DNA from: a virus
Taxonomy: Duplodnaviria > Caudoviricetes
Virus record (IMG/VR): IMGVR_UViG_3300037067_021710
DNA length: 64,000 bases
Strand: one strand, 5' to 3'
Shown here: in pieces, positions 1-64,000 of the stretch
Layout of the letters: each line of letters begins with the position of its first letter
How positions within the stretch are numbered: position 1 is the stretch's first letter
Made by a program: the position numbers and the translations under genes
Notes under the pieces: model-generated
Told to the model about the DNA's origin: nothing
The model's database searches: none
Seen by the model: only the letters and a program-made list of their open reading frames with translations

Positions 1-9
1 ATTAGTAAC

Positions 10-1389
10 TTATTCTTTAATAACTACTTTTGGTCTGATTCTAAATGTGTTAACGTCAAAAATAAATGGAATACGAAAAAGAGGTCCATTATTGTTTTTA
101 ATAGCCCCTAAAAATACAATATCCTCTTCTAATTCCCATTCATCATTTCTATCTGGAAAATATTTTCGCTTAAAATATAAAGGCCTAAACACAGACAAAA
201 CTAATCGGCAACGAGATCTCCATCCACCACCACCCATAATATCTTCATCTACATATACATGATGGTCTATTTCTTCAGGAGTTTTAAATTTTAGCCCATT
301 TCTTGTACGATTTTCATTAGCTTGTACAACTAATAACGTATGAACTCCATGTCTTTCAGTTATTCTATGAAATTCATCCGCCCCTTTTTCAACCCCATCA
401 CCATAATTACCTGAAAGTTCTTTTACCATACTAGCCAAGTCTATTATTACTAGACAGTATTCATCATCTTTAAATACTCCATTTTGCCTGAAAAGGTTTT
501 TAGATTGCATTATAAGATAATCAACATCATTTAATGATAAAGAAGACTCTTTTATATGAATATAATTTTTTATTTGAGAAAATTGAGATAATGATCGTTC
601 TATTCTCGCATTAAAACGAACATCTCTATTAGCCCCATATAATTCTGAGAACGGCTCTCCGAGTCTCATAGCCATTGCTCTGTCCATTTCTGAGTCAATT
701 GCATTTTCAGTTCCTATTTTAATAACAGGAACTCCTTTTGAAATAAGTTCCAATTGAATATTTTGAGCCATAGCAGATTTTCCTACTCCGCTAGGGCCAA
801 ATAATAAAGTCATTTCATTAGGTTCTGCACACCTAATTGCTCGATCTTTTATAATCTTATACCCTAAACTTCTTTCTCGAAGTCCTTCATTGCGCTTTTG
901 TAATGTAATTGTGTATTGATCTACTAAATCTTTAGCAGTTAATAATCGTTTTTCACTATGAAGTTGAGAAATATTTTCTTTAATTGAGTCTGCTAATCGA
1001 AGTAATTTATCAGAATCTAATCCTTGCCCCCGTTGAACTTCAGTAAGAACTTCTTCAATTATTTCAAGATTAAGTCTATTTTTAACATAATTTTCTTTAA
1101 TACATTGTACAACAAAATCTATATTTTCAAAATCAGTATATTCAGTTTGTAATTTTAAAAGATGATCTTTAGTAATTTTATCTGATTTTTGCTTAGTATA
1201 ATGAAAAAGTTCATCAATAGTAAATTGAAGATTTGCTTTTGTTATTTCTGTAATAGCTTCACAAATTATTCTAACTTCATCATTTAATATAAGAGACAAA
1301 TCTAATTGATAAGCCTCTTCTGGTTTTTGCATAAGATAAGCAGCAAACTTTTCCTCATTATGAAGATTAGATGAAAGAATACTTGACAA
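10..1389 (-). CDS. DnaB-like replicative helicase
   Basis: Walker A GPSGVGKS, IIDL Walker B, VVQANE and KNNNG motifs of SF4 helicases; 459 aa. Confidence 0.85.
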   Translation of the reverse strand: MSSILSSNLHNEEKFAAYLMQKPEEAYQLDLSLILNDEVRIICEAITEITKANLQFTIDELFHYTKQKSDKITKDHLLKLQTEYTDFENIDFVVQCIKENYVKNRLNLEIIEEVLTEVQRGQGLDSDKLLRLADSIKENISQLHSEKRLLTAKDLVDQYTITLQKRNEGLRERSLGYKIIKDRAIRCAEPNEMTLLFGPSGVGKSAMAQNIQLELISKGVPVIKIGTENAIDSEMDRAMAMRLGEPFSELYGANRDVRFNARIERSLSQFSQIKNYIHIKESSLSLNDVDYLIMQSKNLFRQNGVFKDDEYCLVIIDLASMVKELSGNYGDGVEKGADEFHRITERHGVHTLLVVQANENRTRNGLKFKTPEEIDHHVYVDEDIMGGGGWRSRCRLVLSVFRPLYFKRKYFPDRNDEWELEEDIVFLGAIKNNNGPLFRIPFIFDVNTFRIRPKVVIKE

Positions 1390-1398
1390 TAATTTCTC

Positions 1399-1569
1399 CT
1401 ATATATCTGAACGAAACTGCTTAAACTTTTTGCGAATTAAAATTAAAAAAGCTTTTAAAATTTCTTCATCTTTAAGTTCTTTTAGAGGTAAATAAGTAGT
1501 GCCTAAAATGAATTCATAAATCTCTAAAGCTTTCTTTTCTGCAAGAGATAATTCTTTATATTTAGGCAT
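1399..1569 (-). CDS. small hypothetical protein (56 aa, MPKYKELSLAEKK...)
   Basis: Read by hand; ATG preceded by GAGG, fills the gap between the exonuclease and helicase genes. Confidence 0.55.
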   Translation of the reverse strand: MPKYKELSLAEKKALEIYEFILGTTYLPLKELKDEEILKAFLILIRKKFKQFRSDI

Positions 1570-1579
1570 AATTTCCTCA

Positions 1580-2521
1580 TTAAAGTCTTCTTGGTCGTTT
1601 TTGTATAAAAAATGTTTGTCTATTTATTTTATTAGTCATGTCTGACTCAAGAGGTAATTCAAGAGATTCAAAATATATTTTTAAAAGTTTTACATTACGT
1701 TTGCAATCAATTATATATTGCCGTAATTCTATATCTAGTATAACAAAATCAACTAAAGTAAAATTTTTCCGAACATCATTTTCAGCTTCTTGTAACTTTA
1801 ATTTCCATTGTCGAGGAACTATACAGCACTCTTTCCACAAATTAAAATACAAATCATCAACAGACTCAAATTGATTTACAATTTGAAGTAATATTTCTGT
1901 AGGAATATAAGGAACTGCATTAGTTATATTATCGCTTTTATCTCCATGAATAGCTTTATATAATTGTATTGCTTTTCCTTTACTTGGGTCAAAACCAAAT
2001 TTTTTATTAAAAGAAGTTATTGTATAAATCTCATTATAATTATACCAATCTACGTCTTCAGTTATATTCCTGGCCCAGTCAAGATCATTTGAAATTAATA
2101 AAGCTTTATTATTTTCATCTATTTGTAATTGTTTAATTAAGGGGTCAGTTAAATCATCAGCTTCTAATGAGGGTACTTTAATAACATGAAATTTATTTGA
2201 ATAACTTTTTAAAATTTCAACAAAAATAGCAAGAGCTTCATAAATGCCTTTTGGTACTGATTTTTTTAATCGAGTACTTTTATACTCAGAGTCTATAAGT
2301 TTTCTAATGTGAAGAACAGTTTCTGGATTATCAAAAAGCAAATATATATCTGAAGAATTATAAGCAAATTTCTTTTGTAAATTTCTCAACATTTTTAAAG
2401 TGTGGTCTATAGCGCAAGAAGCTAATTTAGTTTCATCAGTAGTAATGCAATCTTTTATAGAAACTACAAATGATCTCCACCAAAGATTTGTTGCATCAAT
2501 TATAATATGCTGATACTTCAA
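1580..2521 (-). CDS. 5'-3' exonuclease / flap endonuclease (T4 RNase H-like)
   Basis: IIDATN, FD, YKSTR, EADD, SNDLD and GDKSDNI motifs; start moved to the TTG at 2521 after an AAGGA SD. Confidence 0.85.
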   Translation of the reverse strand: MKYQHIIIDATNLWWRSFVVSIKDCITTDETKLASCAIDHTLKMLRNLQKKFAYNSSDIYLLFDNPETVLHIRKLIDSEYKSTRLKKSVPKGIYEALAIFVEILKSYSNKFHVIKVPSLEADDLTDPLIKQLQIDENNKALLISNDLDWARNITEDVDWYNYNEIYTITSFNKKFGFDPSKGKAIQLYKAIHGDKSDNITNAVPYIPTEILLQIVNQFESVDDLYFNLWKECCIVPRQWKLKLQEAENDVRKNFTLVDFVILDIELRQYIIDCKRNVKLLKIYFESLELPLESDMTNKINRQTFFIQKRPRRL

Positions 2522-2569
2522 GTTATATTCCTTTAAGTATATATACAAAAAATTTAAAAATTATAAAAT

Positions 2570-3010
2570 TTATTGTTCTGAATCAGAAAGCTCTGCATCA
2601 CTAAATTTTTCTAAAAGCTTAGCAACTCTTCTGGCAATTTTAATATCTTCAACGTTTAAATTATCACCAACATTGCCAAGTCTTCCTGCATCTGCCTCTT
2701 TTTCAATTTGATAAAAATCTTTTATAGAAGTAATAAGGCCTAAAATAAATTCATTATCAGACTTACTAAGTACACCCAATAAATGAGTTAAAGAAACTAA
2801 GTCAATATCTTCATTTGGGTCTGTTAGCTTAGTGAGAATTTTTGCTGTTACTACACTTTTAAGTTTATTTTCAGCTGTAGCTTTTGCAACTTGAGCATCA
2901 ACAAAAGCAATAAGATTTAAACTACGAATACTTTTAATTTGAGTTCGATCAAGCTCTGCTTGAGAAGGTATTTCAATTTCTTTAATAATGTTTTCTACAT
3001 CAGTTCCCAT
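2570..3010 (-). CDS. hypothetical helical protein
   Basis: 146-aa ORF directly downstream of 3014..3472. Confidence 0.6.
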   Translation of the reverse strand: MGTDVENIIKEIEIPSQAELDRTQIKSIRSLNLIAFVDAQVAKATAENKLKSVVTAKILTKLTDPNEDIDLVSLTHLLGVLSKSDNEFILGLITSIKDFYQIEKEADAGRLGNVGDNLNVEDIKIARRVAKLLEKFSDAELSDSEQ

Positions 3011-3013
3011 ACT

Positions 3014-3472
3014 TTATAACCTATTAATTACATTTTTTATATCATATAACTTTGAATTCATTAAAATATCCATAAATTCAGGAGTAGTTTCATCAACAAT
3101 CTTTTTAATTTTTTTACCTAAAGAAATTGAATTAAACTTTTCTTCATCAGAATTTTCTAATTTTAAATAGTCTTTAATTGTAGGCCAATCCCATTTTTGA
3201 ACTTCTCGAAGGTAAAAACAAGCAGTTAAAATTTTTAAATCTTTGTATTGTTCTTTTGTAGGTATTCTTATTTCAGCGCCATCATAATATGAAATAAGTT
3301 TACTTAAAGACTCCGAGTCAAGCAGTTTTGCTAAAATAAATAAATCATTATCTTGAGCCTCTAAAGTATACATAAATAAAGATAAAGCATTAAATGCTTT
3401 TTCAGTATTATACTCAGAAGACTCAAAATATTCTTTTAGAGATTGCTCTAATATTTTATTAAAAGGTTGCAT
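3014..3472 (-). CDS. hypothetical protein, weakly Mor/C transcription-activator-like
   Basis: LSKLISYYDGAEIRIP resembles the Mor-family L..fGG..iyiP segment; strong AGGGAG SD. Confidence 0.4.
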   Translation of the reverse strand: MQPFNKILEQSLKEYFESSEYNTEKAFNALSLFMYTLEAQDNDLFILAKLLDSESLSKLISYYDGAEIRIPTKEQYKDLKILTACFYLREVQKWDWPTIKDYLKLENSDEEKFNSISLGKKIKKIVDETTPEFMDILMNSKLYDIKNVINRL

Positions 3473-3514
3473 AAGACTCTCCCTATAATAATTAGTACTT
3501 TTAGGGAGAGCCTT
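3473..3514 (-). promoter_or_regulatory. RBS-sequestering hairpin with late-promoter motif in the loop
   Basis: Minus strand reads AAGGCTCTCCCTA-AAAGTACTAATTATTA-TAGGGAGAGTCTT-ATG; 13-bp stem (one G-U) covers the SD. Confidence 0.7.
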
Positions 3515-3537
3515 AAGCTTAAATTAAGTGAATACTA

Positions 3538-3735
3538 CTAACGGTAAGTCCCTTCACTATACATATTTAGACCCTGCTCTTCCAGAAAAAACATTACTTG
3601 ACGTACCGGAAGGCCATAACGCTCAGAAATAAGACGAGCATTACAAGTAGGTTTTCGGGTTTTATTTCCAAAATAAGAGGAAAGAACCCACGACTGTTGT
3701 TTTTTGTTGAGAGTAACTTGTGTTGGTTTAGCCAT
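3538..3735 (-). CDS. small HTH-like protein
   Basis: NARLISERYGLPVRQVMFFL is a helix-turn-helix-like pattern; GGAG SD. Confidence 0.45.
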   Translation of the reverse strand: MAKPTQVTLNKKQQSWVLSSYFGNKTRKPTCNARLISERYGLPVRQVMFFLEEQGLNMYSEGTYR

Positions 3736-3753
3736 TGTGAAACTCCTTAAATT

Positions 3754-4584
3754 TTATTTGTTTGCTTCTTGCAAATTTAGTAATTCTAATCGAACGGCTT
3801 CTAATGTTTTTAAAAACCATTGTTTTCGTTTTCTACCATAAGTACTATATTGAGCTATTTTCCCGTTTTTCTTACGTTCTTCTTGAAATAATTTATCTGC
3901 AAACTTTTCCCCTAATCGCAAGTTTAAATCAAAAGCTAAAAGTCGTACTAGGTCATCCCCCTTTGTTGGGCAGTAAGCTGAAATTTTAAAAATAAATTGA
4001 GTAACATGATTTAACAAATAAAGCCTATTTTCATAGTCATCAATTTGGTCATAACTATTTTGAGATTGCTTGTCTTCATGATAAGAATTTCCATCACTAT
4101 GCTCATCATCAAATTCCCAATTTAACGAAATATCTTCTTGAAGTCTTTCTTGTTTATTAAAAATTACCTGTTTTATTTTAGAAACTAAATATCCACCAAA
4201 TGAAGCATACATTCTAAAATCATTTCCATCAGTATACACATTTGGAGTAAAATATTTATAATACTCCTCAATCACAAAAGAAGCTGCATTTTCTGCAAAA
4301 TAATTAATATCCTCTTCACAAGTTATATATGAAGAATAATATTTTTTAATTAAACTTTTAGCATAAATTATGAGGTATTTAGCTAATTCATTCAAATATT
4401 TAATATTTTTACCACTATCAAAATAACTATCTTGCATAATCATTAAAGTTCGTTCGATTTTTGGTATATTAGAATATGAAATTCCACATTTTGGGCATAC
4501 CATTTTTGTTTTTAACCAAGACATTTTTTCTTTTTCAGTTATATAAAATTTATGAGAACAAAAATTGCACGTAGATAATCGCAT
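3754..4584 (-). CDS. putative phage sigma factor with N-terminal zinc ribbon
   Basis: CNFC...CPKC ribbon, then YAKSLIKKY...EDI...ASFGGYLVSKIKQVI...DISLN resembling sigma70 region 2-3. Confidence 0.45.
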   Translation of the reverse strand: MRLSTCNFCSHKFYITEKEKMSWLKTKMVCPKCGISYSNIPKIERTLMIMQDSYFDSGKNIKYLNELAKYLIIYAKSLIKKYYSSYITCEEDINYFAENAASFVIEEYYKYFTPNVYTDGNDFRMYASFGGYLVSKIKQVIFNKQERLQEDISLNWEFDDEHSDGNSYHEDKQSQNSYDQIDDYENRLYLLNHVTQFIFKISAYCPTKGDDLVRLLAFDLNLRLGEKFADKLFQEERKKNGKIAQYSTYGRKRKQWFLKTLEAVRLELLNLQEANK

Positions 4585-4591
4585 AAATTAG

Positions 4592-7500
4592 TTATACCTT
4601 TTCTATATATTTTTTAAGTTCATCATTACGAGCTTGAATAGAGGCTAATTCTATTTTCCATTCATTTGGATGGTTTTTCCAATAAGCCCATGATTTTCCA
4701 AACCCCCATATTTCTCCTAATTTAGTATCTACAGTTAACTGAACTTTATTTTCTCCTTTATTTTTATAATATGGATAAGACATCCATCTTTCTGAAATTT
4801 CTATTGCCTCTTCAATTTCAGGTATATAGAATTCACTAACTATTGAATCATGTACATTATTAAGTATACGAGACTTCATATTTTTTTTCTTAAATTCTTT
4901 TCTAATATTCCCCATTGCTAAAATTGTAGTTTGCCCAGAAGTTCCCTGAATCGGAGCATTTATACTTGCATTAACTTGGTTACTTAAAATAGATTTCATT
5001 TCACCAAGATATTTTTTCATGAACATATTACCAAAATGTTCTTCTAACGTTTTACAAGTTCTATAAGTGAGTCTTGGAAGGCGTCGTTTTCTACCATACA
5101 TTGTAGTCACATAGCCATGAGTTCCACAAAACTTTTTGTATTCATCCATATATTGTTTATATTCTGGGTAAGCATCATAAAAAGCTTCTAATAATTGCTC
5201 AGCTACTTTTGAATCTATTTTTAATTGTTGGCCTAATCCGAAGCCAGTACTTCCATAAAAAGCAGAAAAATTAACTGTTTTTATTTCACCCCTAAAAGAT
5301 TCAAGAAGTTTTTCTTCTTGGCCTTCAATTTTTGTTTTATTATATAATCCTTCATAGGTTAAATCGCAGTCATCAAAAAAAGTATAAAGATCAAATTTAT
5401 CACCATAATGTTCATATAATTTTCTTTCACTCACAAAACGAGAACTCATCCAAGTAGCTATAGTAAATCTGTCTAGAACTTCTGCTACTTTGGCCCCAGT
5501 ATAACAATGCATATCTTTATCATTAAGAATTAAATCTTCAAGGGGGCCTTTTCCAGAAATTTGAGATCCAATTCTAATTTCCATAGCTTGATAATCTTGC
5601 TCAACTAATACAAAACCTTCAGATGGAAGAAAGATTTTTCTAAAACTAGGAGTTTTTGGCATATTTTGAAAATTAACCGTAGCATTTAACCCACCACCAC
5701 CAGACATTCTACCAGTTTTTGTTCCGTATAATTTATACCCACCATAAAGACGCCCTTTATAAATAGAGGCTACAAATCCTTTTTTACTAATCTTTATTGC
5801 TTCATCTTCGATTTCATCAGCATCTTCAATATTTAGAAATTCAGGAGTTTCTTCATCTTCTTTTTCACTAGTACTATTATTTAACTTTATACCAAATTGA
5901 GAAAGTTCTTTTGTAAGATGATTATACACGATAATTTTCTTAGCAAAATCAAGCCCAAAATCAGCATAACAATTCATTGCTTCTTTATTAACTTGAAAGG
6001 TTCCAGCTTTTGTTTTAAATTTTTGTTTTTCAGATTCAGGTAACTTCCTAAATTTAGAAAGGTCATTTAAAAAGTTAGCAACTACTTCACCTAATTGCAA
6101 ATTACTTTTTAAATTAAATTCTTTATTTGCTAAGGTATAAATTTCACTTTTAAGGCCTAAAGCTTGAATTTTTAATGACTCTGCATATTCATCTAATTCT
6201 TTTTTGTCAATTTGAGTTCCAGTCATTTCAATATCAGTAATCATTTCAACTGCAGGCATCATTCGTTGGTAAAAATCTTCTTTTACACAAGAATCTTCTA
6301 AATCTAATCTTCTCAAAAAATATGTATATAATTGATACGTTATTATAGCATCATAACAAGCATATTTAACTAAAATATCTGTAGGCATTTGAGAAAAATC
6401 AGCGACTTTATGCTCTTTTAATTTATAGTCTTTAACCCATTGTTTTTGCTCAGCTTCATACCCACCTTCAGTTGTATAAATCCAAGCCAAAGCTTTTAAA
6501 CTATTTGGACTATTTTCATTTAAAACATGAGCTGCTAACATTGTATCAAAAGTACATTTGGCTTCACTAATTCCTTTTGCTCTAAGAAATTTTAAGTCAA
6601 ATTGTGCATTTTGATAAATCCAAGTAATTGCTATATTTGAGAAAAAAGAATTTAAAAGTGCTTTATCAATTTTATCAAAAGGCAAAAAATATCCAGTTAT
6701 ACCATCATAAGATAAAGAAATATTATGCAAAGTATCTTCAAAATAATTAAATCCACTTGTTTCAGTGTCAATAGCAATTGCAGTAATAGATTTATTATTT
6801 ATAAGCTCTTGTATAAATTTATTTGGGTCATCAATATAGGTAAATTTTAATTCTTGTTTTCTAATTGGTCTTTCATTTGTAGCTTTTATTGCTCTTATAA
6901 GCTGGTCTTTGGACCATTTCCATTCGTAATTATCAAATCCCTGAGTTTTATAAAGAGGGGCAATCGGAAATACTTTACAATTAAATTCTTTTGAATATAA
7001 CCAGGAGTCATCAATCATCCAATCTTTTAAAGGATTGTTTTCGCCAAGTTCAGATTTATTAATAGGAACAAAAAAATGCCCACCAACATTTTTTTGTTTA
7101 ATAGCTTCAACAATTTTAAACATTGTATTTTCAGTAATAGAATATATTGCTCTACCAGTAGTAACAATAATTTTTGGAGCAATAATATCTATAATTTCTT
7201 TTACATTTTGTTTTTTACAAGAGACATAAGCCCCAGCAGCCTCATTAATTTTATAATCTTCACTTGCACAACCAACAGCATGAATAACACCATAAGTAAG
7301 TTTATGAACTCGAAATAAATTATCACAGTATTTATAAAAAGGCTTTGTCTTTAAATCCTTTTCTGGATGTTCTAAAAGAAGTAAAACATCAATTTTAGTT
7401 TTAGAGCAATAATTATAAATTTCTTCTGTTCCAATTAGTAACTTAACTAAATTAGCTTTTGAATTAAAAACTCTTAATTCACGAGCTCGACGCAAAGTAT

Positions 7501-7714
7501 CTTGGCAGGCTTTCGCTCCTAAAGGGCACCAACATAGCCCTTCTACATAATTTTCATGGGGTTGTTTTTTTGACTTTAATGGAGCTGGAAGTTTTTGTTG
7601 GTTGAAATTTAAAGGTTGAGAAAGTTGAGAAAGTTCTTGTACAGAACTTTTTTTAATTTTTAAAGAAGATTTTTTTACTTCTTCAGGTTTTTTTTGCTGA
7701 AATAATTGGGTCAT
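4592..7714 (-). CDS. family A DNA polymerase with N-terminal UDG-like domain and 3'-5' exonuclease
   Basis: ExoI IDTETSG, ExoII NAQFDL, ExoIII YACYD; Pol motifs DYQAMEIR, KTVNFSAFYG, VHDS; N-terminal HAVGC...APKIIVTTG UDG fold. Confidence 0.93.
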   Translation of the reverse strand: MTQLFQQKKPEEVKKSSLKIKKSSVQELSQLSQPLNFNQQKLPAPLKSKKQPHENYVEGLCWCPLGAKACQDTLRRARELRVFNSKANLVKLLIGTEEIYNYCSKTKIDVLLLLEHPEKDLKTKPFYKYCDNLFRVHKLTYGVIHAVGCASEDYKINEAAGAYVSCKKQNVKEIIDIIAPKIIVTTGRAIYSITENTMFKIVEAIKQKNVGGHFFVPINKSELGENNPLKDWMIDDSWLYSKEFNCKVFPIAPLYKTQGFDNYEWKWSKDQLIRAIKATNERPIRKQELKFTYIDDPNKFIQELINNKSITAIAIDTETSGFNYFEDTLHNISLSYDGITGYFLPFDKIDKALLNSFFSNIAITWIYQNAQFDLKFLRAKGISEAKCTFDTMLAAHVLNENSPNSLKALAWIYTTEGGYEAEQKQWVKDYKLKEHKVADFSQMPTDILVKYACYDAIITYQLYTYFLRRLDLEDSCVKEDFYQRMMPAVEMITDIEMTGTQIDKKELDEYAESLKIQALGLKSEIYTLANKEFNLKSNLQLGEVVANFLNDLSKFRKLPESEKQKFKTKAGTFQVNKEAMNCYADFGLDFAKKIIVYNHLTKELSQFGIKLNNSTSEKEDEETPEFLNIEDADEIEDEAIKISKKGFVASIYKGRLYGGYKLYGTKTGRMSGGGGLNATVNFQNMPKTPSFRKIFLPSEGFVLVEQDYQAMEIRIGSQISGKGPLEDLILNDKDMHCYTGAKVAEVLDRFTIATWMSSRFVSERKLYEHYGDKFDLYTFFDDCDLTYEGLYNKTKIEGQEEKLLESFRGEIKTVNFSAFYGSTGFGLGQQLKIDSKVAEQLLEAFYDAYPEYKQYMDEYKKFCGTHGYVTTMYGRKRRLPRLTYRTCKTLEEHFGNMFMKKYLGEMKSILSNQVNASINAPIQGTSGQTTILAMGNIRKEFKKKNMKSRILNNVHDSIVSEFYIPEIEEAIEISERWMSYPYYKNKGENKVQLTVDTKLGEIWGFGKSWAYWKNHPNEWKIELASIQARNDELKKYIEKV

Positions 7715-7716
7715 AA

Positions 7717-7944
7717 TTATTCTATAATTAAATCACCTTTTTTCAATTCAAGAGGAGTAAAATCACCTTTTAAAGCATTTGCAGTTTGAAAACTAAAAAT
7801 AGTATCTTTTTCATGAAGCTTAATATTATTACCAGAGGTTAAAACAATATTATATAAATTACCCCAAAGATCCTTACCAATATTCTCAATTTTTAAAATT
7901 CTTGAGCATTTAAACTTAGTAGATTTTTCGGTAAACATTGACAT
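7717..7944 (-). CDS. small protein with degenerate Hint-like pattern
   Basis: LYNIVLTSGNNIKL...LELKKGDLI; lies immediately upstream of the polymerase. Confidence 0.5.
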   Translation of the reverse strand: MSMFTEKSTKFKCSRILKIENIGKDLWGNLYNIVLTSGNNIKLHEKDTIFSFQTANALKGDFTPLELKKGDLIIE

Positions 7945-7963
7945 AAGTTTTCCTTATAAATTA

Positions 7964-7973
7964 ATAATACAAA
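7964..7973 (-). promoter_or_regulatory. early/middle-class promoter motif TTTGTATTAT (polymerase operon; representative site)
   Basis: TTTG plus TATAAT-like hexamer; recurs at 2540, 14509, 20406, 21434, 31430, 33826, 35304, 35712 (minus) and 35781, 37683, 41625 (plus). Confidence 0.65.
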
Positions 7974-7994
7974 ACTAAGAGAATTTATAAACAA

Positions 7995-8498
7995 TTATAA
8001 ATTTTCAAAAACAGAATAATCTTCAACTACTAATTTACGAATTTTAACATCACATTCTTTAGCAAAAGTTAAACTTTCGGGGTCTGTTTTATCATAATCA
8101 TATAAATAAACAATTTCCTTTATTCCGCTAATAATCATTAATTTTAAACAATCTTGGCATGGAGATAAAGTTTGGTATACAATTGCTCCATCTAATGAAA
8201 TACCCTCTTTAGAAGCTCCTCCGAGCAGAGATTGCTCACTATGAATTTCATATTTTAATGAAAAATTATGGTGGGCTTCTCTCCATTCCTCATGAGTAGC
8301 AAAATGGTCTGGGCAAAGAAGTATATTATCATCGCAGTTAATGAATCCGGGAGGTGTCCCATTAATTCCTGTATATAAAATATGACCCTTTTTAACAGCA
8401 ACTGCTGCTACTTTAAAGCTCCTACAATGAGACTGTTTAGAAGCCAAAACAGCTATTTTCATAAACATTAAATCATACTGTTGTTTTTTTGTTTTCAT
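7995..8498 (-). CDS. dCMP deaminase
   Basis: TGINGTPPG, HSEQ and SPCQDC zinc motifs; likely start MKTKKQQ at 8498. Confidence 0.9.
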   Translation of the reverse strand: MKTKKQQYDLMFMKIAVLASKQSHCRSFKVAAVAVKKGHILYTGINGTPPGFINCDDNILLCPDHFATHEEWREAHHNFSLKYEIHSEQSLLGGASKEGISLDGAIVYQTLSPCQDCLKLMIISGIKEIVYLYDYDKTDPESLTFAKECDVKIRKLVVEDYSVFENL

Positions 8499-9195
8499 AC
8501 CACTCCACCATATTATGTAATAGTTGAAAATGTTTTTCATAAATGTGAGCTGTATTAGCTATATAAATTAAAGAGTCTGGTTTTAAATTTGGGTAATATT
8601 TTACTAATTCACAAAAAAGTTTATTATATACATGGCAGTGCCAAAATAAGTCTGAAAAAAAGCCGTATATAAGATCCATAGATCTTTGATTAACAATATA
8701 AATTAGCTTATCATCTCGTATAAAATGACTTGTAGCAAAAGTACACATAAATTCCTGCATTCCATCTCTACAATAATCGTACTGCATCGAAGGTCTATTA
8801 TAAATCATACAAGATCGACGTGACTCTTTATTTCGTTTTAATTCTTCTAAAGCATTAGAAAATTGATAATAATTCTCCTTTGAAAAAATACACCATCCAT
8901 AATTCGAATTTATATTTCCATGTTTATCAGCAATCTTTTTCCATAGGCCAGCTATATTCCCAATAATGTCTACACTTAATGATTGAGATTCATACCACTT
9001 TATTTCTTCTTCACAATATTTAATTGGAGTTTTTCTAACTCCAAAATCAAGAATGGGTTGTGTAGGGTCTAGTTCAATTTTAAAACCTAAAATTTCAACA
9101 GTTTTGCTTCCACTTTTATCAATAACAAAGTCTTCAGCAAGAAGTTTATTATTTAAGGCTTTAAATATTGGATATAATCTGTTTTCATTTGTCAT
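8473..9195 (-). CDS. dCMP hydroxymethylase (T4 gp42-like, thymidylate synthase fold)
   Basis: DFVIDKSGSKTVEI, INSNYGW, SRR, RPSMQYDY..DGM..FMCT and RSMD..YGF.SD closely recall T4 gp42, including the cytosine-specifying Asp; likely start MTNENR at 9195. Confidence 0.88.
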   Translation of the reverse strand: MTNENRLYPIFKALNNKLLAEDFVIDKSGSKTVEILGFKIELDPTQPILDFGVRKTPIKYCEEEIKWYESQSLSVDIIGNIAGLWKKIADKHGNINSNYGWCIFSKENYYQFSNALEELKRNKESRRSCMIYNRPSMQYDYCRDGMQEFMCTFATSHFIRDDKLIYIVNQRSMDLIYGFFSDLFWHCHVYNKLFCELVKYYPNLKPDSLIYIANTAHIYEKHFQLLHNMVEWYENKKTTV

Positions 9196-10387
9196 ATGAA
9201 AATAGCCCTTTAATGTCTTTAATAACATTATCAGAAATTGATTCAAATGAACTTTCTTTTTTCACAAATTTTTTCATTTTAATACTTGAATCACTCATAT
9301 TATCTAAGGCCAAATTTAATTTTTCACATATACTTTCTGGGGCTATAGGAATATCACAATAATATTCATATTTTGATCCACCCCTTTTTGCATATTCAAA
9401 AACTTTTGGCATTATAATAGTATTTTCACAATAAATAGATTCAAGATTTGCACACCCACCATATCTCTCTATATTATATAAATGAACACTAACCTCAGCT
9501 TTCCATAGCAATTCAAAATATTCTTGCCTATTTAATGGGTGGTCTTTATAAATTAAAACATTTTTTACATTTTCTTTTAACCATTCAGAAGAATATTTTC
9601 CAGATGGGTTTGTAAATATAACTTGAAAATCATTTCGCTTTTCTGCTAAAAGATTTATTGCTTGTATAAACTCTTCGTGATGAGTATAATTTATTCCTGA
9701 TAATCTATTTAAGAATAAAATCGTTGGTTTATCAAATTTCTCATCAGTTTTATATTTATCAGCTTCTTTAGTAGAAAAACCAAAATCCCATATGGTAGAT
9801 TTATTTTTTATAGCACTAGTATATTTACCATTAAATTTCTTTCTTGCATTTTGAATAAAAGCTTTTTTTGTAGATTTACAAGTAAAAACAGCTAAATCAC
9901 TGCATTCAAATCCATCGAACTGACGCCAATCATAAGAAATATTTTTGTCTATTTTTTCTTCCCCTATTTCAGGGGCATCTAGCCAATAGCAACAGGAAAT
10001 TAATTTTGTTTCTTTGCTCTTATACCATAAATAAGTTTTAATATTTCTTGAAAGTTCTGTTATATTATTCCAAACTACATCAATTTTTGGTAATGGCTTA
10101 AACATTGAGTCAAAATCACCAATATTAAAATGTTGGCGATTGAAAAAAGCATCCACAATAAAATTATAAGGTACCCAATGAATTCGTTCATTAGAGTCTA
10201 AAAGTTCATCATAAGATTTTATATCAGCAAAATCGTTTAATGGGGCAATTAATATATAAAAATGCCAATCAGTTTTTTCAAGAAGCTCTCTTAAAATTCC
10301 GCCCATCATATTAATATTACTATCAGAAGAAATCCATTTTCCTTCATTATTATAAATTGACTGCTGCAAAATATATAATATATTCAT
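9185..10387 (-). CDS. GT-B glycosyltransferase, candidate hmC/hm-dCMP glycosyltransferase
   Basis: MNILYI N-terminus, ILFLNRL, ERYGGCANLE (EX7-8E-like); overlaps the hydroxymethylase gene. Confidence 0.7.
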   Translation of the reverse strand: MNILYILQQSIYNNEGKWISSDSNINMMGGILRELLEKTDWHFYILIAPLNDFADIKSYDELLDSNERIHWVPYNFIVDAFFNRQHFNIGDFDSMFKPLPKIDVVWNNITELSRNIKTYLWYKSKETKLISCCYWLDAPEIGEEKIDKNISYDWRQFDGFECSDLAVFTCKSTKKAFIQNARKKFNGKYTSAIKNKSTIWDFGFSTKEADKYKTDEKFDKPTILFLNRLSGINYTHHEEFIQAINLLAEKRNDFQVIFTNPSGKYSSEWLKENVKNVLIYKDHPLNRQEYFELLWKAEVSVHLYNIERYGGCANLESIYCENTIIMPKVFEYAKRGGSKYEYYCDIPIAPESICEKLNLALDNMSDSSIKMKKFVKKESSFESISDNVIKDIKGLFSYDK

Positions 10388-10884
10388 TAAATAAACTCCA
10401 AAATAGTTGTAATTTGATTCTCTAAATTTTCATCTGTAGTATCTAAAAATAAAACTGGGTTTACTGACTCTTTAAAAAATTTTTGGTAAGCTTTTTGTAC
10501 ATTTTTAATATCTTTTTTTTGTAAATATTCATCAATATAATTTTTATATTCAGTTTTATAGCAATAAATATAATGTAAATTTACTTCTCTAAATTTTTTA
10601 TCTTGCATAAAAATAAAATCTAAGTCAGTAATTCTTCCAAGTCCTTGAGAATAAGCAAACTCACAGCAGTCTCCGCGATCTCGTATAACAGAATACCTTG
10701 TTTGCTTCAAGAAATTAAAAAAGAAAGAAGATTCATAATGTAAGGCTTCATAATAATCTCTATTAAAATTGTGCTCCATAGGGTTTTTGAAATATGGTAT
10801 TTCTAACCGTTGACTAAGTTCAGTTGCTATTGTAGTTTTTCCACTCTTATCTACTCCGCCAAATACTATGGTAATTTGTCTCAT
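10387..10884 (-). CDS. thymidylate-kinase-like dNMP kinase
   Basis: P-loop GVDKSGKTT, IRDR motif, FLDTT at the C-terminus. Confidence 0.8.
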   Translation of the reverse strand: MRQITIVFGGVDKSGKTTIATELSQRLEIPYFKNPMEHNFNRDYYEALHYESSFFFNFLKQTRYSVIRDRGDCCEFAYSQGLGRITDLDFIFMQDKKFREVNLHYIYCYKTEYKNYIDEYLQKKDIKNVQKAYQKFFKESVNPVLFLDTTDENLENQITTILEFI

Positions 10885-11441
10885 TTTATAGCTTCTCGCA
10901 ATTTTTTGGCTTGTTCATTATAGGCATCAACTCCAACATTATATGAGAAAGCTGCTGGGTGATAAAAAGTTTTGTACGGAATTTTTATATCACTACTTTT
11001 TATGAAAGCATTTGCTTCAGCCCCAAAACTTAATATAACTTTAGGCTTTATTATATCTAATTGAATATTTAGAAAATTTCTGCAATTTATAATTTCTTCT
11101 TTATTTAATTTTGAATTACTAGGTGAAGAGCATTTACAAATATTAACAAAAAACATCCTATTCATTATAAAGTCTTTTCCAAAAATATTTTCAACATATT
11201 TTCCTACATTACAAATTAACCAATTCTTTTTATATGTTTCTAAAAATTCTTGACTTTGAACTTCAGTATATGAATGTTCTAAGCCAGGATTTCTCATTAG
11301 CATAAAAATATCAAGTTTTTCTGGATCTCCATAGTAAATATGTGGGTATGGAATTGGAGTAACTTCCCTTAATCTAGTACATACATTGCAATTTAATATA
11401 GCCTTTTCGAGTCTTTGTAATTGTAATAATTTTGAAGACAT
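10881..11441 (-). CDS. uracil-DNA-glycosylase family 4-like (Fe-S) protein, divergent
   Basis: CNVC, RNPG (for EAPG), NICKC, NCRNFL, IKPKVILSFG, YHPA. Confidence 0.8.
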   Translation of the reverse strand: MSSKLLQLQRLEKAILNCNVCTRLREVTPIPYPHIYYGDPEKLDIFMLMRNPGLEHSYTEVQSQEFLETYKKNWLICNVGKYVENIFGKDFIMNRMFFVNICKCSSPSNSKLNKEEIINCRNFLNIQLDIIKPKVILSFGAEANAFIKSSDIKIPYKTFYHPAAFSYNVGVDAYNEQAKKLREAIK

Positions 11442-12469
11442 TATACTTTTCCCAGTTTAATCATCTCTCTAACCCAAGGAATTACTTCATCACGCAATAT
11501 ATTTTCTAAAAGTGTTTTAGACTCAAAGTTTAATATTTCTTTAGCTTTAATAGTGTCAGGAATTCTACACTGTACATCATACTTAAAAGGCTTGTCTGAA
11601 ATATAAGAAAATTCCTTTTCAGGCTGAATTAAATTCCAAATTATTTTGGCTAATTCTAGTACAGTAAGCCCTCTATTAGTACTTAAATTAAAATCCTCGT
11701 TCAAAGCTTTTTCAGAAAAAATCGCTTTTTCTATTCCATCAGCAAGATCATTAGCTGGAGTATAGTATCGTATTTGATTTCCATCACCTAAAATCCTAAG
11801 CGGGTTTTGCCCCTTAATTATTTTTTGAATAAAATCAACTACTACATGGCTCATTGCTAATTCTATAGTGCCACTCATTACTTTCTCATCTACTTTGGCT
11901 TTTTGTTCTCCCAAACCCACAGCATTAAAGGGGCGTATAATAGTGTAAGGCAAACCATATTGCTCATAATACCCTTGACAAAAATACTCAACAGATAATT
12001 TTTGAAACCCATATGTAGAAAGAGGAGGAGAAATTTTTCTTTCATCTCCTTCTTTTGAAGGAAATTTAGTGGCAGATTCATAAACCATGCTAGAAGATAT
12101 TGCTAGTATTTTTTTTAAGAAGCCTTTTTTATAAGCATAAATTGCTGTTTTAAAAAAAGTAGAACAAATTTCTTCATTTTCTGAAATTAAGTCTCCAGCT
12201 AACTTATGAAAAAAACTTATACCACCGATCAAAGCGGCTCCATTAACCATAATTTCAGGCTTATAAAACCATACAAGAAATTTCATAAGAAATTTATTTT
12301 TAGCATCCATATAAAAATGATGATAATTTTTATGGGTATGATAACTTTTTTTTATTTTCCCATATTTCCAATTATTATCAATTCCAATTACTATATGGCC
12401 TTTATCAAGGAGATTTTGAATAGCATATCCAGCAATAAAACCTTTATCACCTGTCCAAAATATTCTCAT
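11441..12469 (-). CDS. NAD-dependent nucleotide-sugar epimerase/decarboxylase (extended SDR)
   Basis: TGDKGFIA, SSSMVYE, YGFQK (YxxxK), RPFNAVG, GDGNQIR. Confidence 0.88.
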   Translation of the reverse strand: MRIFWTGDKGFIAGYAIQNLLDKGHIVIGIDNNWKYGKIKKSYHTHKNYHHFYMDAKNKFLMKFLVWFYKPEIMVNGAALIGGISFFHKLAGDLISENEEICSTFFKTAIYAYKKGFLKKILAISSSMVYESATKFPSKEGDERKISPPLSTYGFQKLSVEYFCQGYYEQYGLPYTIIRPFNAVGLGEQKAKVDEKVMSGTIELAMSHVVVDFIQKIIKGQNPLRILGDGNQIRYYTPANDLADGIEKAIFSEKALNEDFNLSTNRGLTVLELAKIIWNLIQPEKEFSYISDKPFKYDVQCRIPDTIKAKEILNFESKTLLENILRDEVIPWVREMIKLGKV

Positions 12470-12476
12470 AATACCT

Positions 12477-13712
12477 CTAAAAATAATTTAAAAGTTTTTT
12501 ATTAAGTATTCCCCAACCATCAATTACTATTTTATTTTTTAATATAGATAAATCAATGGTATAATATGATTTATGATTTATTGCAATAATAAGTATATCA
12601 CTATTTTTAATAACTTCTTGTAGTTCTTTATTATAAAATTTATAATTATTATAAAAATCATCTACAGGGCCATGAGGCAAATTCGGCTCATTAATATATA
12701 TTTCATTTGGAATATATCGATTTATATACCTTATTAATTTTGGGGTTAAATTATCTCGAGTATCATCAGTATCAGCCTTAAAAGTATACCCAAGAATTCC
12801 AATATTTTTATTTTTAATTTTATCTTTAAGAAGGTCAACATAAAATTTTGGCCCAAATTCATTAACTTTATAAGAACTCATTAGTAAATCTGATTGTGAA
12901 AAATTTTCATTTATCATCCCCCAATCTTTTACCAAACAAGTTCCCTTGCTAAATCCAGGTTTTAATAGTCCTTTATTTCGTGGATAATCTTTATTCATTA
13001 TTTTTAATAATGTATATATATCAACTCCAAAAGAATCTGCAATATAAGAAAAATAATTTGGAATTGACATATTTATATATCTAAAAATATTTGTAAATAA
13101 TTTAGCTAATTCAGCTTCTTCAGGAGTACATTGGATAATGTCAACTCCAAAAACTGAAAATATATTTTTTGCTCGTAAATACGAAGCCTCATCATAGGTT
13201 CCAATAATTTGAGGAAGTGTACTTAATTCTTCATAAGCCTTTCCTTCAGCTAATCGTTCAGGGCACATAGCCAAATAAAAATCTTTTCCACAAACCATTT
13301 TTGTTTTATTTTCAATATACTCTTTAATAAATTTTGTGGTGTTAGGAGCTACTGTAGATCTAAGAACTATGAGAATATCTTTTAATATGGCTTTCTGAAC
13401 TAAATTATCAATCACTCCTTTTACTTGAGATAAATCAGTCTCAATATGCTGCATTAATGGGGTTCCAACAGTAATAATAAAAGCCTTACTTTCTGGATAC
13501 CATAAAAGAAGAGAAGCATCTAATATTTGTATTTTTGACTTTTCAAGAAGTTTATCATACCCGGGTTCTAAAAAAGGCATTTTTTTATTATTAACAGAAT
13601 TAATTAGGTCTCTATTTAAATCAATAGCCTCAACCGCTAAACCTTTTTCTTCTAATGATAAAGCTAAAGGAAGGCCCACTCTACCACATCCAATAATAGT
13701 TACATCAAACAT
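12477..13712 (-). CDS. UDP-N-acetylhexosamine/UDP-glucose 6-dehydrogenase (WecC-like)
   Basis: IGCGRVGLP, VGTP, RSTVAP, CPERLAEG, AELAKLFTN, GTCLVKD (catalytic Cys), GYTFKADTDDTR. Confidence 0.9.
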   Translation of the reverse strand: MFDVTIIGCGRVGLPLALSLEEKGLAVEAIDLNRDLINSVNNKKMPFLEPGYDKLLEKSKIQILDASLLLWYPESKAFIITVGTPLMQHIETDLSQVKGVIDNLVQKAILKDILIVLRSTVAPNTTKFIKEYIENKTKMVCGKDFYLAMCPERLAEGKAYEELSTLPQIIGTYDEASYLRAKNIFSVFGVDIIQCTPEEAELAKLFTNIFRYINMSIPNYFSYIADSFGVDIYTLLKIMNKDYPRNKGLLKPGFSKGTCLVKDWGMINENFSQSDLLMSSYKVNEFGPKFYVDLLKDKIKNKNIGILGYTFKADTDDTRDNLTPKLIRYINRYIPNEIYINEPNLPHGPVDDFYNNYKFYNKELQEVIKNSDILIIAINHKSYYTIDLSILKNKIVIDGWGILNKKLLNYF

Positions 13713-13720
13713 AATCTCTC

Positions 13721-14236
13721 CTATTTATTATCAGTAGACCCAAATCCGCCATCTTTTCGTTCTGAATTTTTATGAAGTTCTAAAATTTGAGTATACTCAA
13801 CTTCTTCAGGTATAGCATATGAGACTGGAATTAAAATTGCTTGAATAATTTTTTCATTTTCTTCAAGAGCAACATTTGTATTCCCAGTGTTTACAATAGA
13901 AATATGAATTTGCCCAGAATAATCTTCATCGATAATTTCTGCAAGTCTATCAAGCCCTTTTTTAGTTGCAATTCCAGATTTATTATGCACAGCTAACATA
14001 TATCCAGGGCTAAATTTTATATGAATTCCTGAAGGAATTAAAATTCGCTGCTGAGGTTGTAATGAAATATACTTATATTCATTTTTATTATCAACAATAA
14101 AATTATGTCCTGAGTTTTTTTCTGCTAATTGTTTTACAAACTCTTCAGAAAACTCAGGAATATAAAAATCTATTCCAGCAGACCTTGATGTTCCTCTTGA
14201 TGGAGATTTAACTTTTAGGGTTTTAGCAAACTTCAT
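13721..14236 (-). CDS. dut: trimeric dUTPase-family pyrophosphatase
   Basis: SAGIDF, NKSG, IIDEDYSG, KIIQ, RKDGGFGST. Confidence 0.88.
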   Translation of the reverse strand: MKFAKTLKVKSPSRGTSRSAGIDFYIPEFSEEFVKQLAEKNSGHNFIVDNKNEYKYISLQPQQRILIPSGIHIKFSPGYMLAVHNKSGIATKKGLDRLAEIIDEDYSGQIHISIVNTGNTNVALEENEKIIQAILIPVSYAIPEEVEYTQILELHKNSERKDGGFGSTDNK

Positions 14237-14478
14237 TATTGCTTATCCTTTTGCTCAGAATTACCTTTAAAAAGTATACCAAATACCCACGTCAAACAAA
14301 CTGATTGCCACCAACTAAGATTTGACGCTAAAGTTCCATTTTTTACTAATTCTGGAAAAGCTGCAGGTATAGCAACTGGCCAAATAAAATAAAGAATACT
14401 TCCACTAATAAGAGCAATCAAGCCCACTCCGCCAAATATAAGTACTGCTGCCCCGATTACTTTTGTAAATTTTTCCAT
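14236..14478 (-). CDS. small membrane protein
   Basis: Two hydrophobic segments in 80 aa. Confidence 0.6.
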   Translation of the reverse strand: MEKFTKVIGAAVLIFGGVGLIALISGSILYFIWPVAIPAAFPELVKNGTLASNLSWWQSVCLTWVFGILFKGNSEQKDKQ

Positions 14479-14547
14479 TTTCTTTTTTCCTTGTGTTTAA
14501 TTATATAATATATACAAAAATGTCTATTAACTTAACCATAAAAAATT

Positions 14548-16476
14548 TTAACATTTAACTTCAGGATAACGTTTTCTTTCAGTATATTCCTTTCTCCGTT
14601 CTTCAGACCACGAGCTTACTGGAACTAAAAAGCCAACAATTCTGGTATATTTTTCTATTATTTTTTTACCACAAATAATACAATGCTTTGTATTATCAAT
14701 TGTTAAATGGCCATCTTCACATTTTTGAAAAAAGTAATTTATAGCAAAATACTGAACACCAGACTTAACTACATACTTAATAATTTTTTTCATTAACGCA
14801 GTAGTAGGAATTTTTTCACCAAGATTTACATGCATAATAGTACCACCCGAAAAATACTTTTCAAAGGTAGCCTGCAATTCTATGCGATTAATAATATCTG
14901 TGTCACAAGTCAATGGAATAAACTGATTTCCATAAAGCTCAAAAGTATCTTGCTTATACAGTATAGAGTCAACTTTGGCTAATTTTCCAGCAGTCTGCTC
15001 AGCAGGAATTTGTTCTATATTACAACGATAGCCATAGGTTTTAATTTTTTCTTCAGAAATACTTTGCAAAAAAGTTAATATGTCTATTGCAAATTGTTTT
15101 CCTCCATTTTCATCTGAAGCCATATCATAACCCATAAAATATACAGCTTCATACAGCCCAGTAATACCTAATGTAGAATACTGATTTTCAAGTTTCATAA
15201 AACCATAAGTATATAAAGGCATTTGATCTTGAGTAATTTTATCTTGTATTAGTTGACGACGGCAATGATTTATTCTATAAGCATCTCTTGCATGCTCATT
15301 AAGTAGTATAAAAAATTTGTCTTTGTCTTTTTTAGCTAATAAGCCAATTCTCGCGAGGTTTACTGTAGTTACTCCAAAAGATCCAACTTTTATTGAACTG
15401 CCACCAATAAGATTAAAATTTTCTTCTTTTGTAGCTTTAATAATATCTTCCACATTCGATAATAATCTGCAACATGAGCTTAATGCAGTTAAATTCTCTG
15501 CGCTAAAAATATTAAGATGACCAAAATCTAAATTTATTTTACTTATAAAATCTAAAAAGTCAATATCTTCAATGTTTCCTTCACTATCTTTTTTAAATTG
15601 AGCCGTCAATACAGGAAAAGTAAAAATACTTTCTTTATTAAACTCATTAAAAAACTCAAGAAACTTCTTTTGAATAACCATTGCAAAGTCAGCATCTATG
15701 CATTCACCGTTAATTATATAAGTTTTGCATAACTCCTTTAAAAATATAGAGTCAAAAATAGTGATATTTGTAAATGGGCTCTGAACATCTCGGATCGGCT
15801 GATTAATTGTATAAATAAATTTTTGAAATTCTTGTCGTAAAAATTTGTCAAATTGTTTTGGAGCATCTTTATATACTGATAAATGATAATTTTTATCATT
15901 TAGATCTTTTTTAAGAAGAGCACTATAAATAACTAAAACATTCGGTATTGCAGTAGCCCCCATCATTTGACGCGAAGCAAACATAACCAATTGTTCTACA
16001 TGTCGTAAAAAAGTATCAGCGTGTTTAGCTGGAGATGAGGGTTTATTTGTTATAAATGGAAGACCTTGAGTTACTAAATCTATAGTGTCAAAAGCAAAGC
16101 AGTAACTCAAAAAGAAATTTGAAAAATCTTGAACATTTAAATCTTTATTTAGTTCTTTTTCACAAAGTTTATTTGCTTCAGAAGTTCCCCACATTTTCTT
16201 TGCAGTTTTCCAAAGTAAATATAAAGAATTTAATTTGTCTAACCCTTTATGAACTTCTGTTTTAAAAGTTGCAATATTTTTTATTTGAACATTAGCATTT
16301 GCATCAACAGATACATCAGCTACATTCTTCTTTAAAAAGTACCTTTTAGCAAAATTTGTTACATCAAAAGAGTCATCACTTATTCCCTCAAGTTCAAAAA
16401 CTACTCGAGGGTATTTATCCTTCATGTCAAGCATAAAATGTTCAAACTGATCATCGTACGACTGCTTAATCCACAT
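14548..16476 (-). CDS. nrdD: anaerobic ribonucleoside-triphosphate reductase
   Basis: FTFPV, SCCRL, EQIPAE, C-terminal zinc cysteines and glycyl-radical YTRIVGFL. Confidence 0.93.
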   Translation of the reverse strand: MWIKQSYDDQFEHFMLDMKDKYPRVVFELEGISDDSFDVTNFAKRYFLKKNVADVSVDANANVQIKNIATFKTEVHKGLDKLNSLYLLWKTAKKMWGTSEANKLCEKELNKDLNVQDFSNFFLSYCFAFDTIDLVTQGLPFITNKPSSPAKHADTFLRHVEQLVMFASRQMMGATAIPNVLVIYSALLKKDLNDKNYHLSVYKDAPKQFDKFLRQEFQKFIYTINQPIRDVQSPFTNITIFDSIFLKELCKTYIINGECIDADFAMVIQKKFLEFFNEFNKESIFTFPVLTAQFKKDSEGNIEDIDFLDFISKINLDFGHLNIFSAENLTALSSCCRLLSNVEDIIKATKEENFNLIGGSSIKVGSFGVTTVNLARIGLLAKKDKDKFFILLNEHARDAYRINHCRRQLIQDKITQDQMPLYTYGFMKLENQYSTLGITGLYEAVYFMGYDMASDENGGKQFAIDILTFLQSISEEKIKTYGYRCNIEQIPAEQTAGKLAKVDSILYKQDTFELYGNQFIPLTCDTDIINRIELQATFEKYFSGGTIMHVNLGEKIPTTALMKKIIKYVVKSGVQYFAINYFFQKCEDGHLTIDNTKHCIICGKKIIEKYTRIVGFLVPVSSWSEERRKEYTERKRYPEVKC

Positions 16477-16498
16477 CTAAAATTTTACCTCTTTAAAT

Positions 16499-16723
16499 TT
16501 ATATTTCTAATTCTTTCTCACTTTTTGTAAATTTATATTCTAATTCTAATTCTTTATCATCTTTCAATTCTTCAATAACCGTTAAAAGAAGCTTAATATT
16601 TGGTTGTATAATTTCACTAAATTCATCCACCCCTAAATGTTGAAAATTATCATGATATTGCTTTGTTAACTCTATTAATATTTCTTTTAATGTAGTGTGA
16701 TTTTCATGATGATAAAACTTCAT
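16499..16723 (-). CDS. hypothetical protein
   Basis: 74-aa ORF with AGGAG SD between nrdG and nrdD. Confidence 0.55.
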   Translation of the reverse strand: MKFYHHENHTTLKEILIELTKQYHDNFQHLGVDEFSEIIQPNIKLLLTVIEELKDDKELELEYKFTKSEKELEI

Positions 16724-16735
16724 TTAAAATCTCCT

Positions 16736-17254
16736 TTAATTTTTAAAATAATATATCCCATTGCTACTTAATTTTCTATAATTATAATCATATAACTCTT
16801 GATTGCTACTTGCAAATTGTATATATCCATCATTTTTTATAGAGTGTTGTTGTAAACTCTTTTCAAACTTTCCACATTTTATAAATTGAAAACCTATAAT
16901 TTTATTTTCTTTAACATACTCAATTTTATACCCAGTATAAATACAAATATCAAAAGAGTTTCCAAATTGTTTAAGAAAGCTTTTTGTAAACTCTAAATTT
17001 CTAGGAGCTAAACTATCACCACCAGAAAATACTACAGCTTTCGTATCATATTCTTGAGTTTTAATAATAAGAATATTATACAAAGTTTGTCCATCCATAT
17101 AGGGGTTTTTTTCATATTCTTGAAGAGTAGAATTTTGGCACTCTACGCAATTATGCTCACAACCTTTAAAATTAACAAGAATTGCAATACTTGACGGATC
17201 TGGATAGTCAATTAAAGTAAAAATTATTGGATAGTGAATACTAACTTGGCTCAT
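16736..17254 (-). CDS. nrdG: anaerobic RNR activating radical-SAM protein
   Basis: GCEHNCVECQN (CxxxCxxC), FSGGD, IYTGY, SSNQ. Confidence 0.9.
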   Translation of the reverse strand: MSQVSIHYPIIFTLIDYPDPSSIAILVNFKGCEHNCVECQNSTLQEYEKNPYMDGQTLYNILIIKTQEYDTKAVVFSGGDSLAPRNLEFTKSFLKQFGNSFDICIYTGYKIEYVKENKIIGFQFIKCGKFEKSLQQHSIKNDGYIQFASSNQELYDYNYRKLSSNGIYYFKN

Positions 17255-17835
17255 TGAAGGTAGGCATACAAAGCATCAAATTGGTTTTTAAGGTCTTGTA
17301 TTGAGCCACTGTTATTAATAACAAAGTCAAAATATGAATCTGAAACTAAGTCAAGATCAATTTCAGAAATATCAGAATCTACTTCTTTCGAGTCTCTAAC
17401 TATTCGTATAGTATAAACGTCTCTATCAGAAAATCGCTTTATTAATTCTGATAGTTCATATAAAAAACGACAATCAGTAACTACTATATTTGAATTAGAA
17501 AGACAAGAATTTTCTTTTATTTCATTCTCTAAAAGATTTACCCAGTAATATTGCCCCATAAGTATTTTTATACTTTGACCGAACCATTGCATCAACGATC
17601 GTATAGTAATTGGTTGGTGAGTAGTAGTATTAATTCCAAGTTCTCTAGACTTATTTGAATAAAAATCTTCTATAGAAATTTCAAAACTAGCAATGTTCTT
17701 AGAAAATATATATAATTGTTCTTTTAAAGAATCAGCCAACGCCATTTTATAAAAATTTTTTTCTTTAAAAAACTCAGCAAAAGTGTCTTTACCTGAATAT
17801 TTTTTACCAGAAATAAGTACTAATTTTTTTCTCAT
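17251..17835 (-). CDS. deoxynucleoside monophosphate kinase (T4 gp1-like)
   Basis: SGKKYSGKDT, LADSLKE, RSLMQWFG, VTDCRF.YE, ISE. Confidence 0.85.
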   Translation of the reverse strand: MRKKLVLISGKKYSGKDTFAEFFKEKNFYKMALADSLKEQLYIFSKNIASFEISIEDFYSNKSRELGINTTTHQPITIRSLMQWFGQSIKILMGQYYWVNLLENEIKENSCLSNSNIVVTDCRFLYELSELIKRFSDRDVYTIRIVRDSKEVDSDISEIDLDLVSDSYFDFVINNSGSIQDLKNQFDALYAYLQ

Positions 17836-17980
17836 TTTATTTTTTTACCGTATAAAAAACACATGCTTTATAAGGAGTACCATTAATACATAAAATTTCA
17901 ATATTAGGATGCTTGCCTAACCAAGTTTTAATTTTTTCATTTACAGAATTATTTGAATAAAATATTTTAGATTTCATCAT

Positions 17981-18688
17981 TTACTCCACAAATAGATCAT
18001 CAGAAAGTCTTTTACGTCTTTCAGTTTTTATATCATCATAAAAAAATAATTGAAGAAAATCTCTTGCTATAAGTTGGTATAAACTTTCGCCAAACTTTTC
18101 TTTTATAGCCTCTACAGTAAAATTTGAGGTTACTATTATTCGGCGGTCTTCATGAATAAAGTTTCTAAGAAATGTATCCCAAGCTCCTATTATTAAATCA
18201 GGAGAATTTTTCCAATAAATACTTTTTGCTGAGTCAAATATATCATCTATAATTAATAAATCTACACTACTTATTTTTTTCAAATCATCAATTAAATCTT
18301 GCTTATAATCAAAGCCTGTTGTTTTTAATAGTAAGTCAATAAGATATCCAGCATAAACAAATTTTACTCGAAGCCCCTGTCTTAAAAATTCTTTACCAAT
18401 AGCACAAGCAATCATAGACTTTTGAGTCGAATTTCCACCAGTTAAAAATAAGTTTACAGAATGAAATTTTTCTTCCTTACATTTATGAGCATAAATTTCT
18501 GCTTTTTGTTTTGAATCAAGACTTTTTACTCCTTTATAATTAGTAAAATCAATATCCCAATAATTTTTTGGAATACTCGACTTTTTTAATAAAAGGGCAT
18601 ATTTTTGCTGCTCTAGTTGTTTCCAATATTTTTCGTTTGGAATAGCAACTTCTTCACCATCTATTACTTTAAAAGTGTAAGGTTGCAA
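17981..18688 (-). CDS. DnaC/IstB-like helicase loader with atypical Walker A
   Basis: SSIPKNY, LFLTGGNSTQKS, LLIIDDI, IVTSNF. Confidence 0.7.
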   Translation of the reverse strand: MQPYTFKVIDGEEVAIPNEKYWKQLEQQKYALLLKKSSIPKNYWDIDFTNYKGVKSLDSKQKAEIYAHKCKEEKFHSVNLFLTGGNSTQKSMIACAIGKEFLRQGLRVKFVYAGYLIDLLLKTTGFDYKQDLIDDLKKISSVDLLIIDDIFDSAKSIYWKNSPDLIIGAWDTFLRNFIHEDRRIIVTSNFTVEAIKEKFGESLYQLIARDFLQLFFYDDIKTERRKRLSDDLFVE

Positions 18689-18842
18689 TTATAATATTCC
18701 CTTTTTAACTAAATACCAAATCACTGAAGTAAAAGGCTTACGATAAGTTATTATATTTGAACTCTGAAGTAAAGACTCTATTTCATTATAAATTCTAAAA
18801 GTTTTATCTACTACATCTTCTTTAATTTTAGGGAATTGTTCT

Positions 18843-28902: not shown

Positions 28903-31092
28903 CTATTTTAGCTCTCCGTTTTCTATTTCAAATACTTTTACTTCTGGTAAAGTATTAAAAAAGTCCTTTGTATCTTCGCAATGAGAAATCACAAATATTT
29001 GTTCAAAGTTTTCATTTAATACTGCTTTATATAATTTTAAAGATGCTGTTGTAGAAGCATCTGAGTCTATTTCATCAAGCACTAAAAAGTTCAAATTTTG
29101 TAAATGAGTTAAAGCAATTCGAAAAGAAGTAGCAAAAATTTGTTTTTCAAAGCCACTTAACATCGATACTGGGTGCCAATCGTTAGAATTTTCAGAATAA
29201 AAGAATTCTATTCCACGATCGACTTGACGAAAATCAATTAAGTATTCTCCATAAGCTTTTTGAAAAAAATCATTCATTTTTTGCTTTATATAAGTGCTTG
29301 CTAAATCAACAAGATGAGCACTAAAATCTTTATCAAGTAGTATATGAGTCTCTTTAATAACAGCAGCGTCTTCTCTATATTTAAAAATTTGCTTTTCTAA
29401 TATAGAAACTTTTTTAACTATATCTTTCTTTTGCTTATCAATTTTATCATTAAACTCTTCTGCTTTATTTTTATCATTTAGTCTTAGTTCATAGTCTGAA
29501 AGCAATTGTTTTATTTGCAAATAAAGTTTTTCATCATATTGCGATAAGAAAATAAAGTCATTTGGCTTTTGAATTTTTAAATATTCTTCAATCTTAGATT
29601 CAATGCTTATTTTAATTTTTTCCAGTTCAATAACTTTCTTTTCTTTCTCTTTATTTTTAATAAGAATCTCATTGTATTTTTGTTTTGTTTGTGTTAACTC
29701 AACTTTTTTTATAGTAAGTTCATTTTGTTGTTTTTGCAATAAGCTTAATTTAGCTTTATCAGGTTCAATAATATTTGAATAACTTTCTAATTTTGTTGTA
29801 AATTCAGTAATATCTTTATTCCATATATCTAACCTAGATTGAATAATTTTATTATCTCGTTGTATATTTTCATAGTCTTTAAAAGAAGTTTCCGCTTCTT
29901 TAATAGCAATATCTATTCTATTAAAGTCTTCAGAGAGCAAACTAATTTGACTTTTTAAATCATCTATAAAATTAGTTATATACTTAGCTCCGCAAGTAGG
30001 ACACTCGCCATTTTGTATTGCTTTTAATTTATCCTTTGATTTAATTAATAAATCTCGAATTTCAATACGTTGCTTTTTATCTCCATCAATTGACTCTTGA
30101 GAAATAGTAAGACGAGGAAGCCGTTTAATTTGATTTTCAGAAATAAGTTTATTTCGTTCTTCTAATTTAGTGGTTATATCAATCTTTTCATTTTGAATTT
30201 TATTATAAGATTCAATATCTTTTCTTAAAGACATCATTTCTAAACTAAAATTATGAAGAGTCTTTTCACATTCAACTAAAATAGTGTCATCAAATTCAAC
30301 AATTTCTTCAAATCCAATATTTTCTAATACCTGAAGAATTTCTTTAAGTTTAGTTTCTTGAGTTAATAATTCTTTCTGAGTTGAATTATATTGAAATAGT
30401 TGTTCTTTGTATACTTCATGATTTTTAAGTTCTTCATCATAGATCTTCTTCTCAGTCTCTTGAAATAATAATTTGTTGTTAGTGTCATCTAAATTTATTT
30501 CTAATAACTCGGGAACTGGTAGATAGTCAAAAGAAATTCCATTAAGTGTTTTTATTTCAGTTTCACAAGTCTCTATCTGCTTACCAATCTCTTTTACATC
30601 TTCCTTCATTTTGTCAACTATTTCATTGATCTTTTGTATTTTAGAAATAATTTTTATTTTTTGAAGTCGAGGAGTTGGTTTTTCAAATAATAACTCAGTA
30701 CTCTTATGTTGCATCGCTATATTTGAATAAAGAGTTATTTCTGGATCTATAAATGTAACCAGTTCTTTAACAGCATCTGATTTATAAAAAGCTGAGTCAT
30801 CATTAAAGTCAATAACTAATTTCCTATCAGTACCTTTACCTGCTTTAATAGTGTATTCAAAATCTTTTCCTACATGATGAAACTTTGTAAAAATTTTAAA
30901 TTCTTTTTGAAACCACCGAACGTACTCTTCAATTTTTTCATCAAGAGTATTTGTCATTAAAAAAGTAAGAGCTTCAAAAATAGCAGATTTTCCTTGCCCA
31001 GTTTCACCAATAATTAAATTTATTTTACCAAACTGTAAAGTAGCTTCTCTAATATTTTTAAAGTCTTTAAGATATAAATCATTTATAAACAT
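28903..31092 (-). CDS. SbcC/Rad50-like recombination ATPase (gp46-like)
   Basis: GETGQGKS, coiled coil with CPTC hook, LSGFEK signature, LDEID, ISH. Confidence 0.92.
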   Translation of the reverse strand: MFINDLYLKDFKNIREATLQFGKINLIIGETGQGKSAIFEALTFLMTNTLDEKIEEYVRWFQKEFKIFTKFHHVGKDFEYTIKAGKGTDRKLVIDFNDDSAFYKSDAVKELVTFIDPEITLYSNIAMQHKSTELLFEKPTPRLQKIKIISKIQKINEIVDKMKEDVKEIGKQIETCETEIKTLNGISFDYLPVPELLEINLDDTNNKLLFQETEKKIYDEELKNHEVYKEQLFQYNSTQKELLTQETKLKEILQVLENIGFEEIVEFDDTILVECEKTLHNFSLEMMSLRKDIESYNKIQNEKIDITTKLEERNKLISENQIKRLPRLTISQESIDGDKKQRIEIRDLLIKSKDKLKAIQNGECPTCGAKYITNFIDDLKSQISLLSEDFNRIDIAIKEAETSFKDYENIQRDNKIIQSRLDIWNKDITEFTTKLESYSNIIEPDKAKLSLLQKQQNELTIKKVELTQTKQKYNEILIKNKEKEKKVIELEKIKISIESKIEEYLKIQKPNDFIFLSQYDEKLYLQIKQLLSDYELRLNDKNKAEEFNDKIDKQKKDIVKKVSILEKQIFKYREDAAVIKETHILLDKDFSAHLVDLASTYIKQKMNDFFQKAYGEYLIDFRQVDRGIEFFYSENSNDWHPVSMLSGFEKQIFATSFRIALTHLQNLNFLVLDEIDSDASTTASLKLYKAVLNENFEQIFVISHCEDTKDFFNTLPEVKVFEIENGELK

Positions 31093-31095
31093 TAC

Positions 31096-31407
31096 TTATT
31101 CAATTCCTTTATAATAGTAACACTTTTGATTTTTTTCAACAATAATTCCTTCTTTAACAATTAAGTTATTTCTAATATATGGATCTTCAGATTTAACATT
31201 TACATTTGGTTTTGCATATAAATTTACTAAACCGTAACTTGACTTAGAAATTCCGCTTTTAATTATTTCAGAAGGTAAATCTTGAGATAATAAGACACTA
31301 TAATAATCTATTTTGTATTTTATTGCGGTAAATAAAAGGCATCCTACATAGTCTTTTATTTTAGCTTTCCTACTATGAACACAAGATAAACAATTTTTAA
31401 TTACCAT
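31096..31407 (-). CDS. hypothetical Cys-containing protein
   Basis: CLSC..GC...C pattern. Confidence 0.5.
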   Translation of the reverse strand: MVIKNCLSCVHSRKAKIKDYVGCLLFTAIKYKIDYYSVLLSQDLPSEIIKSGISKSSYGLVNLYAKPNVNVKSEDPYIRNNLIVKEGIIVEKNQKCYYYKGIE

Positions 31408-31567
31408 AACATTAAAGTCTTATAAATATAGAATACAAAAAGGCTAAGAAATAAAAATCCAAAAATTTCTGGAATTAAATCTTCTTTCGAAAATTTAGAT
31501 AATTTCAATACACGAAGAATTATACCAAGCACTAGAAAAATAAGAAGAAAAATTCCTAAATAATACA

Positions 31568-31804
31568 TTAGTTATTTTCCTCTAGTTCTTCAAGACCTGC
31601 AGTACTTTCATAAAATTCAATGATATCTTTCATACCAAGCAGAATAATATCAAGATTAAAACCAGACCCTAACATTGCTCTTACAAAAGTATGTACAAAT
31701 TCAGTAGAAGATGATACTGAGGTTTTATCAGCTTCACACACTTCGCAAAAATCTATTTGATTTCCAATAAGTGGATTAGTGGATTCAATTCTAATCTTCA
31801 ACAT
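31568..31804 (-). CDS. hypothetical protein
   Basis: 78-aa ORF overlapping the recA end. Confidence 0.5.
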   Translation of the reverse strand: MLKIRIESTNPLIGNQIDFCEVCEADKTSVSSSTEFVHTFVRAMLGSGFNLDIILLGMKDIIEFYESTAGLEELEENN

Positions 31805-32972
31805 TATCTTTTTCCTTTCTTGACTTTCGTTGTTTTTTCTCTTCAGCTTCTACAACTGCAGCAAAAGACTCTGGCTCGGGTTTTACACGTTTATTCATAA
31901 AAGCAGTTATGGTTGGTTTTAGTTCTTGTAGTACCTGAGCATTCTCTTCAATATAAGTTTGAAACTTAGGCCACCCATAGAATTTCTGATTATTTATTTC
32001 ATAATAAGTACCATCTAGATCTTCAATAAAAGAAGTCTTATCAGGAGTTTTAGAGTAACGTTTTATTAGCCCAATACTTAAAGCTATATCAAGAAGCTCT
32101 TCATCTTTGTCTACACCAATTTTTGTAGGATGATTAACATATACTGAAGTTTCAATAATTCGTTTTGGAGGCCCGACCTTGTTTTTTTCTACTCGAATTT
32201 TTGTCCGAAACCCATGTGGATTATCTTTAGGGCCAAGAATCCCGTCTTCACCACCTATTCTTCTAATATTAAGTCTAACAGAAGAATAGAAAGCAAGAGC
32301 AGATCCACCAGTTGCTATTTCGGGGTTATATTTTGACATTCCAGACCTAATTTGATTAATAAAAATTATGGTCGTTTTTGGATGTTGCATCATAATTGAA
32401 TTAAATTTTTTAAGCCCATTACTCATCAAACGGGCCAAAACCGCCATGTGAGAATCTGAATAAGACCCCTCATTCTCTTCATCAGTAGTCATAGTAGACA
32501 CAGAGTCTACACCAATTATATCTACTAAATTAGATGTAACCATGTCTTCAAGCATTTGATATGCATCAGCTCCTGATTTTGGTTTTAATAAAATAAATTT
32601 TTCTGGAGAACAATCTCCACCAAGTCTAATAAACCAATTTTTATCAAATGAATTTTCTAAATCAAGAAAGGCCGCCACTCCACCACTTTTCTGACACTCA
32701 ATTATAGTAAGTAAAGTAAACAAAGTTTTGCCGCCGCTTGGTGGGCCATAATATTCAAGAATTCTTCCTCTAGGAATTCCTTGTATGCCAATTGCAGCAT
32801 CAACTGCATAAGATCCTGATGAACATAATACAGGGACTTCTTCTATATCATCTCCTAAAATAACAGCTTTTTTACCAAAACTTTTAGTAAGACTTTTTTG
32901 TAAATCAGCTAATGTTTTAGGTTTTTTATTTTTTTTCTCTTCAGTTTGTTCTACTTGTTCTTCTGTACTCAT
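31791..32972 (-). CDS. recA: RecA/UvsX recombinase
   Basis: GIPRGRILEYYGPPSGGKT, VDSV, FINQIR, TGGSALAFYSSVR, KNKVGPP. Confidence 0.93.
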   Translation of the reverse strand: MSTEEQVEQTEEKKNKKPKTLADLQKSLTKSFGKKAVILGDDIEEVPVLCSSGSYAVDAAIGIQGIPRGRILEYYGPPSGGKTLFTLLTIIECQKSGGVAAFLDLENSFDKNWFIRLGGDCSPEKFILLKPKSGADAYQMLEDMVTSNLVDIIGVDSVSTMTTDEENEGSYSDSHMAVLARLMSNGLKKFNSIMMQHPKTTIIFINQIRSGMSKYNPEIATGGSALAFYSSVRLNIRRIGGEDGILGPKDNPHGFRTKIRVEKNKVGPPKRIIETSVYVNHPTKIGVDKDEELLDIALSIGLIKRYSKTPDKTSFIEDLDGTYYEINNQKFYGWPKFQTYIEENAQVLQELKPTITAFMNKRVKPEPESFAAVVEAEEKKQRKSRKEKDNVED

Positions 32973-32973
32973 T

Positions 32974-33495
32974 TTAATTCTCCTTTGCTTTTTGTAACCA
33001 AGTCAGTCTTTCTTCTTTTGTAATTTTTTCATTTGTAACTGGATGTTTAAAACTGTCCAATCTTTGATGAAATAATCTTCCTAAAATTACCCCATTTGAA
33101 GGATTATATTTTAAATCTATATCGGTGTCTTTTGGAAGTATATGAGCAACATCTAAATTTTCATTTAGCCATAAGTCTTCATTAAAATTGTCTTCTATAT
33201 ATTTTTTTTCATCATCAGTTAATATATTCCAAATTCTGCAATACTTCTGCCAATTTTTCTTTTTTGAAAACCCATCAAAACTTCCAAAAGTCTGCTTCCA
33301 GACTTCTGTTACAAAAGAAGCATATTCATAATTTAAAGCAACTATTCTTTTAGCTTTTTTAAGTTTTACTTTATTCCATTTAGTAAAACATCGAAGTTGT
33401 TTTTCTTCTTGTAAACATCGTTCAGAATAAGTTGAATGCCGATAACAAAAACGCTTTGTACAAAAGTCAGAAAATTCTTTAAAGTCCAAAATCAT
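32974..33495 (-). CDS. HNH-like endonuclease
   Basis: LDVAHILPK...NGVILGRLFHQRLD. Confidence 0.55.
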   Translation of the reverse strand: MILDFKEFSDFCTKRFCYRHSTYSERCLQEEKQLRCFTKWNKVKLKKAKRIVALNYEYASFVTEVWKQTFGSFDGFSKKKNWQKYCRIWNILTDDEKKYIEDNFNEDLWLNENLDVAHILPKDTDIDLKYNPSNGVILGRLFHQRLDSFKHPVTNEKITKEERLTWLQKAKEN

Positions 33496-33778
33496 GTTTC
33501 CTTTTCAAAAAATATTTCAAAACTTTATCTTTACCATTAAGTATTTTTTCTTTACATATTAACCACAACATTATAATTAAAATTGATATAACTATAATAG
33601 GAGACAAAGGACTAAAACAACCATAAAATATAGTTTTATTAAACCATTTGCTCTTATTTTCATAGAAAAAATATAAGTATAATTCATGAGCTATTGGAAT
33701 AAAACAAAGCCACATAATAACATAAGATATGATGGGAATAATTAACCACAATAATGACATAAAAAAAATTCTCCTCAA
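33479..33778 (-). CDS. membrane protein
   Basis: Two hydrophobic segments; true start is likely MSLLWL after GAGGAG. Confidence 0.55.
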   Translation of the reverse strand: MRRIFFMSLLWLIIPIISYVIMWLCFIPIAHELYLYFFYENKSKWFNKTIFYGCFSPLSPIIVISILIIMLWLICKEKILNGKDKVLKYFLKRKHDFGL

Positions 33779-33785
33779 AAATTAT

Positions 33786-33886
33786 ATAAAATTATAGTAG
33801 GAAACGTTTGGTTTCTTTACTAGCTATAATACAAATAACGTTCAAACAAGACCCATTAACTTGGTTATATCCTACTATAATTTTAT
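33786..33886. repeat. 17-bp perfect inverted repeat
   Basis: ATAAAATTATAGTAGGA (33786-33802) and TCCTACTATAATTTTAT (33870-33886). Confidence 0.75.
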
Positions 33887-33892
33887 TAGAAA

Positions 33893-35260
33893 TTATTTTG
33901 CATTAAAATCAGTACCACATTCAGGGCAAATATACACGGTGTTTGGCAAGAAAGTTCTCTCTGTAGTTCCTGCATATACACAAGTTGCTGTATCACAAGG
34001 CAATAGATTAGTTCCAGCTTTCCAAATAGGTACATTACCTTTAACTTCTTGAAGAGCTTTCTTAATATCTGCCTGGTCATCTGTCGAAAGTTTAGCCCAA
34101 TAAGGAAATACCTTAGTATAATCAATCTCTGAAGACTCTTTTTTAACTTCCCTTTGAGGTCTTTCTGCTACAGGAGCTTCTTTACTTTCTTTATTAGCAG
34201 ATTCAGGAATTTCTTGATGCTCAGTTTCATCTTGAGTAGTTTCAGTTTCTTGATTAGCAGCTTTTTCACTCTTCTCTTTGTCTACTAACTCACCAAGTTC
34301 TTTAGAAAAAGATTCACCAAGTTCAGCATCAGTCATTTTGAATAAGCCAACAATGTTTCTATATAACTTATCATAACTTGCATGAGGAGTTAGTTTATCA
34401 ACATCATAGCGTTCATATGCTTCTTCTTCTGCAGTAATAGGGTCTACTTTAGCAAGTTGTAAAGAAAGAGCTTCAAGCTTTTTCTCAGTAGCATCTTTTA
34501 CTATAACAGGATTTTGCCCATCTCCAGTAGTACGGGCAATAACATCAATATCCCAATGATGATGATATTTAATAACGTTTTCCCAGATGCAATCATATGC
34601 TGTTTTGCTAATACCCACATTATTAACAAACTCAACTACTTCTTCTTTACCATCAGCATTAACACGAGTAAAAGGATTTATAGCATCATAAAGAAGTTTA
34701 GTATGCTTGTTTTGTACACACCAATCGTCCATACGATCTATAACATTCATCAATACTCGTTTAATAGGATAAAACTTTGGAGGATATTTAGCTCCTTCTT
34801 TTGTATTAGCTTGGACACGAGCAAAACATTTTGTACCAGAATGGAGAGGAATATACTTCCCATTTTTACCATCACCAAGAGCAGCTTTTTCAGCATCAGA
34901 ATAATTATACCATTTAGCTTCAGTGATTTTTTTGTAAAGACGGTAAAGAATCCAGCTTTCATCTAACTCAGGAATACCATCCTCATTTAGAATAGTTTTC
35001 CAAATAATATGAGTATACCCTGCTTGCCCATCCTTTATAATCCTGCTAAAAAATACTAATTTTGAATCAAAAGCATTTTTACGATTTTCAAAAGGCAAGC
35101 CAACAATTCGAAAAACCTTTTCAGTACGTGGTTCATCACCTACGCGAAGACCAAGTTTTTCTGTTTTAACAAATTCAAAAGTCCCTGTGTTTGTTTTTTT
35201 ACGAGCTTCTCTAGCTTTTTGCGATTCCCTTTTTTGTACGGCATCATCAAATACTGTCAT
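33893..35260 (-). CDS. putative single-stranded DNA-binding protein (gp32-like) with C-terminal zinc ribbon
   Basis: KVFRIVG, RVLMNVIDR, acidic linker, CPECG; own promoter; upstream of recA; start MTVFDD after GAGG. Confidence 0.5.
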   Translation of the reverse strand: MTVFDDAVQKRESQKAREARKKTNTGTFEFVKTEKLGLRVGDEPRTEKVFRIVGLPFENRKNAFDSKLVFFSRIIKDGQAGYTHIIWKTILNEDGIPELDESWILYRLYKKITEAKWYNYSDAEKAALGDGKNGKYIPLHSGTKCFARVQANTKEGAKYPPKFYPIKRVLMNVIDRMDDWCVQNKHTKLLYDAINPFTRVNADGKEEVVEFVNNVGISKTAYDCIWENVIKYHHHWDIDVIARTTGDGQNPVIVKDATEKKLEALSLQLAKVDPITAEEEAYERYDVDKLTPHASYDKLYRNIVGLFKMTDAELGESFSKELGELVDKEKSEKAANQETETTQDETEHQEIPESANKESKEAPVAERPQREVKKESSEIDYTKVFPYWAKLSTDDQADIKKALQEVKGNVPIWKAGTNLLPCDTATCVYAGTTERTFLPNTVYICPECGTDFNAK

Positions 35261-35340
35261 AAATTTTACCTCTTTTTTAGATGCTAAAAGCATCAGTGTT
35301 TTATATATACAAACTCATTTGAGTTTATAAAATTTAATTA

Positions 35341-35685
35341 TTAGTGCTTCTGAGCAGAAAAACTTTCCTGAAGTTCTTTATATAGAACAGGTTGAGCTAA
35401 GTCATCAAGTCCAACTTTAGTTAAACAAGTAATAGCTTCTTTAACTTCAGTATATCGTATAAAGATATCATAGAAAAACAATAATAACGTACGTAGGTTT
35501 GCAAGATCTACTTCTTTTCCTTTATCAAAAATAAATAGCTCAAGGGCTTCAAGTTCTTTTGAAAGACAGTCTTTTTCTTCATCTTCAAGTACATTTTTAC
35601 TTAAATATTCAATAAAGGTACCCATATCAGTTGTATTGATACCTAAGCTTTTAAAAATATCATCTTCATTATGATTTACTTTCAT
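35341..35685 (-). CDS. hypothetical protein
   Basis: 114-aa ORF with GGAG SD, first gene of the leftward arm. Confidence 0.6.
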   Translation of the reverse strand: MKVNHNEDDIFKSLGINTTDMGTFIEYLSKNVLEDEEKDCLSKELEALELFIFDKGKEVDLANLRTLLLFFYDIFIRYTEVKEAITCLTKVGLDDLAQPVLYKELQESFSAQKH

Positions 35686-35711
35686 ATACTAATTTCTCCG
35701 TGGTTTATTAT

Positions 35712-35816
35712 ATAATACAAATCAACGCAAATTGTAGAAATTTTTTTATGCGAAATAAAAATTTCTAGTTTTCTCACACTTTTGTATTCTAATAATATCT
35801 GCCATTATACTAATAA
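35712..35816. promoter_or_regulatory. divergent promoter region at the strand switch
   Basis: TTTGTATTAT (minus, 35712-21), TTTGTATTCT (plus, 35781-90), inverted repeat TAGAAATTTTT/AAAAATTTCTA (35735-67), TACTAATAA (plus, 35808-16). Confidence 0.65.
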
Positions 35817-35840
35817 CAATAATAACCTTGAGAGGGTAGT

Positions 35841-37667
35841 TTGATATCTGAAATAGAGCAATTAAAATTTAACATTTATAATGATAATTTTTTTGAACCA
35901 GAAACTTATAAGTTAATTAAACCTCGTTTACTAGACTTTTTATATACACTAGGATTTAATTTAACAGGTACTAGAAGACAAGCACATAAAGCAATATTTG
36001 TAGGGTCAGAAAGTGAAAATCCACTTCATCTTACAGGTATAAGTTGGTGGTCAGACCATAAAGAAGATATTAATAATGGAAAGGTTTATATTGCAAATAA
36101 AAATAACCTTGATGTTATGATACCATTATCCTTAAAAAATGCTGACACAATACAAAAGCATTATGAAACTCAATTTAGTAACCGAGTATATAATAAAGTA
36201 AAAAATGATATTATTGATGAAGAAACTAAGCAATTAGCAATTACCTGCAGAAAAATTTCAAAAGTATACGGACTTTCAAAGCATCCTAAGAGCAATATTG
36301 CTTGTTTTGATATTGATGCTCATCCTACAAGTATAGAAAATACAGAATTTTTTAAACAACAAGCCTTATCGACCCTACATATTTTATTAGATGAGTTAAA
36401 TTACAAAGAGCCACTATATATAGAAATTTCTAAAAATGGTGGATTTCATGTTTATTATGAATTTGATAAACCAGTAAAACCTGAAATATTAAAAAAGTTC
36501 GTTGATTATATAAAAGATAAGTATAATTCAGAAACGTTTACAATTAATATTGATTTAAATTGGACAAATAAAATTCTTCAATTACCCATGAGCGTGTATT
36601 ATCGGCCTATTAAACTATTAAATGCAGACACAAAAGATATTTCAAAAGTCAAATTTGAGTTTATAAGTACTCCTTTAGAAGCAATTAACCTCGTTAAAAC
36701 TAACTTAAATAAGAACATTGTGTCTTATGATTCCATAAAAATTAAATTTGAAGATATAGAAGAAGAGTATTCAGGGTCTATTTTCAAAAATACATATGAG
36801 ACTCCAGTCAAATTTAGTACTAAAAAAGATCTTTTTTATGGGGCTGGAACCCGACATGAGACATGGTTCACAAAAGGAGCAGTATTCTTTTATTATAAAA
36901 AGTCAAATGGTACTCTTGAATCTTTTACTGAAATTGTATTAAGCTATGACAAAGGCAGTAATGATATTAAAAATGATCAAGCTAAAACTATTTTGAATGC
37001 TTTCAAATGGGTTCAAGAGCATTTTGATATGTCAAAACTAAAAACTCAAGTTGCTCAAGCATCTTCTGACTTTGTTTCAAATCAGCCTTATATAGAAAAA
37101 TATGGTTATCAAAATCTTATCTCAGCTATATCTAAAGTAGCACTTCAAAAACATTTTTCATCATATTCTATTGCTTGGCAGGTTAAAGCACTCCCACTTA
37201 TTAAAGATTATTACACAGAAGTCATTGGTAGAATGTTATTTGAACATGACACTAATTACACTATTAGCATCCACAAAAAAGTTAGGCTAACAGCTAAATT
37301 TAAAAAAGAATTAGAAAAATGTTATTTCTTCTCATTCGATCTTCTCGCTAAACATCTTTCACCAAAATATAAAAATATTAATATTTTAAAAGTACTTCGG
37401 GTACTCAATTCAGACAACATGGTTATTTCTCAAGCACATGGTCATCTTAATCTCCCTACTATTAAAATAAAAAAATCTTATAAAATTAATAAAAATATAA
37501 GTATAGATACCCTATACCAAGACTTAACTTTAAAATTGAAAAAAACATTAGAGCAATCAAAAAATATATTATTATACGTTAAACAAGCAAATGATACAAA
37601 AAATGAAAAATGTAAACTTTTATTAGATTTTTCAGATATTGACCTGAATTTAATAAATTTTTGGTAA
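35841..37667 (+). CDS. AEP-type primase-polymerase / replication protein
   Basis: CFDID (motif I), ISKNGGFHVYY (motif II), LQLP; GTRHE PriCT-like segment. Confidence 0.7.
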   Translation: MISEIEQLKFNIYNDNFFEPETYKLIKPRLLDFLYTLGFNLTGTRRQAHKAIFVGSESENPLHLTGISWWSDHKEDINNGKVYIANKNNLDVMIPLSLKNADTIQKHYETQFSNRVYNKVKNDIIDEETKQLAITCRKISKVYGLSKHPKSNIACFDIDAHPTSIENTEFFKQQALSTLHILLDELNYKEPLYIEISKNGGFHVYYEFDKPVKPEILKKFVDYIKDKYNSETFTINIDLNWTNKILQLPMSVYYRPIKLLNADTKDISKVKFEFISTPLEAINLVKTNLNKNIVSYDSIKIKFEDIEEEYSGSIFKNTYETPVKFSTKKDLFYGAGTRHETWFTKGAVFFYYKKSNGTLESFTEIVLSYDKGSNDIKNDQAKTILNAFKWVQEHFDMSKLKTQVAQASSDFVSNQPYIEKYGYQNLISAISKVALQKHFSSYSIAWQVKALPLIKDYYTEVIGRMLFEHDTNYTISIHKKVRLTAKFKKELEKCYFFSFDLLAKHLSPKYKNINILKVLRVLNSDNMVISQAHGHLNLPTIKIKKSYKINKNISIDTLYQDLTLKLKKTLEQSKNILLYVKQANDTKNEKCKLLLDFSDIDLNLINFW

Positions 37668-37725
37668 TTTTTTATAATTAGTTTTGTATTCTTTAACTAA
37701 TAATCATAGACAATTGGAGAAATTT

Positions 37726-37959
37726 ATGGGTTGGAATTACAAAGAAGCTAATAATTTACGTGTTGGTGATAAACTACTTCAAAAAAGAACAAAAGAAGTT
37801 TGTGAAATAAAAAGCATTCTTGTAGATGACACTACATTTAAAACATCTCGTGTTGATGACACTTTTATGTTTTATGGTTTTAATGTAAAACGAAAAGCTT
37901 TGTCTCGACTTTTTGAAGTTAACACTACTGGGGAATTAAAAGTAATAATTGAGGGGTAG
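37726..37959 (+). CDS. hypothetical protein
   Basis: Start moved to ATG 37726 after GGAG; LRVGDKL small beta-barrel-like motif. Confidence 0.55.
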   Translation: MGWNYKEANNLRVGDKLLQKRTKEVCEIKSILVDDTTFKTSRVDDTFMFYGFNVKRKALSRLFEVNTTGELKVIIEG

Positions 37960-37964
37960 CTCTT

Positions 37965-38417
37965 ATGGAACTATCAGGTAAAGAAACTCGAATACGAGAG
38001 TCTTTGAAGTCTATAACTTTAGTATTTAATAATTTGAATATACTTCAACAAGGAGCTAAAGGTGATGAAAAGTTAGTCTTGATTGAATTGTATTCTAAAG
38101 CTAATGCAATTAGATTAGCATTGATTCAATTGAATACTGATAAAGAAAAATTTATACAGTCTCATTTGGCTCCTAAAAAAGAAGCTATAACTTCTTCTAA
38201 AGAAGTTAGAAAAACAATGAGTCCTATTGATTTTGAGGTGGCTGAAAAATTACCAAAAATTATAATTAAGCCCAATAAGGAGCTTATTAAAAATTCAAAA
38301 ACTAGCATGAGAATAGACGAAAAAACAGTAAATGATGAAGTAAGTAAAAAATTACTAGATATTGGTAAAAATTTAGAAGACACAGAAGACATAAATCCAG
38401 GCGAATTAGGAGAGTAA
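37965..38417 (+). CDS. hypothetical protein
   Basis: 150-aa ORF with GAGG SD. Confidence 0.6.
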   Translation: MELSGKETRIRESLKSITLVFNNLNILQQGAKGDEKLVLIELYSKANAIRLALIQLNTDKEKFIQSHLAPKKEAITSSKEVRKTMSPIDFEVAEKLPKIIIKPNKELIKNSKTSMRIDEKTVNDEVSKKLLDIGKNLEDTEDINPGELGE

Positions 38418-38420
38418 ATA

Positions 38421-38681
38421 ATGCAATTTGCAGACTTCGTTTGCAGAGATTGTGGTTATAAGTTTGATGTTTGTAAAATGAGAGTTTTAGATAATTTTTC
38501 TGACATGAAAGAATTATGTCCACAATGTAAGAGTAAGAACACCGGGCCTCAATTAAAAGTAGCTATGCATGATGTTGCCGCTGGGAAATGTGGAAATAGC
38601 GAAACTGGGTATTCAACAGGAGTAACTTATCATCCAAGTACAGTAGGCAAAGTCAAAGGAACTAAAATTAAGAAGAGGTAA
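38421..38681 (+). CDS. FmdB-like zinc-ribbon protein
   Basis: DFVCRDCGYKFD...CPQCKS. Confidence 0.7.
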   Translation: MQFADFVCRDCGYKFDVCKMRVLDNFSDMKELCPQCKSKNTGPQLKVAMHDVAAGKCGNSETGYSTGVTYHPSTVGKVKGTKIKKR

Positions 38682-38685
38682 AAGC

Positions 38686-39975
38686 ATGAGTCGACGTAAA
38701 AAACGCAGAAGACAACTCACATTAAATGAAGAAAGTTTAGATCCAAATAGTTTTAATATTCAAGTTGAAGAAACTGAAGAAACTGAAGAAACTAAATTAA
38801 ACATTTTAAAGGAGTTCAGCATAAAATTAAGAATTAAATTAAACATATTTAAAATAAAAGTATATAATTATTTTAATAGACGATTTGCTCGTTTTGTTAT
38901 AAAACATAAAGTTAGTATAATTGTATACTGTATTACTTTAGCTATATTTACTACATTATACTGCGATTATACTAAGCATTTAGGAATTTTCTTTCAAAAA
39001 GAAAGTGTAATGCTTGAAAAAAGCAGAAAAGACTATGAAGCTTTTAGAAAAATTAAACCACAAAACCTTCATTTAAGATGGCTATTAACATTAGCTGACT
39101 TTAAAAAAGAAAGTGGGCCTGATTTAAAATTAGGAGCAATTGAAAAGGTTGTAAATTCTCTTGGTGCAAATGTTACTGCGAAAGATAGTAACATTTTAGC
39201 TAAAAAGATAGACGCATATATGGAAGTAGGGCTTACCTATGCAATTAGTATTTCTCAAGTAAAGCCAGGAGACTTTATTATTTTTAAGCCTAAGTGGGTT
39301 AATGGAAAACAGATTCACGATAGAGTTGGTCTTGTAGAAGAAGTAACTTCAAATGGATATGTAAAATATGTAGATTGGAATGAGGGTATAGGTACTCTTT
39401 TTCAAACTGTTAGAAGTACAGACCCTTCAATTGAAAAATTTGTAGAGTTTTCATGGCCAATTTGGACTGGAACATTACTTCATAATGGGATACGTGTTAC
39501 CCGAGGATTTAGCGAAGTTAAACATTATGGCATAGATTTTCGTATGTCTAATAGCGAGCGGGCTGTGTATTCATTTACTGATGGAGTTGTTGTAAAAGCC
39601 TATAATAAATATGACTCAAAGTTTCGGTGGACTCAAGAGAACTCAGGAGGAAACTATTGTATTGTACGTTCAAAATATCATGGCCAAATAGTTTATTTAG
39701 AGTACTTTCATTTGGAAAATTTATCTGTAAAACTTGGAGACACTATTGCAAAAAATACTAAACTAGGAAACTACGCTGATATAGGGTATAGTTTTGGGCG
39801 ACATTGTCATTTATCAGTATTTTATAAATTTGCTAATGAGTCTCCTTCAGAACCAATGGACCCAATGCCTTTACTAGCAGAAAATACTTCATTTATTTTA
39901 TTTAATGAATATTTAGACATTGATGACCCAAACTTTGTTGCTTCAAATCAATTTATGGATCATCCAATATTATAA
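38686..39975 (+). CDS. membrane-anchored M23 metallopeptidase
   Basis: TM helix IIVYCITLAIFTTLY; HYGIDF, GGNY, YFHL, HCHL, DPMPLL. Confidence 0.85.
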   Translation: MSRRKKRRRQLTLNEESLDPNSFNIQVEETEETEETKLNILKEFSIKLRIKLNIFKIKVYNYFNRRFARFVIKHKVSIIVYCITLAIFTTLYCDYTKHLGIFFQKESVMLEKSRKDYEAFRKIKPQNLHLRWLLTLADFKKESGPDLKLGAIEKVVNSLGANVTAKDSNILAKKIDAYMEVGLTYAISISQVKPGDFIIFKPKWVNGKQIHDRVGLVEEVTSNGYVKYVDWNEGIGTLFQTVRSTDPSIEKFVEFSWPIWTGTLLHNGIRVTRGFSEVKHYGIDFRMSNSERAVYSFTDGVVVKAYNKYDSKFRWTQENSGGNYCIVRSKYHGQIVYLEYFHLENLSVKLGDTIAKNTKLGNYADIGYSFGRHCHLSVFYKFANESPSEPMDPMPLLAENTSFILFNEYLDIDDPNFVASNQFMDHPIL

Positions 39976-39991
39976 GACTTAAGGAGAAATT

Positions 39992-40576
39992 ATGATTAAT
40001 CTTGCTGATGTACCAGAGTACTTTGAAAAATATAAAAAGACATTTTTTGAAGTAACTGAATTTTGCGAAGGCCTTAAAGTTACTTATACTAAAAATAAAA
40101 AAGGTGCAATAGTATTCACTATTGTTAATTTAAAAGAAGCTACCACCGAAAATATTACTATTTGTTCGTCTTTAATAGAAAAATGTGACATGGAAAAGGC
40201 TTTTCAAAACTATCCAAAAAATATGATAATAGAGGGCCTTATAATTGGCAAAGGAATAAAAGGTAATTGTTATAATAAACCTACTTTTAGATTTTTAATG
40301 CATGATGTTACAACTGCAAAAACTAAAAAGCATTTAACAACTGAACATCGTGTTGATATATTTAATGATTTTCTCTTAAATGAAGGCAAACTTTGCCATG
40401 TGCCTCTTATCTGTGATGAAATTCAACTTTTTTCTGAATTTACTCCTAAGACTTTATTAGATTTTGTAAAAGAGAATTCTCTACTAAATAAAAATATACA
40501 ACAAAAAGGGATAGCATGTAAATCATTGAAAAAAATTAGTGGTAAAGTGCTTGAGTTTAAAGTACTAAACGCTTAG
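39992..40576 (+). CDS. inactive RNA-ligase-like protein
   Basis: Colinear with the NTase domain of 18843..19919, but motif I reads TEFCEG (no Lys). Confidence 0.7.
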   Translation: MINLADVPEYFEKYKKTFFEVTEFCEGLKVTYTKNKKGAIVFTIVNLKEATTENITICSSLIEKCDMEKAFQNYPKNMIIEGLIIGKGIKGNCYNKPTFRFLMHDVTTAKTKKHLTTEHRVDIFNDFLLNEGKLCHVPLICDEIQLFSEFTPKTLLDFVKENSLLNKNIQQKGIACKSLKKISGKVLEFKVLNA

Positions 40577-40585
40577 GAGTATATA

Positions 40586-41002
40586 ATGGCTGCAATTTAT
40601 TATTTTGACTTAGCCCAGGTTCGTAAAGAAGTTAATAATTCTGTAACATATACTAACTTTGTTATAAGAAATGGAGTTTGTAGTTCCACTGGGGTTATTT
40701 TAACTGAAAGTAAAAAATACTATTTACCAACAGATTTAAAATTTTCTCAAATTCCTTCAGATAAAGTGCGATGTAAAATTTATGCAATTGCTTTTATTGA
40801 CCCTTTTCTTGAATTTCCTACAATAGAATTAGCAAATGTGAATATAGAAATAAAAACATATTTGACTAAATATGTATTATGTATAAAAGATAAAAAAGAA
40901 AATATGTATAAACGCCTTATTGAAATCGATCAAAAGTGTTTACTGCCATTTTTAGTATCTTCTAATGGAGTACTTCCAGAAGTAAAATATGATTTGGCTT
41001 AA
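40586..41002 (+). CDS. hypothetical protein
   Basis: 138-aa ORF with AGGAG SD. Confidence 0.6.
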   Translation: MAAIYYFDLAQVRKEVNNSVTYTNFVIRNGVCSSTGVILTESKKYYLPTDLKFSQIPSDKVRCKIYAIAFIDPFLEFPTIELANVNIEIKTYLTKYVLCIKDKKENMYKRLIEIDQKCLLPFLVSSNGVLPEVKYDLA

Positions 41003-41071
41003 GATTATTGCTACTATAGTTTTATTATACCTTTATTTTATAAAAATCCCTAAATTTGGAGCTAAGTCTAA

Positions 41072-41611
41072 GTGAATTCTAAAGGAGTAGGTAATTCTTA
41101 CGAGCGTGAGTTTTCAAAAAAATTATCTTTGTGGGTTAGTAATAATACAAACGATGATCTGTTCTGGCGCGATTTATCCTCAGGTGCTCGCTTTACCTCA
41201 CGTAAAAAACAAGGTAAAGATACTTGTGTAAAAGGAGATATTGTAGCTGTTGATTTAATTTATAAAGAATTTACTGATTTATTTTTTATTGACACAAAGT
41301 CATATTCTTCTATAAATCTATTATTTACTAATTTTTCAAATTTAGTTTCTAATGGCATTTTTCAACAATGGTTGAAAGTAAATAATGATTGCCCGTCTTC
41401 TATGATTCCTTTTATGCCTGTTAAAATACGCGATCGTAAAACTCCCGAATTTATTATATTCCCAATTACTACTAAGTTCCATTCTTCTGGGGCCATGTTA
41501 TACGACTTAATTTTTAAATCAAAAAGATACTCTTTGTGGTTAATACTTCAAGATGATTTTTTTGTTTCTAATGATTGGCGTACATTTATGATGGAAAATA
41601 AAAAGATTTAA
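41072..41611 (+). CDS. Holliday junction resolvase (Hjc-like PD-(D/E)xK)
   Basis: SKGVGNSYEREFSKKLSLW, SSGA, GDIV, IDTKSY. Confidence 0.75.
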   Translation: MNSKGVGNSYEREFSKKLSLWVSNNTNDDLFWRDLSSGARFTSRKKQGKDTCVKGDIVAVDLIYKEFTDLFFIDTKSYSSINLLFTNFSNLVSNGIFQQWLKVNNDCPSSMIPFMPVKIRDRKTPEFIIFPITTKFHSSGAMLYDLIFKSKRYSLWLILQDDFFVSNDWRTFMMENKKI

Positions 41612-41640
41612 TTTTTTATTTTGATTTGTATAATTATTAT

Positions 41641-41814
41641 ATGAAAGAATTAAACTACTCTGCAATTGTGAATTCAGTATGCAAACAATATGCATCACAA
41701 TTTGATGATTGGGAAAGTGATTTCATGGAAGCGATGTTATATAAAGAAAGTTTTTCTGAGAATATGAAAATAAAAATTTTAGAAATAAATAGAAAATATA
41801 GATGCAAGAGATAA
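41641..41814 (+). CDS. hypothetical protein
   Basis: Short ORF after the TTTGTATAAT motif; ATG at 41641. Confidence 0.4.
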   Translation: MKELNYSAIVNSVCKQYASQFDDWESDFMEAMLYKESFSENMKIKILEINRKYRCKR

Positions 41815-42110
41815 ATGATACTTTTATAGAAGCTCAAGTTAATAGACTGTATTATAATGCTTATACTCAAGTCATTGGTTTAATAGCTTTATATGGGCAA
41901 GTTAAAAAAATCCATCCTCATATTTTAAAAAAGAATGGAAAGCGTAAAATATGGTCTGATAATTCTAAAGAAGAATTTTCTTATAGTGATGAACTAATTT
42001 GTACTATTACAAAAAAAGTAGATTTGAAAGATTTAGAAATTATTTTGGAAGTAGTATCAGGAGAATGGCACGATGAATTTAGCCCAAAAACTAATCCCAC
42101 CAACTCTTAA
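41802..42110 (+). CDS. hypothetical protein
   Basis: 102-aa ORF overlapping both neighbours. Confidence 0.5.
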   Translation: MQEINDTFIEAQVNRLYYNAYTQVIGLIALYGQVKKIHPHILKKNGKRKIWSDNSKEEFSYSDELICTITKKVDLKDLEIILEVVSGEWHDEFSPKTNPTNS

Positions 42111-43173
42111 TGAAGTTATAGGCCATGAAAAAACTATTAAAGAATGGAAGCAGCGATCGAAAGAAAAAAACTTTCCACAAGTATCTTTATTCATAGGGCC
42201 TACTGGTGTTGGGAAAACAACTCTTCAACGAATTGTAGCAAAAAATATCTTATGCGAGCATACTGATAATAATGGTAATGCTTGTAATAATTGCTCTATT
42301 TGTAATGCTATTAATTTAGAAAGACCTGCTATAAACTATTATGAATATGATGGTTATGATCTTAATATAGAAAAAGCTCGTGATATAGAAGAGATAGCTT
42401 CTCGTAAAATTTCTTTTGAGACTAGTAATAAAAAAGTATTTGTACTTGATGAACTTCAAGCGCTTTCTAAAAATCCTCAAGCCCTAAAAAAATTATTAAA
42501 GTTTCTTGAACGCCAATATAAAGAAGTATATTTTCTTCTTGGCTCTATGGAAACTTTAAAATTACCTCCTGCTATTCTTGGGAGAACTATAAAATATAAT
42601 TTAAAACCTTTAACTTCAAAACAAATTGGTGAATACTTATATAAGTATTGTGAATCCATAAATATTAAAATTGACACTGAAGAAAAAGCAAGTATACTTT
42701 TGACAATAAGTGAAGCGGCTCGTGGTTCAATGAGAGATGCCCTAGCATATTTAGAAAGAGTTATTTATGGAAATATTTGGAATGAAAAAGATCTTCTTTC
42801 TGAACTTGATTTAGTTACTGAAAAAACCTTAAGCAAAATTATCAATGGTTTACTTTCTGGAAATATAAATGTTTTAACTGAAGTTGAATTGACAGACGAG
42901 ACTATTGAACAGCTTCGTAAAAAATTAAATTTTTTATATAAGCAAGCAGCAGGTCTACAATTACCTTTTTATATTAAAGGAGAATTAGACAAGATTGATA
43001 CTTCTGTTCATATTTCTATTATAGAAATGTGTATTGACCGGTTAAACTCATTATTAAAATTCACCTATTTAACGCCCACGTTAATAGAATTCACTCTAAT
43101 AGGTATTATCACCCAGGCTAAACAAATGCAACCGGGTCAATCTGGAGCATCCCAGCGACCTTCTAGAATATAG
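42073..43173 (+). CDS. clamp loader subunit (DNA Pol III gamma/tau-like)
   Basis: EVIGHE, GPTGVGKTT, CNNCSIC zinc site, VLDELQ, ILGRT, GSMRDAL. Confidence 0.88.
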   Translation: MNLAQKLIPPTLNEVIGHEKTIKEWKQRSKEKNFPQVSLFIGPTGVGKTTLQRIVAKNILCEHTDNNGNACNNCSICNAINLERPAINYYEYDGYDLNIEKARDIEEIASRKISFETSNKKVFVLDELQALSKNPQALKKLLKFLERQYKEVYFLLGSMETLKLPPAILGRTIKYNLKPLTSKQIGEYLYKYCESINIKIDTEEKASILLTISEAARGSMRDALAYLERVIYGNIWNEKDLLSELDLVTEKTLSKIINGLLSGNINVLTEVELTDETIEQLRKKLNFLYKQAAGLQLPFYIKGELDKIDTSVHISIIEMCIDRLNSLLKFTYLTPTLIEFTLIGIITQAKQMQPGQSGASQRPSRI

Positions 43174-43175
43174 TT

Positions 43176-43430
43176 ATGATAACACCAAAAGAAAAATATT
43201 ATGAATTGATTAAAAATAGCAATATATCTAACATTTTAGATGAATTAGAAGTATCTTATACTACAAAAGCTCGAATTATTACAGATCTTCTAAAAACGTA
43301 TACTTCTGAACAAATAAATTTTGCTTTAGACATTTATCAAAATAGGTATATTGCAATAAAACGATATACTCTTAGTCATATAGACAGGACGTTAATTTCA
43401 ATAATTAAACGATATGATGCTCAAAAATAA
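43176..43430 (+). CDS. hypothetical protein
   Basis: 84-aa ORF. Confidence 0.5.
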   Translation: MITPKEKYYELIKNSNISNILDELEVSYTTKARIITDLLKTYTSEQINFALDIYQNRYIAIKRYTLSHIDRTLISIIKRYDAQK

Positions 43431-43447
43431 TTTAAGGAGATTTATGT

Positions 43448-43615
43448 ATGAAAATATATTGCAAAAAATGTAAAACTATTACCCGCCATAAGTCAGCTCC
43501 TCGAGGAGTTGTATGCAAGAAATGTAGTGAATTTAACGTAGACTATTATAAGGAGTTACAAATAAAAGATGAACAAAGTATTGGTCATTGGAGATTTGCA
43601 CTTAAAGCATACTAG
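43448..43615 (+). CDS. small zinc-ribbon protein (55 aa)
   Basis: Read by hand: MKIYCKKCKTITRH...VCKKC; AAGGAG SD upstream. Confidence 0.5.
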   Translation: MKIYCKKCKTITRHKSAPRGVVCKKCSEFNVDYYKELQIKDEQSIGHWRFALKAY

Positions 43616-44474
43616 CCCTTATTTTGAAGCACAACAACAGTTTTTAAATTGGCTAGATGAAAATTATAGAGGAAATACTTTTATCTTTGTTGGTGATGAG
43701 CTTGACAGTTCAGCTCCAGATTGGGAAGTTTTCTCTATGTTCGCTAATTTTTTAGAAAAACAAACTCAAGTATACTTGCTTGGCGGAAACCATACACATT
43801 CACGTAGAAAAGGAAGTGTGCTTGAAGGAATTAATCATCTTCCTAATGTTAAAGTGATTTTAGAAAAAGAAGAAATTACTATTAACAATTATAAGTGTTT
43901 GTTTTTGCCTTTTAAATACTCATTAAGTATGAAAGAAGAATATGAGAGTCTTAAAGGGTCTTATGACTTTATTTTTACTCATATAACCCCGCCTGAATCT
44001 GCTTTTGGAAATGAAGGAATTAATCTTAGCGTGCAAGGAACTACTATCCATGGGCATATTCATTTAGCTAAAAACTTTATTCATAATGAAAATCAACATT
44101 ACATAATTGGGGTTCCTATTGCTACTCGTCATGGAGAAATTGATAATCCAATATTTGAAATTGTTGAAGGTAAAATTGTTGAAATAACCCACCCAAGTTA
44201 TTTTGAATATGAAACAGTAGAGTTTGGCCAACTACCAAAAAATAAAAATAATGTTTTGAATATTATTAATGCCCCAGATTCAAATTCAGTAAATGACTTT
44301 TATAAAGATTATTTTGTACGAGATATTGAATTAAAACGTACTGAAAATGCTTTGCAAGAAAATATTACTTTTAATGCTGCAACAATAAAAATTAAGTTTT
44401 ATACGTTCTGCCTTGAAAATGGAGTGTCAAAAGAAATACTTGATTGTGGACTTCGTTATTTAGGAGAATCTTAA
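43569..44474 (+). CDS. SbcD/Mre11-like nuclease (gp47-like)
   Basis: GDLH, GD, GNH, FTH, GHIH metallophosphoesterase motifs. Confidence 0.88.
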   Translation: MNKVLVIGDLHLKHTSPYFEAQQQFLNWLDENYRGNTFIFVGDELDSSAPDWEVFSMFANFLEKQTQVYLLGGNHTHSRRKGSVLEGINHLPNVKVILEKEEITINNYKCLFLPFKYSLSMKEEYESLKGSYDFIFTHITPPESAFGNEGINLSVQGTTIHGHIHLAKNFIHNENQHYIIGVPIATRHGEIDNPIFEIVEGKIVEITHPSYFEYETVEFGQLPKNKNNVLNIINAPDSNSVNDFYKDYFVRDIELKRTENALQENITFNAATIKIKFYTFCLENGVSKEILDCGLRYLGES

Positions 44475-45581
44475 TTGGAATATACTCGCTCAGATATTTA
44501 TAATACTCTTGATGCGTTAAATATTCATTATGTTCAAGATTCTGGAGAATGGGTAAAACTTCAATGTGTAAATACTGCTCATGAAGACAGTACTCCTTCA
44601 GCTGGTATTAATGTTGAAACTGGGGTTTATAATTGTTTAGGGTGTAGACTAAAAACTAATATTGTAAAGATAGTTCAAAACATTTATAATTGTACTTATA
44701 AAGAAGCAGAGAATTTTGTTAAAACTCAATCTTTTGATTATATACCACAAAATGTTATTTTTCAACCAAAGCAATCTACTGAAATAAAGAAGCCAAAAGA
44801 AAAAAAATTAACTGTTAAAACTTCTTTAGAAACTTTTCCTTTACAATCAGAAAAATATAATTACACTTCTCAAAGAGGGTTTACAAAAGATTTTTGTGAA
44901 GAATTTAATATTACTCATTGTATTAGTAATTTTTATACTGACTATTTTATTGTACCAATTATAGACTCAAAGAAAAAAATAAATTTGTTTGAAGCTCGAA
45001 AATTAATGCAGTATGAGAAACTTCAAGAGTATTATAAAAGCTCGGATTCATTTAAAAATCTCTCTAAACAATTTAAGCGAGAATGCAAACGAAGAAAACT
45101 TAAACTTGAAAATCAAAAATTATTTGAAAACAATAAAGAAATCTTTTCTATTGAATTAACATACTTACTTCAGAAAAAAGTTTTATACCCTAAAGGAGTA
45201 AGTATAAATACTACTATTTTTAATATTGATAATTTAGATAGGAAAAAACCCTTATATGTAGTTGAGGGATTTGGAAGTGTACCAAAAATTTATTTGAATA
45301 TTTCTAAAAATGTAACCTGCACTTTTGGAGCTGTAATTACTGAAGACCAAATGGATTATTTAAAAGAGTTTAAAGAAATACTTTTATTAAATGACAATGA
45401 TTTTGCTGGTTATAAAATGGCGGAACAACTTGGAAAAGAACATTTAAATGCTTATACAATTCCTATTATTTCAGAAGACACCGATGACTCTTATGTAAAA
45501 GATATTCTTTCTACTCCTCAGTTTTTGTGTAATATATATGCAAATAGAAAACTTTTATTAGGAAATTATAAAAAGTTTTAG
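44475..45581 (+). CDS. DnaG-type primase
   Basis: C..HEDSTPS...YNCLGC zinc finger; TOPRIM VVEG and DND. Confidence 0.85.
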   Translation: MEYTRSDIYNTLDALNIHYVQDSGEWVKLQCVNTAHEDSTPSAGINVETGVYNCLGCRLKTNIVKIVQNIYNCTYKEAENFVKTQSFDYIPQNVIFQPKQSTEIKKPKEKKLTVKTSLETFPLQSEKYNYTSQRGFTKDFCEEFNITHCISNFYTDYFIVPIIDSKKKINLFEARKLMQYEKLQEYYKSSDSFKNLSKQFKRECKRRKLKLENQKLFENNKEIFSIELTYLLQKKVLYPKGVSINTTIFNIDNLDRKKPLYVVEGFGSVPKIYLNISKNVTCTFGAVITEDQMDYLKEFKEILLLNDNDFAGYKMAEQLGKEHLNAYTIPIISEDTDDSYVKDILSTPQFLCNIYANRKLLLGNYKKF

Positions 45582-45892
45582 TCAATTTCAATTTCAAAAA
45601 ACTTTAAAATTCCATACAATTCTAGTGCTCGTAAAAGCTCTTTTGATGAATGTACTAAAATGAGTTTTTTGTGTTGTATTTGAAGAGTATTAAAAATATT
45701 TATAAGGAGAGCTATAAAAGTTGAGTCAAACTCTTTTAGTTGTCTTAAGTCTAAGGTAAATTTTTCGTAAGAGTTTAAATATGGTCTTATTTCTTCAAAA
45801 GCAATATGCGAAGCAAAAAGAGTGATTGATGGTTTGCAAATAGTAATAAATAAACAATTATTTTTAATATCTACTTCAAAATTAATTTTCAC
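45578..45892 (-). CDS. STAS-domain anti-sigma-factor antagonist-like protein
   Basis: LDLRQLKEFDSTFIALL...LELYGILKFFEI. Confidence 0.8.
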   Translation of the reverse strand: MKINFEVDIKNNCLFITICKPSITLFASHIAFEEIRPYLNSYEKFTLDLRQLKEFDSTFIALLINIFNTLQIQHKKLILVHSSKELLRALELYGILKFFEIEID

Positions 45893-46046
45893 ATAAACCT
45901 AGCAAGCTTCGTAGTTTGGTATAGGGAAAAGTTTTTGAAGATGCTTTTTAATTTTTTTAATGTTGTTTGTTATTGTTTCCATTTATTTAATTTTTAAATT
46001 AATTTAGTGTTTTATATTTATATTGTTAGAGAGCTTTTATATTTCA

Positions 46047-47021
46047 TTAGTCGATGTATCTTATAGTTATAAAACCACGATTGTAAGATGTTGAATTAAA
46101 AAGTGTAGAATCGAATGACGCAGTATCTGCCATACTAAAACTTGCTATTCTGTACAATGAAATACCTGTTGCAGTAATCCTAATCTCACCAGCTCCACTA
46201 TTTACTAAATCATATAAATAAAGGCCAGCATCATCTCGTATAAAGCATGATGCGGAACGTATTTTTGAAAATGTTAATCCATGGCTTTTCCAAAGGCTGC
46301 CTGATGAAGCCATATCCCAATCATCAATATTGATGATTTTCTCACGAATTATTCCTGCTCCAGTTCCGGTTTCAGCAATTGCATGAGCATGCCCTGTGAT
46401 GTCCCCAATTAAACTTCCTGATAATGTTCCAACAATATTAGATGAAAATGTTTTAGTGCCCGCTATTGTTTGGTTGCCTGTAAGTGCAACATTATTACTT
46501 GCATTCCCAGTGACATTTCCAACTAAACTTCCAGATATTGTACCATTAACTCGTACATTTCCAGGTAAATAAGTTGTATTTGCTGAATCAAGTGAAGTTG
46601 AAGTTTTATAAGCAGGCCATGTATAATTAAATCCAGTTAATACACTTCCAGAATATGTAGCTTTGCCAATAGTAACTTCATTTGTAGCTTTTACTCCATT
46701 ATCAGCACGAATAGCAAAGTCAATATAATTTTCAATAACATCAGCCCACGTATAAGTCATATATACAACAGGACTTCCAGCAGACACATTAATAGTTACT
46801 GCTGTGGTTGTAGTAGCTCTAACCATTTTGTCAGTACCAACATTAAGGTAAGCAACAAATGGGCTTATAGTTACAGTAGCATTATCAACTTTAGTAAGAG
46901 TAGCTCCAGAAAAAATACCAGGTTTAATTGCTCCTCTCAACAAAGTATTAAAACTTGCTGAAGTAGTTGGATTTTTATAATCGAAAGTTAGTGTTTGATT
47001 ACCAGAATTTGTCGTACTCAT
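46047..47021 (-). CDS. tail fibre / baseplate-associated protein
   Basis: GNVTGNAS and LTGNQTIAGTKTFSS fibre motifs; late motif at 47041. Confidence 0.7.
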   Translation of the reverse strand: MSTTNSGNQTLTFDYKNPTTSASFNTLLRGAIKPGIFSGATLTKVDNATVTISPFVAYLNVGTDKMVRATTTTAVTINVSAGSPVVYMTYTWADVIENYIDFAIRADNGVKATNEVTIGKATYSGSVLTGFNYTWPAYKTSTSLDSANTTYLPGNVRVNGTISGSLVGNVTGNASNNVALTGNQTIAGTKTFSSNIVGTLSGSLIGDITGHAHAIAETGTGAGIIREKIINIDDWDMASSGSLWKSHGLTFSKIRSASCFIRDDAGLYLYDLVNSGAGEIRITATGISLYRIASFSMADTASFDSTLFNSTSYNRGFITIRYID

Positions 47022-47054
47022 TAAATCGAATCCTCATTAATTATTAGTAATGAA

Positions 47055-48194
47055 CTAAACTAAGTTAAATGTAAATGCAATATTGCTATAGAAAGACCCA
47101 CTATTTAAAATAACTTTTGGAAAAGTTGAATACATAAAACACTGGCCACTTGAAGTAAAACAAGCCATTTCTGTAAAATCTGGTACCATAGCTTTTTCAT
47201 ATAGTTTTCTTCTATATAAAAATGGAGCCTCTGTAATAGAAGTAAGTGTATCAAAAGCAGAAATTGTACAAACTAATCCTTGTACAGAACTAATAGAAGA
47301 ATTTATAGTAGTTAATGCCCCACTCCCTAGTTGGACTGAACCAGAATTTATCATAGAAGAAAAACTAGTAGGAGAACCGAAAAACATAGTTTTTTGACTA
47401 CCAGAAAGAAGTCTTTCATAGTCTACATAATTTGTAGTTATAAGTTGACCAGAAGTACCATAGTTAATATGTAAATTTGGTTCATAATACATTTGTTCTG
47501 TTTTACGTTTAATCTGCTTACAATCATTATCAATTGCTTTTAAAGAGTTTAAGCTCATAAATTCAGTAGCATTTTCTATAAAATTAAATTTATAAGAAAA
47601 CATAATGCTTCGTAATATTGAATCTACATATGAAGCTTGGTCAAGCATTGTAATAGTACTAGTAGTATCTAAATAAGCTGGAGCAAAACCTGACTCTTTT
47701 GGATCTTCATAGACAGGAATTCCTAATGTATAATATAATAATTTATCATCCCCAGAATCGAGAATATTTATAACACTACTTAATTCAGTCGAAGTCCAGT
47801 AATCTATAAAAGGGCTAATACTATTGTCTTCTACAATTTTTACTAATGGGTATACATCAGCATATAAATTAAAAATATACCCTTCAGCTATATATGCTTT
47901 TCTTCCATTTTTATAAAGAATGCGTTTTATAATAGTTTCAACTTCACGCTTAAGATACTCTTTAGTTATAGCCCACCCTTCATAATAAGATAAGTTCCAA
48001 CCAAAACGAATTAATAAATTTTTAAGATCTGTCTCAGTAGCTTTATCTATTATCCATTGGTCATGAATAGTAGTAATTTTTTCATCTTTTAAGCTTGCAA
48101 TAGTAGACTGATACGCTTGTATAAATTCTTTCCATTTCGTTACACTCTTTAAATTAGAGGGTAGTAATTTTGTCCAGTCTTTTGTAATTGGCAT
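47055..48194 (-). CDS. baseplate wedge / tail protein I-like
   Basis: Follows the baseplate J/gp6-like gene; LLPSNLK...IDKATETDLKNLL. Confidence 0.6.
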   Translation of the reverse strand: MPITKDWTKLLPSNLKSVTKWKEFIQAYQSTIASLKDEKITTIHDQWIIDKATETDLKNLLIRFGWNLSYYEGWAITKEYLKREVETIIKRILYKNGRKAYIAEGYIFNLYADVYPLVKIVEDNSISPFIDYWTSTELSSVINILDSGDDKLLYYTLGIPVYEDPKESGFAPAYLDTTSTITMLDQASYVDSILRSIMFSYKFNFIENATEFMSLNSLKAIDNDCKQIKRKTEQMYYEPNLHINYGTSGQLITTNYVDYERLLSGSQKTMFFGSPTSFSSMINSGSVQLGSGALTTINSSISSVQGLVCTISAFDTLTSITEAPFLYRRKLYEKAMVPDFTEMACFTSSGQCFMYSTFPKVILNSGSFYSNIAFTFNLV

Positions 48195-48195
48195 G

Positions 48196-50088
48196 TTATG
48201 AATAGCTTAATGTTTTAAATATATAGTCAGTGTCAATGTCTGTAATACATCGAGACTCAGGTAATCTAACATCTTCTAAATGAGCAGGAGTTCCAGCACC
48301 ATCTTGAGTTTTATATGCTATTGATATAATATATCCAGTTAAATCAGCAGCTTGAGGATTTTGAACTCCGTATGTACTAAGATTATTATAGATTGTGTCT
48401 ATATAATACCCAATTTTATTTGTTGTATATGATATATAAGATGATGTTATTGTATAAATATTTGGAGCTGTTAAATCCCCTTGCTTACCAACTATAGTAC
48501 CACTAACATCTTTTCCTATAAGATAAGGAATATCATCCCAAACTCCAGCCCGTTTTCGATGAATCCAGATTTCTAAAGTGTCTTGTTGTAAATAAATCTG
48601 ATCTGCTGCTATCGAGGTTTCTGAAGATGGATAACTAACAGCAATTTCATACACTACTAATGTAGCAGCTTTATTTTTTTCCATTTGTAAAACTTCAGTT
48701 TCATGATGGTCAATATATAATACAGAGTCAATAATTTTTGTATAATTTGACCAATAAACATTTTTTTGAAAATCTACATTTAGAATCCCATAATTAGTTG
48801 TTAATGCTGTATCAATTAAGCTATCAACAGTAGTATAAGCTTGAGAAGTTATAGTAGCTTCTATTTTAAACATAAGAAAAATAATAGCTGGGTCAAACCA
48901 TGAAACAATTTCAGTCACTCCCTTTTTATTTTTATCTTTAAGATAAAGTACAACAGCATCTTTCTGAGCGCTTGTTAATGTCGACCCATCAGTAGAAATA
49001 GCTGTAACATATACTTTGTTAACAGTATCAGTAGAAGTATATCCAAGTTCTTCTCCATTAGCTACATTTGCTCGATAAATATATCCAGAAGCTTCTAAGA
49101 CAGTTTTCCAATCAGTATCTCCTCCACATCGGTATCCAGCAGCAAATAATTGAGGGCCATAGTTTCGTATGTGCTCAATATCTTCTATATCAGTTCCATT
49201 ACTTATTTCATCATCATTAGTAACATATAAAGTAACTACATCCCCATTTGCATCAACTAAGTCTTCTGCAAATTGAGTAATAATATCTGCTTGTGTAATA
49301 TTACCAGCAGCTCCATTTGTTTCAGCATACGTAATTTTAACTAATTGCCCCGTAGCTAATTGACGCCCGTAAACATTATCACCAAATTTAATAAGTACTT
49401 GTTCAAAAGTAGAAGCGTTAACTACTTCACAATAGTAATTTGTGGTGTCTGTTAAAAAATATAATTTTTCTGGATTTGTTATAGTAGCATCAGTTAAATT
49501 ATCTTCACCACAAATGTTAACTGCATTAAGAACAGTTCCATTTGAGTCTACAATATCAACTTGAATATAATCATTTTCTACTGTATTAGAAACTAAAGGG
49601 ATTATTTCATTTGCTGTTCCAGCAGCTTCATATGTATAAGTTTTAACAGTACCTTCTTTTACAGCAATAGATAATGACCCAGAAGTACCATTTCCATAAA
49701 TTTCAGTTTCAGTGGTATAAGCAAATACTGTTTTATTTGTATTTTGTAATTGAGTCCATTTAGGTATAGTTACACTTACTCCAGTATATGCTGACCCGCT
49801 AAATGTAGAGCTTGCATTAACACTAACTTCTCCAGAGGCTCCTACTGTTCTATAAGGAATGTAACCAATATATGGTGATTGATTTACTAATGACTCTTTT
49901 ATTTCTGCAGTTTCCCAAGTGCTTTCACGATAGTAAACTTCAACTAAATATGCTAATTTTTCAATGCCATAAGCTACTACATCGATTAGTCTTTCATATA
50001 CCCCATAAAAAAGTATTTTGGACCAACTTGATAATAAGGATAGCTTATTTTTTAAGTCTGTTTTTATTGAATCAAAATCAAAGGTCAT
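48196..50088 (-). CDS. baseplate wedge subunit (gp6/J-like)
   Basis: FDFDSIKTDLK, TAEIKESL, IKFGDNVYG, NGAAGN, GTDIEDIEHIR. Confidence 0.85.
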   Translation of the reverse strand: MTFDFDSIKTDLKNKLSLLSSWSKILFYGVYERLIDVVAYGIEKLAYLVEVYYRESTWETAEIKESLVNQSPYIGYIPYRTVGASGEVSVNASSTFSGSAYTGVSVTIPKWTQLQNTNKTVFAYTTETEIYGNGTSGSLSIAVKEGTVKTYTYEAAGTANEIIPLVSNTVENDYIQVDIVDSNGTVLNAVNICGEDNLTDATITNPEKLYFLTDTTNYYCEVVNASTFEQVLIKFGDNVYGRQLATGQLVKITYAETNGAAGNITQADIITQFAEDLVDANGDVVTLYVTNDDEISNGTDIEDIEHIRNYGPQLFAAGYRCGGDTDWKTVLEASGYIYRANVANGEELGYTSTDTVNKVYVTAISTDGSTLTSAQKDAVVLYLKDKNKKGVTEIVSWFDPAIIFLMFKIEATITSQAYTTVDSLIDTALTTNYGILNVDFQKNVYWSNYTKIIDSVLYIDHHETEVLQMEKNKAATLVVYEIAVSYPSSETSIAADQIYLQQDTLEIWIHRKRAGVWDDIPYLIGKDVSGTIVGKQGDLTAPNIYTITSSYISYTTNKIGYYIDTIYNNLSTYGVQNPQAADLTGYIISIAYKTQDGAGTPAHLEDVRLPESRCITDIDTDYIFKTLSYS

Positions 50089-50099
50089 AAATTATTACC

Positions 50100-50687
50100 T
50101 TAGCTTAAGTTTATGAGTGCAAGTATTTCTTCGAAATAGCTGTCAGAAGCTTCAAGATTTATTAAAAGATATTTACCCCATTGCCAATGCAATTTTTCTG
50201 AATTAAATTTTAGTAATTTGCTTTTCATTTCAGGTTTTTTAATTAATACCCAGTTCCGTAAATTAAGTTCAGAAAATTCTATTTCTTCAAAAGTAAAAGA
50301 CTGTTTTGCTGTTAAATCTTTTGTATAAATTTTTAAAGATTGGGTTCGACCTGTAATTGGCTCAGAGTATTCCAGATTTATAATTAATATTTTACGTACA
50401 TAGTCTCTTTCTATATATAGTTTTTTTAGTTCAATACTAGGAGAAAAATTATTCATAATACCAGTTCTAATTAAAAATACTAACTGATCAACTTTTGCAT
50501 CAGTCATATTTTTAAAAATGGCTCTGTCTAATACACCAGCTTCATTTGGTTTTTTAAGGATATCCCCTAATTTAGAAGTTATCCACGTAGTTAAAGCAGA
50601 ATCTACTGCTTCGTTATCAAAATGAACAATAGCTTCACCTGAAGAAGTATCATTGCCAAATAAGTCAAGATCGTGGTATATTTCCAT
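50100..50687 (-). CDS. baseplate gp25-like protein
   Basis: EAVDSALTTWITSKLGDILKKPNEAG (gp25 T..GE....P.fG pattern); position in the module. Confidence 0.65.
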   Translation of the reverse strand: MEIYHDLDLFGNDTSSGEAIVHFDNEAVDSALTTWITSKLGDILKKPNEAGVLDRAIFKNMTDAKVDQLVFLIRTGIMNNFSPSIELKKLYIERDYVRKILIINLEYSEPITGRTQSLKIYTKDLTAKQSFTFEEIEFSELNLRNWVLIKKPEMKSKLLKFNSEKLHWQWGKYLLINLEASDSYFEEILALINLS

Positions 50688-50725
50688 AATAATTTTTCTT
50701 AATTATTAGTAATAACAATGAAGTA

Positions 50726-51412
50726 TTAACTAGTTACAAGTTTTTGAGTTTTAGCAGAAGTTATATTTAAAGTTGTATTTCCCGTAGCTGTGCCACCTGC
50801 TCCATTTGCTTTTACAATATCAGCATTGAGTAAAGTCAGCATAGTTTGTAGGGCTGTATTTAATTCTGTCCATGTAACTAATTCTTTTGTATTTCCGTTT
50901 ATTTCAATTTTATTAGCAGTTGTTGTTTTTATAGTATTGCTATAATTATCAGAATACTCAAGAAGGCCCTGAGTGTTTATATGAACCCATGCTTTTGGGT
51001 GATATATTGTAACCTCAGGTTTTGAATCAGAAGAAGATACTGCGAGGCAAATTCCGTTTTTAAAGTATAAAAATTTCACATCAGGGTATGAAGCTGACCC
51101 ACCAACTGTACTTTTAATATCGTCTTCATACAGTTCATGAGGATGTAAACTTTCTAAATTTAAGTCAAATAAATAAAAAGCATTTCTAAAATTTATTTCA
51201 TCTTCAAAATAAATCCAAACCTTAGAATTGGTTTCTGGTATACAAGAAATTCCATAAGAGTTTGACCCACCAGAAAAGCTTTTAGCTTGACGTGCCCAAG
51301 GATAATCATCTTGCCCAAAGTCTTTCATTTCAGGAAGAATTTTTATTTGAACTTTTCCTTCTTTATCTGTGTCATTGTTGTCAACTATTTCTGCAACATA
51401 AAACTTAGGCAT
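50726..51412 (-). CDS. baseplate spike (gp5/gpV OB-fold)
   Basis: AEIVDNNDTDKEGKVQIKI, PWA, IPETNSKVWIYF. Confidence 0.8.
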   Translation of the reverse strand: MPKFYVAEIVDNNDTDKEGKVQIKILPEMKDFGQDDYPWARQAKSFSGGSNSYGISCIPETNSKVWIYFEDEINFRNAFYLFDLNLESLHPHELYEDDIKSTVGGSASYPDVKFLYFKNGICLAVSSSDSKPEVTIYHPKAWVHINTQGLLEYSDNYSNTIKTTTANKIEINGNTKELVTWTELNTALQTMLTLLNADIVKANGAGGTATGNTTLNITSAKTQKLVTS

Positions 51413-51422
51413 CGAGTCTCTC

Positions 51423-51734
51423 CTATTTTTTATTAGCTAAAAGAAAATCCTTAAGATCTTGTAATTTTGGTATATTTATTATTGTTCCTACTGGTACATC
51501 TTCTATATCAGCAATATTATTTAAAAGTAAAAGTACATATTCCCATGATACATCACCATAATAAGCCCAACTTATAAGATAAGGTTTAATAAGTTCCACA
51601 GAAGTTATTGCATGTTTATAAAATCCATTAGCCCAAGGAAAAGTACTCCACTTAATTGTGGTTGAATCATACACTGTAATATTATGAATATTACTACTAC
51701 CTTCTTCTAAAGTGTCCATGAATAAATGATGCAT
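51423..51734 (-). CDS. baseplate gp53/LysM-like protein
   Basis: PYLISWAYYGDVSWEYVLLLLNNIAD...GTIINIP. Confidence 0.75.
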   Translation of the reverse strand: MHHLFMDTLEEGSSNIHNITVYDSTTIKWSTFPWANGFYKHAITSVELIKPYLISWAYYGDVSWEYVLLLLNNIADIEDVPVGTIINIPKLQDLKDFLLANKK

Positions 51735-51740
51735 ATTACT

Positions 51741-52472
51741 TTACCCGCCAGAAGCTGATTTACCAGCAGTTCCTGCACTTTTTTCTCCACCAAGGCCGCC
51801 TTTTGCTCCCTTTGGGTTTTCAACTGCATCAAATATTGCAGTTGTTGCTGGATATAATCCTTTTATAACTAAGTCTAAAGTACCCCAAATAGGCCAACCT
51901 TTTTTTGTTATCTGCTTTGAATATGTAGGTTCAGCTGACTCTATAAAAGCTGGATTTAAAAATATTATTCCAGGTATTTCCATAGAAATTAGTTTTCCTT
52001 TAGTAGAAATTTCCTTAGTAGAAGTATCTTGTACAGCTTTCATTGTAGCTAAACTAATACCTGGGGTCCTATATACTTCTTTTCCTCCAACTTTTTCTAC
52101 ACTTAATATAGTTAATGAGATAATTTTTCTCATTTTATCCCAAACATCTTTTTTAGCATCTTCTTCTATAAAAAATATTAATTTAACTGGTATTTCTGCT
52201 GCATCAGTTCCTTGCCATATTGGAACATTAAATTTAGCTCGCAGATTTTCAATTCCTTTGCTTGCAGTTCCTCCTCCAGCAGCAAATAGCTGTGATAAAG
52301 TAGCAATTTTATTTACTATAGGAATTTCATCACTGATTGAAGTAAAAGTAGATTTATATTTTGGTTGAACATCATCCATAATTGGATGCTCTAAAACATT
52401 AGAGTCTTGATTAGATTCCGACATATTTCCAGATTGATCATTTAATAATTTTATACGTATTATATTAGCCAT
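51741..52472 (-). CDS. tail tube initiator / baseplate protein
   Basis: Position after the tape measure gene; tube-fold-like beta pattern. Confidence 0.5.
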   Translation of the reverse strand: MANIIRIKLLNDQSGNMSESNQDSNVLEHPIMDDVQPKYKSTFTSISDEIPIVNKIATLSQLFAAGGGTASKGIENLRAKFNVPIWQGTDAAEIPVKLIFFIEEDAKKDVWDKMRKIISLTILSVEKVGGKEVYRTPGISLATMKAVQDTSTKEISTKGKLISMEIPGIIFLNPAFIESAEPTYSKQITKKGWPIWGTLDLVIKGLYPATTAIFDAVENPKGAKGGLGGEKSAGTAGKSASGG

Positions 52473-54085
52473 TATCTACTTGCCCCAGTAGAGCTATGAG
52501 TATCATCAAATTCCAACTGAATTTGACTATATGATCTAATTTTTTGCTCAATTTCTTTTTGTTTCAGAGTTAAGATTTGATCATACCGATCATCTTTTCC
52601 AGTTTTCTTAAGACGTTCATCAAAAGCTTTTGCATTTGCTGTTGCTGAAACTGCTTCATTTTCCATTAAACGTTCAAGATGTTTAGCCTTAACTGCTTTT
52701 GCCCTGTAATCTTTGTCGCCAGTAATAAAGTCCATAGGATGAGCTATAATGGCCCCTAAAATATCTCCAAATCCTAAGAAAGCTTCTTTAAGCCAATTAA
52801 CTGCTTTTGTAAATACTTTTGATAATGAACCAAAAATACCTTTAGAAAAAAAGTCTTTTAGCCATGCCCCAAACCGAGATGGAGCAGACCGTAATGTATG
52901 ACTTATATAAGAGCCAAATTTTTTTGTTTGCTTCCAAATTTCTTTTATTCCAAATTTTTTAATATTTGTAAATGCCCATACAATAAATCGTACTGGAGCA
53001 GTAAGTATTTTAAAAAATACTCCTAATATTTTTCCAAAAATTCCAAATTTTTCTTCTAAAATTTTAGGAACGCTATCTAACCACGCACCAACTTTATCAG
53101 AGTATTTCCATAGTAAAAGTAGGGCTGCTGCTAAAGCTATTGCAGCTAAAACAAAGGGGAGGATGGGAGTTATTACAGCCCATAAAGGAGCTACCAAAGA
53201 CCATAATCCAGCCGCAAATCCTCCTTCTCCTAAAATAGTTGCATATAAACCCGGCAATAAAGTACGAATCATTAACATTCCTAGTTTTCCAAATAGCCCT
53301 ACTATAGGTCCTAAAATTGTTTTTAATAAAGTAAACATAGGAAGTACTTTCATTATAAGCCCAGTTCCAATATATAGAATTGGGATAAGCGGCCCAATAG
53401 CTTTAAATAAACCAGTAAAAGCTCCCTTAGCTCCAAATAAACTTTCTCCAAGCCCTTCTAGCATTGTGCCTTTAAATATTTGATCAATTCGTTTTCCAAT
53501 TTCTGGAAATAATTTATCAATAAGTCTTATAATAGCTTTTGGTAAAACATCAAATAACATTCTAGTAATCAATCTAAAAAGTGTTGGGGCTATTGCTATT
53601 ATAAGGTCAAAAATAATTAATACTATGCTTGTAAACATATCAATAAGGCTATTAAGTAGTTCAGGCCCTAAAAAGGCAAGAGCTAAAAGCCCCATGAGAC
53701 TTTTAAAGAAATTATCTCCAGCACTTTTCATGAAAGAAGTAATTCCCTTTTTAGCAAGCTCTAAAAATTTATTTTGACGTAGGTATTTGTCATAGTATAG
53801 TGTTAATTTATTTTGCATTCGTAAAAACTTTATTTGGCGAGTAGAAAAAATACTTCCATCACTATTGACATTTTTAAGTAGTATTTTTATTTGTTTGTCA
53901 CGCTCTTTATATGCTTTCTCAGCTTCTACTTTTTGTTGGGCAACTTTTAAATCACGCCGTTGTGATTGTGTTAATAATCCTTCTATACCCTCTATAGCTT
54001 CAAGAGCTTTTTCTTGTTTTTTAGGAGACAACCCTTCTATAGTTCGGGGGATAGATTTTAATGAAGGTGCGAGTAAATTAGCCAT
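52472..54085 (-). CDS. tape measure protein
   Basis: Long amphipathic and hydrophobic helical segments; follows the tube and chaperone genes. Confidence 0.7.
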   Translation of the reverse strand: MANLLAPSLKSIPRTIEGLSPKKQEKALEAIEGIEGLLTQSQRRDLKVAQQKVEAEKAYKERDKQIKILLKNVNSDGSIFSTRQIKFLRMQNKLTLYYDKYLRQNKFLELAKKGITSFMKSAGDNFFKSLMGLLALAFLGPELLNSLIDMFTSIVLIIFDLIIAIAPTLFRLITRMLFDVLPKAIIRLIDKLFPEIGKRIDQIFKGTMLEGLGESLFGAKGAFTGLFKAIGPLIPILYIGTGLIMKVLPMFTLLKTILGPIVGLFGKLGMLMIRTLLPGLYATILGEGGFAAGLWSLVAPLWAVITPILPFVLAAIALAAALLLLWKYSDKVGAWLDSVPKILEEKFGIFGKILGVFFKILTAPVRFIVWAFTNIKKFGIKEIWKQTKKFGSYISHTLRSAPSRFGAWLKDFFSKGIFGSLSKVFTKAVNWLKEAFLGFGDILGAIIAHPMDFITGDKDYRAKAVKAKHLERLMENEAVSATANAKAFDERLKKTGKDDRYDQILTLKQKEIEQKIRSYSQIQLEFDDTHSSTGASR

Positions 54086-54094
54086 ATAGTTTCT

Positions 54095-54406
54095 TTAATT
54101 ATTAGTAGTAGCAGACCCTTTATTTTTAAAGGCCCCTGACACTAGTTTAGCAATATTAGCATAAAAATCGATTGATTGTTTCATAATTTTTTGGGCTTCA
54201 GACCACGGAGTTTTGAGAATTTCACTACGTGGTTGGCAACATTTAGACTCCAAAATATATAGTACCTCTCGCACGTTTTCGATGTGCTCGTTGGGTATCA
54301 ATGTCAAGTGGTAAAAGCTCGATAGGAGTAAATTCTTGTTGAAGTAACCTCTTGCTAGGCTTGCCACATAAATTGCAAGTAAGCTCTCTTTCATCATAAA
54401 TTCCAA
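54095..54406 (-). CDS. tail-assembly chaperone C-terminal extension or gp51-like small ORF
   Basis: Overlaps the 3' end of 54243..55421 in the +1 frame; start uncertain. Confidence 0.45.
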   Translation of the reverse strand: MEFMMKESLLAIYVASLARGYFNKNLLLSSFYHLTLIPNEHIENVREVLYILESKCCQPRSEILKTPWSEAQKIMKQSIDFYANIAKLVSGAFKNKGSATTNN

Positions 54407-55421
54407 ATTGTATATGACTTAAAAAATCACTAAAGTCGAACTGATCTCCTCTAGTAAGTTCTTTAAATAATTCATAACGTTCTTCATGTGATGAAATTTC
54501 TTTTCCATTAAATTTAATTAATGTCATTGCTTGAGCATATAAAATAGCTTCTTTTGCTTCATTTTCTTTAATAGCTTGAATTTCTCTTTCTTTTTGCTCT
54601 TGAACTTCTAAAAGCATTACTCCATGGGGATTAGGACGATTTTTAATTATTCTAATTTTTGGATCATATTTTAATCGTATTAGTTTTTGTGCTTCTAATA
54701 AATCACCAACTCTCATAAGTTTAAAAGAATATAAATTTCCAGTATCAGGGTGTTTATAATTAATTGGCTCTTTAATCATTATAGTTTCAAGTTCTTGTTC
54801 TCGTGTCCAAGTATCAATATCATCAAGAGGTTCTTCAGCGTAGCGATTAATTAAATATTCTTTAAATTCTTCATCTGTCCATTCATCAAAATAATTTTCT
54901 TTATAAAATTTTCGAAGATCTAATTCCGCTTGTTCAATTGAACGATATTGAATAGTTCGTAAGTCAATCTCAACTTCACTAATTTTTCGTTCTTTATCAG
55001 AAGCATTAATTTGGCAATCATCTATCCAACGGTGAATATGCTTATATGTATTAAACTGAAGTTTTATACCAACTAAAGCTTCAAGAAATTCTTCTATTGT
55101 AAGCTCAGTAATAGAAACTCCAGCATCAGGATTTTTAATCCTATCCATAATAGAAATTAATGTTTCATAAATAGTTTCAAGAGTCGACAATGTAAGGTCA
55201 TTAACATGCTCAACAGAATAATCTGTAAAATACATTTCTGGAGGAGCACTAAATCGACCATTACTTTCAAATTTTACAGTAACTCTACCACCACGATTAT
55301 AAAACTTAGTATCTTCAGCTGGTATTATTTCTTTTGTTTTTGCTCGTGGTGTTCGTTCATTTCTTATGGGTTTGCTTTCTAATGTTTTTGGGTCTATGAG
55401 AATACTATCTTCGTTATCCAT
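54243..55421 (-). CDS. tail/baseplate assembly chaperone (gp26-like)
   Basis: EVEIDLRTI, FKLMRVGDL, terminal TCNLCG; upstream of the tape measure gene. Confidence 0.6.
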   Translation of the reverse strand: MDNEDSILIDPKTLESKPIRNERTPRAKTKEIIPAEDTKFYNRGGRVTVKFESNGRFSAPPEMYFTDYSVEHVNDLTLSTLETIYETLISIMDRIKNPDAGVSITELTIEEFLEALVGIKLQFNTYKHIHRWIDDCQINASDKERKISEVEIDLRTIQYRSIEQAELDLRKFYKENYFDEWTDEEFKEYLINRYAEEPLDDIDTWTREQELETIMIKEPINYKHPDTGNLYSFKLMRVGDLLEAQKLIRLKYDPKIRIIKNRPNPHGVMLLEVQEQKEREIQAIKENEAKEAILYAQAMTLIKFNGKEISSHEERYELFKELTRGDQFDFSDFLSHIQFGIYDERELTCNLCGKPSKRLLQQEFTPIELLPLDIDTQRAHRKRARGTIYFGV

Positions 55422-55446
55422 TTACAACTCCTTATTAATTTATCTA

Positions 55447-56148
55447 TTAACCAACTATTGCATCTTCTATTGCAGCTATTACTTTTCCTGATAAAGAAAC
55501 CCATTCAGCATTTTCTATAGAAAAAGATACAGGGACTATCATAGCATCTCCAGTTTTTTGATCAAGTTCAAGTTCTCCAAATGCAATTGGTTTTAGCCCA
55601 TACACAGCAAGAATTACATCATTTGGAGTTCCTTGCTTATCTAATAAAAATATTTTTGCATTTTTTTTTGCTTTGGCTTGGTTATCATTAAATAAATACC
55701 CTTTTTGGGAGTCATATACTCCAATTGAATTAAGCCAACCCGCAATATAACTTCGTACAGTACCACTATCATCTTCTAAAAATTCAAGAGTTATACTTTC
55801 TGCATATTCTACATCTTTTATATAGGTTTTAAAATCTGCTCGTTCATATGTAAAATTAGGAAAAGTTATTTGTACTTTTTGTAAATACAAATTTGTAATG
55901 GACATATCACTGACTAATGAGCGTGCTGCTTGTTCTACAGAAACAAAAGCTTCTCCCGCTGAGGAAGTGCTACCAAGAGTAACTGGGTATAAAAGTATTT
56001 CAAATACATTAAGCATTTGAGCATCCATATTATATAGACGCTGTAGTATCTGCTCATTGTATTTCCCAGTCATTTGAGCTGCTTGTTTAGAAACAGCCAT
56101 TTTAGCTGAGTTGTAACCTGATTCTGCTGTTTTTAAAAAATTAGCCAT
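55447..56148 (-). CDS. tail tube-like protein 2
   Basis: ITLEFLEDDSG..RSYI.GW, GLKPI...LD tube-fold pattern. Confidence 0.6.
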   Translation of the reverse strand: MANFLKTAESGYNSAKMAVSKQAAQMTGKYNEQILQRLYNMDAQMLNVFEILLYPVTLGSTSSAGEAFVSVEQAARSLVSDMSITNLYLQKVQITFPNFTYERADFKTYIKDVEYAESITLEFLEDDSGTVRSYIAGWLNSIGVYDSQKGYLFNDNQAKAKKNAKIFLLDKQGTPNDVILAVYGLKPIAFGELELDQKTGDAMIVPVSFSIENAEWVSLSGKVIAAIEDAIVG

Positions 56149-56181
56149 TTATGCCTCTATTTGTTTATTAGTAATAAAGCA

Positions 56182-56207
56182 AAAGCTAGTTTGTTTAAAC
56201 TAGCTTT
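56182..56207 (-). terminator. intrinsic terminator after the tail tube gene
   Basis: AAAGCTAGTTT-4 nt-AAACTAGCTTT followed by a T-rich tract on the minus strand. Confidence 0.65.
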
Positions 56208-56232
56208 ATAATATTTAAAAATGTAGTATTTT

Positions 56233-56739
56233 TTATTCGTATTTGATTGTTTGATAAATCATATTTAACGTACAACGAGATGGATCAGCATTATTATGTT
56301 CAAATTGAGTGGTTTTTAGTCCAACAAGAGCTACTCCGCCATATCTAAAAGTACGTTTAACTATACCTGATCCATCAAGAGCTTTAACTAATAAAGAAGT
56401 ACTTATTTGTGAAAAATCCATTGCAGTACCATTAACACAATCATGTACCATTTTTTTCCATTTAACAAGGTCTTTATGAACTTGCCATTGCTGATCTATA
56501 CGTACATCAAAAGTCATAGTTTTTTCAGTTTCATCTATCATGCTTGGCTTAACAATTTTTAAACCACGAAACCAAAACTCATAAGTTCCAACTTTTTCTT
56601 CAGGAGGGTCGAATGATTGGTCAGCACGTAATGAAATAAGGTCAGCTTTACCCCCGCCGGGAATTCCATTTGGAAAGTTTATAATATATTGACTTGAGTG
56701 TTGATCATCTCCAAGTTGAATTATAAGATCTGTACTCAT
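56233..56739 (-). CDS. tail tube protein
   Basis: 168 aa directly after the sheath; gp19-like pattern. Confidence 0.75.
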   Translation of the reverse strand: MSTDLIIQLGDDQHSSQYIINFPNGIPGGGKADLISLRADQSFDPPEEKVGTYEFWFRGLKIVKPSMIDETEKTMTFDVRIDQQWQVHKDLVKWKKMVHDCVNGTAMDFSQISTSLLVKALDGSGIVKRTFRYGGVALVGLKTTQFEHNNADPSRCTLNMIYQTIKYE

Positions 56740-56781
56740 GTTTATTTTACCTCGTTAATTCTATAATTATTAGTATTCATA

Positions 56782-58605
56782 TTAAGTTGTTGGTAATAGT
56801 TCGGCCAACACTTGAGTTTGAGATAACCGAGTTAATCTGACTAAGCATAATTCAGAAGTTGGGGTCGTCCTACAATACACGTCCAAAACGAACCGTCTGT
56901 TTTCAAGTACCACATCAGTATTATTAGAACTGTCGCACAAAACATAAAATTCGCGGAAAGCTCCTACAGCTCCAAGAGTTGCTGCAATAAAATCATCCGT
57001 CATTACTCGAGCTTTTGTTCTGTGTGGTTCATCATTCCATTTAAAAACTTGTTTCTTCAATACGTAACGAGCAACACGGCTAATTAAGTAGTTGTACGCT
57101 CTACGAGCTCCGATATAACTTGTGTCTGAAAGATCAACTTGAGCTGTTTTATCTCCAGAAACCATAACTCCATATGTGTCATCAAAAATTATTGGATTAA
57201 TTTGAGCATCATCAAGATTTTGTACATCAGTAGGATCACTAAAATCTTGATCCATTTCTAAATATACCCAATCTCGTAATTGACCACCATGACCGTCATC
57301 ATCTGCTCCAGCAGGAGCTTGACTATCATATACATCTGCCATATCAGCATATTTACCACCAATAGAGCCTATATTCGAAATCCAAGCTTCTGAGTTATTA
57401 TATGGGTCTTTAATTAATGACCAGTTAGCATATAAAGAAATATTATCAGAGTCTAATGAAAGAGCATTTCTTTCTGTAACTAATTCTGTGGCATCATTTC
57501 CAATAGTAAGTATAGTTATGCCATGAGCATAAGGTTGTGATGCTTGTATAATAGTGTTCATTTTTACTGAGTATCCACCAACTGCATCCATAAAAATAGT
57601 AGCTGGGTATTTACCTGCTTTTGAGAAGAAGTCCCATCCAGTATTCATATTAGCTGAACTGGGGTCCACTCGTCTCCCTCCAACAAAATCTACTTTAAGA
57701 GTTGAAGCAATACTATATGTAGTATATTGGTATGCAGTATTTATTTTAGGAAGAAGATATTTATTATTTTTAAAAACATCAAGAATATATAATGATTTTC
57801 CAAACCCATCTTTTTCTCTAATTAAAGAATAGCTATAAGTATCTATTTCTACATAGTTTCCAGATACAATTTTATAAAGAGTTAGTTTAAATTTATATCC
57901 GCTAACTGATTCAAAATCAACTGATAAATCATCATCATAAGGAGAAACTGCAAAAAATGAATGAGAAATACTTGTTGAGTTGTCTGCTGTGTAAGAATAA
58001 TTTACTGTTAAAGCACTTCCACTAGCGGGGGCCGTTACTGTTTTAAAAGCAATTCCACCACTTGCATATACTACGCTGTTAGTACCAGTAGAGTCAATAT
58101 CATCACCAGATATAACACCACTTCCATTGTCTCCAGCATCAAGAGCAATTCCACCAACTAAAAGCTCTATACTTCCAGCAGCTACAGGAAGATTAGTTAA
58201 CGTACCAGAAAATATTTTAGTAACCCCGTTACCATTACCTAAAGAAAGTGTACCCGCATGATTATTTAAGGTATAATAAAATGAATCTGGATGATTTTGG
58301 CCAGCACTAAAAGCTGCTACAGACCCAGATTGTATATGAATTCCACCAAATTTTGATTGAATAGTATCATAAGGGCAGACCATATATAACGAAGACTTTC
58401 GCACAAAAGCAAGAGCTTCAAATACTCCAGGATAATCAGAGGAAGGATATCCAGCATTTATGAGAACATCTTCTTCACTTTGGCAAAGAATAGGTTTATC
58501 AAATCTTCCCTTACTTGCAGGAATAACCATTGCTCCCTGTTCAGATATATTACTATTTACAAAACCGCTTAAATCGCGCTCTTGACTTTGTACTCTATAA
58601 CTCAT
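56782..58605 (-). CDS. contractile tail sheath protein
   Basis: ERDLSGF, APAG, QINPI, GDKT, IGARR, FYVLCDSSNNT. Confidence 0.9.
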   Translation of the reverse strand: MSYRVQSQERDLSGFVNSNISEQGAMVIPASKGRFDKPILCQSEEDVLINAGYPSSDYPGVFEALAFVRKSSLYMVCPYDTIQSKFGGIHIQSGSVAAFSAGQNHPDSFYYTLNNHAGTLSLGNGNGVTKIFSGTLTNLPVAAGSIELLVGGIALDAGDNGSGVISGDDIDSTGTNSVVYASGGIAFKTVTAPASGSALTVNYSYTADNSTSISHSFFAVSPYDDDLSVDFESVSGYKFKLTLYKIVSGNYVEIDTYSYSLIREKDGFGKSLYILDVFKNNKYLLPKINTAYQYTTYSIASTLKVDFVGGRRVDPSSANMNTGWDFFSKAGKYPATIFMDAVGGYSVKMNTIIQASQPYAHGITILTIGNDATELVTERNALSLDSDNISLYANWSLIKDPYNNSEAWISNIGSIGGKYADMADVYDSQAPAGADDDGHGGQLRDWVYLEMDQDFSDPTDVQNLDDAQINPIIFDDTYGVMVSGDKTAQVDLSDTSYIGARRAYNYLISRVARYVLKKQVFKWNDEPHRTKARVMTDDFIAATLGAVGAFREFYVLCDSSNNTDVVLENRRFVLDVYCRTTPTSELCLVRLTRLSQTQVLAELLPTT

Positions 58606-58648
58606 GTTGTTGACCTCAAATTTCGTTTATTCTCATTAGGTAGTTTAT

Positions 58649-58658
58649 TTATTAGTAA
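58649..58658 (-). promoter_or_regulatory. late-class promoter motif TTACTAATAA (sheath; representative site)
   Basis: Recurs at 21841, 47041, 50703, 54099, 56165, 56767, 58699, 63404 (minus) and 35808, 58767 (plus). Confidence 0.7.
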
Positions 58659-58803
58659 CTACTATCAGAAAATAGCTTATACATTTATATGATTTTAATT
58701 ATTAGTATTAAATTTTATTTTTAAATTTACTAAGTTTTTATATATATTTAAGGCTTCTATTTCAAATTACTAATAAATAAGTTAGATAATAAAGGTAAAA
58801 ATT

Positions 58804-59013
58804 ATGTACAAAAAAATTATTCTTGCAGTTCTTTGTATTTTATGTTTTGGGCTTATTATTAAAACTTGTTTTTTTAGTAAAACTTGTGAAGAACTTGCTA
58901 TTGATCATTTTAATTGTGTTAAAACTCAACTTATAGAACAAAATATTTTAAAGAAACATAATACAAAAGCTTTAGGTTTAATTATCGATTCATGTAAAGA
59001 TGAAATTCTTTAA
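58804..59013 (+). CDS. small membrane/secreted late protein
   Basis: N-terminal hydrophobic helix; TTACTAATAA at 58767-76 and AAGGT SD. Confidence 0.5.
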   Translation: MYKKIILAVLCILCFGLIIKTCFFSKTCEELAIDHFNCVKTQLIEQNILKKHNTKALGLIIDSCKDEIL

Positions 59014-59273
59014 CTAATTGTTAATGAAGACTCAGTAGTAGAAAGTTTTATTTTAGAATCTTTTTGTAATAATTTAATAAGAGAATTATATTTTGAAATA
59101 TTTTCTATTATAAGTTGTTTTGTACAACTACATAAAACTTTTTGTAATAAACTTTCTATAAAATATGAACGTGAAACTTCTTTAGACTCTACTTTAAATT
59201 TATAAGAAGACTTTAATAATTGATTAAATTCTGCTTTAAGATCTTGTTCTAAGATTGCATTATACCGCTTCAT
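59010..59273 (-). CDS. putative internal head protein
   Basis: N-terminus MKRYNAILE. Confidence 0.45.
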   Translation of the reverse strand: MKRYNAILEQDLKAEFNQLLKSSYKFKVESKEVSRSYFIESLLQKVLCSCTKQLIIENISKYNSLIKLLQKDSKIKLSTTESSLTIS

Positions 59274-59709
59274 TAAAAATCTCTCTTATGACTCTAACTA
59301 AATTTTTTCCACAATAATTTCCAATATCTCGAATAGCAATTATTTTATACCCATCCATTTCAGGATAATTGTTATTATTTTTATCTACAAAATTTGTTGT
59401 ACATCGTAAAGCTGAAGGTCGAATTTTACTCATATCTGTTTCAATTTTATATAAAATTAAATCATTTGAGCCTTGATAATTAAATGACCCTAATTGGATA
59501 AAATCAGTTTTTGGAAATGTAAGACCTGTTTCTTCTCGTAATTCTCTAATAGCACAGTCAAGATTATTTTCTCCAAGCTCTTGATGCCCTTTTGGGATAT
59601 CGAAATGTCGGGTACGAGTAGCATGACAAATTAGTATTTCTTGATTGTTTGTAATAAGAACTCCTACTCGAATTTCTTTGGATTCTTTTAGTGAAATATA
59701 TCTTTTCAT
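59260..59709 (-). CDS. Nudix hydrolase with MKRYISLKE leader
   Basis: Nudix box PKGHQELGENNLDCAIRELREETG; PEMD; start at 59709. Confidence 0.88.
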   Translation of the reverse strand: MKRYISLKESKEIRVGVLITNNQEILICHATRTRHFDIPKGHQELGENNLDCAIRELREETGLTFPKTDFIQLGSFNYQGSNDLILYKIETDMSKIRPSALRCTTNFVDKNNNNYPEMDGYKIIAIRDIGNYCGKNLVRVIREIFNEAV

Positions 59710-59714
59710 TTTAT

Positions 59715-60011
59715 TTATATCCACTTTTTATAAGAGCCATACTCATCTGAGAGCTCTTGATATTTAGGTAAATGATCAAAAACTTGAGAGATATTTGTAT
59801 GATAAATTCTACTATTTACCTCAATATCTAAATAAGTATTAGATAGCCCTTTTTTATCTATATTAGTTATTGTGACAATTTTTCCTTTTATTGGTTTAGC
59901 AGCTATTTGGCCTTTGAGAAAATAAACTATTTGCCCTTCTTTAGGCAATTGAATATTGTCTAAATAACTCCCAGTGTTTTTAGTTTCTTTTAGTGAAATA
60001 TATCGCTTCAT
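59715..60011 (-). CDS. putative internal head protein with MKRYISLKE leader
   Basis: ATG at 60011 overlaps the upstream TAA (TAATG). Confidence 0.55.
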   Translation of the reverse strand: MKRYISLKETKNTGSYLDNIQLPKEGQIVYFLKGQIAAKPIKGKIVTITNIDKKGLSNTYLDIEVNSRIYHTNISQVFDHLPKYQELSDEYGSYKKWI

Positions 60012-61072
60012 TAGTTCATCCGAATAACAACAACATCTGGTATTGCTTTCCATTCATCAAGAATAGCAGTACGTAATTCATTTGCTCTTGCACGTAAAGC
60101 ATCAGCATTAATGTTAACTTCAGAAGCATTTTCTAACATAGAAGAAGCATCAGCAAGATGATCAAGAATTCCGGCTTGACATAGTTGTATAACATCCCAT
60201 TTATATTCAAAACTTACTTTAGAAAAATCATTTGAAGCAGATGCCCATACAACATTAACTCTGCCGGGTATTGAACTATAAGCATATAAAATTCTATTTG
60301 CTTGATCAACACGAAGTGCAATAGTTCCCATATTTGTAAGCGTAGCAATTTCAGCTCGTTTTTGAATAGTCATTTGCCGTAGCGCATTTGGGTTAAATCC
60401 CCTCACACCATACATTCCTGAATGACGTGTATTTAATCCCAAAGCATTATAGGCAACTAAATCCCAAAATGAAGTTCCAGTAGCTGTCATTTTATCTTTG
60501 CCAACTAATCGAGCATTAACTACTCCGTATGTTCCTATATTTGGAAAAGGAATTGGAGTCTCTGAATTAAGGCTTACTTGATATTCATTTATAGTTTTAA
60601 TTGGAAATTTTCGAAAGTATCTATCAAGTTCAGGTTTTAAAATTAAAGATTTGATTTGTTCATCTGTTAAAAGTAAATCATCTGCTATAGGGTATGCAAT
60701 AACTTTTTTAATTTGTTGTAAATCAGAAGTAGTTATTTGAGCATCAGTACCACTTAGTTCATCTTCAACATTAAAAGAATTTATATATGAGCGCTCTATT
60801 GCTCCAACAACAGGAGTAAGAAATATTTTATCATAGTAAATACCCCCAGTAGCGATAATGGCTGCTGTGTATTGATATTTACCTAGAGCAATTCGTGTTA
60901 TTGTTCCAGCTCCTATTGTTTCGATTATATTTGCATCATCTAACGCATCATCATATGTAGCATGTATAGTGACTTTGCTTACAACATAAGCGTCGAAGTT
61001 AGCTCCATTTCTTAAAAACTGAAACTCAAGAGTAGTAGTTTCAGTATTTATTGCTGTGTATCTATCACCCAT
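60011..61072 (-). CDS. putative neck / head-tail connector protein
   Basis: Position upstream of the sheath; INADALRARANE...W tail typical of neck proteins; N-terminal beta domain. Confidence 0.55.
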   Translation of the reverse strand: MGDRYTAINTETTTLEFQFLRNGANFDAYVVSKVTIHATYDDALDDANIIETIGAGTITRIALGKYQYTAAIIATGGIYYDKIFLTPVVGAIERSYINSFNVEDELSGTDAQITTSDLQQIKKVIAYPIADDLLLTDEQIKSLILKPELDRYFRKFPIKTINEYQVSLNSETPIPFPNIGTYGVVNARLVGKDKMTATGTSFWDLVAYNALGLNTRHSGMYGVRGFNPNALRQMTIQKRAEIATLTNMGTIALRVDQANRILYAYSSIPGRVNVVWASASNDFSKVSFEYKWDVIQLCQAGILDHLADASSMLENASEVNINADALRARANELRTAILDEWKAIPDVVVIRMN

Positions 61073-61074
61073 TG

Positions 61075-63375
61075 CTATTCACCATGCCCTGAGTAATCAT
61101 TTAAGTTAGGAATTAAATCTGTATTTATTTTTATAGAAGATAAAGTCCCACTTAACGATGAAGTACTTTCAGCTGTAGCTCTACTTGTGATTGCTGCATC
61201 TATTCTATCACCAAGTATTTTACCTGCAGTTCCAACTCCGTATACTCCAGGTAATTGAGTACCCCAAGGATCTCCAGAAGAACCAGCTGAATTTAAGGCT
61301 GACCCAACTGTACCAGCTCCTAAATGGTTTAGAATAAGTTCATTCCATACTGCATTAGCAACTTCAGACACTGTAAAATTTAAACTTCCAGAAGTTAATG
61401 TTCTTGAAACATAAGCCCAAACATCAGCTGCTGTAATTGAAGCTGACCCAGAAGTTAATGTTCTATTTGCTGCTGCCCAAATTGCATTTGCAATTTCTGT
61501 TGTATTTAAAGATCCAGAAGTTAAGGTTCTAGATGCTGCACTCCATATTTCATTTACGGTTGGGGCGGTACTTGCTGAACCTGAAGTAAGCGTTCGTGTA
61601 GGAGCTGTCCAAATATCATTAGCTGTTAAAGTAGCAGAACCAGAAGTTAAGGTTCTAGATGCTGCACTCCATATTTCATTTACTGTTGGAGCTGTACTAG
61701 CAGACCCTGATGTTAATGTTCTAGTTGGAGAGTTCCAAATATCTGCAGCGGTTAATATTGCAGACCCAGAAGTTAATGTTCTATTTATTGCTGTCCAAAC
61801 AGTATTAGAAATATCATTTGCTGAAGGTATAGTACCAGAGAGTGAGTACCCAGTTTTATCATTATTCGTTGTTACTGTTACTCCACCAGTAAGAGAATAT
61901 CCTGTTTTATCATTATTTGTGCTAACCACTACAGTAGAGCCCGAAGCCATCCTGCTTGTTATAGTAGCATTTAAGTTTGCAAGTTTTGTGCTATTGTTAT
62001 CCATCTCAGTTCGAATATCAACAGCAGTTAATGAACTTGCAGATCCAGAAGTTAATGTTCTACTTGGAGCAGTCCATATATCATTTACTGTTAAAGTGGC
62101 AGAACCAGAAGTTAACGTTCTACTCGGAGCAGCCCAGATTTCATCAACTGTTGGGGGAACACCTGCTGACCCAGCATCGATTAAACGTTTACCTGCTGAT
62201 CCTGAAGTAATATGAAGAGAAGTTTGCTCATTCCATACAGCGTTTACTATCTCAGCTGTATTAACTGAAAGTGTTCCTGAAGTAAGTGTTCTTACTGGTG
62301 ATGTCCAAATATCATTAGCAGTTAATGAACTTGCTGAACCCGAAGTAAGAGTTCTACTTGGAGAAGTCCAAATTTGAGCTGCTGTAAGAGTAGCTGATCC
62401 CGAGGTAAGCGTTCTAGTTGTAGCATCCCAAATTTGAGAAGTCGTAGGAGGAGCTACAGATAGCGCATACCCCGTTTTATCATTATTTGTGCTAACTACT
62501 ACTGCTGAACCAGAAGCCATCCTACTAGAGATAGTTGCATTTAAGTTTGCAAGTTTTGTACTATTGTTATCCATTTCTGTTCGAACATCTATTGCGGTTA
62601 ATGTAGCAGACCCTGATGTTAATGTTCTAGTTGGGGAATTCCAAATTTCATTAGCAGTTAATGATGCAGACCCAGAAGTAAGGGTTCTTGAAGGCGCAGT
62701 CCATATATCATTAACAGTTGGTGAATTAGTAGTTATACTATCACTAAGTTTTTTACCCATAGACCCTGAAGTAGTATGAGAAGAAGTTAGTTCATTCCAT
62801 ACACCATTTACTATTTCAGAAGTATTAACTGATAAAGTTCCTGATGTTAATGTTCTAGAAGCTGCTGTCCATATTGCAGAACTTACTGTGCTAACTCCAA
62901 GAGCTCCAGATACAGAATCAACAAGTTTTACCTCTTCAACTTTATGTGTTGATGGGTCATAACCGAAGTCAGCAAAATCTTTTAAATCTAAAATTGATTG
63001 AAGGTCTGAATTAATTTGAGTTATGTTTGAGCGTACTGACCCTGAAGTGCTAGTCATTAATGCATTATATGCGTTTAAATCTACAACTACAAAAATTTTA
63101 TGAACAACGAGTGATCCTGATTTATGAATATAAGCTTCTAATGGCCCATATATATTTGTGTCTATATTATCAAATGTGCAGTAATATACTCCAGTAGACA
63201 TATGTGAAGCCCCGCCTGAATTTTTATTTACAAGAGTAGTAGCTCCATTTTTCCAAAGTTTTATATCAGTGTTTGCTATTGTTAATGCCGTTTGTTCTGC
63301 ATCACCAGTAGTATTATCAACAAAATATCCTAATGGCACAGTTTGATTTGCAGTATTATATTTTAAGGGAAACAC
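61075..63375 (-). CDS. Ser/Thr-rich repeat virion protein (fibre/decoration)
   Basis: 15 copies of W....RTLTSG[ST]; late motif at 63404-12. Confidence 0.7.
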   Translation of the reverse strand: MFPLKYNTANQTVPLGYFVDNTTGDAEQTALTIANTDIKLWKNGATTLVNKNSGGASHMSTGVYYCTFDNIDTNIYGPLEAYIHKSGSLVVHKIFVVVDLNAYNALMTSTSGSVRSNITQINSDLQSILDLKDFADFGYDPSTHKVEEVKLVDSVSGALGVSTVSSAIWTAASRTLTSGTLSVNTSEIVNGVWNELTSSHTTSGSMGKKLSDSITTNSPTVNDIWTAPSRTLTSGSASLTANEIWNSPTRTLTSGSATLTAIDVRTEMDNNSTKLANLNATISSRMASGSAVVVSTNNDKTGYALSVAPPTTSQIWDATTRTLTSGSATLTAAQIWTSPSRTLTSGSASSLTANDIWTSPVRTLTSGTLSVNTAEIVNAVWNEQTSLHITSGSAGKRLIDAGSAGVPPTVDEIWAAPSRTLTSGSATLTVNDIWTAPSRTLTSGSASSLTAVDIRTEMDNNSTKLANLNATITSRMASGSTVVVSTNNDKTGYSLTGGVTVTTNNDKTGYSLSGTIPSANDISNTVWTAINRTLTSGSAILTAADIWNSPTRTLTSGSASTAPTVNEIWSAASRTLTSGSATLTANDIWTAPTRTLTSGSASTAPTVNEIWSAASRTLTSGSLNTTEIANAIWAAANRTLTSGSASITAADVWAYVSRTLTSGSLNFTVSEVANAVWNELILNHLGAGTVGSALNSAGSSGDPWGTQLPGVYGVGTAGKILGDRIDAAITSRATAESTSSLSGTLSSIKINTDLIPNLNDYSGHGE

Positions 63376-63434
63376 TTACTTTTTGCCTCTATTTTAACTT
63401 TAATTATTAGTATATTTTTTCTTATTTTTATAGT

Positions 63435-64000
63435 TTAATATCTATCTTCAATTATAATTGCAAATCCAGATACTTCAAGCTGATCGCCCCCGCCGCCGCC
63501 CGTGGTGTACTCGTCGGCCCCTACATCCCACGCGCCGTCCGGTCTGGCGTCGTCTTCGAAATCTGTGCTAAATGGATAGGTGGCGTCTGCGTGCAAATCG
63601 GTTCCTGCTCCGACAAGGGCAGATGTGCCATCTATGTGTATGTTTTCTGATCCAGCAGTTGAATTGGTAAAACGACAGTTGGCTATTGAGGTCTGCGTGT
63701 TTCCTGTACCATCAGAACTATGGCAGGTTGTTGTTGTTATCGTTCCCTGGTAGTCGGCGGATGAATTACCTCCACTATATACATTTTTAGCGTATACCGT
63801 CCCGCCTTGATATATCCCCCATTGACCATTAAGGGATGTGCAGTTGTAAATATATCCAGTGCCGTTTTCAATTATGATATTGGCCCTTGAGTTATATACA
63901 ATCGTATTAACAATCGTGTATGTAACGCTGGACGTATTACAATATATTCCCAGACCGGTTCCATTGTCAGCACAGTCGTATACAAGACAGGAATCGATAA
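63435..64000 (-). CDS. beta-helix protein (tailspike/adhesin-like), 5' end outside the window
   Basis: Read by hand: IDSCLVYDC...IVNTIVYN...IYNCT...STDFEDDARPDGAWDVGADEY...EDRY*; open from the window edge. Confidence 0.7.
   Translation of the reverse strand, partial: IDSCLVYDCADNGTGLGIYCNTSSVTYTIVNTIVYNSRANIIIENGTGYIYNCTSLNGQWGIYQGGTVYAKNVYSGGNSSADYQGTITTTTCHSSDGTGNTQTSIANCRFTNSTAGSENIHIDGTSALVGAGTDLHADATYPFSTDFEDDARPDGAWDVGADEYTTGGGGGDQLEVSGFAIIIEDRY

What the first reader, a model, noticed from the sequence alone, without database searches (positions are those of the whole stretch)
7995..14236. Candidate new DNA hypermodification pathway: hmC carrying a phage-made uronic-acid or pentose sugar
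Seen: one tightly packed operon with abutting or overlapping genes, in the order dUTPase > WecC-type UDP-sugar 6-dehydrogenase > extended-SDR enzyme > UDG-fold protein > dNMP kinase > GT-B > dCMP hydroxymethylase > dCMP deaminase, immediately upstream of the polymerase. The TS-fold enzyme keeps T4 gp42 motifs and the Asp that selects dCMP. Known: T-even phages glucosylate hmC from host UDP-glucose. A 6-dehydrogenase followed by an SDR decarboxylase is the route to UDP-xylose, and to UDP-XylNAc from UDP-GlcNAc in Bacillus. The CPER motif fits the N-acetylhexosamine dehydrogenase subgroup. Inference: the phage makes its own donor (UDP-HexNAcA/GlcA, or a decarboxylated XylNAc/xylose) and installs it on hmC. 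I know of no described base of this type from a gp42 route. It would be expected to block restriction and CRISPR nucleases, including glucosyl-hmC-specific ones.
Basis: partly seen in the sequence, partly recalled or inferred. Interest (0 to 1): 0.92.

Follow-up and report, generated by a model that had tools for sequence, protein, structure and literature searches.

The report
Phage hydroxymethylcytosine sugar-acid DNA modification operon
An uncultured large phage from landfill and groundwater carries a conserved gene set that should replace cytosine with hydroxymethylcytosine and decorate it with a home-made acidic sugar, through a glycosyltransferase family with no name yet; this is a gene-based prediction of a new variant of a known anti-restriction strategy.

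Summary
In detail: eight tightly packed minus-strand genes (7995-14236) have the stated order and end one small ORF before a family-A DNA polymerase.

- **Hydroxymethylase:** the TS-fold enzyme is T4 gp42-type (E 9e-53). It keeps Asp at ThyA-177 and ThyA-169 and Glu at ThyA-143, so it is not the RB69-type 5-hydroxy-dCMP synthase.
- **Transferase:** the 400-aa protein has no Pfam or PDB sequence match. It folds confidently as a GT-B closest to retaining GT4 enzymes (MshA, PglA, BshA) and founds a family of hundreds of metagenomic clusters.
- **Synteny:** in 12 of 12 non-redundant viral loci with GT at 34% identity or more, the GT sits with a sugar dehydrogenase, the same SDR, a thymidylate-kinase-like kinase and a dCMP-specific TS homolog. 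Distant GT relatives keep the TS but lack dehydrogenase and SDR.
- **Sugar:** the SDR has invariant SSSM where decarboxylases and dehydratases have TSE/TDE, and is closest to a 4-epimerase. A uronic acid, probably N-acetylated and C4-epimerised, is favoured over a pentose.
- **Novelty:** lower than claimed. Hexuronic-acid-5hmC was already made with MT/TET-route phage enzymes (Pyle et al. 2023), and this scan noted related cassettes on other DNA.

No chemistry exists. Verdict: new variant of a known kind.

The parts
13721..14236 (-). Trimeric dUTPase-family NTP pyrophosphatase (171 aa). It makes dUMP; dCTPase activity is possible but unknown.
   Evidence: PF00692 at 1.4e-16. Best PDB match is dUTPase 8y1q at 5e-18, with motif 3 IDEDYSG and motif 5 GGFGST kept. 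A dUTPase of this fold or of the all-alpha fold recurs in related loci.
12477..13712 (-). NDP-sugar 6-dehydrogenase of the WecC/Cap5O/WbpA-like clade (411 aa).
   Evidence: Three UDPG_MGDP_dh domains. TIGR03026 scores 267 bits, above its cut-off. Best PDB matches are 4r16 and Cap5O, both UDP-ManNAc dehydrogenases. The CPER motif and catalytic Cys align with E. coli WecC, whereas Ugd has SPEF. Cellular homologs at 47-50% identity sit in WbpA/B/D/E-like or WecB-adjacent clusters.
11441..12469 (-). Extended SDR acting on the nucleotide sugar (342 aa), 4-epimerase-like. It lacks the decarboxylase/dehydratase Glu.
   Evidence: PF01370. The motif SSSM(V/I)(Y/F)E is invariant, with the Y..K pair kept. 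hUXS and ArnA have STSEVYG and RffG has STDEVYG at that place. In the AF2 model (pLDDT 89), the top Foldseek hit is TmGalE at 2e-28, with decarboxylases and GME near 1e-23.
10881..11441 (-). Family-4-like UDG-fold protein (186 aa). Probably a uracil/hmU repair or replication accessory; its role in the module is unresolved.
   Evidence: PF03167 at 34.7 bits, above its cut-off, plus weak family-4 models. CxxC and CxC cysteines and the HP(A/S) motif B are kept. Motif A reads RNPG instead of GE(A/G)PG. It is present in 8 of 12 close loci and beside the distant GTs in L027 and L028.
10387..10884 (-). Thymidylate-kinase-like P-loop nucleotide kinase (165 aa), translationally coupled to the GT.
   Evidence: Weak dNK/TMK Pfam matches. 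The family profile hits dGK, YorR and TMK structures. hhalign to RB69 ORF045c gives probability 86%, E 5e-6. It lies beside the GT in 12 of 12 close loci and in L032 and L033.
9185..10387 (-). Glycosyltransferase of an unnamed GT-B family (400 aa); the predicted hmC glycosyltransferase.
   Evidence: No Pfam, NCBIfam, PHROG or PDB sequence hit. AF2 gives pLDDT 94.3 and pTM 0.92. Top Foldseek hits are MshA 3c4q (1.4e-12), PglA, GlgM, SPS and BshA. The family has 112 clusters at 90% identity. The profile search found 868 representatives at 50% identity with E<=1e-3 and 132 with E<=1e-30.
8473..9195 (-). T4 gp42-type dCMP hydroxymethylase (240 aa from the ATG; the ORF extends to a TTG at 9246).
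   Evidence: T4 gp42 structures match at E 9e-53, about 41% identity. Identity to the RB69 gp48 5hoC synthase is only 23%. Cys146, Glu at 143, Asp at 169 and Asp at 177 (ThyA numbering) are all present.
7995..8540 (-). dCMP deaminase, the analogue of T4 cd.
   Evidence: PF00383 at 5e-19 and phrog_174 at 9e-44.
17251..17835 (-). T4 gp1-like dNMP kinase (194 aa), outside the stated coordinates. The likely hm-dCMP kinase.
   Evidence: PF21448 DNMK precomputed. Matches PDB 1dek, the T4 dNMP kinase, at 5e-6.
4592..7714 (-). Family-A DNA polymerase with 3'-5' exonuclease, immediately downstream of the operon.
   Evidence: PF01612 and PF00476 precomputed on the identical contig.

Best explanation
The operon is a cytosine-replacement and glycosylation system built on the T-even plan, but with different parts.

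Inferred from family membership:
- The dUTPase-family enzyme and the dCMP deaminase shape the pyrimidine pools.
- The gp42-type enzyme converts dCMP to 5-hydroxymethyl-dCMP.
- The gp1-like kinase at 17251-17835, and possibly the in-cluster thymidylate-kinase-like kinase, take it to the diphosphate.
- The phage PolA then builds hmC into DNA.

Inferred for the sugar:
- In parallel, the WecC/WbpA-like dehydrogenase oxidises C6 of a host UDP-hexose, most likely UDP-GlcNAc.
- The SDR tailors the product without decarboxylation, most likely by C4 epimerisation.
- The result would be a UDP-(N-acetyl)hexuronic acid such as UDP-GalNAcA or UDP-GalA.

Inferred for the transfer:
- The new GT-B, whose fold relatives are retaining enzymes, transfers this acidic sugar to the hydroxymethyl group of hmC.
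- The product would be a negatively charged hypermodified base that should block restriction and CRISPR nucleases.

Shown here: gene content, active-site signatures, fold, and conserved linkage. Not shown: every chemical step and the identity of the sugar.
For: - **TS homolog.** It matches T4 gp42 at E 9e-53. It keeps Cys146, an acidic 143, Asp169 and Asp177. The RB69 5hoC synthase has Asn169, which is the diagnostic of Lee et al. 2026, PMC13326640. All 15 GT-linked TS homologs examined show the same signature.
- **GT.** The fold is GT-B at pLDDT 94, and the top structural hits are UDP-sugar-using retaining GT4 enzymes.
- **Linkage.** Dehydrogenase, SDR, TMK-like kinase, GT and TS lie together in 12 of 12 non-redundant loci with GT identity of 34-68%. 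These loci come from phages with different replicases, PolA or PolIII. GT relatives at 27-32% identity keep the TS but lack dehydrogenase and SDR. The sugar genes therefore track the GT subfamily.
- **Dehydrogenase.** The catalytic Cys is present, the motif is CPER as in WecC, and the nearest cellular homologs are in HexNAc-uronate clusters.
- **SDR.** The S/Y/K triad is kept. An invariant Met replaces the Glu of hUXS, ArnA and RffG. The closest structure is a 4-epimerase.
- **Contrast case.** In Maribacter phage Molly_1, the SDR of an analogous DH-SDR-GT-TS cluster does carry STSEVYG.
- **Precedent.** HexA-5hmC was made by other phage GT/epimerase pairs. T4 itself has gene 42 next to beta-gt.
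Against: - No chemical or expression data exist for this uncultured phage.
- No equivalog model for any dehydrogenase or SDR specificity is reached, so the sugar identity is a guess within a class.
- No dCTPase of the T4 gp56 type was found. However, the held record is only about 46% of the genome.
- The SDR keeps the Arg that UXS and ArnA also use, and its second-best structural neighbour is a decarboxylase.
- The same genome holds other glycosyltransferases and sugar genes (scan notes) that could use the donor.
- The acceptor of the GT, whether DNA or mononucleotide, is unknown.
Confidence: 0.55

Rival explanations
1. The sugar is decarboxylated. The SDR acts as a UDP-uronate decarboxylase, and the GT installs a pentose (xylose, or 2-acetamido-xylose) on hmC, as the first reader also proposed.
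For: Dehydrogenase followed by an SDR is the classical route to UDP-xylose. hUXS matches the SDR at 4e-14. A decarboxylase (8vr2) is the second-best structural neighbour. The Arg of the UXS/ArnA 'DxxxRxP' motif is kept. Pentose-modified cytosines exist in phages (PMC12838424).
Against: The Glu next to the catalytic Ser/Thr, present in hUXS, ArnA and 8vr2, is an invariant Met in all 31 family members aligned. The best sequence and structure match is a 4-epimerase, by 4-10 orders of magnitude in E-value. An analogous phage cluster that does carry a TSE-type SDR exists (Molly_1), so this family looks like a different choice.
Confidence: 0.12
2. The GT glycosylates the mononucleotide (hm-dCMP) rather than DNA. 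The adjacent thymidylate-kinase-like kinase is the dedicated kinase for the bulky glycosylated dNMP, so the sugar enters DNA pre-replicatively. The sugar chemistry is as in the best explanation.
For: The genome has two dNMP kinases, and the TMK-like one is coupled to the GT by a 1-nt overlap. The kinase-GT pair is the most constant unit: 12 of 12 close loci, plus L032 and L033. The same kinase-GT1-TS order is seen in RB69, DLP3 and RL38J1. For those phages the authors state that the site of the first glycosylation is unresolved, and the isolated GTs were inactive on 5hoC DNA.
Against: Every characterised hmC glycosyltransferase acts on DNA (established knowledge for T4 alpha- and beta-GT; reconstitutions). 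A second kinase could simply secure dTMP or hm-dCMP phosphorylation. GT relatives in L006, L027 and L028 showed no detectable copy of this kinase.
Confidence: 0.2
3. The dehydrogenase and SDR feed a different glycan, on the virion or the host surface, and merely sit in the nucleotide-metabolism arm. The GT would use a host donor such as UDP-glucose or UDP-GlcNAc.
For: The window holds two more GT4 genes (21864-24396). Scan notes report a large sugar operon elsewhere in the genome. The SDR has about 58% identical cellular homologs, which work with a polyprenyl-phosphate GT2 in surface-glycan clusters.
Against: Dehydrogenase and SDR are contiguous with the GT and TS in 12 of 12 divergent loci. 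They are absent exactly where the GT belongs to a different subfamily. No flippase, polymerase or lipid-carrier GT lies in the operon.
Confidence: 0.1

Closest known systems
T-even phage glucosyl-hmC system (T4 gp42 dCMP hydroxymethylase, gp1 dNMP kinase, cd dCMP deaminase, gp56 dCTPase, alpha-/beta-glucosyltransferase)
   Same: It has a gp42-type enzyme with the same active-site signature, a gp1-like kinase, a dCMP deaminase, and a GT gene next to the hydroxymethylase gene, as in T4.
   Different: The GT is an unrelated GT4-like family; no T4 GT appears among the top Foldseek hits. The phage encodes its own donor-making dehydrogenase and SDR. The replicase is PolA, not PolB. A trimeric dUTPase stands in place of a gp56-type dCTPase. 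A TMK-like kinase and a UDG-fold gene are added.
Arabinosyl-5-hydroxycytosine clusters of RB69, DLP3 and HY126, and the hexosyl-5hoC cluster of RL38J1 (Lee et al. 2026, PMC13326640)
   Same: The core order is the same: TMK-like nucleotide kinase, then a first GT-B whose best structural match is MshA, then a TS homolog. Phage-encoded synthesis of the sugar donor lies beside it.
   Different: Those TS homologs carry Asn at ThyA-169 and make 5-hydroxy-dCMP. This one keeps Asp169 and is only 23% identical to RB69 gp48. The donor route there is Ru5P to UDP-arabinofuranose, not dehydrogenase plus SDR. The GTs show no sequence relation.
Metavirome MT/5mYOX 'subclass II' clusters (GT plus sugar epimerase) that produced HexA-5hmC in E. 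coli (Pyle et al. 2023, bioRxiv 10.1101/2023.12.21.572611)
   Same: A GT depends on a partner sugar epimerase, and there is a hexuronic-acid adduct on 5hmC (433 amu).
   Different: There, hmC is made post-replicatively by a methyltransferase plus a TET-like dioxygenase, and the uronic acid comes from the host pool. Here the route is pre-replicative (gp42-type), and the phage brings its own 6-dehydrogenase. That survey notes ThyS-linked GT-B genes but reports no dehydrogenase module.
Maribacter phage Molly_1 gp100-gp103 (cultured; annotated but not studied for DNA modification)
   Same: The gene order DH, SDR, GT, TS homolog sits inside the replication genes.
   Different: Its SDR is UXS-type (STSEVYG) and only 24% identical. 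Its GT is annotated as beta-glucosyltransferase-like and is unrelated to this family. Its TS homolog has Asn at ThyA-177, which points to a uracil rather than a cytosine route.
Bacillus phage SP-15 (dihydroxypentyluracil bearing glucose and phosphoglucuronolactone)
   Same: It is the one phage DNA with a chemically established uronic-acid-derived substituent. It also encodes a UDP-glucose dehydrogenase, 24% identical.
   Different: The base is a uracil derivative, the uronate is attached through a phosphodiester, and the gene set differs.

Membership tests
T4 gp42-type dCMP hydroxymethylase (5hm-dCMP synthase) | Thymidylate-synthase fold with the catalytic Cys (ThyA C146) | tested here: met
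   PF00303 at 1.5e-17. The Cys aligns in FMCT.
T4 gp42-type dCMP hydroxymethylase (5hm-dCMP synthase) | Asp at ThyA N177 (selects dCMP) and an acidic residue at ThyA L143 (admits water) | tested here: met
   Asp at 177 and Glu at 143, in alignments with E. coli ThyA and T4 gp42.
T4 gp42-type dCMP hydroxymethylase (5hm-dCMP synthase) | Closest relative is gp42 rather than another TS-family branch | tested here: met
   T4 gp42 matches at E 9e-53, against 1e-7 for true TS and 3e-4 for MilA. Identity is 40% to T4 gp42 against 23% to RB69 gp48.
T4 gp42-type dCMP hydroxymethylase (5hm-dCMP synthase) | Product is 5-hydroxymethyl-dCMP | not testable with these tools
   Needs an enzyme assay or an in vivo LC-MS assay.
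5-hydroxy-dCMP synthase (RB69 gp48 / DLP3 gp80 type) | Asn at ThyA D169 (diagnostic of Lee et al. 2026) | tested here: not met
   The window has RSMD, with Asp, whereas RB69 has RSQN.
GT-B glycosyltransferase, GT4-like retaining type | Two Rossmann-like domains superposable on GT4 enzymes | tested here: met
   AF2 pLDDT 94.3. Foldseek probability is 1.00 to MshA, PglA, BshA and SPS, with TM-scores of 0.6-0.73.
GT-B glycosyltransferase, GT4-like retaining type | Sequence membership (PF00534 / PF13692) and the canonical EX7E motif | tested here: inconclusive
   The window protein has no Pfam hit, though a few homologs carry a precomputed PF00534. The conserved ER(Y/M)GGCxxRE gives Glu-x8-Glu, not x7.
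GT-B glycosyltransferase, GT4-like retaining type | Acceptor is hmC in DNA | not testable with these tools
   This is inferred only from linkage to dCMP-type TS homologs.
T4 alpha-/beta-glucosyltransferase families | Sequence or closest-fold relation to T4 AGT/BGT | tested here: not met
   tblastn against 50,697 phage records gave no match. No T4 GT is among the listed top Foldseek hits.
NDP-sugar 6-dehydrogenase (UDPG_MGDP_dh) | N-terminal, central and C-terminal domains, the family-level model, and the catalytic Cys | tested here: met
   All three Pfam domains are present. TIGR03026 scores 267 bits, above its 189.8 cut-off. The Cys in GTCLVKD aligns with that of WecC and Ugd.
NDP-sugar 6-dehydrogenase (UDPG_MGDP_dh) | Substrate-specific equivalog (WecC, Ugd/TuaD/AglM, TviB) | tested here: not met
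   All score far below their cut-offs. The best is the archaeal UDP-ManNAc dehydrogenase, at 179 bits against 750.
UDP-glucuronate decarboxylase (UXS / ArnA C-terminal type) | Ser/Thr-Tyr-Lys triad plus the Glu directly after it (T-S-E) | tested here: not met
   The triad is present, but the motif is SSSM, with invariant Met.
NDP-hexose 4-epimerase (GalE-like extended SDR) | Ser-Tyr-Lys triad with no extra acid/base residue, and closest structures being 4-epimerases | tested here: met
   S126, Y153 and K157 are invariant. TmGalE is the best match by sequence (1.4e-24) and by fold (2e-28).
NDP-hexose 4-epimerase (GalE-like extended SDR) | Equivalog-level membership (TIGR01179 galE, TviC) | tested here: not met
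   galE scores 58 bits against a cut-off of 262. TviC is not listed for the window protein.
Family-4 uracil-DNA glycosylase | UDG fold, motif A GE(A/G)PG, motif B HP(S/A), and Fe-S cysteines | tested here: inconclusive
   PF03167 is above its cut-off. Motif B and four Cys are present. Motif A reads RNPG in the window, although one relative has GENPG.

The most novel reading that the evidence does not exclude
The constant unit of this and of the RB69/DLP3/RL38J1 systems is a thymidylate-kinase-like kinase coupled to the first GT. The GT may therefore glycosylate hm-dCMP itself. The kinase would then phosphorylate the sugar-bearing nucleotide, and the phage polymerase would incorporate an acidic glycosylated dCTP analogue directly. 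That would be pre-replicative DNA glycosylation, which has never been demonstrated.
Probability: 0.2. Interest if true: 0.85.

Novelty: new variant of a known kind. Interest (0 to 1): 0.62.

Why it matters
If the prediction holds, it adds an acidic, probably N-acetylated sugar to the list of natural cytosine hypermodifications made through the gp42 route.

- It defines a large GT-B family with no Pfam model that is dedicated to TS-homolog-linked DNA modification. The profile search found 868 representatives at 50% identity.
- It shows that phages swap donor-synthesis cassettes around a constant kinase-GT-TS core.
- A negatively charged base would behave differently from glucosyl-hmC towards type IV restriction enzymes, CRISPR nucleases, packaging and nanopore sequencing.
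- The enzymes would be useful for labelling 5hmC.
- The kinase-GT linkage bears directly on a question the RB69/DLP3 authors left open: where does the first sugar go on?

Tried and rejected
- tblastn of the GT against 50,697 phage records found no match.
- hhalign of the GT family against the two halves of the RB69 arabinosyltransferase 1, and against the Molly_1 GT, found no relation.
- Complex prediction of the GT with the TMK-like kinase gave no verdict (score 0.00, controls not run). It is not used as evidence either way.
- The look-up of sequencing runs listed no RNA holder. The only holders are a landfill run and a groundwater run, each of which may be the source assembly. It says nothing about expression.
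- The sigma-70 promoter scan found no more sites than shuffled controls. The terminator scan found 8 sites against 4.1 +/- 2.0 in the shuffles, and none lies at a gene boundary of the operon.
- A search of the held record for MazG or dimeric-dUTPase families, to find a gp56-like dCTPase, found nothing. The record is only about 46% complete.
- RB69-type 5hoC synthase identity for the TS homolog is rejected on Asp169 and 23% identity.
- A true thymidylate synthase or a dUMP hydroxymethylase is rejected on Asp177 and Glu143.
- NCBIfam equivalogs were tried to fix the sugar; none is reached.
- The SDRs next to the closest cellular dehydrogenase homologs are a different family, at 23-24% identity. 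They do not inform the function of this SDR.

Full report
**Anatomy.** The region 7995-14236 holds eight minus-strand ORFs with 1-26 nt overlaps or 7-8 nt gaps. Family searches give the following:
- a trimeric dUTPase-family protein;
- a three-domain NDP-sugar 6-dehydrogenase (TIGR03026, 267 bits, above its cut-off);
- an extended SDR;
- a UDG-superfamily protein;
- a small P-loop kinase with weak dNK/TMK matches;
- a 400-aa protein with no hit in Pfam, NCBIfam or PHROGs;
- a thymidylate-synthase-fold protein;
- a dCMP deaminase.

A 75-aa ORF and a 1040-aa family-A polymerase follow. Upstream lie NrdD, NrdG and a T4 gp1-like dNMP kinase. The held record is a 76-kb linear IMG/VR fragment, about 46% complete. 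The identical GT occurs on a 165-kb contig. The stretch is held by a landfill run and a groundwater run. GC content is about 28%.

**The pyrimidine enzyme.** phmmer against the PDB puts T4 gp42 first at E 9e-53, far ahead of true thymidylate synthases (1e-7) and MilA (3e-4). This matters because Lee et al. 2026 (PMC13326640) showed that the 'gp42 homologs' of RB69, DLP3, Thanatos and RL38J1 make 5-hydroxy-dCMP instead. Those enzymes are marked by Asn at E. coli ThyA position 169.
- I aligned E. coli ThyA, T4 gp42 and RB69 gp48 with the window protein and 14 GT-linked homologs.
- The window protein has Cys146, Glu at 143, Asp at 169 (RSMD) and Asp at 177. RB69 has Asn at 169.
- All 15 GT-linked proteins have Asp169 and Asp177.
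- The window protein is about 40% identical to T4 gp42 and 23% to RB69 gp48.

By every sequence criterion now available, this is a dCMP hydroxymethylase.

**The transferase.** No sequence method names the 400-aa protein, and it has no match in 50,697 phage records. It has 112 homolog clusters at 90% identity, almost all metagenomic, on contigs of up to 732 kb.
- A profile search of 1.84 billion representatives found 868 at E<=1e-3 and 132 at E<=1e-30.
- An AlphaFold2 model from 43 sequences has pLDDT 94.3 and pTM 0.92.
- Foldseek places it among retaining GT-B enzymes: MshA 3c4q, PglA, GlgM, sucrose-phosphate synthase and BshA.

**Conserved linkage.** I fetched loci through exact-protein look-ups and an IMG/VR scan with the GT alignment. 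I then scanned them with the window proteins and Pfam.
- In 12 of 12 non-redundant loci with GT identity of 34-68% and enough flanking DNA, the GT sits with four partners.
- The partners are an SDR of the same family (268-480 bits), a UDPG_MGDP_dh-family gene, the TMK-like kinase and a TS homolog. In L022 and L024 the dehydrogenase gene is a short 246-266 aa form.
- The UDG-fold gene is present in 8 of the 12.
- These phages differ in their replicase, which is PolA or PolIII alpha.
- GT relatives at 27-32% identity (L006, L007, L027, L028) still lie beside a TS homolog, often with a dUTPase and deaminase, but lack dehydrogenase and SDR.
- A GT at 138 bits (L033) shows kinase-GT-TS-dUTPase-PolIII.

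The sugar genes track one GT subfamily, which argues that they make its donor.

**Which sugar.**
- *Dehydrogenase.* It aligns with E. coli WecC through the CPER motif and the catalytic Cys, whereas Ugd has SPEF. Its best structures are UDP-ManNAc dehydrogenases.
- *Cellular homologs.* Homologs at 47-50% identity lie in a Halocella cluster with WbpB/D/E-like genes, and beside a WecB-type 2-epimerase in another genome. This points to an N-acetylhexosamine substrate, but no equivalog cut-off is reached.
- *SDR motifs.* It keeps Ser, Tyr and Lys, but has an invariant SSSM. hUXS and ArnA have STSE and RffG has STDE at that place.
- *SDR neighbours.* Its best sequence and fold match is the Thermotoga UDP-hexose 4-epimerase (1.4e-24; 2e-28). 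Decarboxylases, GME and Pal trail by several orders of magnitude in E-value.
- *Origin of the SDR.* Thousands of cellular proteins are about 58% identical to it. In the cellular loci looked at (L010-L013), from two of these proteins, it again follows a dehydrogenase and precedes a polyprenyl-phosphate GT2.
- *Contrast case.* The cultured Maribacter phage Molly_1 has an analogous DH-SDR-GT-TS cluster whose SDR is STSEVYG. Phages evidently use both SDR types.

I therefore favour a non-decarboxylated, probably C4-epimerised UDP-(N-acetyl)hexuronic acid. The exact sugar remains open.

**Other parts.**
- *Kinase.* The in-cluster kinase has a TMK-type P-loop and DR motif. It matches dGK, YorR and TMK structures as a family profile. 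It matches RB69 ORF045c at hhalign probability 86%.
- *Kinase-GT-TS order.* The same order occurs in RB69, DLP3 and RL38J1. For those phages the authors could not say whether the first sugar is added to the mononucleotide or to DNA. This keeps alive the reading that GT and kinase work at the nucleotide level. A complex prediction gave no verdict.
- *dUTPase-family protein.* It keeps the canonical motifs. In related loci the corresponding gene can belong to the unrelated all-alpha dUTPase family. This suggests that an NTP pyrophosphatase is a required function of the module.
- *UDG-fold protein.* It keeps the Fe-S cysteines and motif B but has an altered motif A. Its role is unresolved.

**Comparison with the known.**
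- The plan is that of T4, where gene 42 is also adjacent to beta-gt. The core order is that of the 5hoC arabinosylation clusters.
- A hexuronic-acid adduct of 5hmC has already been produced with MT/TET-route phage enzymes using host donors.
- What is new here is the combination: a gp42-type route, a GT-B family with no model, and a phage-encoded dehydrogenase/SDR donor cassette.
- Full-text searches found no description of such a module.
- Notes of this scan report related sugar-acid hmC cassettes on other DNA, including what appears to be a relative on a 178-kb sediment phage. This is therefore not the scan's first sighting.

I class it as a new variant of a known kind, entirely predicted from sequence.

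Noticed in passing
window 21864-23069 and 23101-24396 (minus strand): Two further GT4-type glycosyltransferase genes (PF00534; weak 'GT4-conflict' match) lie in the replication arm next to an SNF2 helicase gene. They could extend a DNA glycan, as DLP3 gp76/77 do, or glycosylate virion proteins. Their only phage database relatives are weak hits in Streptomyces phages.
   Followed up: partly
L029 (Maribacter phage Molly_1, NC_062751) 9001-13760: A cultured flavobacterial phage has an analogous gene run: UDP-sugar dehydrogenase, UXS-type SDR (STSEVYG), 'beta glucosyl transferase', TS homolog. That TS homolog has Asn at ThyA-177 and Asp at 143, which suggests a pentosylated hydroxymethyluracil. 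The isolation paper does not discuss DNA modification.
   Followed up: partly
L022 9362-10000: One relative carries an FkbM-type methyltransferase between the SDR and the GT, which suggests an O-methylated version of the sugar. L022 and L024 also have short (246-266 aa) dehydrogenase forms that lack the C-terminal domain.
   Followed up: partly
L003 12164-14467 (732-kb JGI contig): The module also occurs on a 732-kb contig. Its PolIII alpha there carries an N-terminal UDG-like domain and an intein signal, and a stand-alone UDG-fold gene lies next to the SDR.
   Followed up: no
L010 / L012 7800-17100 (cellular contigs up to 1.03 Mb): The phage SDR is about 58% identical to a very abundant cellular protein; one source names a Candidatus Vogelbacteria MAG. 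That protein lies in a run of dehydrogenase, SDR, unknown 217-228 aa protein, polyprenyl-phosphate GT2 and four large proteins without Pfam hits. This is a possible origin of the SDR and a weak hint at the host lineage in groundwater.
   Followed up: partly
L032 6075-8713: A more distant member of the GT family (272 bits) is flanked by a radical SAM/SPASM gene and a TMK/dNK-like kinase, with SDR genes nearby. No TS homolog was seen within 7 kb, so this may be a different modification chemistry.
   Followed up: no
window 14548-17835: Anaerobic ribonucleotide reductase NrdD, its activase NrdG and a T4 gp1-like dNMP kinase precede the operon on the same strand. The whole arm reads as one nucleotide-supply and replication block, and fits an anoxic habitat.
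   Followed up: partly
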